Virus record (IMG/VR): IMGVR_UViG_3300011116_001007
Reading direction: 5' to 3' (one strand)
Length of the DNA stretch: 64,000 bases
Source: a virus
Taxonomy: Duplodnaviria > Caudoviricetes
Below, in pieces: positions 1 through 64,000 of the stretch. The stretch's first letter is position 1. Each line of letters opens with the position of its first letter. Below the pieces are notes generated by a model that worked only from the letters and a program-made list of their open reading frames with translations, had not been told where the DNA came from and did not search any database. The position numbers and the translations under genes were made by a program.

Positions 1-897
1 GTCTATAGTGGGATTCCATCCAGTGAGTTCGCGTAGTTTGTTACTGTTTAATGTATCACGATTTGGATAAAAGCTATCGTGCGGCAAACAATCAATCTTG
101 CTGGGAATACGATGTTGTATAAGTTCTGCAGCTTCTAAAATACGTCGACCATTACCTCTTGTGCAATTAAAAATTTCATTGGCACATGCAGCATGAGTTG
201 CAGCAGTAGCAAAAGCATCAGCAACATCGGTGACCCAGGAAAAATCTAATCGATTTTCGGGACCATGCACTTGTATTTGACCTTGAGTAAGTGCAGCCAC
301 TGCCATTTTTGATATCACCCGCACCACAGTATCTCTTGTGCCGTATAATGCACTGGGTCTTAGAATACTGTATTCTAATCCATGTTCCTTGTGCCAAATT
401 TTACACATTTGTTCGCATTGCAGTTTATAACTGCCGTACAAGGTCAATGGATTACACACAGCAGTTTCGGTAGGAGCAGACGAACCAAATTCTCCATACA
501 CCATGCTGCTGCTGGCCAGTACAAATCTTTTCACATGATGTTTGACACATAGATCCAATGCTATAGCCGTGGCAGTGATCATGTTTTCTGTAGCGTCAAT
601 TACATTGCGTTTGACCATCTTGGCATTGGGATATGTTGCCAAATCAATTGCCACATCAAACGACTGTGTTTCAAACACAGACTGCATGAATTTGAGATCC
701 GTAACATCACCAAATGCAAAATTATGAGCTGGCATATGTGTTAGACGTTGTTCAAGTATGGGATTGTATTCCCAATCAGGATAGTCTCCATAGGTATGAT
801 GCCGGTCCACTACTGTGATGCTGTGTCCTTGGTCTGCCAGCACCTTGGCTGTGTGATGACCAATAAAACCATGACCGCCCAATATCAATATGTTCAT
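1..897 (-). CDS. NAD-dependent epimerase/dehydratase (partial, runs off window start)
   Basis: Translated by hand, not in ORF track: MNILILGGHGFIG (GxxGxxG), SSSMVYG, YGSYK (YxxxK); ATGA overlap with upstream gene. Confidence 0.9.
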   Translation of the reverse strand, partial: MNILILGGHGFIGHHTAKVLADQGHSITVVDRHHTYGDYPDWEYNPILEQRLTHMPAHNFAFGDVTDLKFMQSVFETQSFDVAIDLATYPNAKMVKRNVIDATENMITATAIALDLCVKHHVKRFVLASSSMVYGEFGSSAPTETAVCNPLTLYGSYKLQCEQMCKIWHKEHGLEYSILRPSALYGTRDTVVRVISKMAVAALTQGQIQVHGPENRLDFSWVTDVADAFATAATHAACANEIFNCTRGNGRRILEAAELIQHRIPSKIDCLPHDSFYPNRDTLNSNKLRELTGWNPTID

Positions 898-1925
898 TGT
901 AGTATTTTTCCTATATGTTCTACTTCTGCATCAGTCAATGTGTGTTGATTTGGCACACTAAAACTGATTTTGCTGAGACGATCACTGTTGGTTGCAACAC
1001 CCGGGTATAAGTATTCTTGGTGAATCGGTAGTTGATAATGAACAGCACATTCTATTCCTGCATTGCGTAATTCAACTACAGTTTGATCTCTTAGATCACT
1101 TTGGAATACCAGTTTACTGTAGGTGTGTTGTTGTAGATGTTGTTGCATGCCTGATTGATATTTACTACGTTCTATTAAATATTGAGCAATTTTGTTTCTA
1201 CGTGTTTGCCAGGTGTTAGAATGATCTAATCCAGACCATATGCAGGCCGCTTCAAAACTACTGATCATACTGTTAAGTCCAGGATCGATAGCATGATCTG
1301 AGTTGCGATTCTTACCATGTAATCGCAACAGTCTGCATGATTCAGCAACAGCATCACTGTCAGTGAGCACAGCACCTCCACTGCCCCAGCTGCTGATAGG
1401 TTTGCTTGGAGCAAAACTTACACAGCCAACTACCCCATTTTTGGCACTCCAGCAGGTACCGTTGTGACTTTCTAGACTTTGTGCAGCATCGCTGATCAAT
1501 GGAATTTTCAATTGATTTAACGACTCCCAATGACTCATGTTACCAAATATATCAACAGCCACCACAGCAGCACAATCAGAAATTTTGCCAACGTCAATAC
1601 AATAGTCATTGCCAACATCTATAGGTACAACTTGATGTCCGGCACGTGCCACTGCATGTGCAGTAGCAGTAAATGTATAACTGCTCACTGCCACACGAGA
1701 CTGCGGAGGAAGATTCAATGACTTAACAGCTAAAAATAATGCATCAGTGCAACTGGCAGTGGTCACACAATGTTTACGTCCATACTGTTGAGCCAGTCTC
1801 TGTTCTAATTTTTTTATCAACTGACTATTCTGAGCCAGTCCTTGTGCATGATCTTGTTCAACCAGGTGCCATACCTGTTCGCGTATGGTTCTCCAGTTTA
1901 AACTATTTTGAAATAAAGATATCAT
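894..1925 (-). CDS. DegT/DnrJ/EryC1/StrS PLP-dependent sugar aminotransferase
   Basis: SCTDAL, DAAQS, SFAPSKPISSWGSGG (PLP lysine) motifs. Confidence 0.9.
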   Translation of the reverse strand: MISLFQNSLNWRTIREQVWHLVEQDHAQGLAQNSQLIKKLEQRLAQQYGRKHCVTTASCTDALFLAVKSLNLPPQSRVAVSSYTFTATAHAVARAGHQVVPIDVGNDYCIDVGKISDCAAVVAVDIFGNMSHWESLNQLKIPLISDAAQSLESHNGTCWSAKNGVVGCVSFAPSKPISSWGSGGAVLTDSDAVAESCRLLRLHGKNRNSDHAIDPGLNSMISSFEAACIWSGLDHSNTWQTRRNKIAQYLIERSKYQSGMQQHLQQHTYSKLVFQSDLRDQTVVELRNAGIECAVHYQLPIHQEYLYPGVATNSDRLSKISFSVPNQHTLTDAEVEHIGKILQ

Positions 1926-1926
1926 A

Positions 1927-2547
1927 CTAAAAATAATTGTTTACCACAGTAAATGCTTCGGCTAACACTTGCTGATTACGCTGGGCCCAATATTGGTTGG
2001 TCACACGTACATGTTCTATATCTTCAAGACCAAGATAACTGTTATAACATTTCAACAAAGTTTTTTTAAATTCCCATTGATCTGATATGTCTACAAACAA
2101 ATTTGGCTGAGTAGAATAGTGATGGCAATAGGGCCATTGATGCATAATCCAAACTTGTTTGGCCAACTTCTTTACTATGGGCCATACCAAATGATAAGTG
2201 TTAACATGGTCTTGATGGCTGTCTTCAAAATTTGGTATGATAGCAATGTCACAAGATTCCAACAACAGAGACAATCTAGACATAGTCACATTGTCTCTTA
2301 CCAAATTAGGTCGACCATTGCTGTGTAAATCAGTATCAAACACACGAAGTTCAAATTTTGAATTTTGATAACTACAATCTAACTCTGCTTGTACTACTGA
2401 TTGGTCACGCCCTGGGCGATCCTCTGAACTGGGACGCACAGTGATTACAGAGATTATCTCAGCACCTTGTTCTTGAAATTTTTTCAGTGTTCCTGAACAT
2501 GCAATTTCAACATCATCAGGATGCGGAGAAATTACCAATATTTTCAT
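1927..2547 (-). CDS. PIG-L/LmbE family deacetylase
   Basis: SPHPDD and HQDH motifs. Confidence 0.85.
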   Translation of the reverse strand: MKILVISPHPDDVEIACSGTLKKFQEQGAEIISVITVRPSSEDRPGRDQSVVQAELDCSYQNSKFELRVFDTDLHSNGRPNLVRDNVTMSRLSLLLESCDIAIIPNFEDSHQDHVNTYHLVWPIVKKLAKQVWIMHQWPYCHHYSTQPNLFVDISDQWEFKKTLLKCYNSYLGLEDIEHVRVTNQYWAQRNQQVLAEAFTVVNNYF

Positions 2548-3524
2548 CGACGATTCCAGTAAAGGCTACTTTTAAACCAGGCCAGGTAATTATCAAATCC
2601 TTCTGCTACATCAACTTTGGGATCATATCCTAACACAGCTCTAGCACGATCAATATTCAACGCACCGCGTGATGGAAAGTCTGCGTCTTTATCACGCAAT
2701 TCAATTGTGCCATTGGCTACAATTTTAACAATCATCTCAGCAGCCTGTGACAAGCTCACGCTGTGGCTTTTTGTGATGTTGAAAGTTTGATTAGCAGCAG
2801 CAGGGATTAGTGCAGCAGCCACAACACCATCGGCAGCATCATCCACATAGGTAAAGTCTAATGTTTCGTTTGCTCCGTTAACTTTAAGCACTCCGCCGCG
2901 CATTGCTGTGAGCATGAATTTTGATACGACGCGGTCTTCCACGTCCAAGGGGCCATATACAGCACTAGGCCTAAGTATAACATAATCAAAACATCCCCTA
3001 CGATTGTAGTCTTTAACAAGGTCTTCTCCTGCAAGTTTCATAATGCCATATTGTCCTTGTGGACGGCATACAGCGTCTTCGGTCACATCATTGGCAAAGT
3101 CACCATACACCATTGAGCTTGAAATGTAAACAACTCGTTTCACATGGTGTTTTTTGGCACTCTCAAGTATGTTGATCAAGCCTTCCATCATGACTCTAGC
3201 ACCCCATGCAGGGTTGGCATTTACAACTTTCTGTCGAGGAAAGCTGGCCATATGGATCACTACATCAGGCTGTTCAATTTCAAATATGTCATTGATAGTT
3301 TCTCTATCACAGATGCTTTGAGTATACATGTGCAAAGGCGACTGCTTTATTTTCTTCAGTCGCTCACCAATCAAATAATCAAGTTCACTTTGAGGAATCA
3401 TTCCATACGTGGTTTGATTATCAACAACGGATACTGTGTGTGATTGATCTTGTAGTCTTTTGACCACATTGTGCCCAATCAGTCCAAGCCCGCCTGTGAC
3501 TAGTATTTTCATTGTCTTGTCCAT
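2544..3524 (-). CDS. NAD-dependent epimerase/dehydratase
   Basis: TGGLGLIG, SSSMVYG, YGIMK motifs. Confidence 0.9.
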   Translation of the reverse strand: MDKTMKILVTGGLGLIGHNVVKRLQDQSHTVSVVDNQTTYGMIPQSELDYLIGERLKKIKQSPLHMYTQSICDRETINDIFEIEQPDVVIHMASFPRQKVVNANPAWGARVMMEGLINILESAKKHHVKRVVYISSSMVYGDFANDVTEDAVCRPQGQYGIMKLAGEDLVKDYNRRGCFDYVILRPSAVYGPLDVEDRVVSKFMLTAMRGGVLKVNGANETLDFTYVDDAADGVVAAALIPAAANQTFNITKSHSVSLSQAAEMIVKIVANGTIELRDKDADFPSRGALNIDRARAVLGYDPKVDVAEGFDNYLAWFKSSLYWNRR

Positions 3525-3805
3525 TTCAATTTATAAAACATGTAAACTTTTTCATCCATCACAGTAAATTTACCAGGGCGATCCCAGTAGCAACCATCTG
3601 CAAATTTTCCTGGCGGTCCGTATGTTTTTTCTAACCACCGATACTCTTCGTCCTTGAGATTTCCGGCTACATGCAAATATGTTGGAACAAATTCTGTACC
3701 GTTCCAGATCTGTTTTTTCACAGGAGGACGAGGAACTGCTACATCTCGTTCGTCTATGTATTCAATCATTCGTTCGTGTATGAATTCAGATTTTGGTGTT
3801 AACAT
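3509..3805 (-). CDS. hypothetical protein
   Basis: Packed ORF; ends ..FYKLKW like neighbouring small phage proteins. Confidence 0.6.
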   Translation of the reverse strand: MLTPKSEFIHERMIEYIDERDVAVPRPPVKKQIWNGTEFVPTYLHVAGNLKDEEYRWLEKTYGPPGKFADGCYWDRPGKFTVMDEKVYMFYKLKWTRQ

Positions 3806-4124
3806 ATTTTAGTTTGTAAAACGTTTGGTCTGATTCTTTCATGCGTGCCATGATAACAAACTCAAATCCGTATGTCATATGATCAACTGTGCGTACCCAC
3901 CAAGGAGGTTCCACAGCATGCTCCATCACAAACTTACCAGCTTCGGTTTGTTGCCATTCGTATATGGGCTGAGCAGCGTACAGCACAGGATCTTCTACAT
4001 CTCCCAAGAGAAATCGATGCACTGGCAAGTCAGATATTGTCACAGCCTGGCCATTGACTATCTTGGTCCGTCGTGGTTTGCTGTGTTTGTTATGTTCTCG
4101 ATCTAGATCGCGTAAAATGGTCAT
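3786..4124 (-). CDS. hypothetical protein
   Basis: ORF directly behind a sigma70-like promoter. Confidence 0.65.
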   Translation of the reverse strand: MTILRDLDREHNKHSKPRRTKIVNGQAVTISDLPVHRFLLGDVEDPVLYAAQPIYEWQQTEAGKFVMEHAVEPPWWVRTVDHMTYGFEFVIMARMKESDQTFYKLKYVNTKI

Positions 4125-4129
4125 GTGCT

Positions 4130-4158
4130 AGTATAGCACGCCGTTTGATTTTATGCAA
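4130..4158 (-). promoter_or_regulatory. sigma70-type promoter
   Basis: TTGCAT-N17-TATACT. Confidence 0.55.
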
Positions 4159-4816
4159 CTAAATTGGTAGCCATTGGAAAGATTTGAGCAATTACTTGAG
4201 CACATGCCACTGCCACTTGTTGATGTTCTCGTTGTGTGCCATTGGCACTGCGTAACTGAATGAAGTGTATCCAACTGCGTAGTGTGCCATTCATGTACAG
4301 TCTACTGACTGTGTTGCCTTCGGGCAATATGGCTCTGGCTTGTTCTTTGGCTATGCCTAATTCTATAGCCCTGGTATAGTGTTTGCGTGACAAATCTATT
4401 ACTTCTTGTTGAGCACTATCCCACCACAGTGCTAGATCTTCATCTGATGATTCTATACTGTTTTGTCTGTTTCGAGTGTCTTGTAATCTAGCGGCTCGCC
4501 GTACAAAGCTGAGATCCTGCGTTGGATCAGCATAACGTTGGCTGAACTCTTGGAAGCTGAAACTTCTGTGTCTGAGAATTTGTCTTGCAATATCTCTTGT
4601 GGTGGTAATTTCAATACAAGCTGAGACCATTTCGAGTGGGCTCCAGTGTTGGTGTTCAACGAGGTATTGAATAAGTCTTTCTGAAGTTTCTGTGTTGAAT
4701 TGATTGGAGGGATTGCTAACACGGGCACAGTATGCAATGAGATCTTGTGCATTTTCAATTCCCATGCTAGCAAATTCTTCAGTTGGCTGGCTGTGACTGA
4801 GCAGTCGGACATTCAT
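4151..4816 (-). CDS. thyX: FAD-dependent thymidylate synthase
   Basis: HWSPLE and RHRSFSFQEFSQRY signature. Confidence 0.97.
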   Translation of the reverse strand: MNVRLLSHSQPTEEFASMGIENAQDLIAYCARVSNPSNQFNTETSERLIQYLVEHQHWSPLEMVSACIEITTTRDIARQILRHRSFSFQEFSQRYADPTQDLSFVRRAARLQDTRNRQNSIESSDEDLALWWDSAQQEVIDLSRKHYTRAIELGIAKEQARAILPEGNTVSRLYMNGTLRSWIHFIQLRSANGTQREHQQVAVACAQVIAQIFPMATNLVA

Positions 4817-5115
4817 AGGTCTTTTAATAGCTTGTCTGTTTCTGGCTGCACCATGTTGGCCACAGCACTAACGTCAACCACAAAGTCAACGTCACGAACC
4901 GAGTCACCTAGATCGGTCAGAGTACGATTGAGAGCAATTTCAATTTGGTCTGTGTCCAGGCCCTGGCGCCGTAGTGTTTGTAAGTTAATGGTTTTTTGTT
5001 TGCGACCATCAATTTTTATAACAACCTTCTTGATACACTCAAGTGGCACTTCGGTCATTGACACTTCGTTGATAATATGTTCCCATCGGTCAAGAAACTC
5101 ATCACTGAACGGCAT
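4813..5115 (-). CDS. hypothetical protein
   Basis: Overlapping operon-packed ORF. Confidence 0.7.
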   Translation of the reverse strand: MPFSDEFLDRWEHIINEVSMTEVPLECIKKVVIKIDGRKQKTINLQTLRRQGLDTDQIEIALNRTLTDLGDSVRDVDFVVDVSAVANMVQPETDKLLKDL

Positions 5116-5845
5116 CTGAAGTCACTGGCTTGGCTTTTGCAGGACGACCTTTTTTTGGAGCAGTTGTTACAGCCACAACAGGCGGAGCAACAGGTATTTC
5201 AGCAGGGCCATTTTTTACACCGGGGTACATGCGTTGTGCATCTTTCTTCATGCGAGCAGCTTCTGAGATCATGCTCTTGGCTTCAATCTCCATGCGTTTG
5301 GCCTGAGACAACATATTGTGAGCCAATGTTTTATCATCTAATGCACCATTTGAGCTGGCCATTAATGGAGCCACAGGCGGCGTTACTGGCCCACGTTCTT
5401 GGCTGCGTTTGTATTCAGCTTCGGCCTTGCGCTTCTGTGCAGGATCCACAAACCCAGTATTTTTGTCAATTTCTTGTAGACGTTTGAGAGCAGCGTCTCC
5501 AGATTCCATCTCACGAATGATCTTGTTCATCTCATCCAGCTTGACTGAGCTTTGGCTAGTGGGTGTCACAATGATCTGTGCAGTGGGTACTTTCTTGATC
5601 ATGCCTTCTTTGTGCAATGCTTCCAATTGTGCGCGGCCATCGGGCAACAAGTTTCTGTGTAACACTTCGCTCAATTGTGTAGCTGCCTGACCAGGCGCAC
5701 TTTCTAATGTGGCCATAATGCTGTTATGGATATGTGTGGGCAATGTGTCTGGATAAATCACAAGGCACATGTGCTCCTCATTTGGCACTTCTCTGAATAA
5801 TATAGCAACCTTGCGATCACCGTGACGTCCGATATGTTTAAGCAT
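5102..5845 (-). CDS. hypothetical protein
   Basis: Start reassigned to MLKHIG (AGGAG RBS upstream). Confidence 0.75.
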   Translation of the reverse strand: MLKHIGRHGDRKVAILFREVPNEEHMCLVIYPDTLPTHIHNSIMATLESAPGQAATQLSEVLHRNLLPDGRAQLEALHKEGMIKKVPTAQIIVTPTSQSSVKLDEMNKIIREMESGDAALKRLQEIDKNTGFVDPAQKRKAEAEYKRSQERGPVTPPVAPLMASSNGALDDKTLAHNMLSQAKRMEIEAKSMISEAARMKKDAQRMYPGVKNGPAEIPVAPPVVAVTTAPKKGRPAKAKPVTSDAVQ

Positions 5846-6041
5846 TTTGCTCTCCTTGTGGATTTGGTTGCTCGGGAACAGGAGCAGGGGCACTGGATGC
5901 TGCTAAGAAAGCAGAGAGTTTTTCGTATATTCCTCCCACCAGCGTCATCTCATTGCCACGTATGGCTCCGCGAGTGATCACTGTGTCCAGTATAACTTTG
6001 ATTGACGCTAGGTCAGCAATGGTTAGTTGTTTGTCGTTCAT
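5838..6041 (-). CDS. hypothetical protein
   Basis: Small ORF preceded by TAAATA. Confidence 0.65.
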   Translation of the reverse strand: MNDKQLTIADLASIKVILDTVITRGAIRGNEMTLVGGIYEKLSAFLAASSAPAPVPEQPNPQGEQNA

Positions 6042-6058
6042 GTAGATATTTACAAAAG

Positions 6059-6092
6059 AAAACCTCCTAAGATAAATTTCTTAGGAGGTTTT
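6059..6092. terminator. bidirectional intrinsic terminator
   Basis: AAAACCTCCTAAGA/TCTTAGGAGGTTTT perfect inverted repeat. Confidence 0.8.
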
Positions 6093-6109
6093 GGCTAAAT
6101 TTGTTTTGA

Positions 6110-7414
6110 TTATTCGGCGTCGTCGTAGTAGGCATATTGTCCCCAGGGCGGAACAATGGTTGTGGTACCGTGCAAGATCCAAACAGTATCAGCATAGTTC
6201 TCATCGCCCCAGCTGCCCCAGGGATAACCGTCAGTAAACACAACCAGGCGTTTGGGTTCGATCTCGTTGTCTTTTAGGTATCTAAAAATTGCATCAAAAT
6301 CAGTACCACCACCACCTTGTACTTCGTAATCTCGGATATCATCCAAATTCTCCGAATCATACTGTTGCGGATTGTAGCATTCGGTATCGAATGTCACAAC
6401 ATGGATTTTGTAAGCAGGAAACGATTCCATGATACTAGCAGTCTCGCTCAAGATATCCTTGAGCATGCTCTCGTTCATTGAGCCCGAAGCGTCGATAAAC
6501 AGTGCAATATCAATCATGGGATCCAGCTTCATGCCAGGCATCACAGCATCCATGTGCCAACCTTTACGGCTGGCTCGCATCCAGGTGTAGTCACTCTTGA
6601 TTGTGCTCTCCAATTGCATACGCAACAGTTCGCGCCAGTTCATCTTGGGCTCAGTGAGATCTTGGATTATGCGCTTGACACCGGCAGGAATATTGCCAGC
6701 ACCATCCACAGTAGAAGCAGCCGCCAGCATGGCTTCTTTGATTTCATCGCGGATAGCTCTGCGTTCTTCTTCACTCAGTTTAGGACGTCCTTTGCCTTCG
6801 CCTTCTCCGTCGCCTTCACCTTCGCCATCGCCTTCGCCATCCAAATGCTCGTCGATCATCTTGTCAATGAGATCACTCATGTTGATCTTTTTAGCATTCT
6901 TCATCAAGTCGTCGTACACTTCTTCTGAGCTCATGCCATCGTACTTGACATCGTACAATGCAGGCACTGTGGTAATCAGCTCGCCTACTTTGTGTTTGAC
7001 CAAATCTGCATTCACACAGAAGTCGTTAGCGATATTCCAAATCTGCGGATCGCGTTCGCCACGACGTCCAAAATGGTCATAAACACAATGCAACACTTCG
7101 TGACCAAACAAGAATTCAATCTCTTTGGTCTTGAGCATTTTGATAAAGCGACTGTTGTAATAAAAATTACGACCATCTGTTGCCGCAGTACCGCACCATT
7201 CATCGGCATTGACCAATTTCAAACGTGTGGCAAGATTGCCAAAGAAACTGGCCTTGAGCAACAGACCTACACGGGCTGTGACTAATTTCTCACGTACCTC
7301 GTTGTCTATCTTAGGGTCAGTGGGTCCAAGTAGATTTTTGTACTTGTCGGATTCTTTTTTGTTATTGGTGGTGCCAGCTGTGGCATACAGTACATTGGGA
7401 TTGAAAAATTGCAT
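6110..7414 (-). CDS. DUF2201-type metallopeptidase plus VWA domain protein
   Basis: HEVLH (HExxH), GEGDGE acidic linker, DASGS MIDAS, GGGGTDF; AAGGAG RBS before 7414. Confidence 0.9.
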   Translation of the reverse strand: MQFFNPNVLYATAGTTNNKKESDKYKNLLGPTDPKIDNEVREKLVTARVGLLLKASFFGNLATRLKLVNADEWCGTAATDGRNFYYNSRFIKMLKTKEIEFLFGHEVLHCVYDHFGRRGERDPQIWNIANDFCVNADLVKHKVGELITTVPALYDVKYDGMSSEEVYDDLMKNAKKINMSDLIDKMIDEHLDGEGDGEGEGDGEGEGKGRPKLSEEERRAIRDEIKEAMLAAASTVDGAGNIPAGVKRIIQDLTEPKMNWRELLRMQLESTIKSDYTWMRASRKGWHMDAVMPGMKLDPMIDIALFIDASGSMNESMLKDILSETASIMESFPAYKIHVVTFDTECYNPQQYDSENLDDIRDYEVQGGGGTDFDAIFRYLKDNEIEPKRLVVFTDGYPWGSWGDENYADTVWILHGTTTIVPPWGQYAYYDDAE

Positions 7415-7441
7415 GACTACTCCTTTTTTGGACATACGTGT

Positions 7442-7470
7442 ATTATAGCACTGGTGCCAATACCGGTCAA
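7442..7470 (-). promoter_or_regulatory. sigma70-type promoter
   Basis: TTGACC-N17-TATAAT. Confidence 0.8.
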
Positions 7471-7476
7471 CCAGCA

Positions 7477-7770
7477 CTAGAGATATTTAAGTTGGAACCA
7501 AGATAATGCTGACTCGTTGTAAAAGTCTAGGTGAATTTGGTGTTGTAAATATCCTCTAGGAACAATATCATCTCCTTGGTGATTTTTATTGACAGTGATC
7601 CATTGATTATGATTTCGAATTGTGAAACCTAATTCACGTTTCAGTACCCAGGATATAGCAATTGTAGATCCGTACTCAGATAATATCTTTTGCCATATGC
7701 TATCCCAATAGTCAGTATCATTAAAAATAACAAGATTGGGCTTGACTACAATTTTTTTCTCTGTTGTCAT
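7477..7770 (-). CDS. hypothetical protein
   Basis: Ends WFQLKYL, similar to neighbour; TAG stop. Confidence 0.65.
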   Translation of the reverse strand: MTTEKKIVVKPNLVIFNDTDYWDSIWQKILSEYGSTIAISWVLKRELGFTIRNHNQWITVNKNHQGDDIVPRGYLQHQIHLDFYNESALSWFQLKYL

Positions 7771-8090
7771 ACATCACGGACATGGCTCAATTGAAACCAA
7801 GCCAGTTCTTTGTCCGAATTTACATATATTCGATAATTTTTATATTGAGTTGTAAATGCCCAGTGAAAGTTTATATCGTTGTCCTGCACCCGCGACAGGC
7901 CAGCCAACTTTTGTTGCACTTCTGCTTCTTGACTCCAACCAAAGTTGGTATTGAACCAACGACGAGCACGATCAAAGTCCAACGCGCCAGTGCCAGTGCT
8001 AGCCCAAGACGCTTTACTGAACTCAATTGAGTATTTGTAAATCTTGTAATGACGATGGCGTCGATCCAATTTGATTATTTCGTATTTCAT
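7767..8090 (-). CDS. hypothetical protein
   Basis: ATGA-coupled ORF; ends WFQLS.. Confidence 0.65.
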   Translation of the reverse strand: MKYEIIKLDRRHRHYKIYKYSIEFSKASWASTGTGALDFDRARRWFNTNFGWSQEAEVQQKLAGLSRVQDNDINFHWAFTTQYKNYRIYVNSDKELAWFQLSHVRDV

Positions 8091-8095
8091 AATTG

Positions 8096-8120
8096 AAAAC
8101 GGGCCCGGAGGCCCGTTTTT
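8096..8120. terminator. intrinsic terminator
   Basis: AAAACGGGCC-CGGA-GGCCCGTTTT after the MoxR gene. Confidence 0.8.
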
Positions 8121-9211
8121 TAGTTGCCGCTTTGCAGGATGTATTTGCCAAATCGTTTGTGAAACTCATCAAAGTGTTTCATCTTGGTTGGCAAAAATGG
8201 CAAGTCGTATGTGGTCAACGCAATACGAGCACCCATCACAGTCAGCTCAGTCTCAAAGTTATTCATCATGTAGCTGAGGAAGTTGTCAGCCATTTCGTGG
8301 AACTTCTTCTGTTCCACTTTTTTCTCCACTGCATCTTTCAGCTCGTAGCACATGGAAATAACCAGACTGTACATGGCACTGACTTCTTTGAGATTCAAAT
8401 CCTTGACTTTGCCACTCAAGATATCTTCAGGCTTGGGCATGCGTCCTGCCACCTTGCGGTGTGCCATAAACTTTACTGCAAGTCCTTCACCGACTGTGCC
8501 TGCTACCAAGTTGGTAATGGTATCGTCGTCGCCGTCGTCATCTTCCAACAATTCGCTAACGAATGTCCAGGTACGCGGAGTAGCGAATGCACGGCTTGAG
8601 CTCTTGGCATCAAAGTCGTACAGGTCTTGCTTGGCAAAACTCAAGTAACCCACAACGTCTTTGTGGATGTTGTTGAGCACAGCCCATTGTTGCCAGCTAG
8701 AAAAGTCCACCTTCATCTCTTGATGCAAGAAACGATTTGCCAGTGGCGTGGGCATACGGAACGTTACACCTTTGTCGCTTTCGCGGTTGCCAGCAGCCAC
8801 CATCACTACATTCTTGGGCAAGCGATATTTGCCAATGCGACGGTTGAGAATCAACTGATACGCCGCTGACTGAACACTGGGCGCGGCACTGTTCAGCTCG
8901 TCCAAGAACAAGACCACAATAGGATACTGACTGGCCATTTCTTCATCGGGCAGTTCCACGGGAGGAGCCCAATCCATCTTGCCCGAGTCCTTGTTGTAGA
9001 ACGGAATACCACGGATGTCAGTGGGCTCCATCTGTCCCAGGCGCAGGTCGATCATGAGACCGCCTAGTTCGTTAGTGATACCTTCAACCAATTCGCTCTT
9101 GCCAATACCCGGAGGGCCCCACAAGAACAACGGACGTTGAACTTTGAATGCTTTGAGCAGGCTCTTGCGAGCTTGATTAGAAGTAACTGTGCGTGCGTCT
9201 GAAACTGCCAT
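8120..9211 (-). CDS. MoxR-like AAA+ ATPase
   Basis: GPPGIGKS Walker A, LFLDE Walker B, AAGN sensor, LANRF arginine finger. Confidence 0.92.
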   Translation of the reverse strand: MAVSDARTVTSNQARKSLLKAFKVQRPLFLWGPPGIGKSELVEGITNELGGLMIDLRLGQMEPTDIRGIPFYNKDSGKMDWAPPVELPDEEMASQYPIVVLFLDELNSAAPSVQSAAYQLILNRRIGKYRLPKNVVMVAAGNRESDKGVTFRMPTPLANRFLHQEMKVDFSSWQQWAVLNNIHKDVVGYLSFAKQDLYDFDAKSSSRAFATPRTWTFVSELLEDDDGDDDTITNLVAGTVGEGLAVKFMAHRKVAGRMPKPEDILSGKVKDLNLKEVSAMYSLVISMCYELKDAVEKKVEQKKFHEMADNFLSYMMNNFETELTVMGARIALTTYDLPFLPTKMKHFDEFHKRFGKYILQSGN

Positions 9212-9243
9212 AAAATGTTCCTTAGTTATGTTGCGATGTGTTT

Positions 9244-9272
9244 ATTGTAGCAGACTGTGAATTTCCAGTCAA
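9244..9272 (-). promoter_or_regulatory. sigma70-type promoter
   Basis: TTGACT-N17-TACAAT. Confidence 0.75.
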
Positions 9273-9276
9273 CTGT

Positions 9277-9489
9277 TTATTTCTGTGTAATGGTGGTCTT
9301 GAACAAGATGCCGCATAGGGTGCTGATACCCCAAGCCTGAATCCAACCAATCTCTCGGATGCCTGTTACTGCGGGCATTAAGCATTCATTCCACAGGATC
9401 ATCACCGGCCAACTTAGGAGGAAGGAGATGAACAGCAAGGTAACAATGCTGACTACCATTGCGGTGAGTGCCACAATTAGATTTTTCAT
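9277..9489 (-). CDS. small membrane protein
   Basis: Hydrophobic MKNLIVALTAM..; start reassigned using GGAGAG RBS. Confidence 0.6.
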   Translation of the reverse strand: MKNLIVALTAMVVSIVTLLFISFLLSWPVMILWNECLMPAVTGIREIGWIQAWGISTLCGILFKTTITQK

Positions 9490-9490
9490 A

Positions 9491-9757
9491 TCACTCTCCT
9501 GTGTAGAATTCGTAGATCTTGACGCTGGGATCCAACTTCTGCAGTTCTTGTGCAGCCGTTGACAACACCTTGTGACGGTGTTGAACTTCTGCGCGAGATA
9601 GTTCGCCATCGCAGGTCAAGTTCTCTGGGCTGAGGTCTGCATCCAGTGCGTCAGCCACACGCTGGCGACCTTGGGCAGTTTGGATCTCAAACTGCTCGCC
9701 TTTGAAAATGGCGTTCCAGCGATTCTTACGGTCAATGTATGCTTGCAATGCTTTCAT
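9491..9757 (-). CDS. hypothetical protein
   Basis: MKALQAYIDR.. behind promoter and AAGGAG RBS. Confidence 0.7.
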   Translation of the reverse strand: MKALQAYIDRKNRWNAIFKGEQFEIQTAQGRQRVADALDADLSPENLTCDGELSRAEVQHRHKVLSTAAQELQKLDPSVKIYEFYTGE

Positions 9758-9782
9758 ATCAGCTCCTTGTTGCGATGTGTTT

Positions 9783-9811
9783 ATTATAGCAGTTTGGACA
9801 ATACCGGTCAA
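9783..9811 (-). promoter_or_regulatory. sigma70-type promoter
   Basis: TTGACC-N17-TATAAT. Confidence 0.8.
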
Positions 9812-9816
9812 CCGTT

Positions 9817-10089
9817 TTAAACGGCTTCCAGCATGTTGGCAGGCACATTCCAGCGATTCACGGGCGTCTTGACCAGCACAAATTTCAGCTTGACTTTTTC
9901 CACTTGGCCCACGTAAGTGATACCGTTTTTGGTGCTGGTGAACTTCACACGATCACCCACTGCAAAACTGCGAACTTTGGACTTGGTCAGCTGGCTGCGA
10001 GCATATTTCACAGCATCAATAATGGAACTCAGTTGGTCGTTACTAAATGACCCAGTGATGATTGCAGTGTTAATTGCGGTGATATCCAT
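9817..10089 (-). CDS. hypothetical protein (SH3-like C-terminus)
   Basis: MDITAIN..; VGDRVKF..GQVEKV pattern; AAGGAG RBS. Confidence 0.65.
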   Translation of the reverse strand: MDITAINTAIITGSFSNDQLSSIIDAVKYARSQLTKSKVRSFAVGDRVKFTSTKNGITYVGQVEKVKLKFVLVKTPVNRWNVPANMLEAV

Positions 10090-10119
10090 TTGAAACTCCT
10101 TTTTGCTGAACATGTGTGT

Positions 10120-10148
10120 ATTATAGCAGTTCGGGCAATAGCGGTCAA
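10120..10148 (-). promoter_or_regulatory. sigma70-type promoter
   Basis: TTGACC-N17-TATAAT. Confidence 0.8.
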
Positions 10149-10242
10149 CCAGAATATTGTGGGTTTTTTGCAACAAAATCCAGGTATTTTGGGCAAAAAA
10201 ATACGGGAAATTCTGTTGTTTTTACACAACAAAATCTCCCGT

Positions 10243-10719
10243 TTAAATGTACCAAATTTCTCGAAATCCTTCTTCCAAAGTGGGCTCTTCCCAATTGGCA
10301 ATCATATGATCAACTACTGCTTCGGGGATTATTTTCCCAGAATCATATCGATTTTGTAGTCGCCGATCCAATTCATCACGCGGCGGTGTACGGAATACCA
10401 CAGCAATGGCATAGTACTCGGGCAACATGTTGAACTTCTTTCGACGACTTGCCGCAGTGGTCGAAGTTTGATCCCACACAATATCTTGACTGGCTTCACG
10501 AGCATGCACTACATCGCCGGTCATGTGCTCCACACATTTGGGCATGACTTCTTTGAAAACTTCGCTGTAGGTCTTGCCTGCACTTTTTGCAAACTCTTCT
10601 ACATAACGATCTGTGGAAATGTATGCAGCTTCTTGCAGCCAAGTTTGATCAGAATGCCAGGTACTTTTTCCACTACCTGGCACTCCAACCAAAACGTACA
10701 ATTTACATTGTCGGTCCAT
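10243..10719 (-). CDS. P-loop (AAA_33/PNK-like) kinase
   Basis: GVPGSGKST, ISTD, WDQT motifs. Confidence 0.85.
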   Translation of the reverse strand: MDRQCKLYVLVGVPGSGKSTWHSDQTWLQEAAYISTDRYVEEFAKSAGKTYSEVFKEVMPKCVEHMTGDVVHAREASQDIVWDQTSTTAASRRKKFNMLPEYYAIAVVFRTPPRDELDRRLQNRYDSGKIIPEAVVDHMIANWEEPTLEEGFREIWYI

Positions 10720-11293
10720 TACCGTTCCTAAATCCAATTTCCCCACCTTCTTCAACAATGCGTTTTTGCACATCTTCAAACAAGATAGGAGCAAAGTCTG
10801 TGTGCTCTACACATACACAATGATAGCGTGGATCAACAACCTTGGTCACAAATTCACCAGCAGCAGGCCCTGCCTTCATTACTCTGTTGGCATGCAAGTG
10901 TCCGTGAATGTTCACACCAAAGCGACCCAACGATTCCTCGTGGATGGGTATGTGACTCAAGATCATTCCGTTCATCACATGGTATGCACGTAACTCGCGA
11001 AAGTGTTCACGGTACTCATCATCTCGAAAGATGTCATGATTACCGCGGATCAAAACTTTGTCACCGTTCAACCTACGCATGATACCTAAGGACTTGCGGT
11101 TGATAACAACATCGCCTAAATGGTATACCTTGTCTGTGGGCCGGACACGTTCGTTCCAGGCCTTGACCATGGCCTCGTCCATTTCCTCAGGCGTGTCCCA
11201 AGGACGTAATTTGGTCACACCGTCGTTGCGAGTGAAATGGCACACACCTTTGTGTCCAAAGTGTGTGTCTGATACTAAAAATACTGATGGCAT
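10703..11293 (-). CDS. calcineurin-like metallophosphoesterase
   Basis: SDTHFGH, LGD, GNHD, HGH motifs. Confidence 0.9.
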   Translation of the reverse strand: MPSVFLVSDTHFGHKGVCHFTRNDGVTKLRPWDTPEEMDEAMVKAWNERVRPTDKVYHLGDVVINRKSLGIMRRLNGDKVLIRGNHDIFRDDEYREHFRELRAYHVMNGMILSHIPIHEESLGRFGVNIHGHLHANRVMKAGPAAGEFVTKVVDPRYHCVCVEHTDFAPILFEDVQKRIVEEGGEIGFRNGNGPTM

Positions 11294-11311
11294 AATGTCC
11301 TCTTTGTGTGT

Positions 11312-11340
11312 ATTATACAACAATGAACATTACTGGTCAA
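11312..11340 (-). promoter_or_regulatory. sigma70-type promoter
   Basis: TTGACC-N17-TATAAT. Confidence 0.8.
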
Positions 11341-11346
11341 CCAAAA

Positions 11347-11601
11347 TCAATAGTGTTTTGATCGACGTCGCGGCGCAATGTCTTGCTGTTTGTATAGATA
11401 ATCCATTGTGATTTTTCCTGCTTCGATCTCCAACAGGGCTGTGACTGCAGGACCATAACGAGTTGGCACTTGGGCAGGATCGCCGCGCATGAGTTCTCGC
11501 ATGCGTCTAGAAGCAATCAATACCAGATTGTATCGGCTGCCGATTGCAAGTGCTGCGGCCTGGCTAGTGAGTCCGGCGGTGCGTTCAAGTAGTACGTTCA
11601 T
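11347..11601 (-). CDS. rpoZ: RNA polymerase omega subunit homologue
   Basis: IGSRYNLVLIASRR..VTALLEIEAGKI resembles RpoZ IGNRFDLVLVAARR..VIALREIEEGLI. Confidence 0.8.
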   Translation of the reverse strand: MNVLLERTAGLTSQAAALAIGSRYNLVLIASRRMRELMRGDPAQVPTRYGPAVTALLEIEAGKITMDYLYKQQDIAPRRRSKHY

Positions 11602-11882
11602 TCTTCATCCTTTGTTGATAATCCGTTGCTGTGTCGATCTCTGATGTCTTCTACGTTTTGATCAAATCTCTTTTGTTGTATAGTTGGCTCCCCAAAAACT
11701 TTTTCTCTTGAACAAAGCAAACACTTTGGATTGCCACAATCCATGGCATGCTGCTTGGCAAACTTATGTGGTTGGCTTATGTCCGAGCCAGCAGCTTTGG
11801 CAATCTTGGTTTGTTTTTTAATAGCATTTTCGTCTTTGAGTAAACGCTTAGAGTGTTTGAATCGGTCTTGTTCGGTGCTCAT
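11598..11882 (-). CDS. hypothetical protein (possible Zn site)
   Basis: H..CGNPKCLLC motif. Confidence 0.7.
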   Translation of the reverse strand: MSTEQDRFKHSKRLLKDENAIKKQTKIAKAAGSDISQPHKFAKQHAMDCGNPKCLLCSREKVFGEPTIQQKRFDQNVEDIRDRHSNGLSTKDEE

Positions 11883-11888
11883 GATGCT

Positions 11889-11917
11889 ATTATATAGCAG
11901 ATTTAGTTAGTTGTCAA
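11889..11917 (-). promoter_or_regulatory. sigma70-type promoter
   Basis: TTGACA-N17-TATAAT, perfect consensus. Confidence 0.85.
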
Positions 11918-11992
11918 TGGTCTCGCTGCCCAGAATCGAACCAGGATTTGAGTCTTAGGAGGACCCCGTTCTATCCATTGAACTACAACGAG
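11918..11992 (-). tRNA. trnR: tRNA-Arg(CCT)
   Basis: Cloverleaf, loop CTCCTAA, encoded CCA. Confidence 0.9.
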
Positions 11993-11994
11993 AT

Positions 11995-12069
11995 TGGCCG
12001 GCCCTGAGAGGATCGAACTCCCACCTCCGGGTTCGAAGCCCGGAATGATATCCATTTCACCAAAGGCCG
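11995..12069 (-). tRNA. trnR: tRNA-Arg(TCG)
   Basis: Cloverleaf, loop CTTCGAA, CCA. Confidence 0.93.
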
Positions 12070-12073
12070 AGAT

Positions 12074-12147
12074 TGGTGCTCCTAACAAGAATCGAACTTG
12101 TATCTCATCCTTACCAAGGATGTGTTCTGCCATTTAACTATAGGAGC
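12074..12147 (-). tRNA. trnT: tRNA-Thr(GGT)
   Basis: Cloverleaf, loop TTGGTAA, CCA. Confidence 0.93.
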
Positions 12148-12218
12148 AAATAGAAAAACCCTGCCGTGTCTAGTGACATTAAAAGAGGTCACAAGCCAGA
12201 GGGCAGGGCCGTGTTGTC

Positions 12219-12293
12219 TGGAGCGGAATATCGGGTTCGAACCGATGGCCTAAACGTTGGCAACGTTTCGCTCTACCACTGAGCTAATCCCGC
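12219..12293 (-). tRNA. trnG: tRNA-Gly(GCC)
   Basis: Cloverleaf, loop TTGCCAA, U73-CCA. Confidence 0.95.
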
Positions 12294-12303
12294 AAAATTT
12301 CTA

Positions 12304-12876
12304 TTACAATAACCCTTCAGCAGTCAACACATTGACTATGTCTTGCCCAAGCTCAATTTCGGTACGCACATTGAGATCCAACAATTCGTCTTGTAATTTT
12401 TGTTTGTTCTTCTTGCCTAGCACAACCGCAGTTCGGAAACCAGCCAGGTCTTCGGCAGTGAATATAGAAGTGTCTACTGTGGAATCGTGACCGTAGTACA
12501 GGCTGCGACCTTCGTCTTTGCGATTGCGAAGTTTTTCTAATTTACCAGCCACAACCTCTACACTTTCACGAACACTTTTACCAGACATGTCTAGATAAAA
12601 CTGTATTTTCTTTTCAAGCGATGCAATATCTGCCAACTTGTCATTGATGTTGGCCTGATGATTGGCGCGGCTCACAGACTTGCGGATATCGTACAGGCTG
12701 TTTAACAAACTGGTCTGACGATCTTGTTTGGCCACAAAATCTAGGCGTAATTTTGCAATTGCATCTTCGGCAATTTGGAATTCGTTGACTTTGACTTCGG
12801 TGTCAAATTTGATGCCTTTTAATGCATCCTGGATGGCCAATTGTAATGCATTGGCTTTGCGTAGATTGATTTTCAT
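12304..12876 (-). CDS. hypothetical coiled-coil protein
   Basis: MKINLRKANALQ..; 190 aa. Confidence 0.75.
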   Translation of the reverse strand: MKINLRKANALQLAIQDALKGIKFDTEVKVNEFQIAEDAIAKLRLDFVAKQDRQTSLLNSLYDIRKSVSRANHQANINDKLADIASLEKKIQFYLDMSGKSVRESVEVVAGKLEKLRNRKDEGRSLYYGHDSTVDTSIFTAEDLAGFRTAVVLGKKNKQKLQDELLDLNVRTEIELGQDIVNVLTAEGLL

Positions 12877-12910
12877 AATTTCTTTCTTTCAACAATAAAA
12901 CAACAAGGGT

Positions 12911-13141
12911 GGCAAGACCCGAATCAAGTCACAGACTATGCAATTCGCAATGCTCAAAATACAATGCACAATCCACAGTGGCCTGCGTATGCCCGGTTAT
13001 CAAAGTGCAAATGTCTATAATATGTCCGGTTCACACAAGCACGATCCAAGTTGCCTTGGAGGTCAGAGTTAATTCAGCTTTGGAAGCCGATGCTGGCATG
13101 AAGCCAACAGTTTGTCTGTTCTAATCTATCCTGATCTTGCC
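12911..13141 (-). ncRNA. candidate structured leader RNA
   Basis: Closing stem GGCAAGATC/GGTCTTGCC, nested ACAGAC/GTCTGT, TCCAAG-GCAA-CTTGGA GNRA hairpin; lies between promoter and gene. Confidence 0.55.
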
Positions 13142-13165
13142 TGCCAGTTTGCACTGACAAAAACT

Positions 13166-13194
13166 ATTTTACACAAAACAGTCAACGCTGTCAA
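13166..13194 (-). promoter_or_regulatory. sigma70-type promoter
   Basis: TTGACA-N17-TAAAAT. Confidence 0.75.
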
Positions 13195-13203
13195 CTGTTT
13201 TGG

Positions 13204-13674
13204 TCAGGCTGCTTTCAAACCTTTCAGTCGGTCAGCAGCATACGAAGCAGCAAATGCCTGTGGCTTCACAAAAGGTATCACGTTGCAAGTGCCTTTGATG
13301 TAGCCAATGGCCTGTGAAATAACACAGCTGGATCCGTGCATTTCGTCTGGGTTGATGTCAAGATGTACTTCAACATCACGACCTTCCAGCACGTCGGCCA
13401 GTTTGAGATACAGTTCGGACACCTTGTACACTTCGGTCATGAGACGCATGGCTGGCTTGCCTGGCTTTGCGTCGTACACACGTTCGCGATGTACTTCACC
13501 AAACAGTTTGCATCCGTTGTTGCCGTTGATGTGTACCACAATGGCCAACACATAGTCGGCCCACCATTCACCATCGATCTTGATTCTTTCACTGTCGCAA
13601 CCAATGTAGATACGTGTTTCTGGTGTTTGTGCTTGAATAAATTCAGACACTTGTTTTAAATCTAATTTTTTCAT
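13204..13674 (-). CDS. RNase H-like YkuK/DUF458 family protein
   Basis: YIGCDS, EV..S, VHLDIN, ASYAADR motifs. Confidence 0.8.
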   Translation of the reverse strand: MKKLDLKQVSEFIQAQTPETRIYIGCDSERIKIDGEWWADYVLAIVVHINGNNGCKLFGEVHRERVYDAKPGKPAMRLMTEVYKVSELYLKLADVLEGRDVEVHLDINPDEMHGSSCVISQAIGYIKGTCNVIPFVKPQAFAASYAADRLKGLKAA

Positions 13675-13688
13675 AAGTTTCTTCTAGG

Positions 13689-14117
13689 TTAGAAGTCCTC
13701 GGTGATCAATTCTAAATCAGTTAACCGTCCTGAATCTTCTTTGTTGTACCTTACGCTACCACCATAATAACCGTTGTGGCTGTTACGCACTTCAAGGTCA
13801 ATGTAGCCACGGTTGGTGCGGATAGTCCAGAACGCATCTTGTACCACTTCGCATCCATCTTCGTCGCTGCGATTGTCGCCCCAGCCCTTGTCCTCCACAG
13901 CCAGCACTTCTACCCCGCGCAACAGGTCAAAGCTGTTGCCCTCGCCTAAGATATTTACGCCAGTCACATGGTTGAACCATACAGAATTGCAGCAGTCATT
14001 TTCAGTGTCAAAACGATAGCGACGCCCAGAGATGTCACGAAACACCAGGCTCCACTTGTCGTTGCCTATGAACAAGCCATTGATGCGCTTGCCTACTAAT
14101 ACATTAAATTCACTCAT
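13689..14117 (-). CDS. hypothetical protein
   Basis: DCC..W and RNSHNGYYGG motifs; AAGGA RBS. Confidence 0.7.
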   Translation of the reverse strand: MSEFNVLVGKRINGLFIGNDKWSLVFRDISGRRYRFDTENDCCNSVWFNHVTGVNILGEGNSFDLLRGVEVLAVEDKGWGDNRSDEDGCEVVQDAFWTIRTNRGYIDLEVRNSHNGYYGGSVRYNKEDSGRLTDLELITEDF

Positions 14118-14142
14118 AGCTTGTCCTTTCTTTTAAATTGTT

Positions 14143-14221
14143 TGGTACCCCGGGCGAGAGTCGAACTCGCAGAACTCTTCCTTTTGAGAGAAGCGACTTT
14201 GCCAGATTTGTCCACCGGGGC
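14143..14221 (-). tRNA. trnL: tRNA-Leu(CAA), short variable loop
   Basis: Cloverleaf, loop CTCAAAA, A73-CCA. Confidence 0.85.
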
Positions 14222-14228
14222 ATATTCT

Positions 14229-14303
14229 TGGTGGATGAGACAGGGCTCGAACCTGTGACCCTCAGCATGTCGAGCTGATGCACTACCACTGTGCTACACA
14301 TCC
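14229..14303 (-). tRNA. trnV: tRNA-Val(GAC)
   Basis: Cloverleaf, loop TCGACAT (C at position 33), CCA. Confidence 0.8.
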
Positions 14304-14307
14304 AAAT

Positions 14308-14399
14308 TGGTACCAGCGGAGAGGATCGAACTCTCTCAAGAACGCTAATCTGGCGCTAAAAGGCTTATAAGACCTCTCTGACTCCCAAGTCTCGCTGGT
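14308..14399 (-). tRNA. atypical class II tRNA with TAT anticodon
   Basis: 7-bp acceptor, 4-nt D-loop, loop CTTATAA, long variable arm, T-loop TTCGATC, A-CCA. Confidence 0.65.
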
Positions 14400-14404
14400 A
14401 TGTA

Positions 14405-14668
14405 TTAACCAGTGCGATGTATCAAATGGTAACCAAACTGCGTTTGCACAGGTTGGCTGATTGAACCCACAGCAGTTGCCAAGGTGGCATCTTCAAATGG
14501 TCGGACCATCTGTCCTGATCCAAACTCGCCAAGGTCTCCACCGCGTTCGCCACTGGGGCATGTGCTGTGTGCTCGTGCCAGGTCGGCAAAACTTGCACCT
14601 TCATTTAGTTTGTTTTTCAGTGACACCGCTTCGTTGAGTGTTTTTACCAAAATGTGACTTGCTTTCAT
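14405..14668 (-). CDS. ppiC: parvulin peptidyl-prolyl cis-trans isomerase
   Basis: [29 protein letters not shown]. Confidence 0.95.
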
Positions 14669-14691
14669 TCTCTTGCTTCCTTATAAAAAAT

Positions 14692-14835
14692 TGGTGGAGA
14701 ACATCTTTGAGGTATCCCCTACGAAGCAGATCACTGCTCACCTGTTACATCGCTATCGTGTACTATTACCTGCCCTAAGGGTTAGCTAGCTACCTTAGCG
14801 ACTCATACTGGATAATGTAACTTATCCGCTGTTCT
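14692..14835 (-). ncRNA. candidate CCA-terminated structured RNA
   Basis: Follows tRNA-Pro CCA; AGAACA/TGTTCT end pairing, internal hairpins, ends CCACCA. Confidence 0.45.
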
Positions 14836-14912
14836 TGGTCGGAGTACAAGGATTCGAACCTTGGACCCCCTGGTCCCAAACCAGGTGCGCTACCAGACTG
14901 CGCCACACTCCG
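14836..14912 (-). tRNA. trnP: tRNA-Pro(TGG)
   Basis: Canonical cloverleaf. Confidence 0.96.
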
Positions 14913-14914
14913 AA

Positions 14915-15157
14915 TTATTCTGCTTGCTTCTTCAATCTCATGCCCACAAACGTGCCACAGAATGCGCCCAATGCAGCTGGCACCAGTAACATGTGATCGG
15001 TTGTGTAGTTGATAACCACAAATGCTCCCAGGATAGTAACAACCACAGACCACGAGCTGGCAAGCATGGCCCGGCCATCTGCTACTGCTCTTAGATAGTA
15101 TGTGTAAAAAATATCTATGCAGAACAGGGCAAAAAATGTTGTTATGTATTCAATCAT
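14915..15157 (-). CDS. small membrane protein
   Basis: Three hydrophobic segments. Confidence 0.7.
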   Translation of the reverse strand: MIEYITTFFALFCIDIFYTYYLRAVADGRAMLASSWSVVVTILGAFVVINYTTDHMLLVPAALGAFCGTFVGMRLKKQAE

Positions 15158-15162
15158 ATTCA

Positions 15163-15237
15163 TGGTACCTGGTCACGGTTTCGAACCGCGGACCCTCTCG
15201 GTGTAAACGAGATGCTCTCCCCCTGAGCTAACCAGGC
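15163..15237 (-). tRNA. trnV: tRNA-Val(TAC)
   Basis: Cloverleaf, loop TTTACAC. Confidence 0.95.
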
Positions 15238-15396
15238 AAAAATTTGTGACAGACAACTTTTCCTATTATACTCCGCCTGTCAGGGAGAGTCTTTGTAAAA
15301 ATTAGGGCACAACCTCTCCGATCGTTGAGTGCGTGAGATCTTTGTTGTTTAAAGTTGGCATAACGACTTTCTGTACAGAAGCCAACTCCCTAAAAC

Positions 15397-15470
15397 TGGA
15401 GCGGGGTAGGAGAATCGAACTCCTGACTTTAGCTTGGAAGGCTAAGGTAATACCATTTTACGAACCCCGC
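15397..15470 (-). tRNA. trnG: tRNA-Gly(TCC)
   Basis: Cloverleaf, loop CTTCCAA. Confidence 0.95.
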
Positions 15471-15496
15471 ATATTTTTTGATATTAGACAATCTAC

Positions 15497-15525
15497 ATTA
15501 TAGACTTACTTATATTGCCTGTCAA
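15497..15525 (-). promoter_or_regulatory. sigma70-type promoter
   Basis: TTGACA-N17-TATAAT. Confidence 0.85.
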
Positions 15526-15539
15526 CTGCTATCTGATTA

Positions 15540-16451
15540 TTAGTTTTCCAAATAGTCGGGTAGATTGTTATCTCTAGCCCAGCGATTGTACGCATCAACA
15601 CACTGCACAAAATTTATCACAATCTGCCTCTTGTCCGCCGGAGTGGTAGATTTGATAGGAATGGTATCAAGCATGACTTGATCACTGCACATGATTGACA
15701 ATGTGTTATCAATTGCCTCAACGGCCGAAATCATGTCTGCATCAAATTCTGGATCAATGTTTTTGCTAATCTCATAATGGTACTGTGTGTACTCGGCAAT
15801 ACTGATGCCATATTTTTGTTTGATTGTTTGTTGGGTGGGAAAATATCGGCACAGCACTGCATCAATATCACTTGACAACTCTTCGTACAACAACGGAACA
15901 AATCCGGGAAATGTGTTACTTAACCAATTGCGATAGTCGAGATATCGTTGTGATTGTTGTATAACAATATCTGTGTCAACTTCAAATCTTTTATCTCCAT
16001 ACAAGCGCACACGATCTTTGGCACTGTGTACGTTGTTGATCTGCTGTGATGCCGGGCGGTCAGTGCAGCGTCGCACAGCATAACTCAATGCATAATCAAA
16101 AATATTGTCTCGTATGCTACCAAACACTGTGAAATTATTGCGTAAGTATTCTGTAAATAATTCTTGTTGTGATTTGGTTTCGCTGCGATTCAGCCAATGG
16201 TCATAGGCCAATCGCACCAGTACAGGATTAGCACTGGATGACAACAACCCAGACAACTCATCAAAACTCTGTGTATTGACGTCGGCCCATTTTTTTATCA
16301 AATAGCCTTGCTCCCCAACACCTATTCCATTTAGCAATTCATGCGGATTGACAAGATTAGGTTGTATCAGTTCTCTAATCCAGAAAGTGGCTGCTCTTTG
16401 AAAATAAGTAGACCCTGATCCAAATGATGCAATTAACAAAACGTTTTTCAT
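15540..16451 (-). CDS. hypothetical protein (sulfotransferase/P-loop-like N-terminus)
   Basis: ASFGSGSTY motif and a later YEEL. Confidence 0.55.
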   Translation of the reverse strand: MKNVLLIASFGSGSTYFQRAATFWIRELIQPNLVNPHELLNGIGVGEQGYLIKKWADVNTQSFDELSGLLSSSANPVLVRLAYDHWLNRSETKSQQELFTEYLRNNFTVFGSIRDNIFDYALSYAVRRCTDRPASQQINNVHSAKDRVRLYGDKRFEVDTDIVIQQSQRYLDYRNWLSNTFPGFVPLLYEELSSDIDAVLCRYFPTQQTIKQKYGISIAEYTQYHYEISKNIDPEFDADMISAVEAIDNTLSIMCSDQVMLDTIPIKSTTPADKRQIVINFVQCVDAYNRWARDNNLPDYLEN

Positions 16452-17344
16452 TCGTAAATTTTTCTCAAAGTGTTTTGGGCTGAGATTGGTATCAAGTCTT
16501 GATACGATATCTTTACATCATGAGACAAACACAGGAGGGCCAAGTCTCGTGCTCGTGCCCGGGTGCTGTTGTTTTCCAATGACTGCCCTAGTATTATTTC
16601 AACTAAGAAATCATGCTGAATCAGTGCATCGGGATGTGGGTCAGAGTGTACACATTCTAAATATTCTTGTGTACACTGCCGAGCAGTCTTGTACTCCCAT
16701 AGTCCTTGATAAGATTTTGGATCCTGTGGATCCTTTGGTGGCATAAAAAACCGGTTCCAGTCAATAAGAGACAACAGATTGGAAACTGCTGGAATCTTTA
16801 ATATTTCACTTGCAGTGTTCAATTCAATTGAGGAAAGTTGATTGCAACTATCCCAACGATATTTCCAGGAATCAATGGTCACAGTAGGCCTAACATCAAA
16901 CCAAGGATTTTGCCAAAACACCATGTGATAACGACACCCAATCTGATTCAACAGATGTTGGATTTGGTATATGGTAGAAAAATTATCCACGATCATGTGT
17001 GTAAGACTTGTTTCGTGATCAGGGTGTGTGCGATATAATCCGCGCCAGGGCACTGGAGAGCATTCTAGTCTTCCAGCAGCTGGAAAGAATCCTTGACAAT
17101 CGTGCTGATCAACCCAGTCTTGGTCGTACCATGTTGTGACACGATTGCTGCCACTCAGCATGATGATCACAGTATCGTCCTGGGTGATATCTTTTGATCT
17201 TGACAACAGTTCCCAATACTGTGTTTGATTGCTGCGTCCGGGCCAGGCCAGGTTGATAACAGTGTCTGTGGAATATTCGCTCAACCAATCGCTCCAGGTA
17301 TGCCAATACCATTTTGTAAAACTACATCCTAATGTATAAATCAT
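16448..17344 (-). CDS. SGNH/GDSL-like protein
   Basis: GCSFT, NLAWPGRSN, DPHPD; true start after the tRNA-Ile gene. Confidence 0.65.
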   Translation of the reverse strand: MIYTLGCSFTKWYWHTWSDWLSEYSTDTVINLAWPGRSNQTQYWELLSRSKDITQDDTVIIMLSGSNRVTTWYDQDWVDQHDCQGFFPAAGRLECSPVPWRGLYRTHPDHETSLTHMIVDNFSTIYQIQHLLNQIGCRYHMVFWQNPWFDVRPTVTIDSWKYRWDSCNQLSSIELNTASEILKIPAVSNLLSLIDWNRFFMPPKDPQDPKSYQGLWEYKTARQCTQEYLECVHSDPHPDALIQHDFLVEIILGQSLENNSTRARARDLALLCLSHDVKISYQDLIPISAQNTLRKIYE

Positions 17345-17358
17345 AATGAACTGTCTTT

Positions 17359-17433
17359 TGGTAGCCGGTGATGGTTTCGAACCATCGACCCTCGCCTTAT
17401 CAAGACGATGCTCTCCCCCTGAGCTAACCGGCC
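17359..17433 (-). tRNA. trnI: tRNA-Ile(GAT)
   Basis: Cloverleaf, loop TTGATAA. Confidence 0.95.
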
Positions 17434-17445
17434 ATGATAATATAT

Positions 17446-17558
17446 AGGTGCTCTCTGCGGCGCTTGAATCCACGGTAGCCCTGCTCTTCCTGGCACTTCT
17501 TCACACGCCGCGGGCTAGTGAAGGTTGGTGTTGTTCCAGTGTAGCTACTACAGAAAGC
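17446..17558 (-). ncRNA. divergent tRNA-like RNA
   Basis: Acceptor-like stem GCTTTCTG/CAGAGAGC + ACC, internal TAGCCC/GGGCTA stem, TTCAAG T-loop remnant. Confidence 0.4.
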
Positions 17559-17570
17559 ATTTATATGATA

Positions 17571-17659
17571 ACCATATGGAAACACACTAAAAGTAATCTA
17601 ACATACAAGAGCGCCGTGCGAACGTATGCTAAAAGGTATCTAATGTGTTTGCATATGGT
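17571..17659 (-). repeat. ACCATAT-stem element, copy A
   Basis: ACCATATGCAAACACATT..AGTGTGTTTCCATATGGT. Confidence 0.8.
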
Positions 17660-18551
17660 GAAAGGACTGAGAATACATCCTCTCCAACAACACCTCGGAC
17701 ATTATTGTACACCTTGCGAGTATACTTTCTTCCGACTTCCACCCGGCCCTATTTCTAGGTATCCTGGTCTGCTGTCAGCATCGCCGTTTAGAGACAGGCA
17801 GTAGTCTTGACGCTGTATGCTATTCTACGCTTTCTATTCCGTTGACCTTGCGAGCCATTCAAGTGCGCTAACACCTTACGAAACTTCCTGCATAAACTAA
17901 TGTCACCTTGCGAGCTTCATTAGACTTGGTTCTCTTGCGAGCCAAGTATTAGATGCTTTTCACATACAACCGAGTCAGTCTTTGCGTTTTAATCGTTAGA
18001 AGGAGTTGAACCTTCAGTCTATTTCTTAAAAGGAAATCGGCCTACCATTAGCCTATAACTGAACCTACTGCGATGTGCTGACTCAGTTGCTGCATACTCT
18101 TTTGGAATACACAATACAACACACCACGTACCTTTTGTCTTGCGAACTACTCAGTCGTCTTTTGCGATCGGTGTGTCCCCGCCTTTCGACAGACCCACTA
18201 ACCACTCAAACTGCATACGAGCCCTTGGGTGCAACCCCTCGGACAAATACGCTACCCTTTCTCATACTAATTAACTGGACTGGTTTAGTTGTGAAGTCAG
18301 CACCACCTGTTACTTTCCATCGACTCAAGTTCCCCTTGCGGGCTTGTAAATCAACGTTCTTTCCACAACATCCAGCGTCATTGTTACAACCACCGGTCTT
18401 ATCAGTGATCGCTACCTCACGGTAGTGAGCAGGCTTGCTTAAACGAACTATCTCTAGCGGAGTTATGTAGGCATACCTCCTTTGGCTGTGTCACCACAGT
18501 TATTCTTCATAAACCAGCAAGCTGGCTTATAGGACGTTAAACCGCCCTTGA
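17656..18551 (-). ncRNA. probable GOLLD large ncRNA
   Basis: ~890-nt non-coding unit from a promoter to ACCA, at least 6 CGCAAG tetraloop hairpins, 3' GGATGTATTCTCAGTCC similar to my recollection of GOLLD ends, tRNA-array context; Rfam not run. Confidence 0.65.
17991..18062 (-). tRNA. tRNA-Lys(TTT)-like, embedded in the large ncRNA
   Basis: D-arm GGCT-AATGGT-AGGCC, loop CTTTTAA, T-arm GAAGG-TTCAACT-CCTTC; bulged acceptor, no CCA. Confidence 0.65.
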
Positions 18552-18557
18552 AATCTT

Positions 18558-18586
18558 ATTGTAGCATCAAAGTTGATCCTTGTCAA
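18558..18586 (-). promoter_or_regulatory. sigma70-type promoter of the large ncRNA
   Basis: TTGACA-N17-TACAAT. Confidence 0.8.
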
Positions 18587-18596
18587 CTTGAGTTTT

Positions 18597-18680
18597 ACCA
18601 TATAGAAACACACTAGCCTGCAGGACTACTAATAGCTCACGGGTACGCCGCTACTACTAGGTAATGTGTTTTTATATGGT
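18597..18680 (-). repeat. ACCATAT-stem element, copy B
   Basis: ACCATATAAAAACACATT..AGTGTGTTTCTATATGGT; starts with the tRNA-Lys ACCA. Confidence 0.8.
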
Positions 18681-18752
18681 AGGACCGCCCGGATTCGAAC
18701 CGGGAACTGGCGGATTAAAAGTCCGCTGTGATAACCATTTCACCACGATCCC
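18677..18752 (-). tRNA. trnK: tRNA-Lys(TTT)
   Basis: Canonical cloverleaf. Confidence 0.96.
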
Positions 18753-18756
18753 ATGT

Positions 18757-18831
18757 TGGTCCCTCTACCGAGATTTGAACTCGGACGTCACGGATTAAGA
18801 GTCCGGCATGCTGCCTTAACATCTTAGAGGG
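18757..18831 (-). tRNA. trnK: tRNA-Lys(CTT)
   Basis: Cloverleaf, loop CTCTTAA. Confidence 0.9.
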
Positions 18832-18925
18832 TTGGTATGTAAAATTGTCTTTCACGTGCCAACCCGGACCTACATGGGATCTGGATTGACACTAGCGTTT
18901 AGCACGTTTCATGTCATGTTTCCTT

Positions 18926-19186
18926 TTAAATGTGTTCTTTGTTGAGTCGAGCTCGAGCCGCAGTAGCAAATTCGCTAAAGTTGCCGCACTTGTCTTCCCA
19001 CCGCAACATACTACGGCAAGTGTAACTGATGTCACGCTTGTTCAAGCATACTGCTTCTTGATTGAGTTCACCGTTGACATACACACGGCAGTGATAGTTG
19101 CCGTCAATATTGCGAACAGTTACTTCGTGATCTACTTCGCCCAGGATACAACGCTGGATGCGAACTAGTTGTTTGTATCGTTCCAT
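18926..19186 (-). CDS. hypothetical protein
   Basis: MERYKQL.. with AAGGAG RBS. Confidence 0.7.
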   Translation of the reverse strand: MERYKQLVRIQRCILGEVDHEVTVRNIDGNYHCRVYVNGELNQEAVCLNKRDISYTCRSMLRWEDKCGNFSEFATAARARLNKEHI

Positions 19187-19205
19187 ACGTTCTCCTTTGA
19201 AAAAT

Positions 19206-19279
19206 TGGTGCCCCACGACAGAATCGAACTGCCATCACAGGATTACAAAACCAGTGTACTGCCATTGTACTAGTAGGGC
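19206..19279 (-). tRNA. trnT: tRNA-Thr(TGT)
   Basis: Cloverleaf; anticodon stem has two U-U mismatches. Confidence 0.8.
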
Positions 19280-19286
19280 GTGATTG

Positions 19287-19451
19287 TTAGGATGTCTTTG
19301 ATCTTTTGTCTATAGCACGTTGAATCTTGGCTCGGTGCTTGGGCCTGGCACTCTCCAACATCTTGGTGAGTTGAGCAACATTCAGCGGTCCCAGTCTGGG
19401 TTTGCCACTGTGATGCTTCATGGGATCGTTGCTTGTGTTAAATGATGACAT
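19287..19451 (-). CDS. small basic protein (54 aa)
   Basis: Hand-translated MSSFNTSNDPMKHHSGKPRLGPLNVAQL..; AGGA RBS. Confidence 0.6.
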   Translation of the reverse strand: MSSFNTSNDPMKHHSGKPRLGPLNVAQLTKMLESARPKHRAKIQRAIDKRSKTS

Positions 19452-19470
19452 TTTGTTTCCTAAATTAAAT

Positions 19471-19546
19471 TGGCTCCTCAGCGTGGGATCGAACCACGGA
19501 CATCTTGATTAACAGTCAAGTGCAACTACCGCTGTGCTACTGAGGA
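19471..19546 (-). tRNA. trnN: tRNA-Asn(GTT)
   Basis: Cloverleaf, G73-CCA. Confidence 0.95.
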
Positions 19547-19553
19547 ATAAACT

Positions 19554-19643
19554 TGGCGGAACGACTGAGACTCGAACTCAGAACCCGGATTACGCCGAGC
19601 GACAGATTAGCAATCTGCTCTAATACCATTATAGGACCGTTCC
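19554..19643 (-). tRNA. trnS: tRNA-Ser(GCT)
   Basis: Class II cloverleaf, G73. Confidence 0.95.
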
Positions 19644-19683
19644 GTGAAAATACTTATGCTGTATCGACAGCATATAAAAAACT

Positions 19684-19757
19684 TGGCGTACCCACTAGGA
19701 CTCGAACCTAGACTGACGGTTTTGGAGACCGCGATGCTGCCATTACACTATGGATAC
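19684..19757 (-). tRNA. trnW: tRNA-Trp(CCA)
   Basis: Cloverleaf, loop CTCCAAA. Confidence 0.95.
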
Positions 19758-19760
19758 ACA

Positions 19761-19835
19761 TGGTGGTTGTGGTTGGCATCGATCCAACCTCCTCGCCTTA
19801 TGAGGGCGGTACGCATCCATCTACGTCACACAACC
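19761..19835 (-). tRNA. trnM: tRNA-Met(CAT), probably elongator
   Basis: Loop CTCATAA; atypical T-loop ATCGATG. Confidence 0.8.
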
Positions 19836-19840
19836 AAAAC

Positions 19841-19917
19841 TGGGGTGTCTGATGGGGATCGAACCCACGCATGTCGGAATCACAACCCGAGGCCTTAACC
19901 ACTTGGCGACAGACACC
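19841..19917 (-). tRNA. trnH: tRNA-His(GTG)
   Basis: Encoded G-1:C73 pair, loop TTGTGAT. Confidence 0.95.
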
Positions 19918-19927
19918 ATATAACAAA

Positions 19928-20004
19928 TGGTACCACCTGAGAGATTCGAACTCCCAACCCCCGGATTCGTAATCCAGTGCTCTATCCAATTGAGCCAAGG
20001 CGGT
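19928..20004 (-). tRNA. trnR: tRNA-Arg(ACG)
   Basis: Cloverleaf, loop TTACGAA. Confidence 0.95.
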
Positions 20005-20053
20005 AAAAAACTGTCCAGGGACGAAGCCGTCAAAGGGCTGTATGGACTTGACT

Positions 20054-20131
20054 TGGAGTAGCGGGTGAGATTTGAACTCACGGTTTTTGGGATTTGCAAT
20101 CCCATGCATTGGGCCACTCTGCCACCGCTAC
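20054..20131 (-). tRNA. trnC: tRNA-Cys(GCA)
   Basis: Cloverleaf, U73-CCA. Confidence 0.95.
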
Positions 20132-20138
20132 ATGTTGT

Positions 20139-20214
20139 TGGTGCAACCTGTAGGAATCGAACCTACTTCAACGGCTCTTCAGGCCGCCGCTATGACCACA
20201 TCAGCTAAAGTTGC
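20139..20214 (-). tRNA. trnF: tRNA-Phe(GAA)
   Basis: Cloverleaf, loop CTGAAGA. Confidence 0.95.
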
Positions 20215-20215
20215 T

Positions 20216-20289
20216 TGGCAGGGACACTAGGGATCGAACCTAGGCTAACAGAGTCAAAGTCTGTTGTGCTACCATTACACAATGTCCCA
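20216..20289 (-). tRNA. trnQ: tRNA-Gln(TTG)
   Basis: Cloverleaf, weak 1:72 pair, G73. Confidence 0.95.
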
Positions 20290-20296
20290 ACAAAAC

Positions 20297-20372
20297 TGGT
20301 GGAGGATAACGGATTCGAACCGTTTGCTCCTGGTTGCAAACCAGGTGTGTTAGCCAAGTATACCAATCCCCC
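20297..20372 (-). tRNA. trnA: tRNA-Ala(TGC)
   Basis: G3:U70 identity pair. Confidence 0.95.
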
Positions 20373-20476
20373 GAAAAAAACACAACATAGACGCTCTGCT
20401 ACTGGGCAGACTAGGATTACGCCTTCTATGTTGTTTTGTATAGAGGTGCCGTAATCGAAGCTCTCTATACAATAAC

Positions 20477-20560
20477 TGGTGGAGACAGATGGATTCGAAC
20501 CACCGCGCTATTAAGAACAGATTTACAGTCTGTCGCAATCGACCACTCTGCCATGTCTCC
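20477..20560 (-). tRNA. trnY: tRNA-Tyr(GTA)
   Basis: Class II cloverleaf. Confidence 0.95.
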
Positions 20561-20785
20561 AAAATTGTTACACACTCTTGCGAATGTGTGTATTAAAACA
20601 GACTGTATGCTGTGGGAATAACATTTCTGTCAAGCGACCAGCAACGGATACGCAATCTGTTTTAATACGCTCGGATTTTTTTATGTACAAGAACATAAGC
20701 CATCCCCGAGGCCGCCCGTTTGCCCATGTTTTAAGTGCAGGCTAGGTCCACGTTACCTATTCACACTATTCAACTCTACAAAATG

Positions 20786-20814
20786 AAAAACCCCGGAGTT
20801 TTTAGTTCCGGGGT
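20786..20814 (-). terminator. intrinsic terminator (attenuator 1)
   Basis: ACCCCGGA-loop-TCCGGGGT-TTTT. Confidence 0.85.
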
Positions 20815-20839
20815 CCTTTTGGGTATGTCTTGATACTTG

Positions 20840-20965
20840 TTACAGTATATGACTCCTCAAGGACCCGCGGGCTCCTGGAAATGTATTCACGCGACCATAG
20901 CCACGCGCCCAGGTACTTGCCTGATGCATGGGTTTAATCAACAGTGAACAGATTTGCGTTTTCAT
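20840..20965 (-). CDS. putative leaderless leader peptide 1 (41 aa)
   Basis: MKTQICSLLIKPMHQASTWARGYGRVNTFPGARGSLRSHIL; ATG 7 nt after TATAAT. Confidence 0.55.
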   Translation of the reverse strand: MKTQICSLLIKPMHQASTWARGYGRVNTFPGARGSLRSHIL

Positions 20966-20972
20966 AGTATCA

Positions 20973-21001
20973 ATTATACGTTATATATCTTAAGAAGTCA
21001 A
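20973..21001 (-). promoter_or_regulatory. sigma70-type promoter of leader 1 / tRNA array
   Basis: TTGACT-N17-TATAAT. Confidence 0.85.
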
Positions 21002-21046
21002 CCTCTTAAAATATCTTGTGTTGTATTTATACAACACAGGTTAAAA

Positions 21047-21125
21047 TGGATGCGGAGGATGGATTTGAACCACCGATCTGAAGCTTATGAGACTTCCGGG
21101 GACGACCGAACTCCCCCACTCCGCT
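21047..21125 (-). tRNA. trnfM: tRNA-Met(CAT), initiator-like
   Basis: 1:72 mismatch, loop CTCATAA; lacks the three anticodon-stem G-C pairs. Confidence 0.75.
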
Positions 21126-21139
21126 GCATGTATTTATCT

Positions 21140-21168
21140 AGTATAACACCATTGTTTTTAGTGGTCAA
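21140..21168 (-). promoter_or_regulatory. sigma70-type promoter
   Basis: TTGACC-N17-TATACT. Confidence 0.75.
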
Positions 21169-21184
21169 CTGATTTTGGTAAAAT

Positions 21185-21276
21185 TGGCGGAAGACGGAGG
21201 AGTCGAACCCCATCCCTGTTAAGAGAACCTGGTTTTCAAGGCCAGTCGCAGGACCATCCCCGCTGCATCATCTTCC
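21185..21276 (-). tRNA. trnS: tRNA-Ser(TGA)
   Basis: Class II cloverleaf, G73. Confidence 0.92.
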
Positions 21277-21281
21277 TGAAT

Positions 21282-21366
21282 TGGTACGAGTGGCCGGACT
21301 CGAACCGGCACGCCATTACGACCTCAGATTTTAAGTCTGATGCGGCTACCATTACGCCACACTCGC
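21282..21366 (-). tRNA. trnL: tRNA-Leu(TAA)
   Basis: Class II cloverleaf. Confidence 0.95.
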
Positions 21367-21375
21367 TTTTTTGAT

Positions 21376-21451
21376 TGGTGCCCCAGGGGAGACTCGAACT
21401 CCCAGAATTTGGTTTCTAAGACCAACATGGCTACCGTTACATCACCGGGGC
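21376..21451 (-). tRNA. trnL: tRNA-Leu(TAG), short variable loop
   Basis: Loop CTTAGAA, 5-nt variable loop. Confidence 0.85.
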
Positions 21452-21456
21452 TGATA

Positions 21457-21679
21457 TTGAATTTGCAAGTAGTAGCACCACACTATTGCTACCATTCCCC
21501 CGAATTAACAAGCTCGAGCGGGGTTCGGTACGTCACTTGGGATACAGGTCCAGTACAGTCTCCGTTGCAGACCTCCGCAGTTGCCCGCGGGTGGGAGTTG
21601 AACCCATTAACCTTCTACTATAAAGTACCTTCGAAGAATACAGTATAGCGTGACTTTCTCTTGCTGACACTTACAAAAC
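21457..21679 (-). ncRNA. T-loop-containing RNA, copy 1
   Basis: Ordered conserved blocks shared with 22495-22680 and a terminal stem. Confidence 0.7.
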
Positions 21680-21772
21680 TGGGCCTCTGAGAGTGGAATT
21701 GAACCACCAAGGTTTTTGGAACCTTTTTGACCTACTAGTAAGGACGACTTTACCGATTCGTCTACTCAGAGA
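21680..21772 (-). tRNA. atypical class II tRNA with possible CTA (amber) anticodon
   Basis: 8-bp acceptor, D-arm GAC-GAATCGGTAAA-GTC, loop TACTAGT, long variable arm, T-loop TTCAATT, CCA. Confidence 0.55.
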
Positions 21773-21777
21773 TAACT

Positions 21778-21850
21778 TGGTGTGTGGGGGTGGGTTCGCT
21801 CACCCTTTCACTGACATACATCAGCACCGTCACTAATCCGGCTCTCACAC
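21778..21850 (-). pseudogene. degenerate tRNA-like element
   Basis: Acceptor GTGTGAG/CCCACAC + ACCA; abnormal anticodon and T loops. Confidence 0.5.
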
Positions 21851-21855
21851 ATAAA

Positions 21856-21890
21856 AGGTGGATAACAGATGCCGTAGCATCCGCTTCTCC
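21856..21890 (-). ncRNA. minihelix RNA, copy a
   Basis: GGAGAAGCGGATGC-TACG-GCATCTGTTATCC-ACC. Confidence 0.6.
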
Positions 21891-21896
21891 ATAACT

Positions 21897-21971
21897 TGGC
21901 GGTCTCAAGGGGTAACGATCCCCTTCTTCAACAGTGACAGTGTTGTGTGCGTCCATGAACACTTTGAGACC
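21897..21971 (-). tRNA. trnD: tRNA-Asp(GTC)
   Basis: Cloverleaf, G73; T-loop ATCGTTA. Confidence 0.9.
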
Positions 21972-22165
21972 AAATAAGGACAAGCTACTGGTTTCCACAC
22001 CAGCCCTTGATTGAGCGGTTACTCTGTCCATCTTTTTTATCTGGTATCTGTGTGCAGAAAGATAACTGCCTATCAGATTCAGGATTGCTCCGCTAACGGT
22101 CTTCTGCCACCGGACCTCTATCGCTAGTCAAACGCTACTTTAACGAAAGTAGTAACGGGATTCTT

Positions 22166-22280
22166 ACCATATAGGAACACACTACGTATCTTAGTCACGT
22201 GTAGTTTTGGAGGGCTACACTACAGACCCAAATAGTTAGACCGCGAATCTAACCCAACCTGGAGTATGTTCTTATATGGC
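22166..22280 (-). repeat. ACCATAT-stem element, copy C
   Basis: GCCATATAAGAACATACT..AGTGTGTTCCTATATGGT. Confidence 0.8.
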
Positions 22281-22353
22281 AAACTCATTGCGGACAGGAT
22301 TCGAACCTGCATCACCCACTAAGGGCATCCTAACCACTAGAAGACCGCGAGTT
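22277..22353 (-). pseudogene. tRNA-like element with truncated anticodon arm
   Basis: Intact D (AGTGGTTAGGA) and T (GCAGG-TTCGAAT-CCTGT) arms; anticodon arm reduced to CCC-TTAGT-GGG; bulged acceptor; GCCA end. Confidence 0.6.
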
Positions 22354-22401
22354 CCTGAGGGCAATTACTCCCCAGCACGGATGCTACCTGCAGATAACAT
22401 T

Positions 22402-22484
22402 ACCATATAGGAACACACTTTAGTAAGCCCTACGCATCCGACAAAGTTGTCACGCATCCAAAGCAAAATGTGTTTTTATATAAT
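22402..22484 (-). repeat. ACCATAT-stem element, copy D
   Basis: ATTATATAAAAACACATT..AGTGTGTTCCTATATGGT. Confidence 0.75.
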
Positions 22485-22494
22485 ACCATATAAA

Positions 22495-22680
22495 TTGAAT
22501 TTGTAAGTAGCAGCACCTCACTCATTGCTACCATTCTACCTGTATTTTCTGTGAAGCCGCGGACAGGATAGAGGTACGTAGTAATAGTAGCTACTTAGCA
22601 GTTGCCATGTTGCCGGACTCGAACCGTTGCCTCATAAGGTTTTCGACGCCTTACTTTCACTACATCTACACTTACAAAAC
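22495..22680 (-). ncRNA. T-loop-containing RNA, copy 2
   Basis: Paralog of 21457-21679. Confidence 0.7.
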
Positions 22681-22681
22681 T

Positions 22682-22716
22682 TGGTGGATAACAGATGCCG
22701 CAGCACCCGCTTCTCC
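22682..22716 (-). ncRNA. minihelix RNA, copy b
   Basis: GGAGAAGCGGGTGC-TGCG-GCATCTGTTATCC-ACCA. Confidence 0.6.
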
Positions 22717-22722
22717 ATAACT

Positions 22723-22797
22723 TGGTAGAGCATAGCGGAGTCGAACCGCTCTTAGTGGACTGAAAACCCACTGTCCTAACCGATAGACGAATGCTCC
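22723..22797 (-). tRNA. trnE: tRNA-Glu(TTC)
   Basis: Cloverleaf, loop TTTTCAG. Confidence 0.95.
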
Positions 22798-22804
22798 ATG
22801 ATTC

Positions 22805-23040
22805 ACTATATGAAAACACAATTATACAGGAACTTTGCTGATAAAATCTAATCTAGCTATGATTAGACCAATCGCCGTCATTACTGCCTACCTGTTTCGT
22901 CTTCCTCATCTTCATGGCCTAAGCCACTGATTCAGCATCTTGTAAGTGGAGGAGTAGCCAGCCACGGCGGGGCTCAAACCCATAATCCTATCACTCACCT
23001 AACGATGTAGGTAACCTGTATAATTGTGTTTACATATAGT
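22805..23040 (-). repeat. ACCATAT-stem element, copy E (26-bp stem)
   Basis: ACTATATGTAAACACAATTATACAGG..CCTGTATAATTGTGTTTTCATATAGT around a structured 184-nt cargo. Confidence 0.8.
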
Positions 23041-23136
23041 GCTCAGAACTGAATCTGAGTACACTATACAAAATCAAATTTTTAACGAACTTGCTGCACT
23101 GTGTCGATGCACTGTGCTGCTTTCTAACTAGTCTCT

Positions 23137-23165
23137 AGTATAACACCAAGTGCGATACTGGTCAA
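23137..23165 (-). promoter_or_regulatory. sigma70-type promoter
   Basis: TTGACC-N17-TATACT. Confidence 0.75.
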
Positions 23166-23233
23166 CCGGTTTTGTAAAGCCCTACAATTTGGAAGGACTT
23201 TACAAATCTTGCTGTTTTTCCCTACTTGCCGCT

Positions 23234-23262
23234 ATTGTAGCAGTTGGGCAATTAGTGGTCAA
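23234..23262 (-). promoter_or_regulatory. sigma70-type promoter
   Basis: TTGACC-N17-TACAAT. Confidence 0.75.
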
Positions 23263-23267
23263 CCACC

Positions 23268-23294
23268 AAAAAAAAACCCGCCTAGTTGGCGGGT
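23268..23294 (-). terminator. intrinsic terminator (attenuator 2)
   Basis: ACCCGCC-AACTA-GGCGGGT followed by a long U tract. Confidence 0.9.
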
Positions 23295-23316
23295 CTTTCG
23301 TGAAATTTGTGTAGTA

Positions 23317-23415
23317 TCAAATATCACTAGGCCCGCTGAAGTCATAATCCAGCGCCTCACTCGCATAGTTGAGTGAGGGTATCTCTCGGGACAGTTGGGC
23401 TTGTTGCATAATCAT
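23317..23415 (-). CDS. putative leaderless leader peptide 2 (32 aa)
   Basis: MIMQQAQLSREIPSLNYASEALDYDFSGPSDI; ATG 5 nt after TATAAT. Confidence 0.5.
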   Translation of the reverse strand: MIMQQAQLSREIPSLNYASEALDYDFSGPSDI

Positions 23416-23420
23416 AGTGT

Positions 23421-23449
23421 ATTATATATGCCTATTGACAAAAAAGCAA
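23421..23449 (-). promoter_or_regulatory. sigma70-type promoter of leader 2
   Basis: TTGCTT-N17-TATAAT. Confidence 0.65.
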
Positions 23450-23537
23450 TTGTTTTCGGCAATTTTCATCAGATAATTATTTCTTCGTAATCTTCCCGAC
23501 CACAACCGCATTCTGGGCAAGTGAATGTGTCACGACG

Positions 23538-23729
23538 TTAGGCCATTTTATCAATGTTTTGCCCTGGACGATTCATGCGACGATTGATTTCGATGCGATG
23601 GGCTTCTTCGACCTGGTGTTGAAATTTTGCTCGAGCAGCTTCTTGTACTTTTTCCTGATGCTGTTGGTCCACGTGTTTTACGTCTTGAAGCCTGTGCAGT
23701 TGATTGTTGTATGCTGTGTCAATTTTCAT
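23538..23729 (-). CDS. hypothetical protein
   Basis: Ends IDKMA; TAAATA just upstream. Confidence 0.65.
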   Translation of the reverse strand: MKIDTAYNNQLHRLQDVKHVDQQHQEKVQEAARAKFQHQVEEAHRIEINRRMNRPGQNIDKMA

Positions 23730-23740
23730 ACTGTTATTTA

Positions 23741-23986
23741 CTAATCCATTGGAACCAGTTTTTTTATATCTTTGTGACGGACCACTATGATGCGGTGAAT
23801 CTTTTGTTCAAATTGAATTGGCAAATCTAAATGTATTGAGATTCGTGGGCCAGTGTTGTCAATCACAGTGTCGTTGCCCACACTGCCCACAAATGGTATT
23901 TTGTTCCAGTGGCCAAACACACGATCGCCGATCCAGTACTTGGGTCGATAGCCAATGCTGTCAAAGTATTCAGTTTGCTTGCCCAT
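23741..23986 (-). CDS. hypothetical protein (SH3-like)
   Basis: YWIGDRVFG..GSVGND pattern. Confidence 0.65.
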   Translation of the reverse strand: MGKQTEYFDSIGYRPKYWIGDRVFGHWNKIPFVGSVGNDTVIDNTGPRISIHLDLPIQFEQKIHRIIVVRHKDIKKLVPMD

Positions 23987-24393
23987 TATTTTGTTCTTTC
24001 GGCAATGTTTTTGTAGCCTGCCCAACTGGGATGAATACCATCAGGTTGTAATCTGTTGATTTCTAAAACAGTATCTCCAAACCCAGCAGCAACTTCCCGT
24101 ATACGGGCTTGTATATCAGGGTTGATAGCCGGCAATATCCAAAATACTCGTTTGGCTCTTACTGCCAATCGTATTCTTGATATTTCTTCTAGAGTTTTTA
24201 CGCCCCGATGATCATTGGATCCCAAGCTGATTATCACTGTTTCGGCCACAAGATTGTTACCTTGATCTTGTTCTAGATATTCTTTGCGCCACTGCCAGCT
24301 GTTGATACCTCCACGAGCATGGGCCACGCATTCGGGTCTGAACTGATGTGTACCTACAGCAATGCTGTCGCCTAAAATCATACAGTCAATCAT
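23986..24393 (-). CDS. SGNH/GDSL hydrolase-like protein
   Basis: GDSIA, SLGSND, DGIHP blocks. Confidence 0.8.
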   Translation of the reverse strand: MIDCMILGDSIAVGTHQFRPECVAHARGGINSWQWRKEYLEQDQGNNLVAETVIISLGSNDHRGVKTLEEISRIRLAVRAKRVFWILPAINPDIQARIREVAAGFGDTVLEINRLQPDGIHPSWAGYKNIAERTK

Positions 24394-24436
24394 GTTGAGT
24401 TGTCCTTTAATACTTATTATAAACAAAAAAGGTTGC

Positions 24437-24691
24437 CTAAGCAACCTTTCTGGTCAAGACCTGCAATGCCTTGGCTCGGGCCACAGCCAGTCTAACTAAC
24501 ACATGGTCAGACAATTCATCTTGATCGTGGTCATGACATTGATCATTGCATGGTATTAGACTGGGACGACGATATGCCACATGAAGATCAATATCGTTAT
24601 ATCCATCATCGTCGCTGTCGTCTATTTCGTCTGGATTACTTCTTTGCAGGCTCAGCTGTTTTTGTTTCGACCTTGGCAGCAGGTGCTTCAC
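24437..24691 (-). CDS. hypothetical protein (start uncertain)
   Basis: Acidic N-part, ..RLAVARAKAL helix. Confidence 0.4.
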   Translation of the reverse strand: MKHLLPRSKQKQLSLQRSNPDEIDDSDDDGYNDIDLHVAYRRPSLIPCNDQCHDHDQDELSDHVLVRLAVARAKALQVLTRKVA

Positions 24692-24866
24692 TTTTGACAG
24701 GCGTTGCCTTGGCTTCTACCTTGCAAGTCTTGTCTTTAGCAGGATCACATTTTGCAGCAGCAGCAGGTGCAGCGGCACTGGCAGCAGGTGCGGCAGTCTT
24801 GGCAGGCTCGGTGGCAAAAGCAGCAGTTGCTACCAAAGTAGCGATAACAGTAGCGATGGTTTTCAT
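24636..24866 (-). CDS. small secreted Ala/Pro/Lys-rich protein
   Basis: Signal peptide ending AFA, one Cys pair. Confidence 0.75.
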   Translation of the reverse strand: MKTIATVIATLVATAAFATEPAKTAAPAASAAAPAAAAKCDPAKDKTCKVEAKATPVKSEAPAAKVETKTAEPAKK

Positions 24867-25049
24867 TTAGAGTTCCTTTAGGTTAATGAAATTTATGCCG
24901 GACATTGTCAGTTCGACGACATGGTGTACTGCGCCTCTCATCACAATTGGATTGTCTCCAATCATAACTGGTGGGAAAATACTGTTCCTGAAACGGTTCG
25001 GTTTTATCCGCTTTTGTTTCATAGTCATCAAGTTGTTTTTTGTCTTGCA

Positions 25050-25086
25050 TACATATATAACGCGGTAGCCCAGCATCACGTTGACA
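25050..25086 (-). promoter_or_regulatory. ECF-like promoter motif, copy 1
   Basis: TGTCAAC-N16-GCGTTATATATGTA, same blocks and spacing as 25739-25775. Confidence 0.55.
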
Positions 25087-25095
25087 CAAGCCAAA

Positions 25096-25117
25096 AAGAA
25101 ACCCGCCAAAGCGGGTT
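25096..25117 (-). terminator. intrinsic terminator after tmRNA
   Basis: AACCCGC-TTTG-GCGGGTT-TCTTTT. Confidence 0.85.
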
Positions 25118-25415
25118 CTGAATTTCTGTTACGAGGTATGTCTTACCCTAAGCGGCGTTTAGGCTGCTAATGCGAACAGTTCGTCGTTTGCGTTTATAGA
25201 TTTTCTTCTTTTTACAAGGTTGCTCTTGTGCTGTCCACTCTGTTACTCTTTACTCTGTCGAAACCAGGGCAGGCCCATCAAAAGAACTATCGACTAACAT
25301 TCCCCCACATACTGCATTTCTGGTGTGGCTAATGCAAAAGTTCTTTTGGTGGACCTGGCGGGAGTCGAACCCGCGTCCAGAACACTTTTCTCTTTGCTTC
25401 ATACAGCAATAACTT
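25118..25415 (-). ncRNA. ssrA: permuted two-piece tmRNA
   Basis: Acceptor piece ending GGTTCGACTCCCGCCAGGTCCACCA (25347) precedes coding piece starting GGGCCTG (25276); G3:U70; tag ANDELFALAA at 25159-25191; hairpin spacer. Confidence 0.95.
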
Positions 25416-25419
25416 TTAT

Positions 25420-25725
25420 TTATCGTTGATAGCAATTACGCTCACGGTAAATCTGACCATCCGGCATCTGAATTTCTCTCCACGCTGTGCAAATGGTCTG
25501 GGGTTGTGGTACAATCACTTGCTCACGTTGAACCACAACTGGTTGTGGCTGGTTAGCATTGGCAATTACTGCTCCAGCAATACCACCAATGATCAATGGG
25601 CCAATCCAGTCATTTCTTTGTTCAACAATAACAGGTCGGTTGTCCCAATGTCGATGATCATGACGCCATTGTGCTTGGGCTGCGGTTGCTGCTAGTAATG
25701 CAATTACCAATAATACTTTTTTCAT
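25420..25725 (-). CDS. secreted protein
   Basis: Signal peptide, Gly zipper GGIAGAVIA, two Cys. Confidence 0.75.
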   Translation of the reverse strand: MKKVLLVIALLAATAAQAQWRHDHRHWDNRPVIVEQRNDWIGPLIIGGIAGAVIANANQPQPVVVQREQVIVPQPQTICTAWREIQMPDGQIYRERNCYQR

Positions 25726-25738
25726 AACTTATCTCCTA

Positions 25739-25775
25739 TACATATATAACGCACAAGATATGCATTTAGTTGACA
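25739..25775 (-). promoter_or_regulatory. ECF-like promoter motif, copy 2
   Basis: TGTCAAC-N16-GCGTTATATATGTA followed by AGGAG RBS. Confidence 0.55.
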
Positions 25776-25967
25776 TCATTGGATAACCAAGTGCCCTGTG
25801 GCATACATAATGGCCATCACCGGCCCTGCGATGTGTTCACCAATTTCATACAACGCCCACACAGTTAGTGCCACTGCCCACCAAGGATTCGATTCTGCTT
25901 TCTTGCCCAACCACATGAAGAAACGTCCATGTGCTTGACCAATTTTGTTTGCTAGTCGTACTATCAT
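25776..25967 (-). CDS. small membrane protein
   Basis: Hydrophobic central helix. Confidence 0.65.
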   Translation of the reverse strand: MIVRLANKIGQAHGRFFMWLGKKAESNPWWAVALTVWALYEIGEHIAGPVMAIMYATGHLVIQ

Positions 25968-25972
25968 CGCAA

Positions 25973-26068
25973 TTACTTGCTGCGCTTACGCACATAGGCC
26001 TTAGCAGCTCGTTTGGCCATGGTTTTCAAGCTCTTGGGTCGCGGGGTTGTTGTTTTACGTGTTGCCAT
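25973..26068 (-). CDS. very basic 31-aa peptide
   Basis: Hand-translated MATRKTTTPRPKSLKTMAKRAAKAYVRKRSK; GAGGT RBS, TAAATA upstream. Confidence 0.65.
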   Translation of the reverse strand: MATRKTTTPRPKSLKTMAKRAAKAYVRKRSK

Positions 26069-26091
26069 AGTGTTACCTCTTAAAAAAATAT

Positions 26092-26481
26092 TTAGCTAAC
26101 TTCTTCATCGTATGGTTGCACCATCCAGCCGATGGCAAACAGATCCTGCCGTATTTCGTCAGTGACCACGCTTTCGCCCACATAGCCTTTGGTTCCGTCA
26201 GCATCACCATTGCCCAGTCCATCTCCTATGCCTGAGCAGTACCAGTCCATGTAATCGCCTTCATTTCGCAAGCGGGAGATCAAGCCGCCGGCACTGCGCC
26301 ATGAGCATGACCAGTATTCATTTTTCAGCAAGGACCATACTTCGTTTTTTTGAAACACATTGTTGCACATGGCTGCATAAAGATTCTGTGCGTAGTTCTC
26401 ACTGTCTCGCACTTTTTGCAACATCCAGGTACATGTTTGAATGTCCTGCTCTAGGTCATAGTCAACTGTGTTTTTTTTCAT
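26092..26481 (-). CDS. hypothetical protein
   Basis: AQNLYAAMCN, WSCSWRSAGG, YMDWYCSG; start moved past the tRNA genes. Confidence 0.75.
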   Translation of the reverse strand: MKKNTVDYDLEQDIQTCTWMLQKVRDSENYAQNLYAAMCNNVFQKNEVWSLLKNEYWSCSWRSAGGLISRLRNEGDYMDWYCSGIGDGLGNGDADGTKGYVGESVVTDEIRQDLFAIGWMVQPYDEEVS

Positions 26482-26486
26482 AAATC

Positions 26487-26561
26487 TGGTCCGGCGTAAC
26501 AGAATCGAACTGCTATTTAGGGAGTAGAAATCCCCTGTATTATCCATTATACGAACGCCAG
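26487..26561 (-). tRNA. trnR: tRNA-Arg(TCT)
   Basis: Cloverleaf, loop TTTCTAC. Confidence 0.92.
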
Positions 26562-26566
26562 TTGTT

Positions 26567-26643
26567 TGGTGGGACCTGAGTGATTCGAACACTCCACCCA
26601 GCGATTATGAGTCGCTTGCTCTAACCTAATGAGCTAAGGTCCC
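26567..26643 (-). tRNA. trnI: tRNA-Ile2(CAT)
   Basis: Resembles enterobacterial ileX (GCGACTCATAATCGC). Confidence 0.88.
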
Positions 26644-26651
26644 TAAGCTAT

Positions 26652-26680
26652 AGTATAGCAGGAAAACTATTTATGGTCAA
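26652..26680 (-). promoter_or_regulatory. sigma70-type promoter
   Basis: TTGACC-N17-TATACT. Confidence 0.75.
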
Positions 26681-26695
26681 TTGATTTTTAGCTCT

Positions 26696-27073
26696 TTATG
26701 TAGTCTTTAGGTATTTCAAAAACCGTTTCAAATCACCGTACAATGCATACATGGTAGCTTCCTGGCTGCCATACATTATTATTTGAGGTTGTTTTTTAGA
26801 CAGCATTTTTTTGCCCATTATGATAAAATATGGACAAGTGAGTTTGTTGTTCAACAATATCAACTGTCCCGGCCCTATTTCAAAATCAGTGTCAAATGAC
26901 CAAGATTCTATTTCCAGTTGGATCATGATTGCGTGTCCTTCCCAACTCAATCGTAACCCACTGTCTTCTCGAATATCTTGCCACCATTCTTTCAAGGCCC
27001 CATCTTCGGTTGGCCGGTCATCATCGGGCAGTTGTCGCAGCAGTTGCCGAGTGTAGTAAAGTTTATTTGACAT
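26696..27073 (-). CDS. hypothetical protein
   Basis: GLRLSWEGH, LTCPYF motifs; packed ORF. Confidence 0.7.
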   Translation of the reverse strand: MSNKLYYTRQLLRQLPDDDRPTEDGALKEWWQDIREDSGLRLSWEGHAIMIQLEIESWSFDTDFEIGPGQLILLNNKLTCPYFIIMGKKMLSKKQPQIIMYGSQEATMYALYGDLKRFLKYLKTT

Positions 27074-27359
27074 CGGGGTATACTTGTGACCCCTGAGTTA
27101 GCAAGACCACCGTGAACTTGTCAGTTTTAAATTGAGTGTTCAGCTTGCGGGACAAATTTTTAGCATGTCCTGGGTTGCTAAAACTTACCTTTTTGTACTT
27201 GGGCCCAGGGTACTGTGTGAGCATGTGACTGGTTTTGAGATTGATGGGTTTGGCATCATAAAACACTGCCCACACTCCTTCACTTGCTAAAACTTGTTCT
27301 GTTTTGTAAGTTACTTTGTTGGTGTGTTCAATCAACACCTGTGGACGTGGCCTGCTCAT
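27063..27359 (-). CDS. hypothetical protein
   Basis: MSRPRPQVL..KYKKVSFSNPGHA. Confidence 0.75.
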   Translation of the reverse strand: MSRPRPQVLIEHTNKVTYKTEQVLASEGVWAVFYDAKPINLKTSHMLTQYPGPKYKKVSFSNPGHAKNLSRKLNTQFKTDKFTVVLLTQGSQVYPDVK

Positions 27360-27379
27360 AGCATTATTTATCACATAAT

Positions 27380-27592
27380 CTATGTAGATTTAAAACTTCC
27401 ACCATCAAGTTCTATCGAAACAGCTTCGTTTTTGCCAGCAGCAGGAGATCGCATGGCGTCCAAAGTCAGCAGCAGTTTGGTTATGTCTGCATGCAGATCT
27501 TTGGCATCTCTCATGGTCATAGTGAAATCACGTTGATTGCGTGATTCGTGTGCTTTGATACTGTCTACAAAACGATTTATGTGCAAGCTCAT
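27380..27592 (-). CDS. hypothetical protein
   Basis: Packed ORF ending DGGSF. Confidence 0.7.
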   Translation of the reverse strand: MSLHINRFVDSIKAHESRNQRDFTMTMRDAKDLHADITKLLLTLDAMRSPAAGKNEAVSIELDGGSFKST

Positions 27593-27593
27593 A

Positions 27594-27956
27594 CTAGTTC
27601 TTTCTCAAAAATTGTTCTAGTTCGGGTGGTTTCCAACCGTCAGGCTTGAGCACTTTGCCATCTTCACGTTTGCGTACTTTGCCGGAGTCATGATCAATTT
27701 TGGCAAAGTTACTACGCATGACTTCGATCCAGGCGCGCTCGCCATCAGCACCCATGCTGTGTATGGCACCAATTGTGACAACCAGGATGTCAATCAAGGC
27801 ATCCAGTGTGTCTACATCAGTGTCAGCATCTTGTAGTTCTTCAAACTCTTCTGCAATCAACTCGATGTACATGTCAAATTGTGCTTGATCTCCTGTGACA
27901 CTTTGGTCGCAGGCCAGCATGAATTTTTCTTGGTCTTTAAATACATTGGTAGTCAT
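27594..27956 (-). CDS. MazG-like nucleotide pyrophosphohydrolase
   Basis: EEFEEL, DALID, SNFAK, REDGKVLKP. Confidence 0.9.
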   Translation of the reverse strand: MTTNVFKDQEKFMLACDQSVTGDQAQFDMYIELIAEEFEELQDADTDVDTLDALIDILVVTIGAIHSMGADGERAWIEVMRSNFAKIDHDSGKVRKREDGKVLKPDGWKPPELEQFLRKN

Positions 27957-28396
27957 GGTGTTCCTTTGGCAACAGCTTCTTCTTTGTTGTGATACGGGCC
28001 TTGATAGCTGTATCGTTGTAGTGTGATCAGTTTGGGATTTTGTACCATCTTCCAGGCTCGATGTTTTTTGACATAGTACCATCCGGCAGCAAACCAACTC
28101 TTGCTGTTTTCTTCTTGTGTGAACAACGGCAGTCGATGTTGTATGTCCCACATGGCATTGAATACTTTTTGTCCAGTATCGTATCCGTACACTTGATTTT
28201 CAGGATTGGGTCGGATTTCAACAGCCGGTACAAACTCAATGTCTCGATCCATCATCTTGATGGTCTTGTATTTTTTTACTGTGTTGCTGATTTTAACAGT
28301 ATAACCATCGTCCTGTGCTTCAATTTGCCCAACCTTGAGATTGTCTTTTTTAAGTATCCAATAGCGGTCAGCTATTACTGGCATTGCTAATATCAT
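27953..28396 (-). CDS. hypothetical protein
   Basis: SWFAAGWY, RYSYQGP; GGAG RBS. Confidence 0.7.
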   Translation of the reverse strand: MILAMPVIADRYWILKKDNLKVGQIEAQDDGYTVKISNTVKKYKTIKMMDRDIEFVPAVEIRPNPENQVYGYDTGQKVFNAMWDIQHRLPLFTQEENSKSWFAAGWYYVKKHRAWKMVQNPKLITLQRYSYQGPYHNKEEAVAKGTP

Positions 28397-29390
28397 CTAG
28401 TTCTCCTGTGTATGTTTTGTTCAACCAGCGACCAATACTGTCTGCAGATTCGCTGAGTTTGACCAAATCGTATTTGCCGCAAAATCGCAAGAAGTGTGTG
28501 CCCACTTGGCCTACATCCTTGTGACTGATCTGTTCACGGATGGCTGTGTCTACCAACAGTTTGATCTCATCAGGTTGAGCAGTAAGATCGATCAAGGTGC
28601 GATTGCGTTCGTAATCGTCTAGCACACGATGTTCAGCACCTTCGTGGTCGGTCCAACGTTGGAGCATGAGATTGTTCCAAGAATATCCGCGTTTGTCTCG
28701 ATCAGCAAACGCTTCACGGAGACCAACTTTGTTCTTTGTGCCTTTTTCACGAACTCCTGGATATGCACTAAACACATTGTCTGAGCTGTCGCCACGCATG
28801 CACTTCTCAAACAGCAGCCAGGCTGGATCAGGGATGGTCTTTGGCTGTTTGGTTTTTTTATCTTTGACAGCATTGCCCTTGGCATCAAATATGCCTTCTA
28901 GTGTGATCAGTTCGTCTGTGATGCCATTGAACTGCTGGACATTGGGCGCGATCAGTTGCACAAAATCAGTGTCCGAACTGACCACTATGTGTTCGTCCTG
29001 AGGGTGCAAGGCAATCCATCGCGCAATCACATCATCTGCTTCGGCCTGGGCATGACGTATTACACTGCAATTGGTCTTGTTGCCGAGGTATTGTGTCAGC
29101 TCATCGTAGGTTTCCCAAAACAGCTTGTCTTCCTCAGCTTCGATCTCGGTCATTTTGCCACGTGCCACAGCACGATTGGCCTTGTATGGCTTGTAATGGT
29201 CTTTGCGCCAGCTGCGACCTTCTAGTGCAAATACCACATGATCAGCATCAAATCTGCGAGCCACTTTGTTTACTGCCATCAGTGTCACATGCAATGCAAA
29301 CCCCAGTTTGGTCCACGAGTCTGATGCACGGTGAGCACTGTGCCGTGCTCGGAAAAACATGTTGGCTGTGTCAATCAGTAGGTATTTCAT
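28368..29390 (-). CDS. rnh: T4-type RNase H / 5'-3' exonuclease
   Basis: LIDTAN, YKANR, EADD, SSDTDF, GDSSDNV. Confidence 0.92.
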   Translation of the reverse strand: MKYLLIDTANMFFRARHSAHRASDSWTKLGFALHVTLMAVNKVARRFDADHVVFALEGRSWRKDHYKPYKANRAVARGKMTEIEAEEDKLFWETYDELTQYLGNKTNCSVIRHAQAEADDVIARWIALHPQDEHIVVSSDTDFVQLIAPNVQQFNGITDELITLEGIFDAKGNAVKDKKTKQPKTIPDPAWLLFEKCMRGDSSDNVFSAYPGVREKGTKNKVGLREAFADRDKRGYSWNNLMLQRWTDHEGAEHRVLDDYERNRTLIDLTAQPDEIKLLVDTAIREQISHKDVGQVGTHFLRFCGKYDLVKLSESADSIGRWLNKTYTGELDDISNASNS

Positions 29391-30102
29391 CAAGGTCCAA
29401 TAGTTGGTGCTGTTTGATGTATTGTAACAGATATTTGCCCCAAAAGCAATGGGCTTGTTTGCCAAAATGATAAGATTTTGGATTTACATAGTCAAATCCG
29501 TTGTTTTTGAGCACATGATCGTAGCTTGATTGGGCATTGTATGGATCTAAATAACAGTGGTTCCAAACTTTGGGGTCTTGAGCCAAATCACTGAATGTGC
29601 TGTTGCCATTGAAGAACAGATGCTTTACACCTTTTCTGGAGAGATACTGATGCAATTTCCATGCCATGTCGTGACTGGCTCTGGTGCAGGCACCATAGTC
29701 TATGTCAATGATATATTGACGATATCGCTGTTCCAGTTCAGCTGGCACATGATCCACACCTGATGCATTCACTTGATACCATGTGCCATCATGAAACCAT
29801 TCTTGTCTTTCCCAGGTGCTCCATTGTATCAGCATGAATGTATCTGCCAACAGGTCAGGATTGGATTGCACCCATTCAACAGTTGTTCGGTAAATTCGAG
29901 CATTACTACCGCCAGATTGGCTTTGATTGATTCGTTCGCAGCCCAGCAATCGAGCCAGTTCGGCACCAAAACTTACCGCTTCGTTGTCAGGATGTGGATG
30001 CTTTCCTTGTCCCCAGAAGCGACCGTCATCCTCAGCCCAGCCATACGATACTTCAGCTTCGGCGCCAGCTGCGTGGCTGTCGCCATTGATGTACAATATC
30101 AT
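29371..30102 (-). CDS. SGNH-like protein
   Basis: NGDSH, GGSN, QWSTWER, YHFG. Confidence 0.65.
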   Translation of the reverse strand: MILYINGDSHAAGAEAEVSYGWAEDDGRFWGQGKHPHPDNEAVSFGAELARLLGCERINQSQSGGSNARIYRTTVEWVQSNPDLLADTFMLIQWSTWERQEWFHDGTWYQVNASGVDHVPAELEQRYRQYIIDIDYGACTRASHDMAWKLHQYLSRKGVKHLFFNGNSTFSDLAQDPKVWNHCYLDPYNAQSSYDHVLKNNGFDYVNPKSYHFGKQAHCFWGKYLLQYIKQHQLLDLDEIPTD

Positions 30103-30575
30103 TTTTGTGACAACACTTTGTGACTCTCGGCCGCCGCCACACGTCGACGCAGGCTTGAACTAGAGAATGAATGATCACGACCATTAAATACCAGTTCAAT
30201 GCCTCTTCGGGAACCTTCATCTCGACCAGTGAAATCTTTGTCACAATATTCCACACCCAAGATACGTACATCCACAGGCAGGATCAACAACAGGTCAATA
30301 AGATCTTGTTCAGTTTGATACACCACAACTTCGTCTACATAACGACATGCAGCCAATTGTATTTGTCGTTCCACCACGCTCTGTACAGGATGATTTTTGG
30401 TATCCGGGCGATCTATAGTAGGATCAGTCTGCAAGCCTGCAATCAAGTAGTCACAATGATTTTTAGCTTCACTCAGCATGGCAATATGCCCGGCATGCAG
30501 CATGTCAAAAGTTGAGAACGTGATGCCTATGCGCTTGCCTTCAGACTTGAGTTGTTTAATGTGATTGAATATCAT
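30099..30575 (-). CDS. TagD-like cytidylyltransferase
   Basis: TFDMLHAGH (HxGH), FSSSSLR. Confidence 0.9.
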   Translation of the reverse strand: MIFNHIKQLKSEGKRIGITFSTFDMLHAGHIAMLSEAKNHCDYLIAGLQTDPTIDRPDTKNHPVQSVVERQIQLAACRYVDEVVVYQTEQDLIDLLLILPVDVRILGVEYCDKDFTGRDEGSRRGIELVFNGRDHSFSSSSLRRRVAAAESHKVLSQK

Positions 30576-30823
30576 TCTTTGTATATTGGGTTGGGAAATT
30601 CTAGTTCAAAGATGTGATAAGAATTGTATGCACTATCGGTGTCTCTAAGAATCTCTAATGTACGGCTGTACTCAGCTTCTTGCAGTGTCGTATACATACC
30701 TGTGCCAACAGCAGTAGTACCAGTGTTGGTGCCAACAGATAAAATATACAAACTTTTATTGGTTGACATTTTCAACAGTTGGTAGATCTTTATGGTCTTT
30801 GGAGGCGCTAGTCCTTGCATCAA
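30572..30823 (-). CDS. hypothetical protein
   Basis: ATGA-coupled ORF. Confidence 0.55.
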   Translation of the reverse strand: MMQGLAPPKTIKIYQLLKMSTNKSLYILSVGTNTGTTAVGTGMYTTLQEAEYSRTLEILRDTDSAYNSYHIFELEFPNPIYKE

Positions 30824-31230
30824 CTTATCTCGCTGCGGCCATCGCCGATGTTTCTTGACTGTACATACACTCCAGAATTCTTGATAGCTTGTTCTTGTTC
30901 CCAGGTCTCCATGACCACATGTCTACATACATTTTGGAACCAACGGTCCACTATGTCAGAATCGGCATCATCTTTTTTGATCATGTAACCTGCCTTGACC
31001 AATCGCGCCACAAAGATCTCATTCCAGTCTAGTTCGAACGCACCTTGATGCAGGTTGTTGGGATCCACATCCATACGCAACACAGCCACATACGGCTCGT
31101 TGGCTTCGGTAGCCAGTTGTTTAGCAGACTTGGGTTCTTCCCTGGGCGCTCGAACTTTAGGTGCAGCTGGTGCTACTTTTGGCTCAGGTGCCAGTGTTGC
31201 TTTTTTTCGAAAAATATCAAGTAATCCCAT
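30820..31230 (-). CDS. hypothetical protein
   Basis: ELDWN, VDRWF motifs. Confidence 0.7.
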   Translation of the reverse strand: MGLLDIFRKKATLAPEPKVAPAAPKVRAPREEPKSAKQLATEANEPYVAVLRMDVDPNNLHQGAFELDWNEIFVARLVKAGYMIKKDDADSDIVDRWFQNVCRHVVMETWEQEQAIKNSGVYVQSRNIGDGRSEIS

Positions 31231-31231
31231 A

Positions 31232-31705
31232 TCAATCCTCTTTTATTTCCATCCAAGTATGGTCGCCCATGTATTTTACCTGTGCCACATACTCATAATC
31301 TTCTGGCGCGGCGCTACTCCAACCATTTGGCCCAGTAGGCACCAGCAACATTTTTTCTCGCCTTTTCTCCCACACCAACCAATAACATCTACCCATTACC
31401 AGTTTGAATTGGAACTCTGCACCGTGTACCGCATCTGTTATCTCTAATCTGCGTTTGATCTGCTGGGCTTGATCTTCTAGCACATGTACCAAAGCCATTA
31501 TGCGATCATACTCTTGCTGGGCATACATCCTGGCATGATTGATCATGAGATCCTTCTGCTCAGTGACAGGGATCAAATCAAACTTGGGACCACTGCTTTC
31601 AGTAGCATAAGGAGTCACATTCCTGTTTAAGAATGGAACAAGTGCTCCTGTACTGGTGCTATCGTAGCTGTTGCGTCCTTTGATTAGATTTGATTTGTCA
31701 GTCAC
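31232..31705 (-). CDS. DUF2452-like hypothetical protein
   Basis: TPYATE..F..IPV, ARMYAQQEYDRI; GTG start inferred. Confidence 0.6.
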   Translation of the reverse strand: MTDKSNLIKGRNSYDSTSTGALVPFLNRNVTPYATESSGPKFDLIPVTEQKDLMINHARMYAQQEYDRIMALVHVLEDQAQQIKRRLEITDAVHGAEFQFKLVMGRCYWLVWEKRREKMLLVPTGPNGWSSAAPEDYEYVAQVKYMGDHTWMEIKED

Positions 31706-31709
31706 TCTG

Positions 31710-32561
31710 TCAGGTGCCCCATTCGTTTTTAAACAATGGAACTTGTAGTCGGTCACTGTATCGTAATCCATGTTTCATTGCCAACAGTGCTACATTACGA
31801 TTGTTCATTGCATAAACACTTTCTACACCGCCCACTGGCATTAGATAAACGTGTCCTGTAAATCCAGCATTACGATATTCAACAATGGCACGTTCAGCAT
31901 CCACAAAGTCTTGTTCTGTGGCAATAACAAACTTCAAATATGCTGTGCCATACTCTTCATACTCGAATACACATTCAGGTTTGATAGCATCCGACCACAG
32001 CTCTCCGCTGCATGGTAATTTGGCACTCACACTAAATGTAACGTCTCTACAAAAGTCAATATCATCATGATATTTCCATGTATGCAGGTATTGTTTGAAT
32101 TCAGTTGTTAGTTTTTGAGTGCCATTTGTCTCAAATGTAATTTCTTTAAGACCTTTCATCTTGGGATGTTTCAGCAAGTCTGGAAATTGTTTCTGCCATC
32201 CCAGCAATGGTTCGCCTCCGGTGATAACCAAATGCTCATCGCGCCACTCGCCATGCGGAAGTATTTCTATAATACGTTCTACAATGGCATCTGTAGTCAG
32301 CATTGGACTTAGGTCTTTGAAACGTGGATCCCAGCTGGCGTAACTGTCACAGCCTGTGCTTACTAATGGCAATTCATTGTATGTACGAAATTTTGTAGGA
32401 TCAATGAATTCTGCTTCATCACTCAATTTTCCGCGTGGCATTCCAAAGCCTGCACATTTAAAGTTGCAGCCAAATGTACGTAAGAACACACTGGGCACAC
32501 CCATGTAGCGGCCTTCGCCTTGTATGCTGTAGAATAGTTCTGCTATTTTAATTTTGCTCAT
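31710..32561 (-). CDS. queE: 7-carboxy-7-deazaguanine synthase (radical SAM)
   Basis: ELFYSIQGEG, FLRTFGCNFKC..CD with insertion, TGGEP, ETNG. Confidence 0.92.
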   Translation of the reverse strand: MSKIKIAELFYSIQGEGRYMGVPSVFLRTFGCNFKCAGFGMPRGKLSDEAEFIDPTKFRTYNELPLVSTGCDSYASWDPRFKDLSPMLTTDAIVERIIEILPHGEWRDEHLVITGGEPLLGWQKQFPDLLKHPKMKGLKEITFETNGTQKLTTEFKQYLHTWKYHDDIDFCRDVTFSVSAKLPCSGELWSDAIKPECVFEYEEYGTAYLKFVIATEQDFVDAERAIVEYRNAGFTGHVYLMPVGGVESVYAMNNRNVALLAMKHGLRYSDRLQVPLFKNEWGT

Positions 32562-33265
32562 AATCTTGTTACCTTGGTCATTCCTGAGTAGTTTGGATCT
32601 TTATTTAGATTGATACTGACTTTGTGCATTTTAACACGAGTTTCAGATTTTGTCACCCATCCTGGTAACACTGCATCTAAGTAAGCCAAATGTTCTTCAG
32701 GACTGGGGTGCGGATCAGGTCCGGGTTTGGGCCAGTTGTTTTTAAAAACTGTTTTATCGTATCCGGGTAAAATGCAATCTAGCACATTGCTGTAAAGTCG
32801 CATGACATCACGATATTGACTCACATCATCGTCGTCATTGGGTCTTGCCATGAGTTCAACCATGCTTAAAAATTTCCAGTCAACTCCTGGACGTGATTCT
32901 AACAATGTTTTAACAGCTTTGATATATGCTAAATCTCGTATTAAAAATCCTCGCTCATCAATATGTGAACGAATATATTCTGGATGATACACCGTTTTGG
33001 CAAAATATGCATTTCCCGGTGTATGCCAGCGATTGTCTACATATCTATCTTCACGATCTATACTGGTCCAACACACAACCACAGTGTCACCTGGACCAAA
33101 AGTATTGCGTTGATCACATTCCATTACTGAATTGAATATGTAGTGATTGCCGCCACCGGCCTGTCCCCAATTTTGTGTGTGATCAAACTCAGGCTCTAAA
33201 CAATCCACCCAAGTAGGCCAACGATAGTTGGTAAAACTACAACCAAATGCAAATAATCGGCTCAT
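32558..33265 (-). CDS. SGNH-like protein
   Basis: GCSFT, GGGN, DPHPS. Confidence 0.65.
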   Translation of the reverse strand: MSRLFAFGCSFTNYRWPTWVDCLEPEFDHTQNWGQAGGGNHYIFNSVMECDQRNTFGPGDTVVVCWTSIDREDRYVDNRWHTPGNAYFAKTVYHPEYIRSHIDERGFLIRDLAYIKAVKTLLESRPGVDWKFLSMVELMARPNDDDDVSQYRDVMRLYSNVLDCILPGYDKTVFKNNWPKPGPDPHPSPEEHLAYLDAVLPGWVTKSETRVKMHKVSINLNKDPNYSGMTKVTRL

Positions 33266-34044
33266 GTTTTCCGAGCTTTGACCAGAAGGTGCCACCCAAG
33301 ATATTCTTTGATGGCATCTCGCATGTCAGCCGGCATGGCCTCAAACCAAGGTTCCAATTCATATCTACCTTGTTTGTAAGCCGGCACATCGTACATGAAA
33401 CAATGTGCCTGGCGCAAACGCTCAATATGAAAACGGTCGCCCAACAATGCATACACTTCTTCATTGGTGTAGGCCTTGGCATACGGGCAACCATTTTGTG
33501 CTTCAAATTGATCGAGACCTTTACGAATCATGCTGTACTTCCAGCTGTTTTTGGCGTATACCAAAAATCTAAATTCGCCGTGAGGCACCAACACGTCATA
33601 TGCATTTTGTATCATATCATCAATCCGTGGAAAGTGATGCATGACTCCGCAACTGTAAACCAAATCAAACTGGCCCAGGCCTTGGTATACCGCAGCATCA
33701 CTGGCATCGCCGCACACAAAGTTTCCATCCAGCCCTTCAACTTTGAATCGTTCTTGAGCTAATTTTACCGTGCGCGGGCTAATGTCAATAGCAGTATAAT
33801 CTGCACCGTATCGGGCAAATTCAGCAGCATCTGTTCCTATGCCACAGCCAATCTCTAACACACGTTTGCCTTGCCAAAGATGAAAGCTGGCAAATTCTCT
33901 TATGTGTGACTCCACTCGATATCTGCGTTCAGATACCTGTTGATAAAATTCCAATGTTCCTACTTCGCTGGTGCCATGTAAAATATTACAAGGTTGATTG
34001 TCCCAGTAGCGTATGATACGCTGTTCAAGTGTTTGGTCGTTCAT
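33262..34044 (-). CDS. class I SAM-dependent methyltransferase
   Basis: VLEIGCGIG, GVMHH. Confidence 0.9.
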   Translation of the reverse strand: MNDQTLEQRIIRYWDNQPCNILHGTSEVGTLEFYQQVSERRYRVESHIREFASFHLWQGKRVLEIGCGIGTDAAEFARYGADYTAIDISPRTVKLAQERFKVEGLDGNFVCGDASDAAVYQGLGQFDLVYSCGVMHHFPRIDDMIQNAYDVLVPHGEFRFLVYAKNSWKYSMIRKGLDQFEAQNGCPYAKAYTNEEVYALLGDRFHIERLRQAHCFMYDVPAYKQGRYELEPWFEAMPADMRDAIKEYLGWHLLVKARKT

Positions 34045-34047
34045 TGA

Positions 34048-34893
34048 TTATCCTTCCATGATAGATCGTTTGATCTCCATGCTCCATTGTGATTGTTGAT
34101 GATTTACGTCATTGATCTTGAGTTTTTCCCAGGGGTCTTGTGTGCCTCTAAGTACGTTTTTAAAAAACTCAGTGCTCATTCCTATACTTTCCATGTATGC
34201 AGCAATTTTCCTACAATCGCTATATCGTAGTTCTATCACATCCGCGTATAAAAAATCTCTAGGGTCTTTGGGATTGCCTTCCAGCATGGGTCTGTTGTTG
34301 AAAGTAGCGTCTTGATTTTTTCCAGTGAGATCGTAACGTTCATGTGCCACATCAACAGGTATGCGTTCAAACACATCTAGTATGTAGGCCTGTTGACTCA
34401 GCCATGCATCAGAAATTTGATGCGGGCAAAGATATCCCAACAATTCCAGCCACTTGCGTGGCACAATGGGAAAAATACTGTAAGGATGTAAATTGTGTGT
34501 GCAGAATGCCAACAGTTTGAATTTACCTTCATGTTTCATAATTTCACTATCCCATGCAGGCGTCTGCATCACAGCATCGTCATTCCAAATGATATACCAA
34601 CGAGATTTGACCATGCGTGCCATTGCATTCACATATTCGTTCAGTCGAATATACCCCATGGGTTCAAATTTCATTGCGGTGTAGTTGGCTTTGATAGAAT
34701 CCAACCAGGGTTTCAAACTGGTATAAAAATAGTCTGTGCCCACAGCATCGTCCTGATCAAAACCCAGCATTAAGTATATTGACTTTGGGTCAGCTGCATT
34801 GTCGTACAGTGATTGTACACTTCGTCTCAGTGCAGTAGTACGCCCTCGTGTGGGCAACAGCACACTGATATCATACTTGAATTCAGTATCCAT
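34048..34893 (-). CDS. GT-A (family 2-like) glycosyltransferase
   Basis: VLLPTRGR, WNDD (DxD-like). Confidence 0.75.
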   Translation of the reverse strand: MDTEFKYDISVLLPTRGRTTALRRSVQSLYDNAADPKSIYLMLGFDQDDAVGTDYFYTSLKPWLDSIKANYTAMKFEPMGYIRLNEYVNAMARMVKSRWYIIWNDDAVMQTPAWDSEIMKHEGKFKLLAFCTHNLHPYSIFPIVPRKWLELLGYLCPHQISDAWLSQQAYILDVFERIPVDVAHERYDLTGKNQDATFNNRPMLEGNPKDPRDFLYADVIELRYSDCRKIAAYMESIGMSTEFFKNVLRGTQDPWEKLKINDVNHQQSQWSMEIKRSIMEG

Positions 34894-34920
34894 AAATTCT
34901 CTCACAATTATTTTATACAG

Positions 34921-36921
34921 TTAATACGTTTTTTTAATAGAAAAAGTACCTTGTGCTTTGGCAGCACCAGCACCGCGATGTGTACCTTTGAGATTTTCAA
35001 CTCCTACCAAATCCACTGTGGCTTTGCCAAAATTTCTGCGTCTTGCAAAATAAAACAACTCCAAAAATCGATTGCGGCTCATGGTTTTGTCTTCTGGAAA
35101 GTCCAAGCGATATGTTGTGGCAGTCTTCTGTAGAGCTTGGTTGAAACTCAAATAATCCCAAATATTATAGTCCAATTCAAGATTCATTGGATATTGATTT
35201 CTGTCGTTGTATTTGATGTAGTAACCTCTTTGCAGCTTCATCAAACTGGCCAACAAATCTTTGGGTAAGTCGTAACGTTGTAAAAATATTTCCAAGAAAT
35301 CATACAGTTCATCCACACGATCTTCTTGATGCATGTTCATACTGGTTCTATGAATGATATTCCAACCGTGTATCTCCACACCAATCTTGGGATGGTTAAT
35401 TCGACCAGTGGTCATCCAGTTGGAGAAATATTGCCTTGCCTCAGCTTCTTCCTTTTTTAACCAATCGTTGGTCAGAAAGTACGCAAATAAATCTTCATAG
35501 TAGTCGTTGTAACTTAGGCCTTTGTACTTGTTGATGAATCTAGCAACCAGAGTAGCAAATCCATTGATATGGAATGTGGTCTGGAACCACGAAAAGATCT
35601 GTGCATCCAACATCACTGGGGTAGGCATATCTTTGGTGCCTGTTATGACATCAATGCTTTCTTCAATGTGTTCCACACTGTAACTGCCGGCAAAGTAATC
35701 AGTAACAGGTTGACTGGTGATCTTGAACAGTTTCTTTTGCAACAAGTTCATTTCGGCGTTTTCCAACAACTGTGCCTGGAACACAGTGATACCAGTGTGC
35801 TGATTCAAATCATACAATGCATAGAAGTTTTTCTTCCATGATTCCAGTGACTCTCCGGGCAAACCAAGTATGAGTTCTGTGTAGGCAGGAATGTTGCGCT
35901 GGTCGCACAGCTCAAACACTTCTTCTAACTTGTTCATCTCCATGTTTTTTCGACGAATGTTTTCCAGCACATCCAAATCTAAACTTTGTACACTCAGTGT
36001 CAGGCCTTGGTTGAAGCCACGTGCGTCCAACAATTTCTTCACAATGTCTATGACTTCTTTCTTTTGATTTTTAGCCCAGGCCACACTGAATGTTCTCGGA
36101 GATCCGTACTTTTCTTGCATCTCAATGATCTTGTCTGCAATCATGCCATCACGTTCGGGGAACATACCAAAGTTGGCATCTGTAATTGAGATCCAGTCAA
36201 AGTTGTGTTTGGCCATCCATTCCAGTTCCTCAAACACACGTTCTAGTTCGAACTTCTTGACCTTGTTATAGGTCAGACTGCCCCAGTCACAAAATGTGCA
36301 AGCAAATGGGCATCCACGATTGGTTTCCAAAGTACCTTGCCATGTCACGTCAGGATGTTCGGCTATCATTTGATCAAAGATGCCTGCCAAGTACGGACTT
36401 GGCACTTCTTCTAATGATTCAATGCGTTTGGCATCTTGTGTCTTTACTGCTCGACCATCTCTGTTGATCAACACACCGGATACATTTTCCCAATCTTTGG
36501 TTTCAAAATGCTGTAGCACATTTTTGAAAGTTATTTCTCCTTCGTAGCAGATCACGAGATCTATAAAAGGTTCTTTCACAAACAAGTCAGGATCGGTAAT
36601 TGCAACTTCGGGGCCACCAAACACAGTCAACACAGCAGGATTTATTTCTTTGATTCGTTTGGCCAGTGCATAATTGTACCGATGATTCCATACGTAGGTG
36701 CTGAAAGTCACAATTTGATTTTGTGCTAGACGCTGTGCCAATGGTTCTATGGCATCTCTGCGCCAGATCCAATCAGTGGCTTCAAATCGTTCGCGGATCT
36801 CTGGGTCAGCTAGACTGTAACTCCATACTACACCAGCTGAGTAGGGCAGGTAATACGCATTGAACTCTTTGGGACCTTGTTGGAAATTGGGTTGGACCCA
36901 GGCAATTTTATGTTTCATCAT
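34921..36921 (-). CDS. cobalamin-dependent radical SAM enzyme
   Basis: B12-binding fold (GGPE), ETNRGCPFACTFCDW, DANFG. Confidence 0.92.
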   Translation of the reverse strand: MMKHKIAWVQPNFQQGPKEFNAYYLPYSAGVVWSYSLADPEIRERFEATDWIWRRDAIEPLAQRLAQNQIVTFSTYVWNHRYNYALAKRIKEINPAVLTVFGGPEVAITDPDLFVKEPFIDLVICYEGEITFKNVLQHFETKDWENVSGVLINRDGRAVKTQDAKRIESLEEVPSPYLAGIFDQMIAEHPDVTWQGTLETNRGCPFACTFCDWGSLTYNKVKKFELERVFEELEWMAKHNFDWISITDANFGMFPERDGMIADKIIEMQEKYGSPRTFSVAWAKNQKKEVIDIVKKLLDARGFNQGLTLSVQSLDLDVLENIRRKNMEMNKLEEVFELCDQRNIPAYTELILGLPGESLESWKKNFYALYDLNQHTGITVFQAQLLENAEMNLLQKKLFKITSQPVTDYFAGSYSVEHIEESIDVITGTKDMPTPVMLDAQIFSWFQTTFHINGFATLVARFINKYKGLSYNDYYEDLFAYFLTNDWLKKEEAEARQYFSNWMTTGRINHPKIGVEIHGWNIIHRTSMNMHQEDRVDELYDFLEIFLQRYDLPKDLLASLMKLQRGYYIKYNDRNQYPMNLELDYNIWDYLSFNQALQKTATTYRLDFPEDKTMSRNRFLELFYFARRRNFGKATVDLVGVENLKGTHRGAGAAKAQGTFSIKKTY

Positions 36922-37787
36922 GTACTTATTGATTCTGCAGTCGCCGGTTTGCCAAAGTGTGGATTGTTAAATTGTTTCATTTGATTGTTAGGGTCGTTTT
37001 CTAGCAGTCGCTGCCACGGCTCTTGAGTACCTTTAAACACATTTTCGAAATATTCAGTACTCTGCCCATGCTCTTGCATGTACATGGCCAATTTGGCACA
37101 GTCACCTTGACGTATTTGAAGATTTGGTAAACTATGGAAATCATTTGGATCCAGTGGTTTGCCTTCTAAAATATGTCGGTCCAAGAAAGTGGCATCCCCG
37201 TTGTTGCCAGTAAGATCAAATCGATCGTGTAACACATCAACTGGAATTCTGTGATAGATATCCAACAGGTATGCTTGTTGACTCACCCACCCATCTTGTG
37301 TGCTGTGCGGAGAGATATAACCCAACAAATCAAACCAAGCACGAGGTATAGTGGGAAAGATGCTGTAAGGATGCATGTTATGAGTACAGAAGCCCAACAA
37401 TTTCAAATGCGGATCTGTGTAGCTCATGATCACACTGTCCCATCCTTTGGTTTGCATCACAGCATCATCATTCCAGATCATCAACCATTCGCTGTCAGAC
37501 AGCTTGGCCAATGCATTGTTGTATTTGTGCAGATTCACATAGCCTAACCGATCAAACCGCATGGCCACGTAGGTGACTGATTGAGAATCTAACCAAGGCT
37601 GCAATGTTTCTTTAAAAAAACTTGTGCCTATTTCATCGTCCTTGTCAAATGCAAACATCAATTGCAATTTTTTAGGATCATCTGCCAGTTCTACTAGACT
37701 GCGTATGCTGCGGTCTAGACTGGCAGTGCGGCCACGAGTGGCCAATAGCATGGCTATGTTATAACGATGTTCAGTCATTGAATTCAT
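36918..37787 (-). CDS. GT-A glycosyltransferase, paralog of 34048-34893
   Basis: LATRGR, WNDDAVMQT, FCTHNMHPYSIFP. Confidence 0.75.
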   Translation of the reverse strand: MNSMTEHRYNIAMLLATRGRTASLDRSIRSLVELADDPKKLQLMFAFDKDDEIGTSFFKETLQPWLDSQSVTYVAMRFDRLGYVNLHKYNNALAKLSDSEWLMIWNDDAVMQTKGWDSVIMSYTDPHLKLLGFCTHNMHPYSIFPTIPRAWFDLLGYISPHSTQDGWVSQQAYLLDIYHRIPVDVLHDRFDLTGNNGDATFLDRHILEGKPLDPNDFHSLPNLQIRQGDCAKLAMYMQEHGQSTEYFENVFKGTQEPWQRLLENDPNNQMKQFNNPHFGKPATAESIST

Positions 37788-38253
37788 GGTCCTCTCTGTG
37801 TCCTTGACGTCCTGCCATGTTTGAATCTGTTTCACGAACTTCTACTCTGGTACACCACACACGTCGGGCTTCTTCGCTGCCGCAGTTGGGCAAGAAGATA
37901 GTGTTAATGTATTCATACAAAAAGTCAGCAATGCCTTCACAACCAGTGCGTTCTACTTCAGTAATCTTGGCCAGTTTCAAGCGACCCAGTTCCAACAGGT
38001 GCTCACGCATGGGATCATCTTGTGCCACTAACAAAGTATGGTCAAACCATTCTTCTAGTTTTTCTTTGAGCGGTTTCAGTCCACCAAAGTCAGTGACCCA
38101 GTTACGTGCGTCCAGGGTGTCTGCTTCAAATTCGAAGTGAAAGCTCATTGCGTAACCATGTATGAGATTGCAATGACTATCCGCACGCCATTGACGATAG
38201 GCCACAGGGCCAATTTGCCTGTAAGTTTTTGTTGAAAAATATTTCTTTGCCAT
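37771..38253 (-). CDS. queD: 6-carboxy-5,6,7,8-tetrahydropterin synthase
   Basis: C..IHGY, DFG, FDHT, EVRET. Confidence 0.92.
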   Translation of the reverse strand: MAKKYFSTKTYRQIGPVAYRQWRADSHCNLIHGYAMSFHFEFEADTLDARNWVTDFGGLKPLKEKLEEWFDHTLLVAQDDPMREHLLELGRLKLAKITEVERTGCEGIADFLYEYINTIFLPNCGSEEARRVWCTRVEVRETDSNMAGRQGHREDHEFND

Positions 38254-38326
38254 GATTTTCTCCTATGTTAGATTATAGCATAGGCGGCGGAGTTTGTATA
38301 GCGGGACGATGCCGATAGGCCGCTGT
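38254..38326 (-). promoter_or_regulatory. structured queD leader (riboswitch candidate)
   Basis: AGCGG/CCGCT stem; CCTATG/CATAGG stem sequesters the AGGAG RBS. Confidence 0.45.
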
Positions 38327-38334
38327 ATGGATAT

Positions 38335-38727
38335 TTATGCTGGCTGTTTATAGCCATCTGTTTTGTAGTTGGCCTGCCCAGGTATGACCCCACGCACACC
38401 ACCTATTGGATCAGTACAATCACCGTGCCGCCGAGGGATCAAATGTATGTGTGGATACATCACAGTCTGACCAGCAGCGGTGCCAGAATTAAAACCAATA
38501 TTGTATCCATCATATTCTCCCTGTCTCACCATTCTTTCGCCATATCGTAATGCACTTTCAAATGCATCATTGATCACTGTGAGAGTATTGTAGTTTGGTA
38601 CGAACAGCAAATGTCCCGGTGCGACTGGATAACGATCTTGAAACACGGTGACGTGAAAATCACTGAGGTCTTTAAGATGTTGATCCCACGGTGCTATGCC
38701 TGTTTGTTGTGCTTCTGCTAAATCCAT
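38335..38727 (-). CDS. HIT family nucleotide hydrolase
   Basis: GHLLFVP, AGQTVMYPHIHLIPR. Confidence 0.92.
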   Translation of the reverse strand: MDLAEAQQTGIAPWDQHLKDLSDFHVTVFQDRYPVAPGHLLFVPNYNTLTVINDAFESALRYGERMVRQGEYDGYNIGFNSGTAAGQTVMYPHIHLIPRRHGDCTDPIGGVRGVIPGQANYKTDGYKQPA

Positions 38728-40007
38728 TATAAATCTTTCGTATAAAAAGTGTATTGACCCAGGATGAGATTTTCGTACATTAGCACTTTGTAACTATTGT
38801 TACGGGTTTTGTACAATGTCAAATATTGCATTGATAAATCAGTTGATGTTTTACTAAATGATACAGTATCTTGCTTCCATAATATTGCTGCTGGCGCAGC
38901 CTTACCATCGCCAACGATTAGAGATATTTTTGAACCAGCATCAACCACACGAGAATACATTGCAAAAGCAAAATCATTTGTTTGTGAAGGAAAGTATGTG
39001 TTGGTTTGATCAACAAAGTTAAAATTGCCCTGATTGACCAACACCGTAAATTTACCAGTTGGAGTTGTGGATCTAAAATTGCCATTGTCAAGCAATACCA
39101 CATCCTGGTCACCATCTTTATCTATGTCAACAATCACTACACTAACTATATCGTGAGTGAGATTCATATTGTCTCGTTCTTCACTGCCGGGTAATCCACG
39201 AGTGGTAATATAATTCATGTTTGAATCAAACACTCTCACATAAGCACTGTAATTCCCTTCGGTGGCAACATCGGTTGTGATAATACCAATGTTTCCGGTA
39301 GTTGAATCTTTGACAATGCTGCATGCACCGGCGCTGCTGATGGGTGTGTTGGTAAGCGAGTGATTTACCGTGAATGACCTTGACCCGTTGTTTACCAAAA
39401 TGGTATTGGGGCTGGTTCCATTTGCGCCCATCACAATATCTTTGCGGCCAGTGCCTCGCAAATCTCCTGCACATGCTGCATGTGCCCATACAGATTCTGT
39501 AAAGTCCTGTCGAGTCCATGTTGATCCATTGTTCCAAAACATCACACTGGTGGCCGACCGGCTGGGCACATCCTGAAACCCACCAACAAAAATATCCGGT
39601 CGGCCATCATTATCAAAATCCTCAATGAGAATTCGTTGTGCGCCAGCAATCATATTATTTGATCCCAGCAGTGCATCCGTGCGATCTAATAACGTGCCAT
39701 TTTCTTGTTGTATGAGAATTTTTACAGGCACGTTAGCATTACGAACACCAGACCAACCTGCAGGCATCACCGCCCATCCAGTGACCACAACATCCTCTAA
39801 TCCATCTCCGTTCAAATCAGCCACTGCAACATTGAATGAATGGCTCACACTGTTTTCGTTTTGATAAGCCATCACTTTGTTAGCAGTATTGATCACAGCA
39901 GTTTGGCTAGGCACTGGACTAGGAATTGAGTTATTGCTTGCTGTTCCGTCACCGCCGCCACCACACGCGGATAACAGTATAGTTAACAAAATAAAAATCT
40001 GTTTCAT
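38727..40007 (-). CDS. FG-GAP/VCBS repeat lipoprotein
   Basis: Lipobox LSAC; repeats DLNGDGLED, DFDNDGRPD, DLRGTGRKD, DIDKDGDQD. Confidence 0.85.
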   Translation of the reverse strand: MKQIFILLTILLSACGGGGDGTASNNSIPSPVPSQTAVINTANKVMAYQNENSVSHSFNVAVADLNGDGLEDVVVTGWAVMPAGWSGVRNANVPVKILIQQENGTLLDRTDALLGSNNMIAGAQRILIEDFDNDGRPDIFVGGFQDVPSRSATSVMFWNNGSTWTRQDFTESVWAHAACAGDLRGTGRKDIVMGANGTSPNTILVNNGSRSFTVNHSLTNTPISSAGACSIVKDSTTGNIGIITTDVATEGNYSAYVRVFDSNMNYITTRGLPGSEERDNMNLTHDIVSVVIVDIDKDGDQDVVLLDNGNFRSTTPTGKFTVLVNQGNFNFVDQTNTYFPSQTNDFAFAMYSRVVDAGSKISLIVGDGKAAPAAILWKQDTVSFSKTSTDLSMQYLTLYKTRNNSYKVLMYENLILGQYTFYTKDL

Positions 40008-40039
40008 AATGTAATCTAAATTGATTAGTGATACTAGAC

Positions 40040-40068
40040 ATTATAACTGAAACATAATTTTGAGTCAA
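40040..40068 (-). promoter_or_regulatory. sigma70-type promoter
   Basis: TTGACT-N17-TATAAT. Confidence 0.8.
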
Positions 40069-40097
40069 CCTACCAATTTTGTCTCTTTTGAAAAGAT

Positions 40098-40886
40098 TTA
40101 TCTTGGTGCAAATTCTTGTTGTAGTTTGATATTGTCAAAGAACTCTTTCTTTGTGCTTTGATCAGTCTGGAATGCACCTTTGAGCACAGTGGTCTGTGTG
40201 AGACTTGAATGTGCCATGATACCACGATTCTCACAGCAGCCATGAATGGCTTGTACATACACGGCCACATCTTCTGCGTCAGTTGCCTTCATTATTTCTC
40301 TGGCAATGTCGTTGCAGAGTTCTTCCTGCAAAGTACCGCGCCTAGCGCACCACTGAGCAATACGAGTATACTTAGACAACCCAATAAGTTTTTGTGCAGC
40401 GATAATTCCAATGTAGGCAACACCACTAACAGGCTGATGATGGTGACTGCACATACTACGTAACTCGCTACGCACCACCAACATGCCTTCATATCGGTCC
40501 TGCGAATCGTTTGGAAATGCTGTTGCGTCTGGTGCTGGTTCATATCGTCCTGCCATTATCTCGTTGTAATACATCTTGGCCAAACGTCGAGCAGTGCCCT
40601 TACTGTTTGGATCATTTTCACGATCAATCAGCAGTGCGTCCAGCACTTTTTCAAATGCTTCTGCGGCTTCATTGATCAAGTGTTCCTTAGCTGATTCACT
40701 TACGTAGTCTGAGATGTTATCGCCGGCCCAGAATCTCTTGCCATCTGTTTTCATTCGATCGCGCAATGCGGCACTGAGATATTTGCCAGTGGTACCTGGT
40801 TCTTTTTTTACATATAGTTTTTGTTCCATAGGAACGAATTCTTGGTCTTGAGGAGTCAGTAGTGGATCAGGTACAAAGTCGGTCAT
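40098..40886 (-). CDS. folE: GTP cyclohydrolase I
   Basis: SMCSHH, GLSK..R, QE, HGCCENRG. Confidence 0.95.
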   Translation of the reverse strand: MTDFVPDPLLTPQDQEFVPMEQKLYVKKEPGTTGKYLSAALRDRMKTDGKRFWAGDNISDYVSESAKEHLINEAAEAFEKVLDALLIDRENDPNSKGTARRLAKMYYNEIMAGRYEPAPDATAFPNDSQDRYEGMLVVRSELRSMCSHHHQPVSGVAYIGIIAAQKLIGLSKYTRIAQWCARRGTLQEELCNDIAREIMKATDAEDVAVYVQAIHGCCENRGIMAHSSLTQTTVLKGAFQTDQSTKKEFFDNIKLQQEFAPR

Positions 40887-40887
40887 G

Positions 40888-41478
40888 TTATAGTTCGATG
40901 GTTATGGTTCTTAAATCTGGATACGGCACAAACACAGGCTCTTGAGATTGATATTGTTCCAACAATTCCAATCCACGTACTGCATCTTCAATTGAAGGTT
41001 TGTAATGATATCCTATCTGGAAAGTTTTTTGTGACTGCCAGGGCACAGTATTTAGATCGCGACCATCATAACGTTGTTTTATCATGGTATTGTATGCTTT
41101 CTTGTTATCTAACAGTATAGCACCGCCATGGCCTATTTGTAAAGGTTTTGTATGTCCGAAACTCACGCATTGCATCTGTCCAGCTTGATACATGCCAGCT
41201 TCCAAGCGCCTGGCGCTGTCCCATACTCTGGTATACACAAAGTTATATTCGCCTGTCCAAGTTTGTTCAGGTTCGTCCATGTACACATAGTCAATGCCCA
41301 ATTTGTGCATGGTCATTGGTATGCTGAGATAGGTGTAAGGAGTCATTTTAAGACCGCGTACCCGATCATAACGCAAGCACAGTTCAATTGCATGGGTGCA
41401 GCAATCAGTCATGATTGCATAAGGTGCACCAGTGAATTTGGCCAGTGCTTTTTCAAACTCAAAAATTTTATCGAACAT
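40888..41478 (-). CDS. short DegT-like PLP enzyme
   Basis: DCCTHA, DSA, SFGHTKPL..GHGG; only 196 aa. Confidence 0.75.
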   Translation of the reverse strand: MFDKIFEFEKALAKFTGAPYAIMTDCCTHAIELCLRYDRVRGLKMTPYTYLSIPMTMHKLGIDYVYMDEPEQTWTGEYNFVYTRVWDSARRLEAGMYQAGQMQCVSFGHTKPLQIGHGGAILLDNKKAYNTMIKQRYDGRDLNTVPWQSQKTFQIGYHYKPSIEDAVRGLELLEQYQSQEPVFVPYPDLRTITIEL

Positions 41479-42412
41479 ACCAGTTCCAAGAATGTTGTAT
41501 CATATTATCCAATGTGTATTTTTGCCAATGACCGTACTGATCAAATTTATCTGAACTTGCTGTCAACACAGCTGGATCTCCGGCACGTTTAGGCCCTGAT
41601 CTAAAATTCAAAATTTGTTTTGTGATTCGTTGTGCAGCGTCAATAATTTCTAAATTACTCACACCTTGGTTGCTGCCAAGATTATACACACCAGCAGATA
41701 CCTTGGCATCCAATGCTGCAACATGTGCAGCAGCAATGTCTTCCACATGCACATAGTCTCGCACACAAGTACCATCATTGGTAGGATAGTCAATACCGTT
41801 GAGCACAAATTCTTGTCGATCTCTAATGCTTTCTAACACCCGCGAAATGATATGTGTACCACCAGGTTCACTGCCATGGCGTGCCTGGCTGTCGGCACCG
41901 CAGGCATTGAAATATCGAAATGCTACATAGTCTAGTTTATACGCCCGATGATAACTGGCCAGCACCTGTTCAATCATGCGCTTGCTTTCACCGTACGGAC
42001 TCAACGGTTCGCAAGGATCCGTTTCAGCACACGGAGTCATAGTGGGCTCACCATATACTGCTGCACTTGAACTGAAGATAAATCTGGTCTTGGGCAAAGC
42101 AGCAAGTACAAGATCCAACATGTGGATGGTCTTAATAACATTATTGTGATAGTAGTCAGATGGATATCTAATACTGGGGCCTACTAGGCTTGTGCCAGCA
42201 CAATGGATAATGGCATCAGGAACAAATTGTATCAATTTTTTACCAGCTGTGTCACTGTCAAAGTCGGCCAGCACAAACTGATTGAATACTTCTTTGAGAT
42301 GCGACGGGCACGGTCTGCGATCAATACCCAGGACCTCGTGCCCGGCATCTTTCAATGCCAGTGCAATTTGCCCACCGATGTAACCGGCCGAACCAGTGAC
42401 CACTACTTTCAT
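41468..42412 (-). CDS. galE: UDP-glucose 4-epimerase
   Basis: GSAGYIG, YGESK, FRYFNACGA, RDYVHV. Confidence 0.92.
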   Translation of the reverse strand: MKVVVTGSAGYIGGQIALALKDAGHEVLGIDRRPCPSHLKEVFNQFVLADFDSDTAGKKLIQFVPDAIIHCAGTSLVGPSIRYPSDYYHNNVIKTIHMLDLVLAALPKTRFIFSSSAAVYGEPTMTPCAETDPCEPLSPYGESKRMIEQVLASYHRAYKLDYVAFRYFNACGADSQARHGSEPGGTHIISRVLESIRDRQEFVLNGIDYPTNDGTCVRDYVHVEDIAAAHVAALDAKVSAGVYNLGSNQGVSNLEIIDAAQRITKQILNFRSGPKRAGDPAVLTASSDKFDQYGHWQKYTLDNMIQHSWNWYVR

Positions 42413-43611
42413 GATTCAATCTTTACCACTTGATATTTTTCGTGGGCCACATGATCACGATATCTGTTGCCAGCACGATTCCATTGTTCTCCTGTGCCCT
42501 GCAATATGTCCACCACACGATCCACTGTGCCGTTGTTCCAGTCACTGATCAATCCCATGTTGTGATGCGGATCACGCAAGAGATTTTGCAGTTTGTGATA
42601 GGCATCATCTATTGACCAAGGAACGTAAAGCCTGTTGGGATCGTTTGAGAAAGTTTCGGGGAAACTACGATAGGCAGGATAAAGCACATTACAGCCAAGA
42701 GTGTCAGCCTCGGAAACTGTGTTAGAGACCCAGTCTTGTAAAGCACAATTAAACAACACACGAGTGTTATTGAGGTGAGCGTAGTAATCATTTTTTGTAA
42801 TGTTGTCGTAAATTTTCAACTGTCCGGCTGCTTCCATCCTGCGAGCACGAGTCACATACTCTGGGTTGTTGCTGCGTAACTCACCACCGCTGTAGATCAC
42901 AAACTCACATGGTTCGCTTGTGAGTTCGCCATACATGTCAATCAGATCCATAAAAAAGCCCGGTTGCTTTTCTTGATCAAATCTTGCTGCAAAACCCACA
43001 CGTCTTGGGCGCGCCCCAAATGGTCGAACGTTGCCTGCGCCACCAATGCGTTCCAGCACTTCTTCTTTGCCAAACGCAAGACCGGAGATGTTGTAGATAG
43101 GAGCGGTCCATCCCGCAATACGCATGTGAGCAACCATTTCTTCGTTGGTAGCCAACACGCCTGTCACAAACTGGTTGACCATTTTTTCGTATGTGCTCAT
43201 CCAACCTGCCATGCCCCAAACATGTACAAAGTCGTCAGGATCAATGGCTTGTGCCAGGCAACGTACCCATACCTGTGGACGTAATTCTGCAGGCACCTGG
43301 TCCATGATATATGGCAAACTTTCAATACCTGGCTGGAACATGTCTTCAAAATAGATTACATCTTCGCTGGTGACTTCGCCTTGTTGCATGAGTCTCACCA
43401 GATTCATCATTTGACTCATACCAAAGTAACTGCGGCCGTGTGCATCCAGTACTTGACCAACCACAATCTTTTGGCTGTTGTCTAGGGTGAGTCCAGGCAC
43501 ATATACCACGTCAAGTCCTCGACGGTCAAACACACGCCGGTTCCACTCAGTGAGTTGTAATGTATACCGAGCCTCGTAGCTTTCCAAACCCATGTAAAAT
43601 AATTTTCTCAT
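42409..43611 (-). CDS. GT-B glycosyltransferase, possibly DNA-modifying
   Basis: RFDQEKQP, EADTLGC..YP..RSFPE acceptor-binding motif. Confidence 0.8.
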   Translation of the reverse strand: MRKLFYMGLESYEARYTLQLTEWNRRVFDRRGLDVVYVPGLTLDNSQKIVVGQVLDAHGRSYFGMSQMMNLVRLMQQGEVTSEDVIYFEDMFQPGIESLPYIMDQVPAELRPQVWVRCLAQAIDPDDFVHVWGMAGWMSTYEKMVNQFVTGVLATNEEMVAHMRIAGWTAPIYNISGLAFGKEEVLERIGGAGNVRPFGARPRRVGFAARFDQEKQPGFFMDLIDMYGELTSEPCEFVIYSGGELRSNNPEYVTRARRMEAAGQLKIYDNITKNDYYAHLNNTRVLFNCALQDWVSNTVSEADTLGCNVLYPAYRSFPETFSNDPNRLYVPWSIDDAYHKLQNLLRDPHHNMGLISDWNNGTVDRVVDILQGTGEQWNRAGNRYRDHVAHEKYQVVKIES

Positions 43612-43633
43612 TGTAACAATCCTTTGTTGAAGT

Positions 43634-44506
43634 TTAACATTTTTCTAGTAAGTTGTAAAGAGTTTTAGAATCTGTTGGAAAGATATTTAACCTATCACAG
43701 CGTATCTCATACCCATGTGTTCGCAGTCGTTGTTGAACTATGGCCTCAGCTATGACATGGATGGATTGCCAAGAAAATTCTTGTTGATTGATTGTTGATT
43801 CAACAATCTGATCTAACAAGTTGAATTCATCCAGAATATATTGTTGGGCCAGTTGCCATTTTGTGGCAAAGGACCCAAGATTGCCATCTAATGTAAGACC
43901 GCAATGGTCAATCATTTTAATAAATGTTGACTCTGTATCATACAACAGGTCTGTGTTGACAATTTTCAGAAAGTCGCCGGATACCTGATTTTGTGATTGT
44001 ATCCATTCTTGCACCCATTCTGCATAAAACAAACTGAACCATTCTCGGAGTTCCCAAGGCTGCATTTCCTTCCAGCTTTTGTACGCCGGGTTCCACTGGA
44101 TTATGTTATGAGTGTTGCTGTCACAAAAAATTCCCAGGCCGCACTCTAATCCCACACAAATTTTATAGTATTGAAATAATATATTAAGTTCTGCGGATCT
44201 TAAATTGCTGGCATGAATCAAAATTGATCGACTTTGTTTGTCAATGTACAACTTGTAATAATCTAATATTTCAGGTAGGTGCAGAGTTTTAAAAGGATAT
44301 ATAGGAGTGGTTATCGAATCATGTTGTATTTTTTTTAAATTGTCCAACAAGTTTTGTTGGTAGATATGCAGTTCTTTAGAATAGCTGTGCATGCTCCCGT
44401 CGGCAAGAATGACTCCATTGATAGAATCATGCTCTTTGGTAAATGTTCTTAGTACATATTCTATTGTAGTTCCAAACATTCCGGGAACAAAAAACACATG
44501 AATCAT
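43634..44506 (-). CDS. hypothetical protein
   Basis: PGMFGT; AT-rich ORF. Confidence 0.65.
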   Translation of the reverse strand: MIHVFFVPGMFGTTIEYVLRTFTKEHDSINGVILADGSMHSYSKELHIYQQNLLDNLKKIQHDSITTPIYPFKTLHLPEILDYYKLYIDKQSRSILIHASNLRSAELNILFQYYKICVGLECGLGIFCDSNTHNIIQWNPAYKSWKEMQPWELREWFSLFYAEWVQEWIQSQNQVSGDFLKIVNTDLLYDTESTFIKMIDHCGLTLDGNLGSFATKWQLAQQYILDEFNLLDQIVESTINQQEFSWQSIHVIAEAIVQQRLRTHGYEIRCDRLNIFPTDSKTLYNLLEKC

Positions 44507-44727
44507 GCACGATGCCCGGCCAATCTACGTGCATCTTCCCACCACATGTTCTTGGCATTCTTGCCTTGGGCATACTTGGTGAACTGTTGCCAAGCATAAC
44601 TTTTGAAGTTGTATAGATCCGCTTCGTTGTAGCGATATCCATAGTCTTTGCAAAACTCTTCGTATTGTTCAAGGTGGTTGAAGATCTCAGCAACGTGAGG
44701 GTTGGTACGGAATGCAATTTTTGCCAT
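44503..44727 (-). CDS. hypothetical protein
   Basis: GYRYNEADLY; coupled ORF. Confidence 0.7.
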   Translation of the reverse strand: MAKIAFRTNPHVAEIFNHLEQYEEFCKDYGYRYNEADLYNFKSYAWQQFTKYAQGKNAKNMWWEDARRLAGHRA

Positions 44728-44738
44728 GTTATTTCCTA

Positions 44739-45191
44739 TTAGATTTTAATTGATTGAGCAGGATAAGTGAGATTGTATTGTATTACAGCGCCGTTCTCAC
44801 CATCTTCGGATACGTTGATCCATACAGCACGGTCTGGATATCTTGCAGCGATTTGATCGTAAAGTTCATCGCTGATCATTTCACAACTCTTGTAATTGAG
44901 TTCAAGTGTGCCGCCAGCATAGAGATTTTCTAGCCAGCGTTTGAACTGAATGAATTCAATGTCACGATCGTTGTGGAATACTTGTATGGTCACTTCAAAG
45001 TGAAATATGTGTCTGTGTGGACTGGCCAAAAAGCTCACATCATACTCATCACCTGTGGCCAATGCAGGATCTGTGGCTGCTGCTGGATAACAATGAATGC
45101 CTTCTTTTTGGAACCGTACAAAAATTGTGCGTACAGCACGATCCTTGATACGTTGTCGTGTTTCTACAAGTGCATGATCGCGTTCGTTCAT
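44739..45191 (-). CDS. QueD-like T-fold protein (inferred)
   Basis: HRHIFHFEVTI, SCEMI, VSEDGENG resemble the QueD layout. Confidence 0.5.
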   Translation of the reverse strand: MNERDHALVETRQRIKDRAVRTIFVRFQKEGIHCYPAAATDPALATGDEYDVSFLASPHRHIFHFEVTIQVFHNDRDIEFIQFKRWLENLYAGGTLELNYKSCEMISDELYDQIAARYPDRAVWINVSEDGENGAVIQYNLTYPAQSIKI

Positions 45192-45694
45192 AATGTTTCG
45201 TCCTTGGTATATTTAGACCAGTCAGTGAAATGGTCTCGGTTTTGTAAATCATGTATGCTGTGACACCAAACACCTGGATTGGTTGCAGCAAAATCTCGGT
45301 CGTCTAGTTTGAGTGTGGCATTGTAGCCCAACAATTTGATATATGGTAGCTTGACTGATATCATTGGAATAAAGTTGTGATCTTCAGTCAGGCAGGATTC
45401 CAACAAGCCTTCTACGCATTTGACATCAATATCTAACGTACACAGATATCCTTTTTGTAAAAAGGGTAAAATCATATTTTCCCATTGTGTCCACTTCACA
45501 TAGTCGTTAGTGTCAATGTTTGGAAAACTCTGGTTGGCACCAAAGTAAATGTGCTCGCAACCTTGTATATAAGCAGCGATATCATCCTCTGATTGAACGC
45601 CTACCACAAACAATGTTTTTTTGCCCAATGCAGGTGTGTGTTCTACTTCTGTGCCGGTAAAGAATGCAGTATTCTCGTGACCTTCTCGGTTCAT
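45188..45694 (-). CDS. hypothetical protein in the deazaguanine cluster
   Basis: EVEHTP, YFGANQSF, NPGVWCH. Confidence 0.7.
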   Translation of the reverse strand: MNREGHENTAFFTGTEVEHTPALGKKTLFVVGVQSEDDIAAYIQGCEHIYFGANQSFPNIDTNDYVKWTQWENMILPFLQKGYLCTLDIDVKCVEGLLESCLTEDHNFIPMISVKLPYIKLLGYNATLKLDDRDFAATNPGVWCHSIHDLQNRDHFTDWSKYTKDETL

Positions 45695-45754
45695 ATCTGA
45701 TCCTGTTCAAGTTGTTGTAATGCTTGTAAGTTTAACTGATCTTGGTAGTCTGTG

Positions 45755-46462
45755 TCAACCTTGATTGTGTTGTATTTCTTGATGTTGGTTGTCTCTTTCA
45801 AAATCGTCAACTATTTTTCTAAAAATTTTAGCAGCTCTATTTCTTTTTTCTTCGAACTCAGGTCCTTGCAACACCGTTTTCTGCCATTCCTCATACAAAA
45901 TATGCAACGCAATTTCTATATCTTGAGTTACTGTTCTATCTATGAATGCGGCCAACTTAATAAATTCTGGTAAGAATTTTTGGTAACCGTTGATAATACT
46001 AGCAAGACTAATTTTATAAACTGATGGATCATTCTTCAAATCAAAACCGTTTTCGAAATTTTTGAAAGTTTGGAAAGAATGTTTGTACTCCCCATTCAAT
46101 ATGACCCAATCTAAATTATTTTCATGATCTATAAAAATGTTAACTGCGGTGTCATCTTTACCGGTAATATTTTTAATATTATTCGCTGGGGCAGGATGCT
46201 TGATCGAAACCCCATTGCCATTGGGGCCTATGTCCCAGTGTGGTTTCACAACATCGTACTCCTTGATCGCACCCTCAAAATCAATCCAGGTAATATACCT
46301 GGATTGATCTTTATAAGTCAATAGGTCCAGTTTTTCTTCCAACGTGTTTGGTATATTTTTTCCGTTAGACCACACATAAGTGTCGTCTAGTAAATTTATG
46401 CACCGGGAAAGAAAATTCCCCGCTGCCCCTGGTATAAAATGCAAAGCAATAAATCGTTTCAA
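45755..46462 (-). CDS. hypothetical protein
   Basis: PGAAGNFL; AT-rich. Confidence 0.6.
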   Translation of the reverse strand: MKRFIALHFIPGAAGNFLSRCINLLDDTYVWSNGKNIPNTLEEKLDLLTYKDQSRYITWIDFEGAIKEYDVVKPHWDIGPNGNGVSIKHPAPANNIKNITGKDDTAVNIFIDHENNLDWVILNGEYKHSFQTFKNFENGFDLKNDPSVYKISLASIINGYQKFLPEFIKLAAFIDRTVTQDIEIALHILYEEWQKTVLQGPEFEEKRNRAAKIFRKIVDDFERDNQHQEIQHNQG

Positions 46463-48018
46463 ACTGATTGCTCCAGTTGTTCCAATTTTGTTGTGCCGAG
46501 ATCGTCAGGGTCAGTGTCAACCTCTACCATGTCAAACAATGCATTGAATTGAGTTCTTGCATTCATGGCCTTTTTGCCTTTGAAGCCGCGTGTGCCCACC
46601 ACATCCATCCAGTAGTTGCTGTAGTGCTCGATGATGTCCATGCTGTCTTGCTTGGTCGGCGCAGCAAAGATAGCTTCCACAATGTCATGGAATCGAGCAT
46701 GATCACCCTTTTCATTCCACAGCATGCGCGGCCATTTGGTGCCAGAATCATATTCACGATTGGCACGTTGTACTGACTCCAAGTGTGTCCACACATTGTG
46801 ACCCATCAGCAGTGCATATGAGAAACTATCCCACGATGTCTTGCCTTCTTTGCCAATCTTGTTTAGATCACCAGGCTTGTAGATACAGATGTCCTTCATG
46901 GTCAGGTGGCGACTGATAGGGCTCTCATCAAAGTGATTGACCAATCCATCTGCCACCACAGCCTGTCCATACGGGCGTGTGTCTGTGCTGTATTTCTTGT
47001 CGTCAGCAATGGGACTCATCCTATAAGACCATTTGCTGTTGTGTGTGGTATCAATTTCATGATACACCTGCCCATTGGCAGTGGCCAAGAACGGACTGGC
47101 GCAATCAAAGCTGATGGTAAAAGCAGGATTCACATGCTTTCTTACTGCACGTTGGATGGCAGTCAACAGCACAGCCCATTCCAATTTGCTTGTGCCCAAG
47201 AAGTGCATCCAATCATGCACGCCTTCTTGCAAGAGATTGTCATAGCGCAAAGTGACTAGACGTCGGAGCACAAGATGTACATCGCACATGTTCTGCCCGC
47301 CCATACTCCACCCATCAAAGTGTGTGTCAGGATACACAGCAGGATCACAAAAGTGTTTCATCTCCTCATACCAAGCATCGGCACTGGTATGATTGTCGCC
47401 TTGCAACACATTCAAAATCTTGGTGCCACCATTGCGAACACCTTTGCGATGCCGCATGAAGTATTCGTTGTTGAACTTGGTTGCATCCACTGCTTCTTGC
47501 AGCGTGGTGATCTGGCAGGCCCGGCTGGCTTTTTTATCGTGTATGACCCAGGTTGGAATATCAAGTGTCATGCAATAATCAGAAACATTGTCTAGCCAAT
47601 TGAGAATTGCCTCACGTTTCTTTTGTGCTTTGGCACAGCCCGAGTTGGCTTTCCAGTCACCTTCCCACAGACCCTTGGCGATCTGGAATCCACCTGAGTC
47701 GCCCAGCATGAACGTGCCTGGCTCACGACTGCGAACCATGTCTTCTGACCAGTCTTGCTTGTTGAGATCCAGGTTAGCATGCCCACCTGAATACAGGCTC
47801 CACTTGTAGGGAAACAATGCTTTTTGACTGTTGAGCCAGTTCAGTTGTTCCATGTCTGGTATTCCTGCGGGCATACGTGCAGGATCCACATAAGGTCCAT
47901 TTACTGGATCTCGTTGCTTGCCCACAAAGGTGGCGTAAAAGCCGGATATGGCCGGCAAGAACACAGCATAGTCATTCTGTTTGGCAGTGAGATTGTCTTG
48001 GATTAGATCTTGAGTCAT
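46459..48018 (-). CDS. dpdA: TGT-fold DNA transglycosylase (DpdA2-like)
   Basis: GDSGGFQI, MTLDIP, NVLQG, HFLG, SFDCASP. Confidence 0.8.
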   Translation of the reverse strand: MTQDLIQDNLTAKQNDYAVFLPAISGFYATFVGKQRDPVNGPYVDPARMPAGIPDMEQLNWLNSQKALFPYKWSLYSGGHANLDLNKQDWSEDMVRSREPGTFMLGDSGGFQIAKGLWEGDWKANSGCAKAQKKREAILNWLDNVSDYCMTLDIPTWVIHDKKASRACQITTLQEAVDATKFNNEYFMRHRKGVRNGGTKILNVLQGDNHTSADAWYEEMKHFCDPAVYPDTHFDGWSMGGQNMCDVHLVLRRLVTLRYDNLLQEGVHDWMHFLGTSKLEWAVLLTAIQRAVRKHVNPAFTISFDCASPFLATANGQVYHEIDTTHNSKWSYRMSPIADDKKYSTDTRPYGQAVVADGLVNHFDESPISRHLTMKDICIYKPGDLNKIGKEGKTSWDSFSYALLMGHNVWTHLESVQRANREYDSGTKWPRMLWNEKGDHARFHDIVEAIFAAPTKQDSMDIIEHYSNYWMDVVGTRGFKGKKAMNARTQFNALFDMVEVDTDPDDLGTTKLEQLEQSV

Positions 48019-48362
48019 GACACCAATTCTGTAATTATTTTTAAGTTTGTCTTTGCCTGCTCAACCGCACCAACAGCATCAGCTACAGTGGGATGTTTTT
48101 CAGCTAGTGTTTTCAGTCTCGATTCTTCATCACGTTTTTGCCGTGCCCAGTTGATCAATTCTTCAGCGTCAGGAGTCAATTTCACAGTGGCATAACTTGA
48201 TAATAACGGCTTCCAACTAGAACCGTCATAAACCTGCATCTCCGTACCCCATACACGGATTATACCTTGCATGGGAGTTTCCGTCCGCATATCGATATAC
48301 GGCACAATAGTATCGCCGCCACTGACCATTACTGCGCCAGTGCCCATTAAGCCTTTGATCAT
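48015..48362 (-). CDS. hypothetical protein
   Basis: QVYDGSSW followed by coiled coil. Confidence 0.65.
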   Translation of the reverse strand: MIKGLMGTGAVMVSGGDTIVPYIDMRTETPMQGIIRVWGTEMQVYDGSSWKPLLSSYATVKLTPDAEELINWARQKRDEESRLKTLAEKHPTVADAVGAVEQAKTNLKIITELVS

Positions 48363-49081
48363 TTTGATTGTGCTGGCAAGATGTAGTTGTAAACTGCAAT
48401 GCCTGAATCCACAGTGATCTGTGCAGCACCGTCATCGCTGATACGCATGATCTTGTCTCCGGTCAAGCTCAAGATACTGTGTACCTGTGCAGCAGGCCAA
48501 GCCCATGCACGTTTGAGTGTGCCTTTGACTCCAGGATGGAACACAAAGTTACCAGCATGCGTGGAGTGATCACCAAAGAACAATTTCAAATCACCGTTTT
48601 CAATCTTCACCGTGAAGTTGGGTTCTTCAGCATTGGCAGTCATCTGCCATTTCAATCGCTGTATAGCAGCATTGGTAGGTTCAAATTCCACATGCCATGT
48701 TGCACCTTTGAACTTGGCAGTTTTGAGTTTGTCATTCACAATTGTACTGGCCATAAAGCGATAGGTATTGCGGAAGTCACCAGCTTTGTTTTCAAAGTTG
48801 ATGCCATCTGGTTCGCCATCGGCTCGCTTGGTAATGGCCAATGTGGCATCTTCACGGTATTCCTGCAAGTTGATCAAAGTTTTGAGTTTGCCAAGATTGG
48901 GCATGCCAAACGTGCCAATAAAGTCGGCCACAGGATTTTTAAAATCCGCTTGCACAACCACGCTTAAATCCTCAGCCAATCCACTCATGCTGGTAGCAGC
49001 ATCGGTACCAACGATCTTGACCAAGCTGATACAGCCCAGGTCATATGTGTGTTCAACTAAATCTAACAAATAATCTTTCAT
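48359..49081 (-). CDS. probable sliding clamp (gp45-like)
   Basis: 240 aa near PolB; FGMPNLGKL, YNYILPA. Confidence 0.6.
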   Translation of the reverse strand: MKDYLLDLVEHTYDLGCISLVKIVGTDAATSMSGLAEDLSVVVQADFKNPVADFIGTFGMPNLGKLKTLINLQEYREDATLAITKRADGEPDGINFENKAGDFRNTYRFMASTIVNDKLKTAKFKGATWHVEFEPTNAAIQRLKWQMTANAEEPNFTVKIENGDLKLFFGDHSTHAGNFVFHPGVKGTLKRAWAWPAAQVHSILSLTGDKIMRISDDGAAQITVDSGIAVYNYILPAQSK

Positions 49082-49122
49082 ACTAATCTCCTTGTATTGT
49101 GTATAGTATATAGGTTTTTTTA

Positions 49123-50064
49123 CTATCCTGCAACTATTTTGGCCAACGACTGGCCGCCTTTTATACTGGTCAAGTGGCCAGGCTTTCGTAATTCTATCCA
49201 GCTGGCATCCAGCAATCCGTTGTGTTCAAAGTTCACTGTGTATCCTTGCTCACGTGCTAGACTGCATACTCGTATTCCGGGTGTGTAACACATGTAGTTC
49301 TTTTCAGCAAACGATACACTGTGCCATCGGTCACAGTTGTTGTAGGTAAAAATCAATATGCCGCCAGGCCGCAACAATTGAAACAGCTCGGCCAAGTAGT
49401 CATTGATAACCGATAATGGTTTAAAGTTAAAGTAATTGTAAGCAAAAATCACACCAAATTGGCCTTTGGGGAAATTTTTAAATATAGGGCGCTGGGCATA
49501 ATCGTTTATGGTGTATGCACGTAATCGTCGCTGGTACTCAGGAAGATACTGTTCCATTGATGGTCTAAGCAGTTCCATGTCATGATCCACCAGATACAAT
49601 GGATCCAATGCTACCATATCATTGATATAGTCTTCTGTTCTGGGTCTTATGATCATGCCGGGCAGTCGCCAATCCCCACAATTTTTTAATCTGGCTCGCA
49701 TTATGGTCTCACTCTCAGTATCAATCAACAGCTTGCGATCCAGTATGTGAGCCACTGTATCTTGTGAAAATTCTTCCTGGTATACTCGCATGCTGTGATT
49801 GTACATGCTTTGATCTTGAGATTCAATCAGTTGCTGTAGCGACTTAGATAGGTTGGCAAAGGATTGCCTAAAAGACTTGACAGATTGTTGTATTGATCCA
49901 AAATCGTTCTCAAGATTCTTGATGTCAGATTCTATTCGAAGTTCTATATTACTGCTGGCATGATACAACAGATTTTCAAAATGCCGTACAGCGTCAGTGC
50001 CTGCAGGATCAGGCTTTAGACTGTCTATCAAATTTTTAAATTGGACTATCTGGCTGAGATTCAT
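49123..50064 (-). CDS. putative SAM-dependent methyltransferase
   Basis: YLVD, FAYNYF, LLRPGGILIF. Confidence 0.65.
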   Translation of the reverse strand: MNLSQIVQFKNLIDSLKPDPAGTDAVRHFENLLYHASSNIELRIESDIKNLENDFGSIQQSVKSFRQSFANLSKSLQQLIESQDQSMYNHSMRVYQEEFSQDTVAHILDRKLLIDTESETIMRARLKNCGDWRLPGMIIRPRTEDYINDMVALDPLYLVDHDMELLRPSMEQYLPEYQRRLRAYTINDYAQRPIFKNFPKGQFGVIFAYNYFNFKPLSVINDYLAELFQLLRPGGILIFTYNNCDRWHSVSFAEKNYMCYTPGIRVCSLAREQGYTVNFEHNGLLDASWIELRKPGHLTSIKGGQSLAKIVAG

Positions 50065-52721
50065 TCGAAAGAAAATAAACTAGTAAATGTGTTTTCTGTG
50101 TTGGTAGCACTGGCAAGATTCCAATTCAACACACCCAACAGGTTGTCAATTTTTTGATCCACCACAGTGGCCTCCATCACTCCGTCGTCAAATGGCAAGT
50201 CTTTAAACCACTGTGGCAAGTGCATTTCATCTGTGGGATAACCAATGCTAGTCCATCCAAGTGCATTGCTTTTTAGTTTGCACACAATGGTCTTCATGCC
50301 ATCTACAATTTGCATACTGTAATTGTCTGAGTTCATCCTGCGTAGATTATTCCAGTTCAATGCAGCTCGCACATGTCCAGGCATGTTGGCTTTGCCCTGC
50401 CGTTCTTCTTCTTTGCCGTACTTGGTCAAGTTGTTCACACGTTTGGGAGATCCTTTTTCCCAGCCTGGCCGCTCTTTGAAAATATATTTGAATTCGCGAA
50501 TCTTTTCAATTATTTGATCACGATCTGCACCTGCCAGTACCTCAGTCAAGATGTTACTGAGAAAGTCTTGGATGACTTTGGGAGTGTCTGATCTTTTGAG
50601 ATCCAGACCAGTGGCTTTGATCTTGCCAGTTTTGCCATTGACATCCAGTCGTTTGCCTTCCAGGTCAATGATGTTTACAGCATAGCGTTTCTTTGTGATA
50701 AACAAAGTGCGGTCTGCTACCATTTCTCTACCGGCTTTGATTAGGCCGCCCATGTCTCGTGGGCAATGGAATGACTGTTCCATAAAGCCAGGAAAACTTT
50801 CATTCACTTGTTCAGCCACGCTGTCATACAATGCAATGGCAGTTTCTTTGCTCCACTCCATGCGACCGTCTGCAACTTCTTTTTCCAACACAGGCCAAGC
50901 ACTGAAATAACAACTGTCAGTGTCGCCGTATATGATTGCCGCACCCATGTGATCGTACTCACCAGTGATGCATTCATTGATATATGCATCCATGTGCTTG
51001 GCAATGCTTCTACCTGTCAGCGTGGTGCTCTGTCCAATGCGTTTGTCAAAGAATCTGCAATGCGGATTGAGAATAGCACCGTACAAACTGTTCAAGTTGA
51101 TCTTCTTGACCAACTGACGCTTGTCCCAGAATGCAATTTCTTTGGCATCTTTTGCTTGTTTCTTCTTGGCCTGCATTTCTTGCCGTTCACTGTACCAACG
51201 TTCTAGCAAGCCTGGAATGATACCTTTCTTCTCATATGTGAGAATAGTACCATTAGCAGTGAGTATCCATGGACGATTGCTGTTGAAGATCATGTGCCAA
51301 ACTTCTGCTGCACCATGCACAGTTTCCTCACCAGTTTCCCATTCAATGGTGATCTCAGTGCCGGGTTTTTGTTCCATCACTGCGGTGTATTCCAAGCTGG
51401 CAAACAAACCTTCCCATGCTGCTGCAAAACTATCACCCTTGGCCATGCGTTCTTTGATGATACGATCGGTCATGTGTTGTTTCAATTGCCCTACCACAGT
51501 TTCTGGACCCATGTTCATGGCACGAATAGCAGTGGGATACAAACTGTTTATGTCCACAGATGCCACCCACTTGTGTATGCCTTTTTTGGGATATGCAACA
51601 TAAGCACCTGCTGCTTGGGTATCTTCATCTACCAGTCGTTGTTTGCGATTGGGCACAACCATGCCACGCTCGTGTGCTTCGTTGATGATGGCCTGTTCGG
51701 TCACGGCCACTGCACCCATTGTGGTCTGCAACAGCACAGTATTGGCATGTGCCAGCTCGCTGGCCAATTCCAAGAATCGCAACTTTTTGTCCAGTTTATT
51801 GACCAGCATGGTATCTTGACGATTGTATTCAATAAACTTTTTAAAATGTTGATTGTACAACTGATCCAAGGTGCCTTCAAACTGTGTTTTGCGTTCACCC
51901 AGTTCGTGTTCGCCAATGGCATCCAAGCTGTAGCTGTGTCGTTCTTCATAGGTGTACTTGCGATACAGTTGCATATAGTCCATATGCACACGGCCGATCA
52001 AATCATAAGTTTGATTCTCTGCACCATATCGTTCAAACATTCTGGGCTTGGGAAACTGTCCCCACAAACAAAACTTGCGTGTGTCATCTTTGCTGAGCAC
52101 ACGAGTGCAACGATTAACAGTGTATGGTATGTCATAGCCTTCACTGTTCCAGCCAGTGAGCACATCCGCATCGTCAATCACATCCAGGAATGTTTTGATC
52201 ATGTCAGCTTCGTTGTCAAACAATATGGTGTTTTCAAAATCAGCCACAAGTTCATGTGCAGTAGCCCAGCTTAGTCCTGCTGGTGGTACTGCTAGTGTGA
52301 TCAGTTGATCCATCCAGTCCAGGTACACAGATATAGCTGTGATAGGGTTGAACGGATCGTCCACTGGGGAGAATCCGCGATCTTTGTCAAATGCAACTTC
52401 AATGTCAAAGAATGCTGTGTGCAGTTCAGGAGCGTCTTGGTCTTTGTAATTTTCTTCAAGGCATCTAAAAATAGGATTGATATCACTTTCGTAAAGATGC
52501 TTGCCTGATTGCACACGTACTTCCTTGCGGAATTCTTTGTTGTTCCTTGTGCTGAATCTGCTCACAGGTGTGCCGTATATGCTACGGAACTTGCCGCGAG
52601 GATCATCGTAGTAAAATATGTAATTGGCAGGATACTCTCGGTATTGCCTTTGACCATTGCGGCGTTCAACCACATGTATGCGATCGTGCTCACGATCAAA
52701 TAACGCATCAATATAACTCAT
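50061..52721 (-). CDS. family B DNA polymerase
   Basis: DIE exonuclease I, WNSEGYD, YSLD, DINSLYP, KINLNSLYG, YGDTDS, KKRY. Confidence 0.97.
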   Translation of the reverse strand: MSYIDALFDREHDRIHVVERRNGQRQYREYPANYIFYYDDPRGKFRSIYGTPVSRFSTRNNKEFRKEVRVQSGKHLYESDINPIFRCLEENYKDQDAPELHTAFFDIEVAFDKDRGFSPVDDPFNPITAISVYLDWMDQLITLAVPPAGLSWATAHELVADFENTILFDNEADMIKTFLDVIDDADVLTGWNSEGYDIPYTVNRCTRVLSKDDTRKFCLWGQFPKPRMFERYGAENQTYDLIGRVHMDYMQLYRKYTYEERHSYSLDAIGEHELGERKTQFEGTLDQLYNQHFKKFIEYNRQDTMLVNKLDKKLRFLELASELAHANTVLLQTTMGAVAVTEQAIINEAHERGMVVPNRKQRLVDEDTQAAGAYVAYPKKGIHKWVASVDINSLYPTAIRAMNMGPETVVGQLKQHMTDRIIKERMAKGDSFAAAWEGLFASLEYTAVMEQKPGTEITIEWETGEETVHGAAEVWHMIFNSNRPWILTANGTILTYEKKGIIPGLLERWYSERQEMQAKKKQAKDAKEIAFWDKRQLVKKINLNSLYGAILNPHCRFFDKRIGQSTTLTGRSIAKHMDAYINECITGEYDHMGAAIIYGDTDSCYFSAWPVLEKEVADGRMEWSKETAIALYDSVAEQVNESFPGFMEQSFHCPRDMGGLIKAGREMVADRTLFITKKRYAVNIIDLEGKRLDVNGKTGKIKATGLDLKRSDTPKVIQDFLSNILTEVLAGADRDQIIEKIREFKYIFKERPGWEKGSPKRVNNLTKYGKEEERQGKANMPGHVRAALNWNNLRRMNSDNYSMQIVDGMKTIVCKLKSNALGWTSIGYPTDEMHLPQWFKDLPFDDGVMEATVVDQKIDNLLGVLNWNLASATNTENTFTSLFSFE

Positions 52722-52781
52722 TGTTCTCCGTTTATGGCCGGTGGGCCGTGATTCATGCTCGTGATGTGAGCGACTCAACCT

Positions 52782-52810
52782 AGTATAACAAGTATGTGCC
52801 TGAAAGTCAA
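52782..52810 (-). promoter_or_regulatory. sigma70-type promoter of PolB
   Basis: TTGACT-N17-TATACT. Confidence 0.8.
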
Positions 52811-53385
52811 CTGACTTTTCGGGCTGGTGCTCCAACATAGTGTCCGGGCAGTAAAATATTTTTTGTTATCAGCGCACCAGCACCCAGCTGGACATCATCA
52901 CATATATTGACGTTGTCGATGATACTGCTACGCAATCCTAAAATACAAAATTTACCAACGGTGGTTGAACCAGCAATCATTGATCCAGGCATCAACATGG
53001 TTCCTTGCCCGACTACAGATTTATGTGCTATCATACAATATGGAGCAATCAAACAATCCTTACCTATTGTTGATTGATATAGTACTGATACAAATTGAGA
53101 CATAATAGTGCCATCCCCAATTGTTGAGTTAGGATCAACTACGCAACTTTTGTGTATGAATGTAGCTCTTTGTAAATTATCTTGATCAAATTTATTAATA
53201 ATTTGTTTTCGTAAGAGTATATCTCTAGTCACAGTGACAGCAAATTTATCTGTTTTTTCAAATTCGTCATTTAAAAATTTATCAGGATGCAGTATAGTGA
53301 CATTGAGATTGTCATTACAAATCAAATTAAAAATATCATTGGTTATAGTTGCTTCCGGAAACCCTACTAAAACTATTTTACTCAT
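52807..53385 (-). CDS. NeuD/PglD-like hexapeptide acetyltransferase
   Basis: Left-handed beta-helix repeats, GAGA, YVGAPAR. Confidence 0.88.
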   Translation of the reverse strand: MSKIVLVGFPEATITNDIFNLICNDNLNVTILHPDKFLNDEFEKTDKFAVTVTRDILLRKQIINKFDQDNLQRATFIHKSCVVDPNSTIGDGTIMSQFVSVLYQSTIGKDCLIAPYCMIAHKSVVGQGTMLMPGSMIAGSTTVGKFCILGLRSSIIDNVNICDDVQLGAGALITKNILLPGHYVGAPARKVS

Positions 53386-53621
53386 GATTGATTTTGATCT
53401 TCGTTTTCGATAAGTCGTCGAACATGTGGCAAACGCCTCATATTTTTATAAATTTTATAAATTGCAATAGGGCCTTTATTTGCCCAGAACCAAGGAAACA
53501 ATCCATGGATATACCCCATGAATGCTGTATGGATCAGTTTATTGCCAATCTCAACAGAATGCCTAAGATGTTGCCAATAACTCCAATTTGTTTCCTCTAA
53601 ATGCTTTTTTAATCGGCTCAT
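53382..53621 (-). CDS. DUF6356-like hypothetical protein
   Basis: HL..TN.SYWQH..HS..HGLFP. Confidence 0.6.
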   Translation of the reverse strand: MSRLKKHLEETNWSYWQHLRHSVEIGNKLIHTAFMGYIHGLFPWFWANKGPIAIYKIYKNMRRLPHVRRLIENEDQNQS

Positions 53622-54589
53622 AACGTTAATAACTTTTCGTATGCAATATCAAAGTCAGTCTGAATATTTATCAACCAGTTTTTTTTCATAGATTCTAGTA
53701 GAGATTTGTTCTGATCAGCAGCCTGTTGTGTGCGTTGTAGATTCAATGGTTGGTTAACTAATAATTTACACTGGTCTATTATGGCCAGTTGCCGTTGAAC
53801 AGTGTCGGCAATACAGTCATAGCTGTGGTCTACCAAATCATCCAGCACATCAAACCCTAATGTACGCAGGTTGTCTATTGCAAATTGGCTAGAAAAAAGA
53901 ACCCAGGGCCGGGGCAGTTGCAAACATCTAAATGTTTTTTCACTGTAGGTAATAATTTTATTATCATGAAAAAATGTTTCTAATACAATACTAAATTTTG
54001 AAGCCAAAACTACATTGGTCAAATCACCTGTGTCATTGAAATTTTTGTATGGTATTTGATTCTTAATAATGTTGTGTTCTTTCTCAAATATTGAATTGTA
54101 TTTTTGAAATCCTAACTCAAATCCTTGCGATGGTGATAATCCTACAAACTCCTGGCTGGGAACTCTGTTGTTGTTCATTTCACCGTTAAACGATATGAAT
54201 CCTCGATCAAACAACTCATGTCGAATCAATTGATAAATCCAGCTTTGTCGGAAAATGTCATATCTATTAACAAAACAATTGAAGTCTTTTTCTATCTTTA
54301 CTGAACTGTCGGGAAAATTAAAAAAATACATTCCATAAAAGACAGGATTAACAGTGTGTATATGTTTTTGTTGTTCAGGCAAACATTTAACAACATTATT
54401 GGTTATTATCAGTTTCTTAGAGTAGTCACTATTAAAAAACTTGTCAAGTTCAAGACCGTCACCTCCCCATACATATAATAATTTTCTATCATTATGTGAT
54501 GCACTTAATTTTTTATTTATTTGATCAGCTATTGTAAACAATGACCGACCAACTACTAGATATGAAAAAATAGGATCGGGAGTTATCAT
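53618..54589 (-). CDS. hypothetical protein (glycosyltransferase-like C-terminus)
   Basis: SIVLETF, SEKTFR, LGFDV..HSYD; paralog of 61850-62911. Confidence 0.65.
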   Translation of the reverse strand: MITPDPIFSYLVVGRSLFTIADQINKKLSASHNDRKLLYVWGGDGLELDKFFNSDYSKKLIITNNVVKCLPEQQKHIHTVNPVFYGMYFFNFPDSSVKIEKDFNCFVNRYDIFRQSWIYQLIRHELFDRGFISFNGEMNNNRVPSQEFVGLSPSQGFELGFQKYNSIFEKEHNIIKNQIPYKNFNDTGDLTNVVLASKFSIVLETFFHDNKIITYSEKTFRCLQLPRPWVLFSSQFAIDNLRTLGFDVLDDLVDHSYDCIADTVQRQLAIIDQCKLLVNQPLNLQRTQQAADQNKSLLESMKKNWLINIQTDFDIAYEKLLTL

Positions 54590-54600
54590 ACCGAGTATAA

Positions 54601-54861
54601 TTAAAGAGTTTTGCCTACTGTTTCCAAAATAGTTTCCAGCAGTTCGTGATCTTGTTTGGCCTTGCCAAATTCAGCTTTGTGTGCCAGTTTGATAGCTTTC
54701 TTTAGTACCGCTGGTTTGATTTCCAATTCTTCAGCAATGGCCTTGATGGTGTCGTTGAGGCCGCCTTGCAAGGTATCAATTTCGTGCATGACCTGCATGC
54801 CTTCGTTGATGATTTGTACAAGTTTGATTTTTTGATCGCCGTTGAAAGATTTGTCTGACAT
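54601..54861 (-). CDS. DsbA/GapR-like dsDNA-binding protein
   Basis: IKAIAEELEIKPAVLKKAIKL; promoter upstream. Confidence 0.65.
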   Translation of the reverse strand: MSDKSFNGDQKIKLVQIINEGMQVMHEIDTLQGGLNDTIKAIAEELEIKPAVLKKAIKLAHKAEFGKAKQDHELLETILETVGKTL

Positions 54862-54882
54862 AATGTCTCCTAATAAAATGCA

Positions 54883-54911
54883 AGTATAGTTGATGTTGCA
54901 GGCAAAGTCAA
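54883..54911 (-). promoter_or_regulatory. sigma70-type promoter
   Basis: TTGACT-N17-TATACT. Confidence 0.75.
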
Positions 54912-55012
54912 TTGAAATGTGCTCACTTTGGAGAGTTGCCGTAGCGAATGGCTCTTCTCCGGGCAGCAGCCGCCCCACACTTCGGTAACAAGGTACCGGT
55001 CCTAAGGTGTGT

Positions 55013-56470
55013 TCATTTGGACAATAGTCGGCGTTGGTCGGTAATCTCAATCACTCGTTCTACCAAGTGACTGCGTTGAGCAAATGCCACTTCGTCCAGC
55101 ATGCCATGACGTGTGTATTGACGATCAATGTAGTTCCGAATGTGTCGCACGTCGTCTGCTGTGCTGGCTGTTTTTAACATGGTGTTGACAGTGTTCACAG
55201 TTTCTTTGACTCGTTGTTTCTTTTGTTTTTCTAGTGCAGCAAGGGAATCTTTGGTACGTTGTGCAATAATTTTTTTAACACCTTCTTCACCGCCATTGGC
55301 ATCCATGGTATCTTGATTGAACTTGCCAGTTTTGTAATATTTTGCTGCACCGTCGGCTCCTAGAAATATAGCAATACTTGGTGCTTCGGGGTGTTTATTG
55401 ATGTCTACCCCCAATTGATCCATGCGTTTTAAATTTTTATCATTGACAATATTAAATGCACGGTCCTGGTCTTCAGGTGTCCATTGTTTCAGTGGCTTTT
55501 GCAAGGTGGCATCTTCGCCACGTGCAGCTAAGATTGCAGCATTGGTCAACCCGTATGCACCCCATGCTGTGGTTTTTCTATTGTCTGGCCCTGCCGATCC
55601 AGTACCGGGAGCATAATGATGCCCGATGTCATAATCATCACCTGATTCACGTTTTTTTACTAAACCTGCTAGCCAATTACCTACCTGACCGGCTTTGTCT
55701 GCAGCACCTTTTTCTATACGTTGTATAACGTTAGGCTGCGATGGTGTGGGGGTGACCACATGCTTGGGCAGCACCACCGGGGGTTTTGGTTTTTTGGCAG
55801 TGACAATCTCTTCGCCGGGTGCCATAGAATCTGCAGCAGGCACCATTTCCGGCGCTGCTGCCGCTGATCGTGCCGCCGGTGCTGGGCTGCTGGGCATAAC
55901 AGATGGAGGCACAGCCCGACTACCTTTGGGAGTTAGTTCAGGAAATACATTAGAAACAAACTCGCCCGATGCAACTCGTTTTAATTTATCTACTAAAGAT
56001 GGTGCAGCAACCGGAGCAACAGCTGGCGGTAGATTTCCAGCATTTGGCCAAACTTGTACTTTGGGGTTTGCAATAGGATTTGGATCTTTCCAATTAGGCG
56101 ATCCAGACACCGGATCTCTGTCAGTACTGTGGGTGCCCATTGGTACTTGAGCAGGCACAGCAACTACTGGAGCAACAGACGGCGTTTGTATTTTTTTAGC
56201 TATTTTGGATAAATTATCACCGCGTTGTACTGCATAACTTGAGCCATCGGGCAAACTCAAAACTTGTCCGGGTTTGATAAGATTTGGATTGTTACCAATT
56301 ATGTCTTGATTGTTGAGATAGATTTGATTTACCAAATCTGGATCTATAGACCGATCTTCTTCTTCTAATGTGGGTGCTGCTGGTGCTTGTGGTGCCTTGG
56401 GTAATGCCAATGCAGGTGACCTAGGTGACATTGATGTTTCATTCACTGCAAAGAAATTTTCTAAGATCAT
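55013..56470 (-). CDS. LysM + lysozyme/transglycosylase-like protein
   Basis: NPNLIKPGQVL and YAVQRGDNLSKIA (LysM), Pro-rich linker, RESG..AWGAYGL. Confidence 0.75.
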   Translation of the reverse strand: MILENFFAVNETSMSPRSPALALPKAPQAPAAPTLEEEDRSIDPDLVNQIYLNNQDIIGNNPNLIKPGQVLSLPDGSSYAVQRGDNLSKIAKKIQTPSVAPVVAVPAQVPMGTHSTDRDPVSGSPNWKDPNPIANPKVQVWPNAGNLPPAVAPVAAPSLVDKLKRVASGEFVSNVFPELTPKGSRAVPPSVMPSSPAPAARSAAAAPEMVPAADSMAPGEEIVTAKKPKPPVVLPKHVVTPTPSQPNVIQRIEKGAADKAGQVGNWLAGLVKKRESGDDYDIGHHYAPGTGSAGPDNRKTTAWGAYGLTNAAILAARGEDATLQKPLKQWTPEDQDRAFNIVNDKNLKRMDQLGVDINKHPEAPSIAIFLGADGAAKYYKTGKFNQDTMDANGGEEGVKKIIAQRTKDSLAALEKQKKQRVKETVNTVNTMLKTASTADDVRHIRNYIDRQYTRHGMLDEVAFAQRSHLVERVIEITDQRRLLSK

Positions 56471-56471
56471 T

Positions 56472-57359
56472 TTATTTTTCTTCTAAGTAATCTTGATTTG
56501 AATCCGCAGGTTGACGATTCTGAAACAGTCTCACTGCTATATCAGCATGTTCAAGGTTTGGGAACCGTGTGGGCAAGCTGCGACCCGCATGACGTATTTC
56601 AAATCCGTTTTGTTCGTCACCCCAGCATTCCAATGTTTTGCCATTTTCCATAGCGTAGGTTCTAACTGGTGCATTTTCTTTTACTGGCAATAACGTATTG
56701 GGATTGATCCCTGCTTTTTTTGACTGCTCAGCTGCTTGCAACTCTGCAGGTGACGGCGGCGCCGGAATACCTTTTGCAGCGTTTGTAATTTGTTCATCGT
56801 CGGGCAACCAACTGCCAGTTTTGTACTTGTCTCTTGCGGCCTGCACAGCCATGCTAGGAAAACTCAACGGTGGATATATTCCTGCACCAGAAATACCTGC
56901 ACCAACGTAGTCGCCTAGATTTGCTCTGTTTATAGCATCTTGTGCTTGTAATCCAGCACCAATCACTGGCAGACTTTTTCCAAGTGCTTTGGCACCAACA
57001 GACATTGCACCAGCTTCTTCAACTTCGCCGTGCTCTATTGCGTCCAAGGCTTTGTTTTTTAGTTCGTTGCTGACACGACCTTTCTTTTCCAAGTGGTCAA
57101 GATATTGTGTGAGATCTTTTTTGACTCGACTGACCATGTCTTCTTCAATCTCAGCCATGGCTTCTTCCAAAGCAGTGCCGCGTCGCTCGCCCACCATGTA
57201 TCCATCCATGGGATCAGCAGGATCTGTTTGGCTGCCCAACACACGAATATGCTTGGGTTTGAACAATGCAGGCAGTTGCGGAACTTTCTGTTGTGCAGGG
57301 GACAGGCGTCCTTCCACAGTGGCCAGCCGGTCCAGTATGTGTCTTATGTCGTTGCTCAT
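56472..57359 (-). CDS. putative internal head protein
   Basis: MSNDIRHIL.., multiple (V/L)xE sites, ends DYLEEK. Confidence 0.6.
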   Translation of the reverse strand: MSNDIRHILDRLATVEGRLSPAQQKVPQLPALFKPKHIRVLGSQTDPADPMDGYMVGERRGTALEEAMAEIEEDMVSRVKKDLTQYLDHLEKKGRVSNELKNKALDAIEHGEVEEAGAMSVGAKALGKSLPVIGAGLQAQDAINRANLGDYVGAGISGAGIYPPLSFPSMAVQAARDKYKTGSWLPDDEQITNAAKGIPAPPSPAELQAAEQSKKAGINPNTLLPVKENAPVRTYAMENGKTLECWGDEQNGFEIRHAGRSLPTRFPNLEHADIAVRLFQNRQPADSNQDYLEEK

Positions 57360-57796
57360 GCCCGTTCAACTTTTAAATAACTTAACAATTGCCAACGATA
57401 CTTGCCGTGAGCACTGAGTCGTTCTGCTATAAAGTTGGCGATACCTTGCTCGTTTTCTTCGGTGGCAGCAGCAAAGCAACTGTTGAGAATATCAAGCATC
57501 TGATCATTGTTGGCATGCAGTTCCTCCAGCATGAGTCGAGCACGTGGAATTTTTGTCTGTCCTGCAATCTGTGTGAGTTCTGTGAAACGTTCAAAACTGG
57601 CTGGAGAGTATTCGCCCAGGTAGCGTATGTATTCTGCAGTGGGATCAATGGCCGAATAAGCATCTTCGTAAATGCCCTGAAAGAATGTATGCAGCTCTCC
57701 AAAGTCTGGCCCTTCCACATTCCAGTGAAAACCGTGGGCCTTGATGTAGTAAGCAAAATTACTTGCTAGGAGAATTTTTAAACTGTCTGCGAGCAT
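57356..57796 (-). CDS. dps: Dps / DNA starvation ferritin
   Basis: HGFHWNVEGPDFGELH, D..AEYIR, H.KYRWQL. Confidence 0.93.
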   Translation of the reverse strand: MLADSLKILLASNFAYYIKAHGFHWNVEGPDFGELHTFFQGIYEDAYSAIDPTAEYIRYLGEYSPASFERFTELTQIAGQTKIPRARLMLEELHANNDQMLDILNSCFAAATEENEQGIANFIAERLSAHGKYRWQLLSYLKVERA

Positions 57797-57983
57797 GCTG
57801 GGTCCTTTTGTATTCTTTTGGAGTATTCGGAGTAGGGTCCGAGTCCGTGATATATTTACCAGAAAGCATGGATCCACCTGATCTTGTTTGCATGCCCATG
57901 CCCATGCTTACTGGTGCTATACTGCCACTTGAAGTGCCGCCTGCACTGGCACCATCTTCCATTATGAATTCTTTGGCTCTCAT
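57759..57983 (-). CDS. small putative internal head protein
   Basis: Starts MRAKEFIME. Confidence 0.65.
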   Translation of the reverse strand: MRAKEFIMEDGASAGGTSSGSIAPVSMGMGMQTRSGGSMLSGKYITDSDPTPNTPKEYKRTQHARRQFKNSPSK

Positions 57984-58459
57984 GGTTTGATCAAAACAGG
58001 TGACCATTCACCTGTTTCCTTATTAAAAACTTCAGCATGGCCGGCATTGACTGCTGTGTCGCTGGGTACTTTATCTACAGGCACACGTACTTTGGCATTA
58101 TCGCTTGCATTTTTCCAGTCTCGTCCAAAATGTCCTTCAGCATCTCCTGAAGACCAAAATTTCTGATCTGGAGACCAACCCGGTGTTTTTCCAGGATTGG
58201 GATTGGCTTGAAAATACCCAGTTGTCTGTGCATGTTGTAGCTCTGCAGGGCTCATGTTTCTGTAAGCATGAGTTATATCCTCAGGTTTTGCAGGCACTCG
58301 TCCAGTAAGCATTGATGAGCTAGTAGGCGGCGTCACAACAATATTTTTAACAGCAGGTTCTATCCTGGTTGCTGCCTTGGCCACAGCCGGTTCACCTGCT
58401 TTAAATGCTTTTGCTAAAAAAGAAGTCAATCCTTCACGGACAAATTCTTGGGCTCGCAT
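57980..58459 (-). CDS. putative internal head protein
   Basis: Starts MRAQEFVRE. Confidence 0.65.
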   Translation of the reverse strand: MRAQEFVREGLTSFLAKAFKAGEPAVAKAATRIEPAVKNIVVTPPTSSSMLTGRVPAKPEDITHAYRNMSPAELQHAQTTGYFQANPNPGKTPGWSPDQKFWSSGDAEGHFGRDWKNASDNAKVRVPVDKVPSDTAVNAGHAEVFNKETGEWSPVLIKP

Positions 58460-59577
58460 CAGCAGTTCCACTTCCTCAGTGCCAGCGCCTTGCGTGTGGG
58501 TTTGCCATTGGGTTTCTTCATTGGACCGTCCACACCACTCATTCTAGCGCAGAAACTCTTGCGACGTTTGGCTGCTTTTGATCCAGGCTTGAGTTTTGAA
58601 GGCTTGGTGGTCACTGCCATCTGCAAATGACTGCCGGGATGTTCTCTGCGATAGCTGGCAACACCTTTGCGATTCAATCCGCCCTTGGCGCTCTTGCCTG
58701 CTTTGCGTCGCCAAGCAGCAGTTTCGCGAACAATCTGTTCATCTGTCACTGTGTCAAATGCATCTTCGGTAAGTCCACGTTCGGCCATGGCCTGTTCAAA
58801 ATCATCAAATATCTCATGAGCTTCCTCCAAGCTGCAGATGCTTTCTGCAGGATTGATGCTTCTGTAACCCAGTGAGTATTGTTCTACTTCTTCGGGATGT
58901 CGTGCTTGCTTGTCTTGCATGGTTTTCAACTGTGTGCGTGGGTTGAGTGTTTTAACTTTTCTGTTGGGATTTTGTTTGACATCACGGCGAGCATCCGCCA
59001 CACCGGCCGCATGCCAATGATTGTTTTCCGCCACACCTTGCTCTTCCACTCGGCCAGCATTGTGTGCTTTCCATGCTGTGGCAAAAGCAATAGATTTTTC
59101 TTGAGGAGTCAGCTTGCCATCCCGGGCATAACCCTGTTTAATGTGTTTGACCATGCGTTCGGCTTTGGCGCCTGGAGGGGCAACTTCAGCCACATCGCGC
59201 ATCAAATGATTGGCATCGCCGGACTTTTTCCATGCATCCCACATGGCTCGGCCGGCTGGCAATTGATTTCTGCTTGGCACAATGGTGTTGCCCAGGGCTC
59301 GCACATAGGCATAGATGTTACGTGCTAGACCTTGACCTTGATATTCAGGACGGAAACTGGTGATCAAGGATACCACGCCTGCTTTGCTTGGTTTGAATTT
59401 GGCAAGACCTGCTTGTTGAAAGTTGTCATCCAGCACTTTGACTGTGAGCACTGGCTTGCCGTATTCTTCTTCCACCGTGGCCCGATATGTCAACCCGTCA
59501 AAAATTTGTGTGTCATTAAATGCTGGATTAAAACAATCTGGATTGATTGCTTCTGTAATAAATTCTTTTGATCTCAT
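58459..59577 (-). CDS. multidomain putative head protein (GNAT-like + DUF6321-like)
   Basis: Starts MRSKEFITE; YQGQGLA acetyl-CoA motif; C-terminal GGLNRKG..RRKSFCARM..WNC. Confidence 0.7.
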   Translation of the reverse strand: MRSKEFITEAINPDCFNPAFNDTQIFDGLTYRATVEEEYGKPVLTVKVLDDNFQQAGLAKFKPSKAGVVSLITSFRPEYQGQGLARNIYAYVRALGNTIVPSRNQLPAGRAMWDAWKKSGDANHLMRDVAEVAPPGAKAERMVKHIKQGYARDGKLTPQEKSIAFATAWKAHNAGRVEEQGVAENNHWHAAGVADARRDVKQNPNRKVKTLNPRTQLKTMQDKQARHPEEVEQYSLGYRSINPAESICSLEEAHEIFDDFEQAMAERGLTEDAFDTVTDEQIVRETAAWRRKAGKSAKGGLNRKGVASYRREHPGSHLQMAVTTKPSKLKPGSKAAKRRKSFCARMSGVDGPMKKPNGKPTRKALALRKWNC

Positions 59578-59876
59578 TAAAATATCCTCAACGAAACTTC
59601 GTCACTGCCCACACCAACGATGACACCTGGACCGTCAATCACACGAAAATTGGTCACACGTATGCGCCCTGCTTCTCGGTCCACTGTTTCGTAACGTATG
59701 GGATATGTGCCCGTGGGTGCCATGATCTGATGTGTTTCTTCAAGATAAGTGTCAGTCCAGATCCAATTGCGCTCAGTGAACAATTCGTCATTGACGTATG
59801 CTCGATATCGCAGATTAGCACCCGGATACCGTTTGGCACTGACATCAACAGTAAATTGTATGAATTTAGGCTCCAT
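59577..59876 (-). CDS. hypothetical protein
   Basis: YRAYVNDELFTER..W. Confidence 0.7.
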   Translation of the reverse strand: MEPKFIQFTVDVSAKRYPGANLRYRAYVNDELFTERNWIWTDTYLEETHQIMAPTGTYPIRYETVDREAGRIRVTNFRVIDGPGVIVGVGSDEVSLRIF

Positions 59877-59913
59877 AATTTATTTAGCAAAATATGCACC
59901 TATAAATATCTAT

Positions 59914-60954
59914 ATGCTTAAATTAGTTGACGTGCGGCAGATTCAAATTGAACTCACCACAAGATGCAACGCTCGTTGCCCCATGTGCATGCGAAACTAT
60001 CGAGGTATTGACTACAATTCGGGATATCCTGTGTGCGAACTCGGCCTTGCTGATTTCAAAAAAATACTCACACCTGCAATATTGACTGGAATCATGAGAT
60101 CAGACCCGCCAGTGAATGGAAGAGTTCCGATCAACTACAACTTTCAAGGCATCAATTTCAATGGCAATCTTGGCGATTTTTCCAACGCAAAAGATGGTGC
60201 AGAGATTGTGGAGTATCTGGTAGAGCACGGAGTTAATGTTCGTATCAATACCAATGGCAGTACCAGAACTCCAGATTGGTGGGCAAGATTGGCCCGTCCC
60301 GGAGTCTCAATAGGATTTGCATTAGATGGCCTGGCTGACACCCATCATCTGTACAGGCAGGACACAGACTGGCACAAAATAATAGCAAATGCCCAGGCGT
60401 TTATCAACGCAGGTGGGCATGCAGAATGGAGATTTGCGCCATTTGATCACAATCGCCATCAACAAGATGCATGCGAGAAATTATCTCGCGTGATGGGATT
60501 TGCTAGATTTGAAAACATATATGATGGCCGTGATCGCGGGCCAGTGTTCAATCGAGATCAAACATTCAGCCATCATATCGGCGAACCTGTTGGTCCAGCT
60601 CCGGATGTGCAGCCCATGTTGGAAAGTCATATCACATGGTATGATTCACGCACATTCCGCAGCGAAAAAGATTCCACCACATTGAATTTGCAATGCACAC
60701 ACAAAATGAACAGAGAGATATACATAGCAGCAGATGGATCTGTGTATCCTTGTTGCTATTTGGGGTTCTATCCAAAAACGATGAATTATCCAGGCAACAA
60801 AGAACTGGCACCCATGGTGCAACAAAACAATGCATTGGAACACACACTGGAGCATTGCCTGGAATGGTTTGAATCCATTGAACAGTCCTGGGCCAAAGAC
60901 AGTATCAGTCAAGGCCGAACATATCAATGCATAACTACATGTAATCGTGTATGA
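59914..60954 (+). CDS. radical SAM / SPASM-type enzyme
   Basis: CNARCPMC, GNLGD, TNG, YPCC; TATAAATA just upstream. Confidence 0.9.
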   Translation: MLKLVDVRQIQIELTTRCNARCPMCMRNYRGIDYNSGYPVCELGLADFKKILTPAILTGIMRSDPPVNGRVPINYNFQGINFNGNLGDFSNAKDGAEIVEYLVEHGVNVRINTNGSTRTPDWWARLARPGVSIGFALDGLADTHHLYRQDTDWHKIIANAQAFINAGGHAEWRFAPFDHNRHQQDACEKLSRVMGFARFENIYDGRDRGPVFNRDQTFSHHIGEPVGPAPDVQPMLESHITWYDSRTFRSEKDSTTLNLQCTHKMNREIYIAADGSVYPCCYLGFYPKTMNYPGNKELAPMVQQNNALEHTLEHCLEWFESIEQSWAKDSISQGRTYQCITTCNRV

Positions 60955-60990
60955 ATGCATGGCCTTATCATATCAATTTAGGAACATATT

Positions 60991-61869
60991 ATGACATCAG
61001 CAAAAATTTTATATCTAGCACGCTATCGCGTGCCACACGCAATCATGAGTTTGCAACCAGAGTTTACCCGGCACCTTATTGGTGTGGATAGAACCTGTAT
61101 TGCCAGCCCTGTGCCCAAAGATGAACTTTGGACTGTGTTCGAACAGTACGGCGTAGATACATCAAAATTTGACTACGCACCAGATTCAGAAATTTATAGA
61201 CTATACCCCGAAGTCAACAACTGGGTGTTTGACGGGGACTACAGAACATACTGGTTGCGCCAGCAGGCCATCAAGTTTGCTTTTTTAGACATGTTGGATT
61301 ATGATCTCATGATCATGCATGACTGCGATTGCTTGTTGATCAAAGACTATGAACCCTTTAAAGATGGCCGGCTCAACTTCATGGTGTTGGAAAATGAACG
61401 CCACAGTTGGGGCTATTACGAAAGTATCAAAAATGCACTGGGCTTTGAACGACTGACACCGCATTGCTTTATCAGTGAGTTTGTGCCTGTGCTCAAGAAA
61501 GACTTCAACGACCTTGTGAAATTTCTAGAAGACAAACACAAAAAGAAATGGCTGGATGCCATGATTGATTCATGTCCACCTGAGCCCACCGTACCGCCCT
61601 GGGGCAACGGCGAGCTCATACGCTGGTTCTCGGAGTACGAGTTCATTGGCAACTGGGCCATGAGTCGCAATGACATCACCATGGAATTCCAACGACGCTA
61701 TCACTACGATAGCATGGAAAAGATTGGCGACTTTGATCCCACATATCATACTGCTGTGTGTGATGCTGTGCCTGACCTTAGATTTAGTTTGCAATATGAC
61801 TGGGATAAAAAAGAGATTCCCCAGTTTGAATACTACATGGACAAGATACGTGAGCGCCTGGCCCGATAA
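60991..61869 (+). CDS. glycosyltransferase-like (DUF6492-like) protein
   Basis: WLRQQAIK, DCD, FSEYE. Confidence 0.6.
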   Translation: MTSAKILYLARYRVPHAIMSLQPEFTRHLIGVDRTCIASPVPKDELWTVFEQYGVDTSKFDYAPDSEIYRLYPEVNNWVFDGDYRTYWLRQQAIKFAFLDMLDYDLMIMHDCDCLLIKDYEPFKDGRLNFMVLENERHSWGYYESIKNALGFERLTPHCFISEFVPVLKKDFNDLVKFLEDKHKKKWLDAMIDSCPPEPTVPPWGNGELIRWFSEYEFIGNWAMSRNDITMEFQRRYHYDSMEKIGDFDPTYHTAVCDAVPDLRFSLQYDWDKKEIPQFEYYMDKIRERLAR

Positions 61870-62911
61870 ACTTCAAGTATTCTCTCCAGGATATCAAGCC
61901 ATTGAATGGGGGTTTGGGTATGATCAAATTGTAGACCTTGACACAGCATTGAGCCAGCCTCACAAAATAGCTGTGATGCCAGTTTTTTACAGTTTACCCA
62001 ACAAGTTTGATTATCGACCCGAGTACATGCAATTTCCGTTGCACAAATTTGACCTGGTGTTGTTTACTGACATTGAATGGCATTCAAAAACTGAACTGAT
62101 TGCTTGGATAGAAACTACAGGTATCAGCAACTGGTTGTTGCACACAGCAGGTGTATGGTTGGATGAGCCACATGACCCAAGAGTGATCTATCGACCAGCC
62201 TGGAGTTTTAATTTCTTGCGATGGAATCCGCCCCGAGAAGATTTCCCCCTAGAACGTCCATTTGCATTTGAATGTTTGTTGGGAGCCCGACGTGAACACA
62301 GAGATTTTGTCATGCTGAGCTTGCAAAAATCTAACCTGTTGGAACAGAACATCGTGACCTATCGTGATTTATTTGTGGGTCACTGGATTGATCAGACTCC
62401 TGAACGTGTGGCTCGACTGTTTGACAACACTGTTTTACAGTATCCTTACGTGAGCGCCAATCTTGACCCTGCGTGGGAAGTCAAAAAAGACATGGACAAT
62501 TCAGTCAGTGGGCTGGTGCCCTGGGAGATCTACAATAGAACTTGGTTTAGTGTGGTATGCGAAACACTGGCACAAGGTCGTGTGTTTTTGTCAGCAGAAA
62601 AAATTGCCAAATGCCTACAGGCACGTAGATTGTTTGTGGTGTTTGGCATACAGGGATTTTTGCAGCACTATAGAGACTGGGGTTTTGAAACATTTGGCGA
62701 TGTAATAGATGAAACCTACGACTCAGAGCCCGATGATATAACACGTTGGGGCTGTGCATTTGAACAGGTAAAATCATTGTGCAATCAAGACTTACCGGTT
62801 CTGCTGAAAAAACTGCAACCCAGGCTGGATCACAACCACCACAGACTGTATGCTCTTGAACAAGAAAAACGTCAAGAGCTACAGAATTTTGTGGTTGATC
62901 ACTTGAAGTGA
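61850..62911 (+). CDS. hypothetical protein (glycosyltransferase-like C-terminus)
   Basis: SVVCET, AEKIAK, GFETF...DETYD; GTG start inferred. Confidence 0.65.
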   Translation: MSAWPDKLQVFSPGYQAIEWGFGYDQIVDLDTALSQPHKIAVMPVFYSLPNKFDYRPEYMQFPLHKFDLVLFTDIEWHSKTELIAWIETTGISNWLLHTAGVWLDEPHDPRVIYRPAWSFNFLRWNPPREDFPLERPFAFECLLGARREHRDFVMLSLQKSNLLEQNIVTYRDLFVGHWIDQTPERVARLFDNTVLQYPYVSANLDPAWEVKKDMDNSVSGLVPWEIYNRTWFSVVCETLAQGRVFLSAEKIAKCLQARRLFVVFGIQGFLQHYRDWGFETFGDVIDETYDSEPDDITRWGCAFEQVKSLCNQDLPVLLKKLQPRLDHNHHRLYALEQEKRQELQNFVVDHLK

Positions 62912-63699
62912 GTGATCCAGTGCTGATAGAAATTGTCAGCTATGATCTGTTGCCCAGCCGGGCTGGAATGATAACCTGGATCCTCACCTTCAAACGGATT
63001 GTTACCGCAGATGGCCTGCAGTGATTCGTTCAAGTTGATATAATGATCGGGTATGATAGCAGGAAATGCATCTCGCCATAGCGACTGATTGTCTGGGTCA
63101 AATGGCCACAACAAGTTTGGTAGCACTATGAACTTTATGCCATCCAGGAACATCATGAGTATGCCTTCCCGTATGATCCATTCATCTTGTTGTTTTTTCC
63201 ACGCATTGTCATAAATGCTGTCAATCCAATGTCTGATACCTATTTGAGCTTGCTTGGTTATGCGACCCATTCGATACGGATGCTCGTAATTTTCGGCCAA
63301 GGTGAATATGGTTTCACATATCATGTTTGACGATTCTGTGCCGTAGTTGACATTGCGTATGCCATCTTCTCTACGATAGCCATTGCCTAGTTTTCTATTT
63401 TGAAGATGTTGCTCCAATGGAGGATTTTCTCCTGTGCTTGGTGCTCGGTTCCAGTCATACGGTGCAGAGTCAGCAGGTATTTCCATACGGTCCCAGAACG
63501 TGGGGCCAATGATGGCTAGATCTGGCCGTTGCCGACGAATCTCATCTATCTGTATGCGTATGCCGCCGTTGCTGCAACCTTGGCGTGCTAGATTTACTAG
63601 ATCCCATCCTAGTTTCTGCGCCAATCGTTCGCTCCAGGCTGTGCCTGGTAATGTTTTACTCACAGCACTGAAGCTGCATCCTGCTACCATTAGTTTCAT
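62899..63699 (-). CDS. SGNH-like protein
   Basis: AGCSFS, NLARQGCSN, DPGYHS. Confidence 0.7.
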   Translation of the reverse strand: MKLMVAGCSFSAVSKTLPGTAWSERLAQKLGWDLVNLARQGCSNGGIRIQIDEIRRQRPDLAIIGPTFWDRMEIPADSAPYDWNRAPSTGENPPLEQHLQNRKLGNGYRREDGIRNVNYGTESSNMICETIFTLAENYEHPYRMGRITKQAQIGIRHWIDSIYDNAWKKQQDEWIIREGILMMFLDGIKFIVLPNLLWPFDPDNQSLWRDAFPAIIPDHYINLNESLQAICGNNPFEGEDPGYHSSPAGQQIIADNFYQHWITHFK

Positions 63700-63998
63700 G
63701 GTGATATCTCCTGTTGTGGTTCTGTGTAACTGTTTTTGTGCTCGGCCACGTGAAAGCCTGCAATAATGTTGCCATGACATGGCAATTCGTCTAGACTGTA
63801 TGTTCCTGGTGCCACTCTCAATGTTGTTGTGCCTTGCCCGTGCGGCGCAAATGTCACTAGATTGCAATGGCGTCGAACGCTGTCATGCACCAGTTGGTGA
63901 TGTATGTGACCATAGTCACCGTGTTGATCATGTGTGAGAACCAGCGCATATTGTTTGGCCAGTTCCCAACATTTGACCAGGGCCGATTGGTGATCCCA
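63696..63998 (-). CDS. PIG-L-like deacetylase (partial, runs off window end)
   Basis: Hand-translated LTHDQHGDYGHIHH motif. Confidence 0.7.
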   Translation of the reverse strand, partial: WDHQSALVKCWELAKQYALVLTHDQHGDYGHIHHQLVHDSVRRHCNLVTFAPHGQGTTTLRVAPGTYSLDELPCHGNIIAGFHVAEHKNSYTEPQQEISP

Positions 63999-64000
63999 CC

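What the first reader, a model, noticed from the sequence alone, without database searches (positions are those of the whole stretch)
21856..22716. Twin CCA-tailed 12-bp minihelices behind tRNA-Asp and tRNA-Glu
Seen: same 35-nt unit at 21856-21890 and 22682-22716, each 5-6 nt after the CCA of an acidic-amino-acid tRNA. The differences keep the fold (A-U to G-U; C-UACG-G to C-UGCG-G). 12 bp + N-CCA equals the acceptor+T stack of a tRNA; one copy ends ACC-U. Inference: RNase P/CCA-enzyme substrates, possibly chargeable or decoys for synthetase-targeting toxins.
Basis: partly seen in the sequence, partly recalled or inferred. Interest (0 to 1): 0.6.

Follow-up and report, generated by a model that had tools for sequence, protein, structure and literature searches.

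The report
CCA-ended tRNA-Tyr-like minihelix gene
A 35-base RNA hairpin that looks like the top half of a tyrosine tRNA and ends in the tRNA tail CCA sits like a gene behind the Asp and Glu tRNAs of a group of uncultured lake-type phages; it is almost unchanged between them, so it is probably a working non-decoding tRNA mimic, though its job is untested.

Summary
Two copies of a 35-nt unit (window 21856-21890 and 22682-22716, minus strand) each lie 6 nt after the CCA of tRNA-Asp and tRNA-Glu. Each forms 12 pairs (3 bp, a 2x1 internal loop, 9 bp), a UNCG loop and an A-CCA tail (A-CCU in copy 1).

- **Family:** 24 copies in 23 viral or metagenome contigs, always 6-7 nt after tRNA-Asp or tRNA-Glu. 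There were none in 185,579 prokaryote species genomes, in isolated phages or in Rfam.
- **Conservation:** only four internal positions vary, and all changes keep the fold. The unit changes about 3 times more slowly per site than the homologous tRNA-Asp beside it.
- **Context:** its leader, U at -1, encoded CCA and trailer match those of real tRNA genes in 125 related arrays. In three contigs the next tRNA starts 6 nt after its CCA.
- **Likely origin:** its stems most resemble the acceptor and T stems of the phage's own tRNA-Tyr.

Best reading: a discrete, anticodon-less small RNA, cut out and trimmed like a tRNA, that acts through its acceptor end. The decoy or charging role is untested. The main rival is a cis-acting RNase P processing mark. 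Earlier notes from this scan describe analogous, non-homologous CCA-ended minihelices in other phage tRNA arrays.

The parts
22682..22716 (-). Minihelix copy 2 (35 nt, ends ACCA): GGA / GA internal loop / 9-bp stem / UGCG loop / A / UCC / ACCA
   Evidence: identical to the copy in L004
22717..22722 (-). 6-nt spacer AGUUAU between the tRNA-Glu CCA and the unit (U at -1)
   Evidence: the same kind of spacer separates genuine tRNAs in related arrays
22723..22797 (-). tRNA-Glu(UUC), upstream partner of copy 2
21856..21890 (-). Minihelix copy 1 (35 nt, ends ACCU; A at unit position 11, UACG loop)
21891..21896 (-). 6-nt spacer AGUUAU between the tRNA-Asp CCA and the unit
21897..21971 (-). tRNA-Asp(GUC) with an unusual T loop (AUCGUUA), upstream partner of copy 1
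   Evidence: ARAGORN; not matched by Rfam tRNA; same type in >120 viral contigs
21685..21889 (-). About 205-nt cassette (copy 1, anticodon-less tRNA-like RNA, tRNA-like with CUA) that is present here but absent from the otherwise near-identical arrays L314 and L322
20477..20560 (-). Phage tRNA-Tyr(GUA): the tRNA whose acceptor and T stems most resemble the unit, and its likely evolutionary source

Best explanation
The unit is a small RNA gene that fills a tRNA slot in the phage's polycistronic tRNA array. It is an anticodon-less minihelix, probably derived from the acceptor and T arm of the phage tRNA-Tyr, with a UNCG tetraloop in place of the T loop.

Inferred mechanism: it is co-transcribed with tRNA-Glu or tRNA-Asp. 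Host RNase P cuts at its G1, using U at -1, the G1-C31 pair and the A-CCA that can pair with the RNase P RNA. That cut also leaves only a 6-nt trailer on the upstream tRNA. Exonucleases then trim its 3' side back to the encoded ACCA. The ACCU copy would need the CCA-adding enzyme. The product is a stable 35-nt hairpin with a free tRNA-like 3' end.

It has no anticodon, D arm or T loop, so it cannot decode. Any role must therefore run through the acceptor helix plus CCA, as a mimic, competitor or substrate for an enzyme that reads only that end. Candidates are a host factor that attacks CCA tails or acceptor stems, TyrRS, or the CCA-adding enzyme.

Shown: existence, fold, conservation, tRNA-like context and tRNA-Tyr likeness. 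Inferred: transcription, processing and the acceptor-end function.
For: - **Repeat and fold:** a sense-strand-specific fold with three G.U pairs.
- **Family:** 24 copies in 23 contigs, all 6-7 nt after tRNA-Asp or tRNA-Glu. 23 of 24 end ACCA. Sequence downstream of the CCA differs in at least 10 ways, so conservation stops at the CCA.
- **Variation:** only 4 internal positions vary. The two in the stem are G.U<->A-U and the other two are in the loop.
- **Rate:** 0.044 differences per site in the unit, against 0.144 in the adjacent homologous tRNA-Asp. The unit is 94-100% identical between arrays whose same-anticodon tRNAs are 70-76% identical at the median.
- **tRNA-gene context:** in 125 related arrays 2132 of 2170 tRNAs encode CCA, the modal spacer is 6 nt, U is at -1 in 76%, and AGUU is the commonest spacer start. 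In L006 and in L039/L318 the next tRNA starts 6 nt after the unit's CCA.
- **Cassette behaviour:** it moves as a cassette like the tRNAs do.
- **tRNA-Tyr likeness:** tRNA-Tyr scores 19 of 26 at acceptor, T-stem and discriminator positions, against 7.8 +/- 3.0 for 252 tRNAs. The top 7 are all Tyr, and the G.U wobble in the T stem is shared.
- **Enrichment in slots:** hairpin+NCCA within 13 nt upstream of a tRNA gives 12 distinct sequences, against 0-2 for most control tails; the frame-shifted tails CAA and ACC re-detect the same elements.
- **Biochemical precedent:** tetraloop-capped hairpins with U-1 and RCCA are cut at +1 by bacterial RNase P RNA (PMC3035440). A minimal hairpin+CCA is a weaker-binding substrate of the CCA-tail nuclease Cas12a3 (PMC12851939).
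Against: - There are no expression or end-mapping data.
- No pair shows a change on both sides, so the fold rests on thermodynamics and one-sided changes only.
- The helix is interrupted by a 2x1 internal loop and lacks a T loop, so it is not a canonical minihelix.
- About 90% of contigs with the same odd tRNA-Asp lack the unit, so it is dispensable.
- Arrays are mosaics in which some tRNAs are also 99-100% identical, so part of the conservation could reflect recent cassette spread.
- No CCA-adding enzyme or synthetase gene was found in the window or in five partial related records.
- The tRNA-Tyr likeness amounts to one hit among about 21 isoacceptor families.
Confidence: 0.55

Rival explanations
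1. Cis-acting processing mark. The hairpin+CCA exists only to give RNase P a cleavage site 6 nt behind tRNA-Asp or tRNA-Glu where no real tRNA follows closely, so that the upstream tRNA gets a short, trimmable trailer. The released hairpin is a by-product.
For: In 21 of 24 copies the next ARAGORN tRNA is 72 nt or more away. The position directly behind a tRNA is fixed. Hairpin+RCCA suffices for RNase P (PMC3035440). An earlier scan note on another phage reached this reading.
Against: Any hairpin+RCCA would do, yet 31 of 35 positions are invariant, including the internal loop, and the unit evolves more slowly than the neighbouring tRNA. Many other tRNAs in the window are followed by long non-tRNA stretches without such a mark. 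About 90% of arrays with the same tRNA-Asp manage without it. In three contigs a tRNA follows 6 nt later, which would make the mark redundant.
Confidence: 0.22
2. Neutral relic. The unit is an internally deleted tRNA-Tyr gene that spreads passively with the cassette recombination of these mosaic arrays and has no function.
For: It resembles tRNA-Tyr. Arrays exchange cassettes at CCA-AGUU junctions. The unit is absent from most relatives.
Against: It is kept intact behind at least five different upstream tRNAs and with at least ten different downstream contexts. It has a lower substitution rate than a functional tRNA next to it. All changes preserve the fold, and the T-loop replacement is a stable UNCG tetraloop closed by a flipped C-G pair, which looks like remodelling rather than decay.
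Confidence: 0.1
3. DNA-level site, for example the target or footprint of a recombinase or homing endonuclease that shuffles tRNA cassettes.
For: The same block sits at cassette junctions. Homing endonucleases are known in phage tRNA clusters (T4 SegB, PMC2330249, listed).
Against: No associated ORF lies next to the unit in any contig examined. Three G.U pairs make the palindrome good only on the tRNA-sense RNA strand. Both ends coincide with tRNA-type RNA ends.
Confidence: 0.05
4. Intrinsic terminator or attenuator hairpin, or the start of a tiny ORF (an ATG lies at -2 to +1, giving MEKRVLRHLLST...).
For: It is a stable hairpin. Copy 1 is followed by UUUUAU three bases after the stem. The ATG is conserved in frame in all copies.
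Against: No terminator is predicted in 21400-23200. There is no U tract in most contigs, and a tRNA follows 6 nt downstream in three. There is no Shine-Dalgarno sequence. Three of the four substitutions would be non-synonymous, and the reading frames diverge right after the CCA.
Confidence: 0.04

Closest known systems
Synthetic tRNA minihelices and model hairpin substrates (acceptor + T stem; e.g. pATSerUG and its GAAA-tetraloop form, PMC3035440)
   Same: About 12 stacked pairs, G1-C pair, U at -1, N73-CCA 3' end and no anticodon. The tetraloop-capped versions are cut by bacterial RNase P at +1.
   Different: Those are laboratory constructs. This unit is genome-encoded, conserved, carries an invariant 2x1 internal loop and a UNCG loop, and its processing is untested.
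Phage tRNA-Tyr of the same arrays (window 20477-20560)
   Same: 5' GGAGA start, T stem GGUG/CAUC with the same G.U wobble, 3' UGU..UCC-A-CCA, discriminator A.
   Different: D arm, anticodon arm, variable arm and T loop are missing. There are two extra bases on the 5' strand and one on the 3' strand, and the loop-closing pair is flipped to C-G.
Non-tRNA stable RNAs of phage tRNA clusters: T4 RNAC and RNAD (function still unknown, PMC9697503)
   Same: Small non-decoding RNAs encoded among phage tRNA genes.
   Different: The T4 RNAs are much longer (over 100 nt, from memory). No sequence relation was found.
Natural non-tRNA RNase P substrates: precursor of C4 antisense RNA of phages P1/P7, pre-4.5S RNA (review PMC4919922)
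   Same: RNase P cuts non-tRNA RNAs that have a helix next to the cleavage site, and the C4 example is phage-encoded.
   Different: C4 acts by antisense pairing and 4.5S in the SRP. This unit has only a 4-nt loop and no obvious target, and it sits in a tRNA slot.
tRNA-like small RNAs made by tRNA enzymes (mascRNA/menRNA; PMC8457004, PMC9777231)
   Same: Non-decoding tRNA mimics released by tRNA-processing enzymes and carrying CCA.
   Different: Those are eukaryotic and cloverleaf-like, and their CCA is added after transcription. This unit is a bare hairpin with encoded CCA in a phage.
CCA-ended minihelices noted by this scan in other phage tRNA arrays (AI notes)
   Same: Hairpin + N + CCA in a tRNA slot of a phage array.
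   Different: No sequence similarity to this family. This family is tied to Asp/Glu, resembles tRNA-Tyr and is nearly invariant.

Membership tests
tRNA (Rfam RF00005; cloverleaf adaptor) | Cloverleaf with anticodon arm, D arm and T loop | tested here: not met
   ARAGORN and Rfam give no gene at either copy, even at E<=1. At 35 nt there is room for one hairpin only.
tRNA (Rfam RF00005; cloverleaf adaptor) | Acceptor end: G1-C72-type pair, unpaired discriminator, CCA-3', and tRNA-type leader and trailer | tested here: met
   G1-C31, A32, CCA in 23 of 24 copies. The 6-nt leader with U at -1 and the AGUU trailer match those of genuine tRNAs in 125 arrays.
Acceptor/T-arm minihelix (as defined for synthetic substrates) | About 12 coaxially stacked base pairs ending in N73-CCA | tested here: met
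   12 pairs, 100% paired in all copies, interrupted by a 2x1 internal loop.
Acceptor/T-arm minihelix (as defined for synthetic substrates) | T loop (7 nt, T54-Psi55-C56 type) closing the helix | tested here: not met
   The loop is a 4-nt UACG, UGCG or UAUG. It is comparable only to the tetraloop model substrates.
Acceptor/T-arm minihelix (as defined for synthetic substrates) | Substrate of RNase P, CCA-adding enzyme or an aminoacyl-tRNA synthetase | not testable with these tools
   This needs in vitro assays. Only literature precedent is available (PMC3035440).
Intrinsic terminator | GC-rich hairpin directly followed by a U tract | tested here: not met
   No terminator-like site in 21400-23200. 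Tails differ between contigs, and a tRNA follows at 6 nt in three.
CRISPR repeat or solitary repeat unit | The same unit repeated with spacers in host or phage arrays | tested here: not met
   One or two copies per contig, 826 nt apart here. No true match in 185,579 species genomes under an exact-anchor pattern.
Any Rfam 15 family | Score at or near a family threshold | tested here: not met
   No hit over either copy at gathering score or at E<=1.

The most novel reading that the evidence does not exclude
The phage makes a natural, sequence-specific tRNA-Tyr acceptor-arm mimic, possibly chargeable by TyrRS. It would act as a decoy or sink for a host defence factor or enzyme that recognises only the acceptor helix plus CCA, such as a CCA-tail nuclease, CCA-pyrophosphorylating toxSAS, MenT-type nucleotidyltransferase or the CCA-adding enzyme. 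That would make it an RNA counter-defence of a kind not yet described, and a living example of the 'operational code' minihelix.
Probability: 0.15. Interest if true: 0.85.

Novelty: new variant of a known kind. Interest (0 to 1): 0.58.

Why it matters
Minihelices (acceptor plus T stem plus CCA) have so far been laboratory tools and hypothetical ancestors of tRNA. A conserved, genome-encoded one in phage tRNA arrays would be a new class of non-decoding tRNA mimic. Several bacterial defences are now known to attack the tRNA CCA tail or acceptor stem (Cas12a3, toxSAS, MenT). A cheap RNA that presents only that end is therefore a plausible phage counter-measure and is directly testable. Even if it is only a processing module, it shows how phages punctuate long tRNA operons. 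It also adds to growing evidence, from this scan and, that CCA-ended hairpins are a recurrent and undescribed component of phage tRNA arrays.

Tried and rejected
- **Terminator:** no U tract and none predicted.
- **Small ORF from the conserved ATG at -2:** no SD, mostly non-synonymous changes, divergent C-termini.
- **Known RNA family:** none in Rfam.
- **Cellular or cultured-phage homologue:** all 17 genome hits are chance matches in coding DNA. Nothing in 50,697 phage records.
- **Wider family, upper-stem pattern:** a scan of IMG/VR gave only chance GCN-rich coding matches.
- **Wider family, loose lower-stem pattern:** it was flooded by an unrelated 41-nt sequence from about 110 contigs of roughly 80-160 kb from one sample, and needed a tighter gap.
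- **Wider family, covariance model:** model R1 found only ordinary tRNAs with the same leader and trailer. blastn-short found no intermediates.
- **General excess of hairpin+NCCA in the window:** 7 on the sense strand against 8 on the antisense strand, so there is no excess. The signal appears only when the hairpin must lie just upstream of a tRNA.
- **Other slot hairpins:** several turned out to be the 3' parts of tRNAs that ARAGORN missed. The remaining analogues (L265, L183, L225) do not resemble a tRNA of their own array.
- **Phage-encoded CCA-adding enzyme:** none in the window ORFs or in five partial related records, which is uninformative because these are fragments.
- **Technical failure:** a fuzzy-regex search timed out.

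Full report
**Setting.** The window carries a phage-type RNA island on the minus strand.
- ARAGORN tRNA genes between 11.9 and 26.6 kb and a permuted tmRNA at 25068-25439. Rfam adds a GOLLD RNA at 17664-18127.
- Flanking ORFs include a family B DNA polymerase, ThyX, GTP cyclohydrolase I, sugar-modifying enzymes, and a kinase plus metallophosphoesterase pair next to the array.
- No whole genome is held for the window, and no isolated phage is close.

**Observation.**
- The plus-strand repeat at 21857-21899 and 22683-22725 is 43 nt long and 95% identical. The core pattern occurs exactly twice, against none in 100 shuffles.
- On the minus strand each copy reads: tRNA 3' CCA, spacer AGUUAU, then a 35-nt unit. 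The unit can be written GGA-GA-AGCGGRUGC-URCG-GCAUCUGUU-A-UCC-ACCN.
- RNAfold gives 3 bp, a 2x1 internal loop, 9 bp and a tetraloop, at -18.1 and -17.5 kcal/mol on this strand. The opposite strand gives -11.1 and -6.4 kcal/mol.
- Three G.U pairs explain the strand asymmetry.
- Folded together with its tRNA, the unit and the cloverleaf fold independently.

**Family.** Pattern scans found the unit in nine IMG/VR contigs and thirteen metagenome contigs.
- That makes 24 copies in 23 contigs counting the window. Some metagenome and IMG/VR records are duplicates of each other.
- There were no true hits in 185,579 prokaryote species genomes; all 17 matches were chance hits in unrelated DNA. There were none in 50,697 phage records and none in Rfam.
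- Every copy lies 6-7 nt after tRNA-Asp(GUC) or tRNA-Glu(UUC). The upstream tRNAs are of at least five different sequences.
- 23 of 24 copies end ACCA. The window's copy 1 is the only ACCU.
- Sequence downstream of the CCA differs in at least ten ways, so conservation stops at the CCA.
- Only four internal positions vary: position 9 (G.U to A-U), position 11 (A-U/G.U) and two loop positions.
- All cells pair, but there is no double-sided covariation. The structure therefore rests on energy, strand asymmetry and one-sided changes.

**Is the conservation meaningful?**
- Between arrays whose same-anticodon tRNAs are 70-76% identical at the median, the unit is 94-100% identical.
- The clearly homologous odd tRNA-Asp directly upstream is a better yardstick. 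Over 15 haplotype pairs the unit shows 0.044 differences per site, against 0.144 for the tRNA.
- The arrays are mosaics. Some tRNAs are also 99-100% identical.
- The window carries a cassette of about 205 nt at 21685-21889, made of copy 1, an anticodon-less tRNA-like RNA and a CUA tRNA-like gene. The otherwise near-identical arrays L314 and L322 lack it, and the junctions fall at CCA-AGUU repeats.
- Part of the identity may therefore come from cassette spread. Even so, the unit is kept intact in many different contexts.

**tRNA-slot context.**
- In 125 related arrays, 2132 of 2170 tRNAs encode CCA. The modal short spacer is 6 nt, U is at -1 in 76%, and AGUU is the commonest spacer start.
- The unit's flanks are therefore those of a tRNA gene.
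- In L006 and in L039/L318 the next tRNA starts 6 nt after the unit's CCA.
- Model R1 finds, besides the family, only ordinary tRNAs with the same leader and trailer.
- Hairpin+NCCA is not generally enriched in the window: 7 hits on the sense strand against 8 on the antisense strand.
- Within 13 nt upstream of a tRNA, however, there are 12 distinct NCCA hairpins, against 0-2 for most control tails. The frame-shifted tails CAA and ACC re-detect the same elements.
- Some of these are the 3' parts of tRNAs that ARAGORN missed. Others look like analogues, for example L265:5813, which lies 5 nt after tRNA-Glu and 4 nt before tRNA-Ile.
- Earlier notes of this scan describe similar, non-homologous CCA minihelices in other phage arrays. 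I treat these as leads, not as evidence.

**Origin.**
- Scored at the acceptor 5' strand, both T-stem strands, the acceptor 3' strand and the discriminator, the phage tRNA-Tyr reaches 19 of 26. The mean for 252 tRNAs is 7.8 +/- 3.0, and the top seven are all tRNA-Tyr.
- Shared features are the 5' GGAGA, the T stem GGUG/CAUC with its G.U wobble, and the 3' UGU...UCC-A-CCA.
- The loop-closing pair is flipped to C-G under a UNCG tetraloop.
- This looks like a remodelled tRNA-Tyr top half rather than a decaying pseudogene.

**Mechanism.**
- Published work shows that tetraloop-capped acceptor/T-stem hairpins with U-1 and RCCA are cut at +1 by bacterial RNase P RNA (PMC3035440). RNase P also processes non-tRNA phage RNAs (PMC4919922).
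- I therefore infer this sequence of events: co-transcription with tRNA-Glu or tRNA-Asp, an RNase P cut at G1, 3' trimming to ACCA, and CCA repair for the ACCU copy.
- The product cannot decode, so its function must use the acceptor end.
- Defences that target this end exist. Cas12a3 cleaves CCA tails and accepts a minimal hairpin+CCA, with 62-fold weaker binding (PMC12851939).
- Two abstracts listed add further cases. The toxSAS FaRel2 pyrophosphorylates the CCA end after inspecting the acceptor stem (PMC11559606). MenT toxins extend acceptor stems (PMC10435456).
- A decoy role is therefore chemically plausible but untested.
- The retron-Eco7 and tRNA-Tyr story (PMC11555353) needs a decoding tRNA, so it does not support a minihelix decoy.

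**Rivals.**
- The strongest rival is a cis-acting RNase P processing mark for the upstream tRNA. In 21 of 24 copies no tRNA follows closely. It does not explain the near-invariant sequence, and most relatives lack the unit.
- Neutral relic, DNA site, terminator and micro-ORF readings each fail on specific points. These are given under rival explanations and under what was tried and rejected.

**Verdict.** This is a real, conserved, undescribed small-RNA module.
- It is most likely a tRNA-Tyr-derived CCA-ended minihelix that is processed like a tRNA.
- Its function is unknown but confined to the acceptor end.
- It is a new variant of the tRNA-mimic kind, and one of a recurrent class of phage tRNA-array minihelices.

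Noticed in passing
window 21778-21850 (-): A tRNA-like RNA 5 nt after minihelix copy 1. It has a 7-bp acceptor stem with one A.C mismatch, a D-like arm, a 6-bp arm capped by a 4-nt loop where the anticodon loop should be, a T arm with an 8-nt loop, and an A-CCA end. ARAGORN and Rfam do not call it. It looks like a second anticodon-less acceptor-end mimic.
   Followed up: partly
window 21897-21971 (-); L171-L287: The tRNA-Asp(GUC) has a non-canonical T loop (AUCGUUA). The Rfam tRNA model misses it even at E<=1.
   Followed up: partly
window 10246-11323 (-): Two overlapping ORFs, a P-loop kinase (AAA_33) and a calcineurin-like phosphoesterase, lie directly beside the tRNA array. The pairing resembles a polynucleotide kinase-phosphatase RNA-repair module.
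   Followed up: no
L265:5405-5443 (-), L183:2047-2083, L225:6946-6983 (-): Other CCA-ended hairpins in tRNA slots of related phage arrays, unrelated in sequence. L265 has a 39-mer with a GCAA loop, 5 nt after tRNA-Glu and 4 nt before tRNA-Ile. L183 has a 37-mer with a T-loop-like loop, 6 nt before tRNA-Ile and directly after a promoter-like AT-rich stretch.
   Followed up: partly
L173, L175, L189, L285 and L187, L204, L209, L222, L240, L287 (just after tRNA-Asp): Two further recurrent structured elements follow the same odd tRNA-Asp in contigs that lack the minihelix. One is a long hairpin starting GAGAGCCAC and closing GUGGCUCUC. The other starts AGGAU..CAGCAA and closes GAAUCCUGUU.
   Followed up: no
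window 22208-22255 (-), also in L314 and L006: A conserved 44-nt hairpin ending UCCA inside the 750-nt stretch between the two minihelices. It is part of a larger conserved non-coding element.
   Followed up: no
window 17564-18680, 22159-22424, 22805-23040: Arms of the type GUGUUU..AUAUGGU recur in both orientations around structured inserts (repeat families D10, D11 and D17). I first mistook them for promoters. An earlier scan note reads them as a stem family with variable cargo.
   Followed up: no
L008-L122: A loose pattern scan pulled an unrelated, near-identical 41-nt sequence from about 110 contigs of roughly 80-160 kb from one IMG/VR sample (3300045988). It is probably one very abundant phage lineage.
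   Followed up: no

Follow-up and report, generated by a model that had tools for sequence, protein, structure and literature searches.

What does a short open reading frame do when it stands between a promoter and an intrinsic terminator, ahead of a block of phage tRNA genes? The locus that raises this question lies on the minus strand of a 64,000-nt stretch of viral DNA (Duplodnaviria; Caudoviricetes; IMG/VR record IMGVR_UViG_3300011116_001007), which we refer to in full as the window. The window carries a minus-strand tRNA array with 34 tRNA calls, a permuted/beta-type tmRNA and a GOLLD RNA. Identical or near-identical DNA is present in IMG/VR viral contigs and in lake metagenome contigs, related contigs are as long as 350 kb, and we assign the window to an uncultured freshwater giant phage. 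A blastn search of deposited phage GenBank records matched only the tRNA-Glu, leaving the locus in no cultured relative. At the gathering threshold, cmscan of the whole window against Rfam reported only tRNAs, tmRNA and GOLLD, with no leader family and no T-box. The original prediction, made from sequence alone, had read the locus as the second of two leader-peptide attenuators, with Asp/Glu control codons, ahead of tRNA-Glu and tRNA-Asp. The comparative data described below support this reading, its function being inferred.

We searched the window with an architecture scanner that requires a −10 box, an ATG 3–9 nt further on, an ORF of 12–70 codons and a stop codon no more than 60 nt from a strong terminator. 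The scanner yielded only two modules in the 64 kb: the locus under study, hereafter unit 2, and a second one at 20965, hereafter unit 1. The anatomy of unit 2, which is shown, is summarized in Table 1. Its terminator was missed by a simple terminator scan and was found both by RNAfold and by the architecture scanner; the stem comprises 12 bp (23299–23271) and is followed by a nine-U run ending at 23268. Most of these parts had been called in the original prediction. Its promoter, ATG spacing, 32-codon ORF and 8-bp hairpin held base for base, as did the pairing at seven of eight positions between region 2, GCGGGCCT, and the terminator arm AGACCCGC (23296–23289), a duplex of −11.4 kcal/mol. The stop codon, placed about 20 nt before the terminator, measures 18 nt from it, and the residue counts given for the peptide MIMQQAQLSREIPSLNYASEALDYDFSGPSDI (three Asp, two Glu, three Leu and five Ser) are correct.

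Table 1. Parts of unit 2 and features downstream of it, in window coordinates
Feature	Position	Strand	Remarks
P1 −35 hexamer TTGCTT	23449-23444	minus	3/6 matches; TTGACT/TTGACA in relatives
P1 −10 hexamer TATAAT	23426-23421	minus	17-nt spacer to −35; CATATATAATACACT kept family-wide
Leader ORF including TGA stop	23415..23317	minus	Inferred leaderless; 32 codons; ATG 5 nt past −10
ORF stop TGA	23319-23317	minus	
Hairpin 1 (CCTCACTC/GAGTGAGG)	23378-23355	minus	8 bp, 8-nt loop
Control codons GAG(E20) GCG CTG GAT(D23) TAT GAC(D25)	23358..23341	minus	Match the family acidic cluster
Hairpin 2 (GCUGGA/UUCAGC)	23353..23335	minus	Predicted to sequester the 5′ end of region 2
Region 2, antiterminator 5′ strand GCGGGCCT	23336-23329	minus	Placed by the profile on family GGGTCTTT
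Spacer hairpin inside the antiterminator helix	23327..23300	minus	Topology common to 12/12 folded representatives
Intrinsic terminator GAAAGACCCGCC / AACTA / GGCGGGUUUUUU + U run	23299..23268	minus	5′ arm = region 3
P2, TTGACC-17-TACAAT with TG	23262..23234	minus	10/12 promoter, directly behind the terminator
P3, TTGACC-17-TATACT with TG	23165..23137	minus	10/12; serves as P2 in many relatives
tRNA-Glu(UUC)	22797..22723	minus	First tRNA downstream of unit 2
tRNA-Asp(GUC)	21971..21897	minus	

The 157-nt transcript of unit 2 folds at −55.4 kcal/mol (z = −5.0), a value that none of 200 shuffled sequences reached. In the terminated fold, GCCC at 23400–23397 pairs with GGGC, and the folding model predicts that this pairing and hairpin 2 together form an anti-antiterminator. 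Hairpin 1 is a possible pause hairpin; in the close relative L002 its loop carries a 3-nt insertion that stays in frame.

Distant relatives of unit 2 were found with DNA patterns that left the ORF unspecified; searches seeded with the leader peptides gave only very close relatives (L029–L033). Pattern A, consisting of the terminator arm and the downstream promoter, was run on viral and metagenome contigs, and pattern B, consisting of region 2 and the terminator without the downstream promoter, was run on viral contigs. Family counts were taken after removal of chance matches. The pattern scans gave 61 distinct ORFs encoding 58 distinct peptides, on contigs of uncultured freshwater phages. The close relatives L002/L030 and L031 differ from unit 2 by a few bases, and in L031 the unit is almost unchanged beside an upstream rubredoxin-like gene that is only ~75% identical. 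The first distant analogue, L033, was retrieved with the peptide of unit 1; it has a 25-codon ORF, MNQTTAIITTLRSEHEWDCHWGLCL, the same promoter, terminator and following promoter, and lies ~400 nt upstream of tRNA-Glu and tRNA-Asp. The neighbouring SGNH-like protein was also tried as an anchor and gave 28 loci, with the unit present in only the two closest.

A family profile built from 43 sequences that exclude the window's own lineage (model length 172) matched the window at 23450–23268 in an nhmmer search, with E = 2.8e-14 over model positions 5–169. We conclude that unit 2 is very likely a conserved member of a Glu/Asp leader family, and the conservation of this family is itself shown. Within it, unit 2 is the most diverged copy: its P1 −35 box is the weakest (3/6 vs 5–6/6 in relatives), and so is its antiterminator (−11.4 kcal/mol vs a family mean of −16.3 kcal/mol). 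Although the copy is diverged, all of its functional parts are intact.

The reading frame of the leader is maintained throughout the family. Over the 61 versions, the ATG frame contains no stop codons, compared with 98 and 122 in the other two frames. Leader length ranges from 21 to 32 codons with indels that keep the frame, and no broken-frame homologue occurs among the recovered relatives. The ATG is placed 5–6 nt behind the −10 box. The N-terminal two thirds of the peptide vary freely between subfamilies (MMQNIL..., MKQTTAII..., MKRTNTSL..., MITQ...), which is the pattern expected if the leader peptide itself is functionless.

The conserved coding signal is instead a cluster of acidic codons, and this bias is shown by the counts. 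We defined the control window as the 6–7 codons whose first base lies 8–26 nt upstream of region 2. Asp and Glu account for 158 of its 393 residues (40%) vs 28 of 1201 residues (2.3%) elsewhere; because the sequences are related, this enrichment is to be read as an effect size and not as an independent-sample probability. The codon at approximately −17 is GAG in 51 of 60 versions, and the codon at approximately −11 is GAT, GAA or GAC in 57 of 60, that is, Asp and Glu interchange. The control motifs include YEREDQ, YERDY, SEHEWD, SEREDD, AYESDC, AYEHDY and LEEDW. In unit 2 the motif is EALDYD, and its E20, D23 and D25 match the acidic cluster of the family, located at about −23/−17/−11 nt from region 2. 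The flanking codons and the local RNA folds differ between subfamilies, and these subfamily-specific folds argue against a shared RNA structure as the cause of the acidic codon conservation. The GAG at −17 is near-invariant at its third position too, and a constraint at the nucleotide level remains possible.

Residues other than Asp and Glu give a weaker picture. In subfamilies whose control window contains Tyr, Leu or Cys, the matching tRNA is often located beside the Glu/Asp tRNAs, and a permutation of the non-acidic control residues against the downstream tRNAs gives p = 1e-4. We treat this link as a lead only, because relatedness inflates p, counter-examples exist (L037, L142 and the SEHEWD group), and the subfamily-level count for Tyr (7/3/1/2) is not significant. 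The original prediction had also matched the Leu and Ser residues of unit 2 to downstream tRNAs. This part found no support as stated: the residues are not conserved, and ARAGORN called no tRNA-Ser in the block downstream of unit 2.

The alternative pairings on which an attenuator would depend are likewise shown. The core of region 2, GGGTCTTT, has its complement in the terminator 5′ arm (AAAGACCC plus 2–3 bases), and the pairing of the core with AAAGACCC is satisfied in 83% of cells vs 37–61% when the partner is slid. The core lies in frame 2 in 54 versions, in frame 1 in 4 and in frame 0 in 3, and is accordingly read as GLC, RVFV or RSLL depending on the frame; it is therefore conserved as RNA and not as peptide. 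When leaders were folded up to the 5′ arm, a helix between regions 2 and 3 formed around a spacer hairpin in all 12 representatives, unit 2 included. The terminator is paired in 99.7% of cells and has two covarying pairs, part of its arm having been fixed beforehand by the search patterns. In the antiterminator, the outer pairs covary (GGA with TCC, GCA with TGC, GCG with CGC), but the signal is statistically modest, with both partners changed in two pairs and the observed value reached by 11–26 of 500 shuffles. The energies of own vs swapped duplexes were set aside as a covariation test owing to the small effect, with a mean difference of only 0.8 kcal/mol; in 29 of 45 units the pairing was stronger with the unit's own arm. 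Region 2 of unit 2 does prefer its own arm (−11.4 vs −7.1 kcal/mol with other arms). A MAFFT placement of GATATTTGA of the window on the family region 2 was rejected, because both the profile alignment and a codon-by-codon comparison with L042 put GCGGGCCT there.

The spacing of these elements is compatible with control by a translating ribosome. In all members the first base of the stop codon lies −1 to +11 nt past the region 2 core, and the control codons lie about 8–24 nt upstream of region 2. The footprint of a ribosome reaches roughly 12–13 nt past the first base of the codon in the A site. On this footprint, a ribosome at the stop codon would cover region 2, while a ribosome at the −17 or −23 codon would leave it free; in unit 2, by the same geometry, a ribosome stalled at E20 or D23 would mask hairpin 2 as well. 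For several relatives, the full transcript already adopts the antiterminator as its minimum-energy fold, so that the ribosome-free default state is not settled.

Genomic linkage to the two cognate tRNAs is also shown. Among the 32 loci with at least 1.2 kb of downstream sequence, to which the test was restricted, tRNA-Glu lies within 1.5 kb downstream in all 32 and tRNA-Asp in 28. Of 65 members, 64 have a promoter (T[TA]GACN-16..18-TAnnnT) behind the terminator, and this extends to members recovered by the pattern that did not ask for one, so that the tRNAs can be made without read-through. P1 itself is usually of consensus strength across the family. The original prediction had noted two promoters, at 23137 and 23234, downstream of the terminator, and had cautioned that unit 2 might only add inducible output. 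Both promoters were found, as P3 and P2, and the caveat held as likely and general: the design probably combines one or more constitutive promoters with an attenuated upstream promoter, unit 2 contributing the inducible share. A separate terminator is present just upstream of P1 in at least 14 of 65 relatives, and the terminator of the unit is therefore not merely the end of an upstream operon.

The window itself has no terminator between unit 2 and the truncated upstream gene. Only a C-terminal remnant (...TFTCPECGCGREDYEEIII) of this gene is left at 23532–23470 (minus); L002 still has the complete gene (5414–5548), which encodes a 44-residue rubredoxin-like protein of the CxxC...CPxCG type. 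In the window an in-frame TAA precedes the remnant, and a 63-aa ORF adjoins at 23538–23729.

Evidence at the RNA level is limited to assembled contigs, which are silent on starts, ends and termination; DNA carry-over is not excluded, and uncovered parts carry no meaning. One RNA-library contig covers 23317–23483 with ~93% likeness and spans P1. A stretch of ~215–250 nt directly 5′ of tRNA-Glu, at 22791–23042 (minus), is matched, in some cases exactly, by contigs of four RNA libraries from four studies, and is likely an abundant stable RNA.

Several further features of the region were observed. Just past P2, at 23176–23207 (minus), a hairpin TTTGTAAAGTCC...GGGCTTTACAAA resembles the unit 2 terminator without its U run; it matches the family profile at E = 0.38, L042 has CAAAGACCC...GGGCTTTTG at the corresponding position, and either a degenerate copy of the terminator or an additional hairpin with a regulatory role is conceivable. 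Two copies of a 43-nt repeat with 95% identity occupy 21857–21899 and 22683–22725, starting on the 3′ ends of tRNA-Asp and tRNA-Glu, and after the repeat, at 22600–22690, there is a tRNA-like T-arm (GCCGGACTCGAACCG, plus strand) without a tRNA call. At 21680–21772 (minus) ARAGORN called a 93-nt long-arm tRNA with anticodon CTA as 'Pyl', a tRNA that the Rfam tRNA model did not list at the gathering threshold; we consider it more likely a phage amber suppressor tRNA with a long variable arm. The 20-nt motif TTACCATATAGGAACACACT (AGTGTGTTCCTATATGGTAA on the minus strand) occurs four times in the tRNA region, with plus-strand starts at 17569, 18595, 22164 and 22400, and could represent a different promoter class or a signal for processing. 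Elsewhere, at 10125–10088 (minus), the phage promoter TATAATACACAC is immediately followed by an ATG in frame with a Shine-Dalgarno-led start eight codons on, a possible hint that this phage makes wider use of starts right at the transcription start site.

On balance, and with moderate confidence, we favour the reading of unit 2 as a Glu/Asp-sensing, ribosome-mediated attenuator, a function that is inferred and not shown. In the mechanism we propose, the sigma-70-type promoter P1 would start the transcript at or beside the AUG, giving a leaderless mRNA, and a ribosome would translate the short leader, of 25–33 codons in the family. Upon reaching the stop codon, this ribosome would cover region 2, the terminator would form and the transcript would end at the U run. 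A ribosome stalled at the Glu/Asp codons would leave region 2 free to pair with the terminator 5′ arm, and the antiterminated RNA polymerase would read on into the block of small RNA, tRNA-Glu and tRNA-Asp, adding to the constitutive output of P2 and P3. Translation would have to be leaderless because no Shine-Dalgarno sequence precedes the ATG at 23415; the host is unknown. Leaderless translation, stalling at the Glu/Asp codons and read-through that responds to charged tRNA are all inferences, without direct data on start, translation or termination.

Two other explanations are possible, although we consider both unlikely. Unit 2 could be a translation-coupled attenuator that reports general translation status and not the supply of Glu and Asp tRNAs. 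Any ribosome shortage, or a slow start at a leaderless AUG, would then cause read-through, and the acidic codons might, for example, shape the behaviour of the nascent chain. In its favour, the antiterminator is the minimum-energy fold in several relatives, so that the mere absence of a ribosome could give read-through, and the N-terminal codons vary freely. It leaves unexplained, however, why only Asp/Glu codons are kept at a fixed distance from region 2 and why tRNA-Glu and tRNA-Asp are constantly found downstream. Alternatively, the product could be the short terminated transcript, serving the phage as a structured small RNA of ~150 nt in which the frame is tolerated or secondary, by analogy with rnTrpL and other small RNAs that derive from attenuators. 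The strong structure (z = −5.0), the dedicated promoter and terminator, the conservation of region 2 RNA across three reading frames and the many other small stable RNAs in the array all fit this view. Against it, a single frame is free of stops in 61 of 61 versions when each of the others holds around 100; a small RNA would maintain neither the ATG 5–6 nt past the −10 box nor a stop just behind region 2; and the 5′ two thirds differ in both sequence and fold between subfamilies.

The remaining two explanations fare worse, and we regard each as very unlikely. If unit 2 were simply a small protein gene, with an acidic product of 25–33 residues that has its own function and an ordinary terminator behind it, this would account for the open frame and for the conserved E/D motif with a GLC-like C-terminus. 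The 'GLC', however, is a translation of the RNA motif GGTCTTTG, which falls in different frames in other members and there yields RVFV or RSLL, the rest of the peptide is poorly conserved, and the complementarity to the terminator arm goes unexplained. The other possibility, which the original prediction had named as its refuting case, is a constitutive terminator that only ends upstream transcription, insulating the tRNA promoters from it, with the ORF and the pairing arising by chance. The lack of a terminator between unit 2 and the upstream gene remnant, the strong promoters directly behind the terminator, and L048, where the same terminator–promoter cassette stands directly behind a protein gene without a leader, all speak for insulation. 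The family-wide conservation of the ORF, the Asp/Glu cluster and region 2 speaks against it, as do the 14 or more of 65 relatives that have their own terminator upstream of P1.

If the attenuator reading is true, phages would use a test ORF to sense the quality of host translation and would tune the supply of their own tRNAs to it. This would account for the regulation of large phage tRNA arrays and would offer a handle on why phages carry tRNAs, whether for codon-usage compensation or for escape from host defences that target tRNAs. The family is small, modular and testable with reporters, and would be a source of natural Glu/Asp-responsive parts. A bolder reading, which we are slightly more inclined to doubt than to accept, is that the tRNA arrays of giant freshwater phages are built from codon-demand modules. 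In this view a leaderless test ORF would stand at the head of every block, and its control codons would specify which tRNAs come next: Glu/Asp in unit 2, plus Tyr, Leu or Cys in those subfamilies that have the corresponding tRNAs, and the 18 remaining amino acids in the case of unit 1. Such a phage would gauge decoding speed per amino acid and top up exactly the tRNAs running short, conceivably in answer to host defences that cleave or deplete tRNAs.

A close comparison to unit 2 is unit 1 in the same window (21001–20785). It shares the layout, with a TATAAT box, an ATG 7 nt further on, a 41-codon ORF, a terminator and a tRNA block, and its region 2, GGGTCCTT, faces the arm AAGGACCC. As originally predicted, its peptide lacks residues that unit 2 supplies: it contains 18 kinds of amino acid, and Asp and Glu are exactly the missing ones. 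Unit 1 differs in having no single cluster of control codons and a different set of tRNAs downstream, and it has no detectable sequence homology to the unit 2 family profile. A separate leader, L173 (IMGVR_UViG_3300001580_000005, 4537–4613), combines region 2 GGGGTCTTTG with a terminator of the unit 1 type, GACCCGGAACTAAACACTCCGGG, and encodes a peptide of mixed composition (...NYRDQETMGSLERLM); tentatively, it resembles a link between the two families.

Among known systems, T-box riboswitches (RF00230) also tie read-through to the charging of a specific tRNA, but they bind uncharged tRNA directly and have no ORF. The pheM leader of the E. coli pheST operon is an example of attenuation acting on a component of the translation apparatus; it is cellular and controls an aminoacyl-tRNA synthetase, whereas unit 2 is phage-borne and precedes tRNA genes. 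Leaderless polycysteine short ORFs in mycobacteria are cysteine-responsive attenuators (bioRxiv 10.1101/834739). They resemble unit 2 as leaderless 5′ short ORFs whose translation senses one amino acid and controls downstream genes, and differ in being actinobacterial and chromosomal, in controlling protein-coding operons and in having no sequence relationship to it.

Leader-peptide attenuation is textbook knowledge for amino-acid biosynthesis and a few related operons. In the full-text literature that we searched, we found it described neither for tRNA genes nor for phages, an outcome that does not prove its absence, and to our knowledge no classical attenuator uses Glu or Asp control codons. 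The leaders trpL, hisL, pheL, leuL, thrL and ilvL are attenuators of amino-acid operons (PMC2965389, PMC1262725). Unit 2 shares with them a short ORF in which control codons cluster, antiterminator and terminator pairings that exclude one another, a stop codon positioned such that a terminating ribosome would mask the antiterminator strand, and an intrinsic terminator ahead of the genes it would regulate. It differs in that its ORF appears to be leaderless, in the constitutive promoter behind its terminator, and in what lies downstream, namely phage small RNAs and tRNA genes and not enzymes of biosynthesis or aminoacylation. Compared with the classical attenuators, the defining new element is the regulated product, phage tRNAs.
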